UHGV virus genome: UHGV-0331195
Source: a virus
DNA length: 11,597 nucleotides
Direction: 5' to 3' (one strand)
Made by a program: the position numbers and the translations under genes. The notes below the pieces were generated by a model that worked only from the letters and a program-made list of their open reading frames with translations, made no database searches and was not told where the DNA came from. This document shows positions 1 to 11,597 of this stretch, piece by piece. Within the stretch, counting starts at the first letter, position 1; every line of letters starts with the position of its first letter.

Positions 1-20
1 CAGTTAGCGAAATATCTTAC

Positions 21-48
21 TTGCAATCGGTGTGGAAAACGGTAGTAT
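21..48 (+). promoter_or_regulatory. Candidate sigma70 promoter for the tRNA gene: TTGCAA (21-26), 16-nt spacer, TAGTAT (43-48)
   Basis: Seen in sequence: -35/-10-like hexamers at correct spacing, ending about 14 nt before the tRNA 5' end. Not tested. Confidence 0.3.
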
Positions 49-62
49 TAGCAGCCACGAGT

Positions 63-139
63 CGGCACGTAGCGCAGCCTGGTAGCGCACCGTCATGGGG
101 TGTCGGGGGTCGGAGGTTCAAATCCTCTCGTGCCGACCA
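63..139 (+). tRNA. proL: tRNA-Pro, anticodon GGG
   Basis: 77-nt cloverleaf: acceptor stem CGGCACG/CGTGCCG, D-arm GCGC-AGCCTGGTA-GCGC, anticodon loop ATGGGGT (GGG), T-arm GGAGG-TTCAAAT-CCTCT, 3' CCA encoded. Matches my recollection of enterobacterial proL. Confidence 0.9.
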
Positions 140-177
140 AATCGCCCACCGGAAAGCACCGGATAAGACAGGGATAA

Positions 178-208
178 CCCGCTAATCACTTGATTGGCGG
201 GTTTTTTT
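178..208 (+). terminator. Rho-independent terminator after the tRNA (stem CCCGCTAATCA / TGATTGGCGGG, then T7)
   Basis: GC-rich hairpin followed by TTTTTTT at 202-208. Probably island-supplied sequence that restores tRNA 3' processing/termination at attL. Confidence 0.6.
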
Positions 209-220
209 ATGTTTTTTAGT

Positions 221-240
221 CACCGAACATCACCGGATTT
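221..240 (+). promoter_or_regulatory. Conserved element CACCG-N5-CACCGGATT, copy A, about 110 bp upstream of int
   Basis: CACCGAACATCACCGGATTT here and CACCGGAATACACCGGATTC at 2051-2070 share identical half-site spacing. Candidate activator (AlpA?) binding site. Confidence 0.35.
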
Positions 241-261
241 ATAAGCTATCAGCCGGATTTT

Positions 262-316
262 TTAGTTATACGTTTAGTTATACGGGCTGGCGTATAACTA
301 AAGCCGTATAACTAAA
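262..316. repeat. Integrase arm-type binding sites: TTAGTTATACG x2 direct (262-272, 274-284) and CGTATAACTAA x2 inverted (291-301, 306-316)
   Basis: Four copies of an 11-mer in a direct/inverted arrangement between the att core and int; the same 11-mer recurs twice at 11291-11313 near the other end. Confidence 0.6.
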
Positions 317-347
317 ACCCTGTTTTTTCGTGTGGAATCATAGACAT

Positions 348-1589
348 ATGGCGAGAAAAACACACCCATTAACCACAGTGCAGATCAAAGCAGCCAGACC
401 AGCGCAAAAGGAGTACACCCTGCAGGACGGCGGAGGGCTTTTTCTCCTGGTCAAACCGTCTGGATCAAAACTCTGGAGATTTTCCTACTACCGACCATCG
501 GACAAAAAAAGAATATTGCTGAGTTTTGGATCGCTTGAAGATGTTTCCCTGGCTGATGCCAGAAAACGCCGTAGCGAGTACAGGACGTTAATCAGTGCCG
601 GAACTGACCCGCAGGACCACGAGAGGCAAAAAAGAGAGACAGAGGCCCGAAGACAAGGGAACACGTTCGAAAATGTGGCGGCGGCATGGTACCAGGTGAA
701 AATCAGCCAGAATCTGGCCCCCAACACGATTAAAGACATCTGGCGTTCGCTGGATAAATATGTATTCCCGTTCATCGGCAACACGCCAATAGATACCCTC
801 ACCGCCCGAAGGTTCGTTGAAGTGCTTACCCCCATCAAGGAGCGCGGCAACCTGGAAACACTCAAGCGGGTTTTACAGCGCGTTAATGAGGTAATGGATT
901 ACGCCGCCAACAGTGGGCTGATTGATGCCAATCCGGCTATGAATGTGCGTAAGGCGTTTCCCTCACCTGTAAAAAAACATATGCCAACAATCCGCCCCGA
1001 ACAGCTGCCGGAGCTTATGCAGGCTTTATCAGTATCGGCAACAGAACGGCAGACCAGATTACTGATTGAATGGCAGTTACTGACCGTAACCCGTCCCGCC
1101 GAAGCGTCATCAACGCGGTGGGATGAAATCAACCTGGACGCGAAGCAATGGACGATACCTGCCGGACGCATGAAGATGCGCAGGGATCACGTTATCCCGC
1201 TTTCCGGTCAGGCTATGGCGGTGCTGGAGGCCATGAAACCAATCAGCCACCACCGCAATTACGTTTTCCCAAGTCTGAAAGACCCACAGCAGCCGATGAA
1301 CAGCCAGACAGCTAACGCAGCATTGCGGCGTATGGGATTCGCTGGCGTGCTGGTGTCTCATGGATTACGCGCCATATTCAGCACAGCAGCGAACGAGGAA
1401 GGATTCGAGCCGGACGTAATAGAGGCGGCACTTGCCCACGTCGACACCAACGAAGTTAGACGGGCATACAACCGGAGCAACTATATAGAAAAACGCATCG
1501 TGCTGATGCGCTGGTGGGGCGAATTTGTCGAGGCTGCGGCGACGGGCGTAACCCTCGCCAGTGGTAAAAGGGGTATCCGAGCCGTGTAG
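348..1589 (+). CDS. int: Tyrosine-type site-specific integrase, P4/CP4-57 family
   Basis: ORF 330-1589; start chosen at ATG 348 (MARKTHPLT...). N-terminus (PLTTVQIKAARP...YTLQDGGGLFLLVKPSGSKLWRFSYY) matches the arm-binding domain signature I recall for P4-type integrases; C-terminus has HGLR and RAYNRSNY catalytic-region motifs. Adjacent to a tRNA. Confidence 0.85.
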   Translation: MARKTHPLTTVQIKAARPAQKEYTLQDGGGLFLLVKPSGSKLWRFSYYRPSDKKRILLSFGSLEDVSLADARKRRSEYRTLISAGTDPQDHERQKRETEARRQGNTFENVAAAWYQVKISQNLAPNTIKDIWRSLDKYVFPFIGNTPIDTLTARRFVEVLTPIKERGNLETLKRVLQRVNEVMDYAANSGLIDANPAMNVRKAFPSPVKKHMPTIRPEQLPELMQALSVSATERQTRLLIEWQLLTVTRPAEASSTRWDEINLDAKQWTIPAGRMKMRRDHVIPLSGQAMAVLEAMKPISHHRNYVFPSLKDPQQPMNSQTANAALRRMGFAGVLVSHGLRAIFSTAANEEGFEPDVIEAALAHVDTNEVRRAYNRSNYIEKRIVLMRWWGEFVEAAATGVTLASGKRGIRAV

Positions 1590-1666
1590 CTGTACAGAAA
1601 ACCAGTAAAAACTACGAAAACCATGTAAAACCGTCGTATAATTGCATCAAATTTAACGACAAGGCC

Positions 1667-1918
1667 GTGAAACATGAAACCGTTAAGATGCAAAAAAATA
1701 TCAGATGCAATTGCGACGGGCTGCAACTGGCCCTGATGGTTCAGCATGAATTTTGGTCAACCTACGATCCGGAGGACAGAACGACGGCCCCATCAAAAAA
1801 ACAGGTAGTAGATTTTCTGGTATCCCGTGGCGCTTCCAGAAATCTGGCGGTAAGTATTGATAAGGTCGTACGTCCGGCATCTATGAAGATCGGAGGCAGG
1901 CCCAAAAAATGGCGGTAA
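1667..1918 (+). CDS. Small hypothetical protein, possible HTH DNA-binding protein or excisionase-like RDF
   Basis: 83-aa ORF (GTG 1667 or ATG 1688), C-terminal ...SIDKVVRPASMKIGGRPKKWR resembles the end of AlpA/Xis-type HTH proteins. Weak RBS; followed by a terminator. Position between int and alpA. Confidence 0.35.
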   Translation: MKHETVKMQKNIRCNCDGLQLALMVQHEFWSTYDPEDRTTAPSKKQVVDFLVSRGASRNLAVSIDKVVRPASMKIGGRPKKWR

Positions 1919-1924
1919 CAATCC

Positions 1925-1951
1925 TGGAAGCGGCAGAAATGCCGCTTTTTT
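1925..1951 (+). terminator. Rho-independent terminator (GCGGCAgaaaTGCCGC then T-run)
   Basis: Hairpin plus TTTTTTT immediately after the 83-aa ORF. Confidence 0.6.
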
Positions 1952-1981
1952 TATAATTCCATTTCAAATCATCAATATAAA

Positions 1982-2070
1982 AAACGGTGTATACCGTTTA
2001 AAAACGGTGGGAACTGTTTTTACCCATATCCGATGATTTACCGTATTTGTCACCGGAATACACCGGATTC
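1982..2070 (+). promoter_or_regulatory. alpA upstream control region: palindrome AAACGG-TGTATA-CCGTTT (1982-1999) and CACCG-N5-CACCGGATT copy B (2051-2070)
   Basis: Perfect 6-bp inverted arms with 6-bp spacer; the second element ends 15 bp before the alpA ATG and matches the copy upstream of int. Confidence 0.4.
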
Positions 2071-2085
2071 ACAAGGTAAATCACG

Positions 2086-2292
2086 ATGGAAGCAATCAGA
2101 AAAATTATCTTTCGCCAGGAAGTAAAAAAAATTATCCACATCAAGGCAGACAGCACGCTGCAAAGCATGATCAACGCCGGAGAATTTCCGCAGGGTTTTC
2201 GCGTTGGTTTACGCCGTCGCGGATGGTATGAGGATGATGTGTTGTCCTGGCAGAAAGAACGCGAAGAGGAAGCACGCGGAACGGCTGCTTAA
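2086..2292 (+). CDS. alpA: AlpA-family phage transcriptional regulator
   Basis: 68 aa; ...RQEVKKIIHIKADSTLQSMINAGEFPQGFRVGLRRRGWYEDDVLSW fits the AlpA pattern as I recall it (R..EV...ST.....G.FP...G.R..W.E..V..W). Same orientation as int, as in Gram-negative PICIs. Confidence 0.7.
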   Translation: MEAIRKIIFRQEVKKIIHIKADSTLQSMINAGEFPQGFRVGLRRRGWYEDDVLSWQKEREEEARGTAA

Positions 2293-2318
2293 CGGGTATC
2301 ACAGATATGACAAACACG

Positions 2319-2352
2319 AAAAAAGCGGCCCCGATATGGAGCCGCCTTTCTG
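2319..2352. terminator. Bidirectional hairpin GCGGC-ccccgatatgga-GCCGC; terminator for the minus-strand RHH transcript (T-run on minus strand)
   Basis: On the minus strand the hairpin is followed by TTTTTT; on the plus strand it follows alpA with only a weak T-tract. Confidence 0.5.
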
Positions 2353-2440
2353 AACAATTAACCCGCTGCGCCTTATGTGTATGTGATCCCAAACATAAGC
2401 ACGGGGATGATAGCCGCTATCAGGCTGGTGGGCAATGCAA

Positions 2441-2629
2441 TCAGTCTGGTTCAGTTCGTTGCCATACCTGCAATGAGCGCTTTTCCCTGTACTCTTTAAG
2501 GAATTGCTCAAGGGCAAAAGCACATGGTGCGAATCTTTCTGATTCATGCTCTATCTTTCTGCGCCGTCTTTTCCGTGCCGGTGATAATGTTTTGGTCAAT
2601 TCTTTATCGGTCATTGTGTTGTCCTGCAT
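2441..2629 (-). CDS. Small basic hypothetical protein, second gene of the RHH transcript
   Basis: 62-aa ORF (or 57 aa from ATG 2614) between the RHH gene and the minus-strand terminator; contains RKRRRRK. No clear RBS. Confidence 0.3.
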   Translation of the reverse strand: MQDNTMTDKELTKTLSPARKRRRRKIEHESERFAPCAFALEQFLKEYREKRSLQVWQRTEPD

Positions 2630-2671
2630 AGCAATGCGCCGTAATACCTCACACCACGGCGCTGATAGTGA

Positions 2672-2851
2672 TTATTCTGATTCTTTGGCCTTGCGGCGCT
2701 GGCGGCGTTTGATCTCGCCTTCAAGTGCCGAAACGATAAATTGCCCTGTACTTTCGCCATCTTCCTTTAAATTTTCTACAGCATCAGCTATTGCGTGTGG
2801 TACTCGAGCCTCAAGCTTTTTGGATTTTGCATTAACTGCTTTTGTTGCCAT
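2672..2851 (-). CDS. Ribbon-helix-helix (Arc/CopG/MetJ-type) DNA-binding protein, candidate island repressor
   Basis: 59 aa from ATG 2851 with RBS GAGGAAA 7 nt upstream on the minus strand. MATKAVNAKSKKLEARVPHAIADAVENLKEDGESTGQFIVSALEGEI matches the RHH beta-strand plus two-helix pattern. Divergent from the replication operon, with operator repeats between. Confidence 0.65.
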   Translation of the reverse strand: MATKAVNAKSKKLEARVPHAIADAVENLKEDGESTGQFIVSALEGEIKRRQRRKAKESE

Positions 2852-2872
2852 ATCTGATTTCCTCGTTATTAG

Positions 2873-2952
2873 GTGGCTGACAGTATACACACAAGAAAAC
2901 GGAAAAACACTATTGACGTGGCTGACACCCGTTACTAATATAGTGGCTGACA
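2873..2952. promoter_or_regulatory. Divergent promoter/operator: three direct GTGGCTGACA repeats (2873-2882, 2918-2927, 2943-2952) over a rightward promoter TTGACG (2913-2918), 17 nt, TAATAT (2936-2941)
   Basis: Three exact 10-mers within 80 bp; the middle copy lies in the spacer of a near-consensus sigma70 promoter facing the Icd-like/primase operon. A possible leftward promoter (TTGTGT...TAATAA on the minus strand) overlaps the first repeat. Confidence 0.55.
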
Positions 2953-3045
2953 CCTTTATTAAGGTAATCGATGAAAAGACAAAGCCCCGCAAGTGTCGTT
3001 ACCACTCGCAGGGCTTCTAACCAACAACGTAAACTAGGAGCCGTT

Positions 3046-3603
3046 ATGGTTGCTGTAAATCATATACCACACCTTGTACACACACAAACGGCCTTTGTGT
3101 GGCGTTTTCTGGCCCTGAATATCGGAGAAAAAAACCGCTTGATCGCCACCAGCAAAAATGGCTATGATTCCCGCGCACCTCATAAAACGGGTGTCGGGAT
3201 TAGCCTCCTGAAAACAACTGAAGCGCACAGCACGCGCCCCGCGTGTTTTTTTGTGCCGCATAGTCACACCTTATCAATGGTGGGCTGTACGGGGGCGGAG
3301 CAATCCGCGCCGGTTTCTTCAGTGTCCGGTAAGGCTAACCCTGTACAGTCCGCCACCAGCGAAATTAGCCTTTTGCGTGGCGGTTATCTTAACCACACTG
3401 AGGAGGCTGCCAACATGGCTACTATCCCTACCCTTGTACATTCTCAAACCGCATTTATCTGGCGCTTTATCATCTTTGGCGCGTCAGAATCTCAAATCAT
3501 CCACGTAACCGCCTGGACGGAACGCGAAGCGCGTAGCCGTTGCCCGTCCGGTTGTATTGCGGTATTCGCCGCCCGTATTCGTCAGGGGGTGTGCCATGCC
3601 TGA
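3046..3603 (+). CDS. Icd-like (host cell-division inhibitor family) ORF with in-frame tandem duplication; start uncertain (2971, 3046 or 3415)
   Basis: Single frame 2971-3603 with no stop. AGGAG RBS before ATG 3046. N-terminal motif LVHTQTAFVWRF recurs as LVHSQTAFIWRF at the second copy; degenerate TEAHSTRPAC versus TEREARSRCP. Confidence 0.4.
   Translation: MVAVNHIPHLVHTQTAFVWRFLALNIGEKNRLIATSKNGYDSRAPHKTGVGISLLKTTEAHSTRPACFFVPHSHTLSMVGCTGAEQSAPVSSVSGKANPVQSATSEISLLRGGYLNHTEEAANMATIPTLVHSQTAFIWRFIIFGASESQIIHVTAWTEREARSRCPSGCIAVFAARIRQGVCHA
3415..3603 (+). CDS. Icd-like protein, second and better conserved copy, 62 aa
   Basis: Strong SD GAGGAGG (3400-3406) before ATG 3415. MATIPTLVHSQTAFIWRFIIFGAS...TEREARSRCP...FAARIRQGVCHA fits my recollection of Icd-like small proteins in P4-like/PICI elements. 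Confidence 0.5.
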   Translation: MATIPTLVHSQTAFIWRFIIFGASESQIIHVTAWTEREARSRCPSGCIAVFAARIRQGVCHA

Positions 3604-3916
3604 TATGTCAAATTACCAGTACCTGATTAATCCGCATTTTAACTGTGAGCATGATATTGCTAAAAAAGTTTATTCCGCTGCGGATGGGGCTACTGACAAT
3701 ATATCAATGGGTGTTGCGTCAATTGGTAGCCTGATGTGGCATGCGTCAGAAAATAAGGAATATGACGAAAATACCATGCGCATTGATATGGGTAATATCG
3801 GTTTGTTACTGGCAATGCTTGGACATTTTGATATTTCGTTACGGTGCACCATTGAAAATGCCACAGATGCATTAAATGCTATAAAGAAAGCGAATACTGA
3901 TTCAAATCGGGGATAA
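3596..3916 (+). CDS. Hypothetical protein, 106 aa
   Basis: ATG 3596 overlaps the preceding stop (ATGCCTGA), RBS AGGGGG 6 nt upstream. No family recognised. Confidence 0.5.
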   Translation: MPDMSNYQYLINPHFNCEHDIAKKVYSAADGATDNISMGVASIGSLMWHASENKEYDENTMRIDMGNIGLLLAMLGHFDISLRCTIENATDALNAIKKANTDSNRG

Positions 3917-3922
3917 ATAATC

Positions 3923-4222
3923 ATGAGAACGTATTTATCTGGCTTTACTGCCAGCGGCCCCGCTCGGCCTGAAATCCGCCCCGGAGATATTTTCAGAGAT
4001 AACTACGGTGGCGTTGTTGAGATTAAAGGCGTGGCAGAACGGCGCATTACCTACCGCCGTGAAGGCTACGAATATGATTGCGTGATGCCTGTTTATCAGT
4101 TCCGGCGTGATTTTTCTCTGGTACAGGCAGCGCCCCGCAGTAAACCAACCAGCAGGGAGAAAGCACGCGCCAATATTCAGGAAATAAGAAAGATGTTGAA
4201 TGTATTCAGGGGTAAAAAATGA
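3923..4222 (+). CDS. Small protein, possible DUF4222 family
   Basis: 99 aa; PGDIFRDNYGGVVEIKGVAERRITYRREGYEYDC resembles the DUF4222 pattern I recall from P4-like prophages. Stop overlaps the primase start (ATGA). Confidence 0.45.
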   Translation: MRTYLSGFTASGPARPEIRPGDIFRDNYGGVVEIKGVAERRITYRREGYEYDCVMPVYQFRRDFSLVQAAPRSKPTSREKARANIQEIRKMLNVFRGKK

Positions 4223-5967
4223 AACTGGCACCGAACGTAAAAAAACAGCCACGCGGAATAAAACACAAAGACACAGAGGTAATTATCTTTGCGGGTAGTG
4301 ATGCCTGGTCACACGCGGAACAATGGCAGGAGCAGGATGGCCCCGCATCCGGCGATAATGTGCCGCCTGTGTGGCTTGGGCCAAATCAGCTTGCCGAACT
4401 TGATGCACTGAAAATTGTTCCGGATGGAAAAAAACGCGTAAGGCTGTACCAGGCCGGAGAACTGGATTTGGTGGAGACCAAAAAGATTGGTCAGAAGCTG
4501 GCGGCGGCAGATATTCAGGACGCAAATTTTTACCCCGAAGGAATGCACGTCCAGAAGTGTGAAAACTGGCGGCGCTATCTGAATGCTGAGCGTGAAAATA
4601 TTGCCGCAGGGCTTACCATGCCGGAGCAGAAAAATACGCAACTGGCACAAATGGCAGACAGTGAGCGCGCGCAGCTGCTTGCCGAGCGCTTTGATGGCGT
4701 TTGTGTACATCCGGAAAGTGAAATCGTTCACGTATGGCGCGGCGGGGTATGGTGTCCGATCAGCACAATGGAGCTGAGCCGCGAAATGGTGGCGATCTAT
4801 TCAGAGCACAGGGCCACTTTCAGCAAACGCGTGATCAATAACGCCGTTGAAGCGTTAAAAGTTATTGCCGAACCAATGGGGGAGCCGTCCGGCGATTTGC
4901 TGCCGTTCGCCAATGGTGCGCTTGACCTGAAAACGGGGGAATTTTCCCCGCACACGCCGGAGAACTGGATCACCACGCACAACGGCATTGAGTACACGCC
5001 ACCAGCACCTGGGGAGAACATCCGCGATAACGCGCCAAACTTTCATAAATGGCTTGATCACGCAGCCGGAAAAGACCAGCGCAAGATGATGCGTATATGT
5101 GCCGCGCTGTACATGATTATGGCGAACCGGTACGACTGGCAGATGTTTATTGAGGCCACCGGAGACGGCGGGAGCGGTAAAAGTACATTCACACACATCG
5201 CCAGCCTTCTGGCAGGGAAACAGAACACGGTAAGCGCTGAAATGACATCGCTTGATGATGCTGGTGGACGTGCGCAGGTTGTCGGGAGTCGTCTTATCGT
5301 CCTGGCTGACCAGACGAAATATACAGGCGAAGGAACGGGCATCAAGAAAATCACGGGCGGCGACCCCGTGGAAATTAACCCGAAATACGAAAAGCGTTTC
5401 ACGGCTGTAATCAGGGCGGTGGTGCTGGCGACCAACAATAACCCGATGATATTCACCGAACGGGCCGGAGGTGTGGCACGTCGTCGCGTGATTTTCCGCT
5501 TCGACAATATCGTCAGTGAGGCCGAAAAAGACAGGGAGCTACCGGAAAAGATTGCGGCTGAAATCCCTGTCATTATCCGCCGATTGCTGGCGAACTTTAC
5601 CGACCCTGAGAAGGCACGGGCTTTACTACTGGAACAGCGTGACGGTGATGAAGCACTGGCAATAAAGCAACAGACGGATCCGGTTATTGAGTTTTGCCAG
5701 TTCCTGAATTTTCTGGAGGAAGCGCGCGGCCTGATGATGGGTGGCGGTGGCGATTCAGTGAAGTACACGACCAGAAACAGCCTTTACCGCGTCTATCTGG
5801 CGTTTATGGCATACGCAGGCAGGAGCAAACCGCTAAACGTAAATGACTTTGGCAAGGCTATGAAGCCAGCCGCGAAAGTTTACGGACATGAATATATTAC
5901 GCGGAAAGTTAAGGGAGTAACGCAGACTAACGCAATAACAACAGACGATTGCGACGCGTTTTTATAA
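4219..5967 (+). CDS. Replication protein: P4-alpha-like primase / SF3 helicase
   Basis: 582 aa; Walker A GDGGSGKST (aa 315-323, nt 5161-5187) and Walker B-like RLIVLAD, consistent with the phage/plasmid primase P4-family C-terminal domain. Followed by an iteron origin. Confidence 0.75.
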   Translation: MKLAPNVKKQPRGIKHKDTEVIIFAGSDAWSHAEQWQEQDGPASGDNVPPVWLGPNQLAELDALKIVPDGKKRVRLYQAGELDLVETKKIGQKLAAADIQDANFYPEGMHVQKCENWRRYLNAERENIAAGLTMPEQKNTQLAQMADSERAQLLAERFDGVCVHPESEIVHVWRGGVWCPISTMELSREMVAIYSEHRATFSKRVINNAVEALKVIAEPMGEPSGDLLPFANGALDLKTGEFSPHTPENWITTHNGIEYTPPAPGENIRDNAPNFHKWLDHAAGKDQRKMMRICAALYMIMANRYDWQMFIEATGDGGSGKSTFTHIASLLAGKQNTVSAEMTSLDDAGGRAQVVGSRLIVLADQTKYTGEGTGIKKITGGDPVEINPKYEKRFTAVIRAVVLATNNNPMIFTERAGGVARRRVIFRFDNIVSEAEKDRELPEKIAAEIPVIIRRLLANFTDPEKARALLLEQRDGDEALAIKQQTDPVIEFCQFLNFLEEARGLMMGGGGDSVKYTTRNSLYRVYLAFMAYAGRSKPLNVNDFGKAMKPAAKVYGHEYITRKVKGVTQTNAITTDDCDAFL

Positions 5968-5982
5968 TTTTTTGCAATGGCT

Positions 5983-6207
5983 GTCTACCCTGTCTACCTG
6001 AGTAAAGAAAAATACATTTAATTCAGTATATTAACTTAGGTAGACAGCCTTTTTTCACTGTCTACCTACTATCTACCCTCTCTACCTGATTTTACCTGAA
6101 TCAGACAGGGAGGTAGATACGGGGTAGATAGTGGATAAAAGCACTCTACCCCGCTGAAAGCCGCGCCATTACTGGCATGAGAGCCAGTAAGGTAGATAAG
6201 GTAGACA
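5983..6207. repeat. Origin of replication: iteron cluster with at least 12 copies of (T)GTCTACC / GGTAGA(C/T)A in both orientations around an AT-rich spacer (6001-6038)
   Basis: Direct copies at 5983-5990, 5991-5998, 6059-6066, 6071-6077, 6082-6088, 6144-6150; inverted copies at 6039-6046, 6113-6120, 6123-6130, 6191-6198, 6200-6207. Resembles P4 ori/crr octamer iterons bound by alpha. Confidence 0.7.
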
Positions 6208-6255
6208 AGGGGAGGCACAACTCAAAACTTTTTAAACGAGGGGGTAAAAATAAAA

Positions 6256-6519
6256 ATGCGCACATCAGGAAAACTTAATAATCAGAAGAAGCAGCATAAC
6301 CGCGCCATTGACCTTACAGAGCACTGGCTGAGAGTGGCGATAAAAATCATCGACCGCAACACGGGGGAAGGATACGCGAAAGCACATCCCGAACTGATAA
6401 GCGCATTCATGACCACGGCGGCGGCAAACTTTGCCACGCTGACAGAACGGGAGATTGCCGAAGCGGAACAGGTAACAACCATCAACGTAAAAACCGGAGA
6501 GTCAGGCGATGATACATGA
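6256..6519 (+). CDS. Hypothetical protein, 87 aa
   Basis: ORF with GAGGGGG upstream; stop overlaps the next gene's start. Confidence 0.45.
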   Translation: MRTSGKLNNQKKQHNRAIDLTEHWLRVAIKIIDRNTGEGYAKAHPELISAFMTTAAANFATLTEREIAEAEQVTTINVKTGESGDDT

Positions 6520-6781
6520 CCGCATAGCGGAGGAACTCGAGGCGAAAGGATTTTACCGGAGGGCGGCGGCGCGATGGGGTGAAGTCATGCAGCTGGTGGA
6601 GACAGACAAGGAACGGCATCAGGTTACGATGCGACGGCTGGAATGTTCCAGGAAGGCACAGAGGCCACCGGAGCCGCCGGATAACTTCGGAGACCTGAGA
6701 AAGGCAGTCGATCGCACTTATGCTGAAATGGGTATAGATGGTGTAAGCGATGAAATATGGCGTAATTACCCAGGCAGCTAA
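6509..6781 (+). CDS. PerC-like transcriptional regulator (tentative)
   Basis: 90 aa; N-terminus IAEELEAKGFYRRAAARWGEVM resembles the PerC-family signature as I recall it. Translationally coupled to the upstream ORF. Confidence 0.45.
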   Translation: MIHDRIAEELEAKGFYRRAAARWGEVMQLVETDKERHQVTMRRLECSRKAQRPPEPPDNFGDLRKAVDRTYAEMGIDGVSDEIWRNYPGS

Positions 6782-6787
6782 TCAACA

Positions 6788-6809
6788 GCCGGAGTAATCC
6801 GGCTTTTTT
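6788..6809 (+). terminator. Rho-independent terminator GCCGGAGtaaTCCGGC then T6
   Basis: Hairpin plus TTTTTT. Nearly identical to the terminator at 9064-9086. Confidence 0.65.
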
Positions 6810-6821
6810 GTACCCAAAAAA

Positions 6822-6858
6822 AGCCCGATAAGTACAGGAGGCATCTTATCGGGCTTTT
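6822..6858. terminator. Second, bidirectional terminator (AGCCCGATAAG...CTTATCGGGCT flanked by A-run and T-run)
   Basis: 11-bp stem hairpin with A7 upstream and T4 downstream; insulates the early/replication region from the head operon. Confidence 0.6.
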
Positions 6859-6891
6859 GCATATGAGGTTTTTTTTGGTGCACTGACACAC

Positions 6892-6990
6892 ATGATCGGG
6901 ATCATCATTTCATAATTTGCAACACAACTCAACATCATTGCATAAAATGCAATCATGATTATAATCATAACTGGATGAACATCCAGTTAT
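6892..6990 (+). promoter_or_regulatory. Head-operon control region: consensus -10 TATAAT (6959-6964) with TTGCAT -35 candidate (6938-6943), plus four palindromes
   Basis: Palindromes ATGATC-GG-GATCAT (6892-6905), TTGCAT-AAA-ATGCAA (6938-6952), ATGATTATAATCAT (6955-6968), ATAACTGGATG-AA-CATCCAGTTAT (6967-6990); the last sits at the expected transcription start. Confidence 0.5.
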
Positions 6991-7021
6991 GATTTTTTAA
7001 GTCAAAGAGGAATTTCTTACT

Positions 7022-7228
7022 ATGGCTGAAGAGAAAAAAGGCGGTGTTTCGGTGTACATAAGCCCCGACATCGTGAAGGCGCTCAAGGAACGCCACCAGC
7101 AGAACGTAAAAGCAGGCATTGCGGCAGGACTTGATCCGCTGGCGATGGTTGAGCCGTCAACAGGCTGGCAGGTACGCGCCTATTTACGCGCGGCGCTGGG
7201 TATGAATCAGGTTCACGGGGGTGAATAA
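7022..7228 (+). CDS. Small hypothetical protein, first gene of head operon
   Basis: 68 aa, RBS AAGAGGAA, stop overlaps the capsid gene start (TAATG). No similarity to lambda gpW, which has the same length, that I can see. Confidence 0.5.
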   Translation: MAEEKKGGVSVYISPDIVKALKERHQQNVKAGIAAGLDPLAMVEPSTGWQVRAYLRAALGMNQVHGGE

Positions 7229-8283
7229 TGACAGTAAAAGCAATAGCACTTAACACTAACCAGCTTTTTGCGTACCTGAATCGCGAGGATATTGCGGAAT
7301 TTAAATTCAGTCCGCTGTTTACCGCGCTGTTTTTCCCGAACGTGGCGACATTCAACACACAGGACATCATGTTAGATAACCTGGATATTGAAGAAGTCAC
7401 TATGTCGGCGTTTTGTTCGCCTATGGTGGGTAGCCAGGTTCAGCGCGATAAAGGGTACGAAACAAGCATTATTCGCCCTGGCTACACGAAGCCAAAACAC
7501 GAAATCGATCCATTAAAAACAATAATGCGCATGGCTGGAGAAGATCCAGCACAGCTTAACGACCCTACCTACCGCCGTATGCGCCTGATTACTGGCAACA
7601 TGCGCCGCCAGATAAACGCCATTAAAGCGCGCGTGGAATGGCTGGCGGTAAATGCGGTAACGACCGGAAAAAACATCATTGAGGGCGAAGGCATAGAGCG
7701 CTATGAAATCGACTGGAAGATACCGGAAAAAAACATCATAGAGCAGGCCGACGGTAAAAAATGGTCAGAGCAGGACAAAGACATACACGACCCAATCTAT
7801 GACATTGAGCTATACGCAGATCAGGCAGGTTGCCCCGCAAACGTCATGATTATGGGCGTTGATGTATGGCGCATGTTACGCAGCTTTAAAAAATTCCGTG
7901 AACTGTACGATCTCTCCCGTGGTTCAGAATCCGCCGCAGAGCTGGCATGTAAAAACCTGGGCGAAGTGGTGAGCTTTAAAGGCTATCTTGGTGATCTGGC
8001 CCTTATCGTCTATTCCGGCAAATACACTGACAGCGACGGCACAGAAAAATATTTCCTTGAGCCTGATTTGCTGGTCCTGGGCAACACCAACAATAAAGGG
8101 CTGGTGGCCTATGGTGCGATTATGGAACAGGAAGCGGTAAGAACGGGCGCAACGCAAAACATGTTTTACCCGAAAAACTGGATTGAGGACGGCGATCCGG
8201 CGATTGAGTACGTGCAGACGCACAGCGCACCGCAGCCGGTTCCGGCAGATATTCGCAAATTTGTTACCGTCAAAATTGGTTAA
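7228..8283 (+). CDS. Major capsid protein, phage lambda gpE family (divergent)
   Basis: 351 aa. Shares with recalled lambda gpE: FKF(S/D)PLF...LFF, (T/R)PGY(V/T)KPKHE, EDP..L.DP.YRR.R.I..NMR, WS..DK...DP..DIE.YA, RSFK, RGS.S, LG..VS(F/Y)KG..GD.A.(I/V)VYSG.Y, LVLGNT...GL..YG, .YPKNW...GDPA.E, SAP. Estimated 35-45% identity. Confidence 0.85.
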   Translation: MTVKAIALNTNQLFAYLNREDIAEFKFSPLFTALFFPNVATFNTQDIMLDNLDIEEVTMSAFCSPMVGSQVQRDKGYETSIIRPGYTKPKHEIDPLKTIMRMAGEDPAQLNDPTYRRMRLITGNMRRQINAIKARVEWLAVNAVTTGKNIIEGEGIERYEIDWKIPEKNIIEQADGKKWSEQDKDIHDPIYDIELYADQAGCPANVMIMGVDVWRMLRSFKKFRELYDLSRGSESAAELACKNLGEVVSFKGYLGDLALIVYSGKYTDSDGTEKYFLEPDLLVLGNTNNKGLVAYGAIMEQEAVRTGATQNMFYPKNWIEDGDPAIEYVQTHSAPQPVPADIRKFVTVKIG

Positions 8284-8295
8284 CGGGGGGATTCT

Positions 8296-8631
8296 ATGGA
8301 CACTCCATACATTGAGTTATTTGCAGGCAGTCAGCAGGTATCCACGACGCTGGTACATTTTGCCGCTGATGCTGGCGTTATTCAGGAATTTACCCCGCTG
8401 ATGCTGGCGGACAATGGCGAGTTTAAGCCGTGGGATGGTCAGGAATCTGGCAAGGCTGTTTATCTGACTTCGTACCCCGTGGACACGTCAAAGCAGAAAT
8501 CAGCACAGTGTTACAAGACGGGGATATTTAATATCGCCGCCGTAAACTGGCCTGAGAGCGCCGACACTGACGCGAAAAAATGCGCCGCCTTTGCGGGTTC
8601 TGGCGTATCCGTTCAGCCGCTGGCGCGATAA
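8296..8631 (+). CDS. Head decoration protein, lambda gpD family (divergent)
   Basis: 111 aa; TPLMLADNGEFKPWDG...YKTGIFN...VNWPESADTDAKKCAAFAG...SV parallels recalled gpD (TPLMLD...WDG...YKSGTF...VLWPEA..DETKKRTAFAG...SI). Gene order E then D is the reverse of lambda. Confidence 0.7.
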   Translation: MDTPYIELFAGSQQVSTTLVHFAADAGVIQEFTPLMLADNGEFKPWDGQESGKAVYLTSYPVDTSKQKSAQCYKTGIFNIAAVNWPESADTDAKKCAAFAGSGVSVQPLAR

Positions 8632-8643
8632 GCAGGGGAAACG

Positions 8644-9057
8644 ATGGCAACGAATGAAAGCATCATGGCGCTACCGCTGGCGAGTAAATTTAAAGCAGAA
8701 GCGCGGGCAATGGCTGACAGAGGTTTATCAACCTACGAGGCCGTATATCAACTCAACAAACTGGAAGAACAGGACAAGCCGCGCGCTGATGCGATTATGG
8801 CGCTTCATGAACATAACGACTATCAGCCGCTGTTACGTGCAATGGCAAACGTGCCATGTATTAGCGTCGATAATGCTCGTGAAATCCTGAACATGACCAT
8901 AGAGCAGGAGCGCCCAAAGGTTGCACCAGAGCTTACCGCAGCCTTTGAAAACTTTATGGACATGCACAGCCCGCAAGCCGTATCAGCTGGCATGGCGTAC
9001 GATGGCAGAAACCAGGGCGATGACGGCGACATCGATCGCATACTGAAAACCATCTGA
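8644..9057 (+). CDS. Hypothetical head-module protein, 137 aa, acidic C-terminus
   Basis: RBS GGGGA 5 nt upstream. No convincing similarity to lambda FI/FII/W from memory. Confidence 0.5.
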   Translation: MATNESIMALPLASKFKAEARAMADRGLSTYEAVYQLNKLEEQDKPRADAIMALHEHNDYQPLLRAMANVPCISVDNAREILNMTIEQERPKVAPELTAAFENFMDMHSPQAVSAGMAYDGRNQGDDGDIDRILKTI

Positions 9058-9063
9058 GACAAG

Positions 9064-9086
9064 GCCGGAGAAATCCGGCTTTTTTT
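9064..9086 (+). terminator. Rho-independent terminator GCCGGAGaaaTCCGGC then T7, immediately before cosQ
   Basis: Hairpin plus TTTTTTT; 22 of 23 nt identical to the terminator at 6788-6809. Confidence 0.65.
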
Positions 9087-9088
9087 AC

Positions 9089-9262
9089 GGGTCCTTTCCG
9101 GCATATGGACCCGTTACGGGGCGGCGACCTCGCGGTTTTTCGCTATTTATGAGCCTTTTCAGGGGGGTGGTGGTGGTTTTGTTGTTTGATCTATCTTTAT
9201 GAATGAAAAGGGAAAGATGCAAGCAATACACCAACCTGAAGCAGTAATTAAGTTGGTGTATT
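9089..9262 (+). other. cos site 1 (lambda-type): cosQ-like GGGTCCTTTCCGG (9089-9101), cosN 12-nt cohesive-end sequence GGGCGGCGACCT (9119-9130), divergent cosB region with hairpin AATACACCAAC/GTTGGTGTATT (9225-9262)
   Basis: CGTTACG|GGGCGGCGACCTCGCGG-TTTTCGCTATTTATGA matches my memory of the lambda right-end/left-end junction for about 35 nt, then diverges with no CGTTTCC-type R elements. Sits directly upstream of the Nu1-like gene, as in lambda. Confidence 0.75.
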
Positions 9263-9263
9263 A

Positions 9264-9806
9264 ATGAAATCTCATCTGATGAACAAAAAAAACATGGCGA
9301 AAAGCTGCCGTGTAAGTGCGACAGCGTTCGACAAGTGGGGAGTAACTCCCGTTGAGCGTAAAGGCCGTGAGGCGTTTTATGATGTTGCCAGCGTGATAGA
9401 AAATAGGGTTAACAATGCAATTAGCCAGCTTATAAACGACAAAGGCGAGATTGACGATGATGAACTTTTACGAGTCAGGATCAGATTACTGACAGCACAG
9501 GCAGAGGCGCAGGAACTTAAAAACGATCGCGATCGCGGTGACGTGATTGATACTGAGTTTTGCCTGTACGCGCTTTCAAAGCTGGCGAGTCAGATTTCAT
9601 CAATCATGGACAGCCTCCCGCTTACTATGCAAAGGAGCTTCCCACAGATTACCCCCGCCATGCTGGATAGGCTTAAAAGGGAAGTGGTTAAAGCCTGTAA
9701 TGCCAGTGCCAGAGTTGCCGACAACCTCCCACAGATACTGGCTGATTACTTGAAAGAAACAACCGGAAACGTACCGGAAAAGTTGCTACAGAAGAAAGGC
9801 GAGTAA
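9264..9806 (+). CDS. Terminase small subunit, lambda gpNu1 family; start uncertain (9264, 9279 or 9294)
   Basis: C-terminal two-thirds LLTAQAEAQELKNDRDRGDVIDTEFCLYALSKLASQISSIMDSLPLTMQRSFPQI...LDRLKREVVKACN closely parallels recalled Nu1 (LTRAQADAQELKNARDSAEVVETAFCTFVLSRIAGEIASILDGLPLSVQRRFPEL...FLKRDIIKAMN). N-terminal DNA-binding region is much more divergent. Confidence 0.8.
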   Translation: MKSHLMNKKNMAKSCRVSATAFDKWGVTPVERKGREAFYDVASVIENRVNNAISQLINDKGEIDDDELLRVRIRLLTAQAEAQELKNDRDRGDVIDTEFCLYALSKLASQISSIMDSLPLTMQRSFPQITPAMLDRLKREVVKACNASARVADNLPQILADYLKETTGNVPEKLLQKKGE

Positions 9807-9824
9807 CAGACGCGCAATTATTGA

Positions 9825-10030
9825 ACAAAACTGAGAAACGACATGAAAGCGTCATAAATCGCCATTTTAGATGATTACCGTGTCGTTTCTTTTTATTGTG
9901 TATCTATTTAAAAACAAATAGTTATGTTCGAGAAGTACCGACATGCTTTTTCCAGAAAAATTTTCATAAACAGATAAAAACCGCGAGGTCGCCGCCCCGT
10001 AACGGGCCATAATTCCAGGAAGGACCCGAC
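9825..10030 (-). other. cos site 2, inverted: cosQ-like (9998-10030), cosN GGGCGGCGACCT on minus strand (9986-9997), lambda-like cosB with R-type elements GAAACGACA (9835-9843) / TGTCGTTTC (9882-9890)
   Basis: The reverse complement of 9825-10030 aligns with the recalled lambda left end over about 170 nt (cosN, TTTATGAAAATTTT, CTTCT.G.ACATAACT..TGTTTTTA..TA, AAAAAGAAACGACA, TGTCGTTTC). 31 nt around cosN are identical to cos site 1 in inverted orientation. cosB abuts the terS stop tail-to-tail. Confidence 0.7.
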
Positions 10031-10061
10031 GACACCAGACTATCAGAACGATGGGGGCACA

Positions 10062-10343
10062 ATGACAGAAGCCGAAATACTGGGATTAATCCGCCGCGTT
10101 GCCGGAATCAGCCAGCAGGTTGACGAACAGGCCACGCAGCCGGACAGCGTGACCGCTGAAAATTATGCGCGTGTTGTTGCGGAGGTGATGCGCCGTGATG
10201 GTATAGAACTTAATGGCGTGGATATGCGCAACATACGAACCAGAGTTCTTGAGTTGCTGGCCTACCGTCGCCGCGTGGAGATGTATCGGGAGAAGGAGAA
10301 AATAACGTACCACTGGAAGAAGCCGGAGCGGTTGCGGCGGTAA
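10062..10343 (+). CDS. Hypothetical protein, 93 aa
   Basis: ORF with GGGGG 5 nt upstream of ATG; Arg-rich C-terminus. No family recognised. Confidence 0.45.
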   Translation: MTEAEILGLIRRVAGISQQVDEQATQPDSVTAENYARVVAEVMRRDGIELNGVDMRNIRTRVLELLAYRRRVEMYREKEKITYHWKKPERLRR

Positions 10344-10903
10344 CTGGTTGATATTCCCGACGGACCAAAAATGGGTGGCTACATCCCTCGCTTCTGAGGA
10401 CTGTTAACAAGCTGCCTGAAAGACAGTCACAAACTACGAAATTTTCGCAGTTTAATTAATGATCAGCTTAATCGCTAACCCGCTGATATTTTCGGAAACC
10501 TCAATTTGAGGAAGTCGGCGCGGTAACTCGCTGAACTTTAAGCAAAGCGCAAAATTGCGCTTGCTGAATAATCATTATGATTACGCAGATGATTAAGGAA
10601 TGACCGAAGGCGGAAATTCGCCTGTGGTTAATGGGGGAGTTGCAGATCTGCAACTCGACCATGAAACTACGGAAACTACCCGTAGTTTGGGTAGTAAGAG
10701 TAACACCCAGATTTTGGGGCTTACTCGTGATACCCAAATTTGGGGTATCGGTGGCAACCATAACGACTTTCGTTACGGTTGATGCTTTTACCCCATTGGT
10801 GGAGGCTGGGCGGCCTGCTGTGGGCTTTTCCACCATTGGTGGAAAGGTGCAGATCTGGATCATCATTACGGTGATCAAGGGTATGTAAAACCCACCAGCC
10901 TGA

Positions 10904-11146
10904 TTAACAGTTAACCGGAAAAAAAATCCGGCATGGGGGGGAGTGGTTAGCCACGAACAACGAATAAGCTGGACACCGCGCCCCCTCTCACGCAGAGAAA
11001 AAATTACCGTTTCGTAGTAGTTAACATGTTAACTGCCTGATGAAGCGTTGTTGTTGATTTTTTCTTTATGATTCATCTGGTTGCGTGCAAAAAATGTTAA
11101 CTACCTTTTTGGTAAAAATGTTAACAGGGCAGCGGTTAACATTAAC
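10904..11146. repeat. Cluster of GTTAAC-containing palindromes and direct repeats: TTAACAGTTAAC (10904-10915), AGTTAACATGTTAACT (11019-11034), AAAATGTTAAC x2 (11091-11102, 11114-11125), GGTTAA-CA-TTAACC (11133-11146)
   Basis: Seen in sequence. No ORF of convincing quality in this region. Candidate protein-binding array, function unknown. Confidence 0.4.
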
Positions 11147-11290
11147 CAGGCGTAAATCCCGATATGGTGATCCCCATATCGGGGAACATCCACCAGCTTA
11201 AAAACGAATGAGCGAAAAAAATCCAGGTAGAATTATGGAAGTCGCTAGGGCAATCGCCGTTTAAATTGTGTATTTTTTCAGCAAATTATT

Positions 11291-11313
11291 TTAGTTATAC
11301 GTTTGGTTATACG
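11291..11313. repeat. Integrase arm-type sites near attR: TTAGTTATACG (11291-11301) and TTGGTTATACG (11303-11313)
   Basis: Same 11-mer as at 262-284, about 60 bp from the attR core. Confidence 0.55.
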
Positions 11314-11374
11314 GTTTAAAAGTTGAATCGATAATATTGATTAAAATCATACTGTTACACGCTCAATTAAACTA

Positions 11375-11395
11375 CTCTCGTGGACCAAAAATCCC
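11375..11395 (+). other. attR core: degenerate direct repeat of the tRNA-Pro 3' end
   Basis: CTCTCGTGGACCAAAAATCCC versus tRNA 3' CTCTCGTGCCGACCAAATCGCCC (125-147); 8 + 7 contiguous identical bases. Confidence 0.5.
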
Positions 11396-11402
11396 AAGAA
11401 AA

Positions 11403-11428
11403 AACCAACCCTTACGGTTGGTTTTTTT
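11403..11428 (+). terminator. Rho-independent terminator AACCAACC-cttac-GGTTGGTT then T7; probably the original chromosomal tRNA terminator
   Basis: Hairpin plus T-run immediately right of attR. Confidence 0.55.
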
Positions 11429-11597
11429 ATATCTGCAATTAATTCGATAAACAGAGCGTGACACATCACAGCCTGTTTATTTTCTGTTATCAGAACGTCC
11501 AGACCACACCCGCCTGAGTATTCCACGGCGATTCTACCCCTGCGCCATTGCCATAGCTGACTGACAAATGACCGCTTAACGTCGGGGTAAACGATGA

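Follow-up and report, generated by a model that had tools for sequence, protein, structure and literature searches.

The question raised by this locus is what fills the approximately 900 bp that separate the last gene of a viral island from its right-hand end, a stretch poor in open reading frames and dense in palindromes and short repeats (positions 10344-11290 of the 11,597 nucleotides analysed, here called the window). The original prediction had put forward three candidates, namely a structured non-coding RNA, a protein-binding array for recombination or packaging, and a degraded cargo region, and we found no description of this tail in papers on PICIs, cf-PICIs or helper-embedded PICIs. 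In the window lies an E. coli phage satellite (PICI) of the EcCICFT073 type, which adjoins tRNA-Pro and contains the hallmarks of a satellite: int, an alpA-type regulator, a primase together with an origin (the iteron origin at 5976-6210), and att repeats. The island is bounded by an exact 16-bp direct repeat of the att core TTTTAGTTATACGTTT (260-275 and 11289-11304), the second copy being attR, and the region does end there, as had been stated. It is the non-coding 3' tail of the island, running from p93, the last gene of the late operon (10062-10343, encoding a 93-aa protein), to attR. The explanation that we favour for the whole, with moderate confidence, is a mosaic non-coding tail carrying a functional copied cos cassette, Chi sites, an attP arm and dyads that serve as protein sites.

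Palindromes and reading frames of the 3' tail

The density of palindromes described earlier is real. With perfect stems of 6 or more and loops of 9 or fewer, the region yielded 15 inverted repeats against 2.35 ± 1.52 expected from dinucleotide shuffles (n = 500, of which none reached 15); seven inverted repeats had stems of at least 8, with 0.14 expected, and nine of the 15 had loops of 0-2 nt. Direct reading located the listed motif TAATCATTATGATTA at 10569-10583 and TGCAGATCTGCA at 10641-10652, the latter lying in the middle of a perfect 20-bp palindrome (GAGTTGCAGATCTGCAACTC, 10637-10656). The hairpin AAACTACGG..CCGTAGTTT (10664-10688), the near-tandem ACCCAGATTTTGGGG and ACCCAAATTTGGGG (10705-10745), TAACGA-CTT-TCGTTA (read at 10760-10775), CCACCATTGGTGG (10830-10842, within a 19-bp palindrome at 10827-10845) and the hairpin CCCGATATGG..CCATATCGGG (11158-11183) were also found as listed. 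The motif GCAGATCTGCA had been given twice, and only its first occurrence (10641-10652) stands, the second, at 10848-10858, reading TGCAGATCTGG, an imperfect copy. The cluster of GTTAAC was likewise borne out, with nine copies in the window against 2.8 expected, seven of them within the region and five of these at 11020-11140.

As had been noted, the open reading frames of the region only overlap one another; there are three (60, 85 and 125 aa), and none matched Pfam or PHROG. A protein-coding reading, including a type I toxin or another small protein, was rejected given this lack of a family match, the absence of third-position bias (variable sites by codon position were 12/7/11, 7/11/12 and 11/7/12 for the three ORFs) and the poor conservation of the frames, which are interrupted in the related loci L005, L196 and L198, while minus-strand ORFs are unrelated between tails. 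The frame starting MKLRKLPVVW, considered as a type I toxin, is cut to 13 aa in L196. No excess of promoters or terminators was found in the region.

The GTTAAC cluster and the cos sites of the island

Judged by its sequence, the GTTAAC cluster is a cos copied from the DNA lying between the HNH and terS genes of BP-4795, Stx1 and Stx2c lambdoid phages. It belongs to a 225-bp plus-strand cassette (10932-11156, hereafter cos3) that is homologous to the cos region of HNH-dependent lambdoid phages and contains a run of G (10934-10940), a conserved core rich in G/C with an A-tract after it (GGACACCGCGCCCCCTCTCACGCAGAGAAAAAATTACCGTTTC, 10969-11013), presumed to be the cleavage site and the proximal TerS site, and five ATGTTAAC units, presumed to be cosB-like TerS sites, that are arranged as an inverted pair (11019-11034), two further units (11094-11101 and 11118-11125) and an inverted one (11135-11142). 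The segment 10969-11143 matched the HNH-terS intergenic DNA with 80% identity over 172-175 bp in 94 phage records, including BP-4795, and in IMG/VR loci the core lies about 63 bp after the HNH gene and about 231 bp before a Terminase_2 terS in 105 of 109 cases. No change from the phage consensus is seen in the core or in any of the five ATGTTAAC units, although the cassette as a whole is only about 74% identical to the phage copies sampled; at such an identity, about 10 of the 40 repeat positions would be expected to mismatch, and none does. The 43 mismatches at phage-conserved columns fall either between these elements, in the spacers, or upstream of the core. No phage record was found to begin at the cos3 core, though the same approach mapped the lambda-type site of the island described below.

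The cognate TerS, TerL and HNH genes are not beside cos3 in the island, where its neighbours are tail modules and attR, and the TerS of the island, which is of the Nu1 type, is unrelated to that of BP-4795. A cos without its adjoining cognate genes points to a transplanted copy; like other satellite cos sites, it would have to rely on the proteins of a helper. The cassette lies in a satellite and matches the cos of potential helpers common in the host species, the two features that define a satellite-borne helper cos of the kind known from P4, SaPIbov5 and EcCICFT073. The proposal of a protein-binding array is upheld for the GTTAAC cluster, as the copy of a phage cos region, and is plausible for the last ~140 bp of the region, which should be an attP arm.

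Two lambda-type cos sites located just upstream of the region had been overlooked in the original prediction. The first, cos1 (9088-9150, plus strand), is cosQ-like and I2-like, with an exact cosN (GGGCGGCGACCT) at 9119-9130, and base 1 of lambda genomes aligns to position 9119 of the window; it is found upstream of the Nu1-like terS gene (9264-9806, 180 aa), whose product has a Nu1 Pfam match and gave no RppC match in a PDB search. The second, cos2 (9960-10035, minus strand, cosN at 9986-9997), is an inverted copy placed between terS and p93. On sequence grounds, cos3 is the third cos of the island and belongs to a packaging class different from that of cos1 and cos2.

Satellites carrying the cos of a helper are already known (PMC6092414, PMC6739421). 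EcCICFT073 itself (Fillol-Salom et al. 2018, 2019; PMC6092414, PMC6739421), a member of the same family with capsid E and decoration D homologues, has two lambda-type cosN, two cos sites having been reported for it (PMC6739421, PMC6092414); its helper-like cos DNA allows the helper terminase to package the satellite, and the window has the same cos1/cos2 pair (9119, 9986). With respect to EcCICFT073, however, cos3 is a third site of an unrelated class (HNH plus Terminase_2), located in the 3' tail beside attR, and it keeps the repeat array of the helper instead of replacing cosB; moreover, the island of the window encodes a Nu1-like TerS (180 aa) where EcCICFT073 has RppA. A second precedent is provided by SaPIs of the SaPIbov5 type, which, as recounted in later work (Quiles-Puchalt et al. 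2014, via PMC6092414 and bioRxiv 10.1101/2022.09.08.507074), carry a satellite copy of the cos of an HNH-dependent helper and rely wholly on the TerS, TerL and HNH proteins of that helper, as proposed here for cos3. They differ in having a Gram-positive host and no sequence in common with cos3, and in SaPIbov5 the cos is the main site, whereas cos3 comes in addition to lambda-type sites and is passed between satellite architectures as a cassette.

The layout of cos3 also resembles that of lambda cos (cosQ-cosN-cosB; R3, I1, R2, R1), with a conserved core of the cleavage type followed by short repeats in both orientations that are separated by an A/T-rich spacer and, in the phages, lie upstream of terS. 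The cos of HK97 shares with cos3 a G plus A-tract after a G/C-rich core (PMC11331095), these being likenesses of layout, with no sequence similarity to lambda or HK97 cos shown. HK97-type cos sites are found beside HNH and terS genes, and TerS reads the G plus A-tract 15-29 bp from the cut (PMC9410871, PMC11331095). By analogy with this HK97 biochemistry (PMC9410871, PMC11331095), cleavage by terminase and HNH at the cos3 core is predicted.

Proposed packaging role and distribution of the cassette

Probably, cos3 opens the island to packaging by a second kind of phage. The sequence of events would be as follows. Once excised and replicated from its iteron origin (5976-6210), the island would provide concatemers for packaging, the Terminase_2 small subunit of the helper would load on the ATGTTAAC repeats and the A-tract, and TerL with HNH would cut the adjacent G/C-rich core, so that the island would be packaged rightwards, through attP and int. 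Through cos3, a second helper class would be added to the one served by the lambda-type cos sites that flank the island's own Nu1-like terS.

The main alternative, to which we assign a minor share of the probability, is that cos3 is a non-functional relic, picked up once through recombination of a satellite tail with a prophage and since spread passively along with the exchangeable tail, packaging taking place through the lambda-type cos sites only. Among satellites, cos3 is a clean presence/absence between module M3 (described below) and the dyad at 11158, and most tails lack it and have M3 abutting the dyad. The satellite-specific M3-cos3 junction was found in 50 of 5426 complete E. coli genomes, and the confinement of the cassette to about 1% of genomes favours a relic. 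A query spanning M3 and the cos3 core (10880-11030) matched more than 1100 of the 5426 genomes at 90-95% identity, these uninspected matches being assumed to be mostly prophage cos cores. The cassette is at least 97.7% identical across three satellite architectures and three att sites (lambda-type PICIs at two att sites, a cf-PICI and a ClpP-MCP satellite), and the 98-100% identity among the satellite copies agrees with a recent spread as opposed to prolonged selection. It also travels with a freely recombining tail, including that of a cf-PICI that has its own terminase, and its presence in a satellite with its own packaging system fits hitch-hiking as well as function. That the TerS of the island is of a different family likewise suits a relic.

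Against this stand the concentration of divergence in the spacers, with the core and the five ATGTTAAC units intact, and the situation of a sister satellite, L200, in which cos3 is the sole recognisable cos, a lambda cosN being absent even when 2 mismatches are allowed. The whole satellite family to which L200 and the E. coli 042 type belong has no recognisable cos other than cos3. A link to the helper through the capsid was sought and rejected, in that the cos3-only satellite has a ClpP-MCP without similarity to the capsid protein of BP-4795, the best phage relative of this ClpP-MCP being a different Stx2 phage (51% identity); the capsid therefore provides no independent link to the BP-4795 class of helpers.

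PICIs and satellites like them are carriers of virulence and defence genes, and the range of helpers able to package them sets a limit to their spread. If the island does carry the cos of two unrelated terminase systems, one of them on a small cassette that passes from one architecture to another, its helper range would be wider than its gene content suggests, and the helpers in question include Shiga-toxin prophages. The M3-cos3 junction would then be a simple marker with which to predict satellite-helper pairs.

Tail modules, presumed attP arm and Chi sites

The rest of the tail is best seen as a mosaic of short cassettes swapped by recombination between E. coli satellites. Immediately after p93, three tandem allelic copies (a, 10344-10472; b, 10473-10520; c, 10521-10598), underlain by the direct-repeat family D1/D2, each begin with a stop-codon box, CGNTAAC..TGAW (10338-10355, 10473-10490 and 10521-10538). 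They are alleles of the segment that lies directly 3' of the p93 stop codon in other satellites, the stop being followed by module b in L004 and L069 and by module c in L016, L022, L025, L029, L030 and L035. The block of copies contains the dyads CCTCAATTTGAGG (10499-10511), AAGCGCAAAATTGCGCTT (10545-10562) and TAATCATTATGATTA; with its CTGAAT..ACGCAG flanks unchanged, the last also occurs as the alleles GGTCATAATGACC and GGTGATAATCACC, and all three versions are perfectly symmetric. Module M1 (10632-10754), which is non-coding and satellite-specific, comprises the 20-bp palindrome already mentioned, a 9-nt periodic AAACTAC / GTAGTTT array (10664-10695) and the dyad GATACC-N9-GGTATC (10729-10749). 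It recurs as an independent 123-bp module across many E. coli genomes, and the satellites that have it represent four different replicons; its variants keep the dyads (GCAGATCTGC to GCAAATTTGC) while whole 9-nt units are gained or lost; our best guess is that it consists of protein-binding DNA sites. Module M2 (10784-10880) is made of two tandem alleles of one segment (repeat D4, inverted repeats I5/I7), with a direct repeat GCTTTTNCCNCATTGGTGGA (10784-10803 and 10824-10843), the 19-bp palindrome TTTCCACCATTGGTGGAAA (10827-10845) and a GATC-rich stretch (10852-10876). Relatives carry either the 'TTTTACCCCATTGGGGGAAAGGTATTACG..' or the 'CCACCATTGGTGGAAAAGGTGCACATCTGG..' allele of M2 before the same Chi block, and the window has the head of the first and the whole of the second. 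Module M3 (10885-10931, minus strand), in which a Chi octamer (CCACCAGC on the plus strand, 10892-10899) is followed by CTGATTAACAGTTAACCGGAAAAAAAATCCGG, is the most widely conserved tail block, present in nearly all of the 49 distinct tails examined. After cos3 comes a 26-bp near-perfect dyad (CCCGATATGGTGATCCCCATATCGGG, 11158-11183) centred on GATC, the last block common to satellites with different integrases, whose alleles GGGGATCCCC, GGTGATCACC and GGTGATCCCC differ at the centre by changes that compensate each other.

That the dyads stay symmetric across alleles suggests protein sites on DNA rather than RNA, and the palindromes of the approximately 540 bp at 10344-10880 would represent duplicated allelic copies of dyad-symmetric sites for a protein, not genes or RNAs. 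The short modules present here as tandem allelic copies are common to three satellite architectures. The idea of a degraded cargo region is unsupported as far as dead genes are concerned and half right in spirit, the tail consisting of accreted, duplicated allelic modules left by recombination between satellites. Resemblances to Fur boxes and IHF sites, seen by eye, were discarded when allelic variants proved to lose them. The p93 protein was considered as a possible binder of the dyads, and this line gave no lead, the PDB sequence search being empty, its PHROG being of unknown function only and its homologues all annotated as 'hypothetical'. Its AlphaFold model has three helices (pLDDT 70.6), Foldseek against the PDB returned nothing below E = 2.5, and a scan of genome contigs with p93 gave a single locus.

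An RNA product had been among the first candidates, and the stretch of about 10590-10900, possibly more, could be read as a structured non-coding RNA or a 3' UTR with a role in immunity, helper interference or mRNA stabilisation. Its folding energy is very low (z = -9.2 on the plus strand), it forms a chain of at least seven adjacent stem-loops and, being directly 3' of the late operon, it is probably transcribed as a 3' UTR. The minus strand, however, gives just as strong a fold (z = -9.6), the outcome to be expected of palindromic DNA, and the loops of 0-2 nt in most of the inverted repeats, the lack of promoter or terminator excess, and hairpin stems (H4) that are broken without compensation in L196 all speak against an RNA. 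The two checks that had been suggested for this candidate came out negative: Rfam gave no match in the region, whether in the whole-window scan (E ≤ 1) or in the regional one (E ≤ 10), and in the M1 alignment the RNAalifold covariation term was penalising (+2.03), with one of 42 pairs compensated. We regard a functional RNA as unlikely.

Slightly less likely still is that the whole tail, the GTTAAC cluster included, is an extended P arm of attP that binds Int, the AlpA-type factor, IHF or Fis. In lambda, it is in the arm distal to int that the Int arm sites are found, together with Xis and IHF sites, an architecture that lends this reading some appeal, as does the position of the 11158-11183 dyad, near the island end in the window and, as judged from the flanking chromosomal gene, in L003 and L004, where the homologous dyad is also within a few hundred bp of that gene. 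Nevertheless, satellites that differ in integrase and att site (proL, tRNA-Ile, clpS, tqsA, thiM and a prophage capsid gene) have the modules in common, the GTTAAC cluster is homologous to phage DNA beside terminase genes and not beside att, and minimal tails are only about 300 bp long. In the mosaic reading that we prefer, an attP arm is confined to the end of the region. The presumed P arm and the attR core span 11198-11304 on the plus strand (arm 11198-11288, core 11289-11304), and GTTATACG core-type repeats, direct and inverted, surround both att cores; the combination of a core direct repeat at both ends with core-type inverted repeats, typical of attP/attR, applies to the last ~100 bp only. 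By analogy with the architecture of lambda attP, from which the function is deduced, the last ~100 bp (to ~140 bp) are probably an attP arm, and the 11158-11183 dyad is possibly a site for an excision or integration co-factor.

A second replication element, crr-like iterons or an origin for the P4-alpha-type primase, was suggested by the CTACC that the 9-nt periodic AAACTACC / GGGTAGT units share with the origin iteron TGTCTACC and by the distant cis replication region of P4, but it is effectively refuted, and very improbable, given that nearly all copies of the iteron sit in the origin (on either strand, TCTACC is found 11 times at 5984-6200, against single copies in the tail, at 11226, and in the flanking chromosome, at 11533) and that M1 is common to satellites with four unrelated iteron types, including CTGTTCACC, ATAACCCGC and AAAGTGGG, and different initiators.

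The region also contains two exact copies of the Chi octamer of E. coli (GCTGGTGG), absent from the original prediction, at 10892-10899 and 11190-11197, both on the minus strand and the former within the most conserved tail block. The second lies in the repeat AACATCCACCAGC (D18), comparable to AAAACCCACCAGC at 10887-10899, and tail types W and X retain it behind the dyad; the Chi of M3 is always on the minus strand across the tails examined, relatives that are not independent samples. Judging from their orientation, the minus-strand Chi sites (10892 and 11190) face the ends made at cos2 and may limit degradation by RecBCD and promote recombination of the tail cassettes. As a tentative generalisation, for which we see a real but lesser chance, the tails of E. 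coli PICIs and cf-PICIs might be exchangeable 'helper-range' modules, composed of a portable cos, Chi sites facing cos ends, and dyads acting as operators for a common factor, possibly the p93 protein. If this were true, a 225-bp cos would let satellites of the lambda type, or with their own capsid, also use unrelated HNH-dependent phages of the Stx type. The window holds 11 Chi octamers in 11.6 kb against 0.34 in shuffles, far above the prediction from base composition, and satellite loci have about twice the Chi density of the prophage loci sampled (0.54 versus 0.26 per kb), a strong enrichment suggesting that satellites without a Gam-like inhibitor are under selection by RecBCD.

Organization of the island and its palindrome-rich tail

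The gene map and a 16-bp direct repeat, TTTTAGTTATACGTTT, found at attL (260-275) and attR (11289-11304), place the ORF-poor stretch at 10344-11290 where the original prediction had put it, between the last gene and attR. The island begins downstream of tRNA-Pro(GGG) (63-139) with an integrase (330-1589), followed by C4/isrK-type RNAs (3175-3360), a primase (4219-5967), PerC between the primase and capsid genes, a lambda gpE-like capsid protein (7228-8283), a gpD-like decoration protein (8296-8631), a full-length Nu1-family small terminase (TerS, 180 aa; 9264-9806) and, as the last gene, p93 (10062-10343), which encodes a 93-aa protein. This gene set, with its capsid and decoration homologues, matches that of the PICI EcCICFT073 (PMC6092414), and the region is therefore the tail of a satellite. 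A near-identical island in E. coli DETEC-S792 is placed between yejM/tRNA-Pro and yejO/narP. The att core is set about 120 bp past tRNA-Pro, outside the tRNA gene, and GTTATACG core-type repeats, direct and inverted, flank the cores on both sides (260-330 and 11289-11315).

The description of this tail as rich in palindromes and repeats was confirmed by a motif check and by shuffling. Each motif listed initially was found in its place, with one correction: the second copy of GCAGATCTGCA was rightly positioned but actually reads TGCAGATCTGG. When perfect inverted repeats were counted (stem of at least 6, loop of up to 9), the tail contained 15, versus 2.35 +/- 1.52 in 500 dinucleotide shuffles, none of which reached 15. 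Stems of at least 8 numbered seven (0.14 expected; 0/500 shuffles reached seven), and GTTAAC occurred nine times in the window (2.8 expected), five of them within 11020-11140. A second palindrome hot spot, the PerC-to-capsid intergenic region, holds two perfect hairpins, at 6819-6858 (14-bp stem, 12-nt loop, T-runs on either side) and 6963-6994 (15-bp stem, 2-nt loop).

Homology of the GTTAAC cluster to a phage cos region

On balance, the tail probably combines a cos captured from HNH-dependent, Stx-type lambdoid phages with Chi sites, an attP arm and duplicated dyad modules. Positions 10969-11143 are about 80% identical to 94 phage records, including BP-4795, YYZ-2008, phage 2851 and many Stx1a, Stx2a and Stx2c prophages, and the matched DNA is unannotated in every case. 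In BP-4795, the homologous DNA sits between the HNH endonuclease gene and terS, of the Terminase_2 family, which is followed by terL. A search with a conserved 25-mer yielded 109 IMG/VR loci. Co-oriented HNH and terS genes both flanked the core (10969-11013) in 90 of these, and at least one of the two did so in 105, the HNH gene ending about 63 bp upstream of the core and terS starting about 231 bp downstream. The remaining four loci were satellites. It is at this HNH-terS position that the cos of HK97-type, HNH-dependent systems is located, and HK97-type TerS recognises a G together with an A-tract at a distance of 15-29 bp from the cleavage point (PMC9410871, PMC11331095). By analogy, the window block GGACACCGCGCCCCCTCTCACGCAGAGAAAAAATT has a G/C-rich part and then an A-tract. 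Of the options suggested initially, a packaging array is right for the GTTAAC cluster; homology to a phage cos region and the HNH-terS context were established, and we infer cleavage at the cassette, its helper and its function. Identity is at least 93% among phage copies and at least 98% among satellite copies, with about 26% difference between the groups. The core and all five ATGTTAAC units (an inverted pair at 11019-11034, then 11094, 11118 and, inverted, 11135) are nevertheless identical in both, the differences lying in the spacers.

Two lambda-type sites are already present: cos1, an exact GGGCGGCGACCT at 9119-9130 (plus strand; region 9088-9150), which is flanked by cosQ-like and I2-like DNA and closely precedes the Nu1-like terS, and cos2, an inverted copy at 9986-9997 (minus strand; region 9960-10035) between terS and p93. 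Base 1 of the lambda genome records aligns exactly to 9119, and the homology spans cosQ-cosN-I2 and ends before cosB. EcCICFT073 has been described likewise, with lambda homology without cosB and two cos sites (PMC6739421), but it carries RppA in the place of the 180-aa Nu1-like TerS. This makes the cassette a third cos (cos3), of a different packaging class; since the island TerS is unrelated to that of BP-4795, use of cos3 would rest wholly on helper proteins.

In most related tails, the short module M3 (..CCGGAAAAAAAATCCGG) directly adjoins the dyad CCCGATATGG..CCATATCGGG, whereas the window carries 225 bp (10932-11156) between the two. Of 5426 complete E. coli genomes, 50 have the satellite-specific junction. 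The carriers sampled were lambda-type PICIs (at proL and at a tRNA-Ile site) and two elements at clpS, a cf-PICI and a ClpP-MCP satellite; cassette identity is 97.7% or more in all of them. The 225-bp cos unit is thus a portable cassette, a variant of the already known satellite-borne helper cos. It is the only recognisable cos of the 9.9-kb ClpP-MCP satellite L200, where lambda cosN was absent even at two mismatches. A cf-PICI with its own HNH, P27-family TerS and TerL (NZ_CP044314.1 3688354-3695504) also has the cassette in its tail, which was unexpected, as such an element is thought to use solely its own packaging machinery.

Modules, dyads and other readings of the tail

The p93 protein (phrog_1561, a PHROG without assigned function) and the tail end three satellite architectures, namely the lambda E/D/Nu1 or Rpp type, the ClpP-MCP type and the cf-PICI. 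Tails combine short modules in different ways. The segment that normally lies 3' of the p93 stop codon occurs in the window as three different alleles (10344, 10473, 10521), and at the head of each stands a further stop-codon box, CGNTAAC; module M2 (10784-10880) consists of two alleles in tandem. Given these duplications and minimal tails of about 300 bp, the 947 bp of the window tail reflect accretion by inter-satellite recombination. The idea of degraded cargo was wrong as regards genes, although the tail is a patchwork of recombined, duplicated allelic modules. In a helper-embedded satellite within the major capsid gene of a lambda-like prophage (NZ_CP145668.1 1724108-1734245), a divergent copy of module M1 precedes an abortive-infection family gene encoded on the other strand, showing that defence cargo can be carried in the tail.

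The dyads vary with their symmetry kept: AATCATTATGATT, GGTCATAATGACC and GGTGATAATCACC are alleles between identical flanks, GCAGATCTGC becomes GCAAATTTGC, and GGGGATCCCC becomes GGTGATCACC across alleles. Together with the AAACTAC array, in which gains and losses are whole 9-nt units, this argues for selection on DNA dyads as protein sites. Modelling of p93, as a candidate dyad-binding protein, yielded three helices (pLDDT 70.6) and no fold match.

A structured RNA, also suggested initially, found no support. The proposed Rfam scan gave no tail match at E<=1 (whole window) or E<=10 (regional), and the proposed covariation check, by RNAalifold on the best-sampled module, found compensation in 1 of 42 pairs and a covariation term above zero. 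The two strands fold alike (z-scores of -9.2 and -9.6), as DNA palindromes do, nine of the 15 inverted repeats have loops of 0-2 nt, below RNA-hairpin size, and promoter-like or terminator-like sites were not in excess in the tail. The isrK-like and C4 (P4 CI-type) antisense RNAs at 3175-3360 scored well over the Rfam gathering cut-offs.

The original reading of the ORFs here as overlapping also stood, and no coding sign emerged from family, codon-position or conservation tests. The 60-, 85- and 125-aa ORFs were without Pfam or PHROG match, and among nine variants of 10628-10760 variable sites were even over codon positions (12/7/11, 7/11/12 and 11/7/12 for three ORFs), with frames broken in some relatives; minus-strand ORFs of other tails are unrelated to one another. 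RefSeq places a 52-aa 'hypothetical protein' (WP_001364204.1 and relatives) over 10624-10782 in a few genomes, a segment homologous to 6281-6439 of the related locus L003, and comparative data indicate no gene. An origin or crr in the tail is excluded: the origin is the iteron field at 5976-6210, directly 3' of the primase gene, with at least 11 copies of TGTCTACC / GGTAGACA in two opposed sets, where related satellites have P4-like CTGTTCACC or unrelated iterons instead, and satellites sharing M1 (10632-10754) have four unrelated iteron types.

Chi sites around the cos sites

Exact Chi octamers number 11 in the 11.6-kb window (0.34 expected from shuffles), making Chi the commonest octamer of the island. 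They lie at 1510, 2424, 5260, 6592 and 8100 on the plus strand and at 3146, 3353, 4999, 7093, 10892 and 11190 on the minus strand. The tail holds CCACCAGC at 10892-10899, within M3, its most conserved block, and a second copy at 11190-11197. The C4 match terminates in the octamer at 3353-3360. RecBCD recognises Chi in one orientation relative to its entry end. Orientation flips around the window cos sites, the nearest Chi on either side facing a cos-made end; among relatives, which are not independent samples, the plus strand carries the nearest Chi left of cos1 in 48 lambda-type elements, and tail Chi are nearly always on the minus strand. These orientations are the ones read by RecBCD on entry at cos-made ends, a lead as to a possible relevance of Chi in satellites. 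Chi density is 0.54/kb in satellite loci versus 0.26/kb in sampled prophage loci, and L200 carries 10 in its 9.9 kb.
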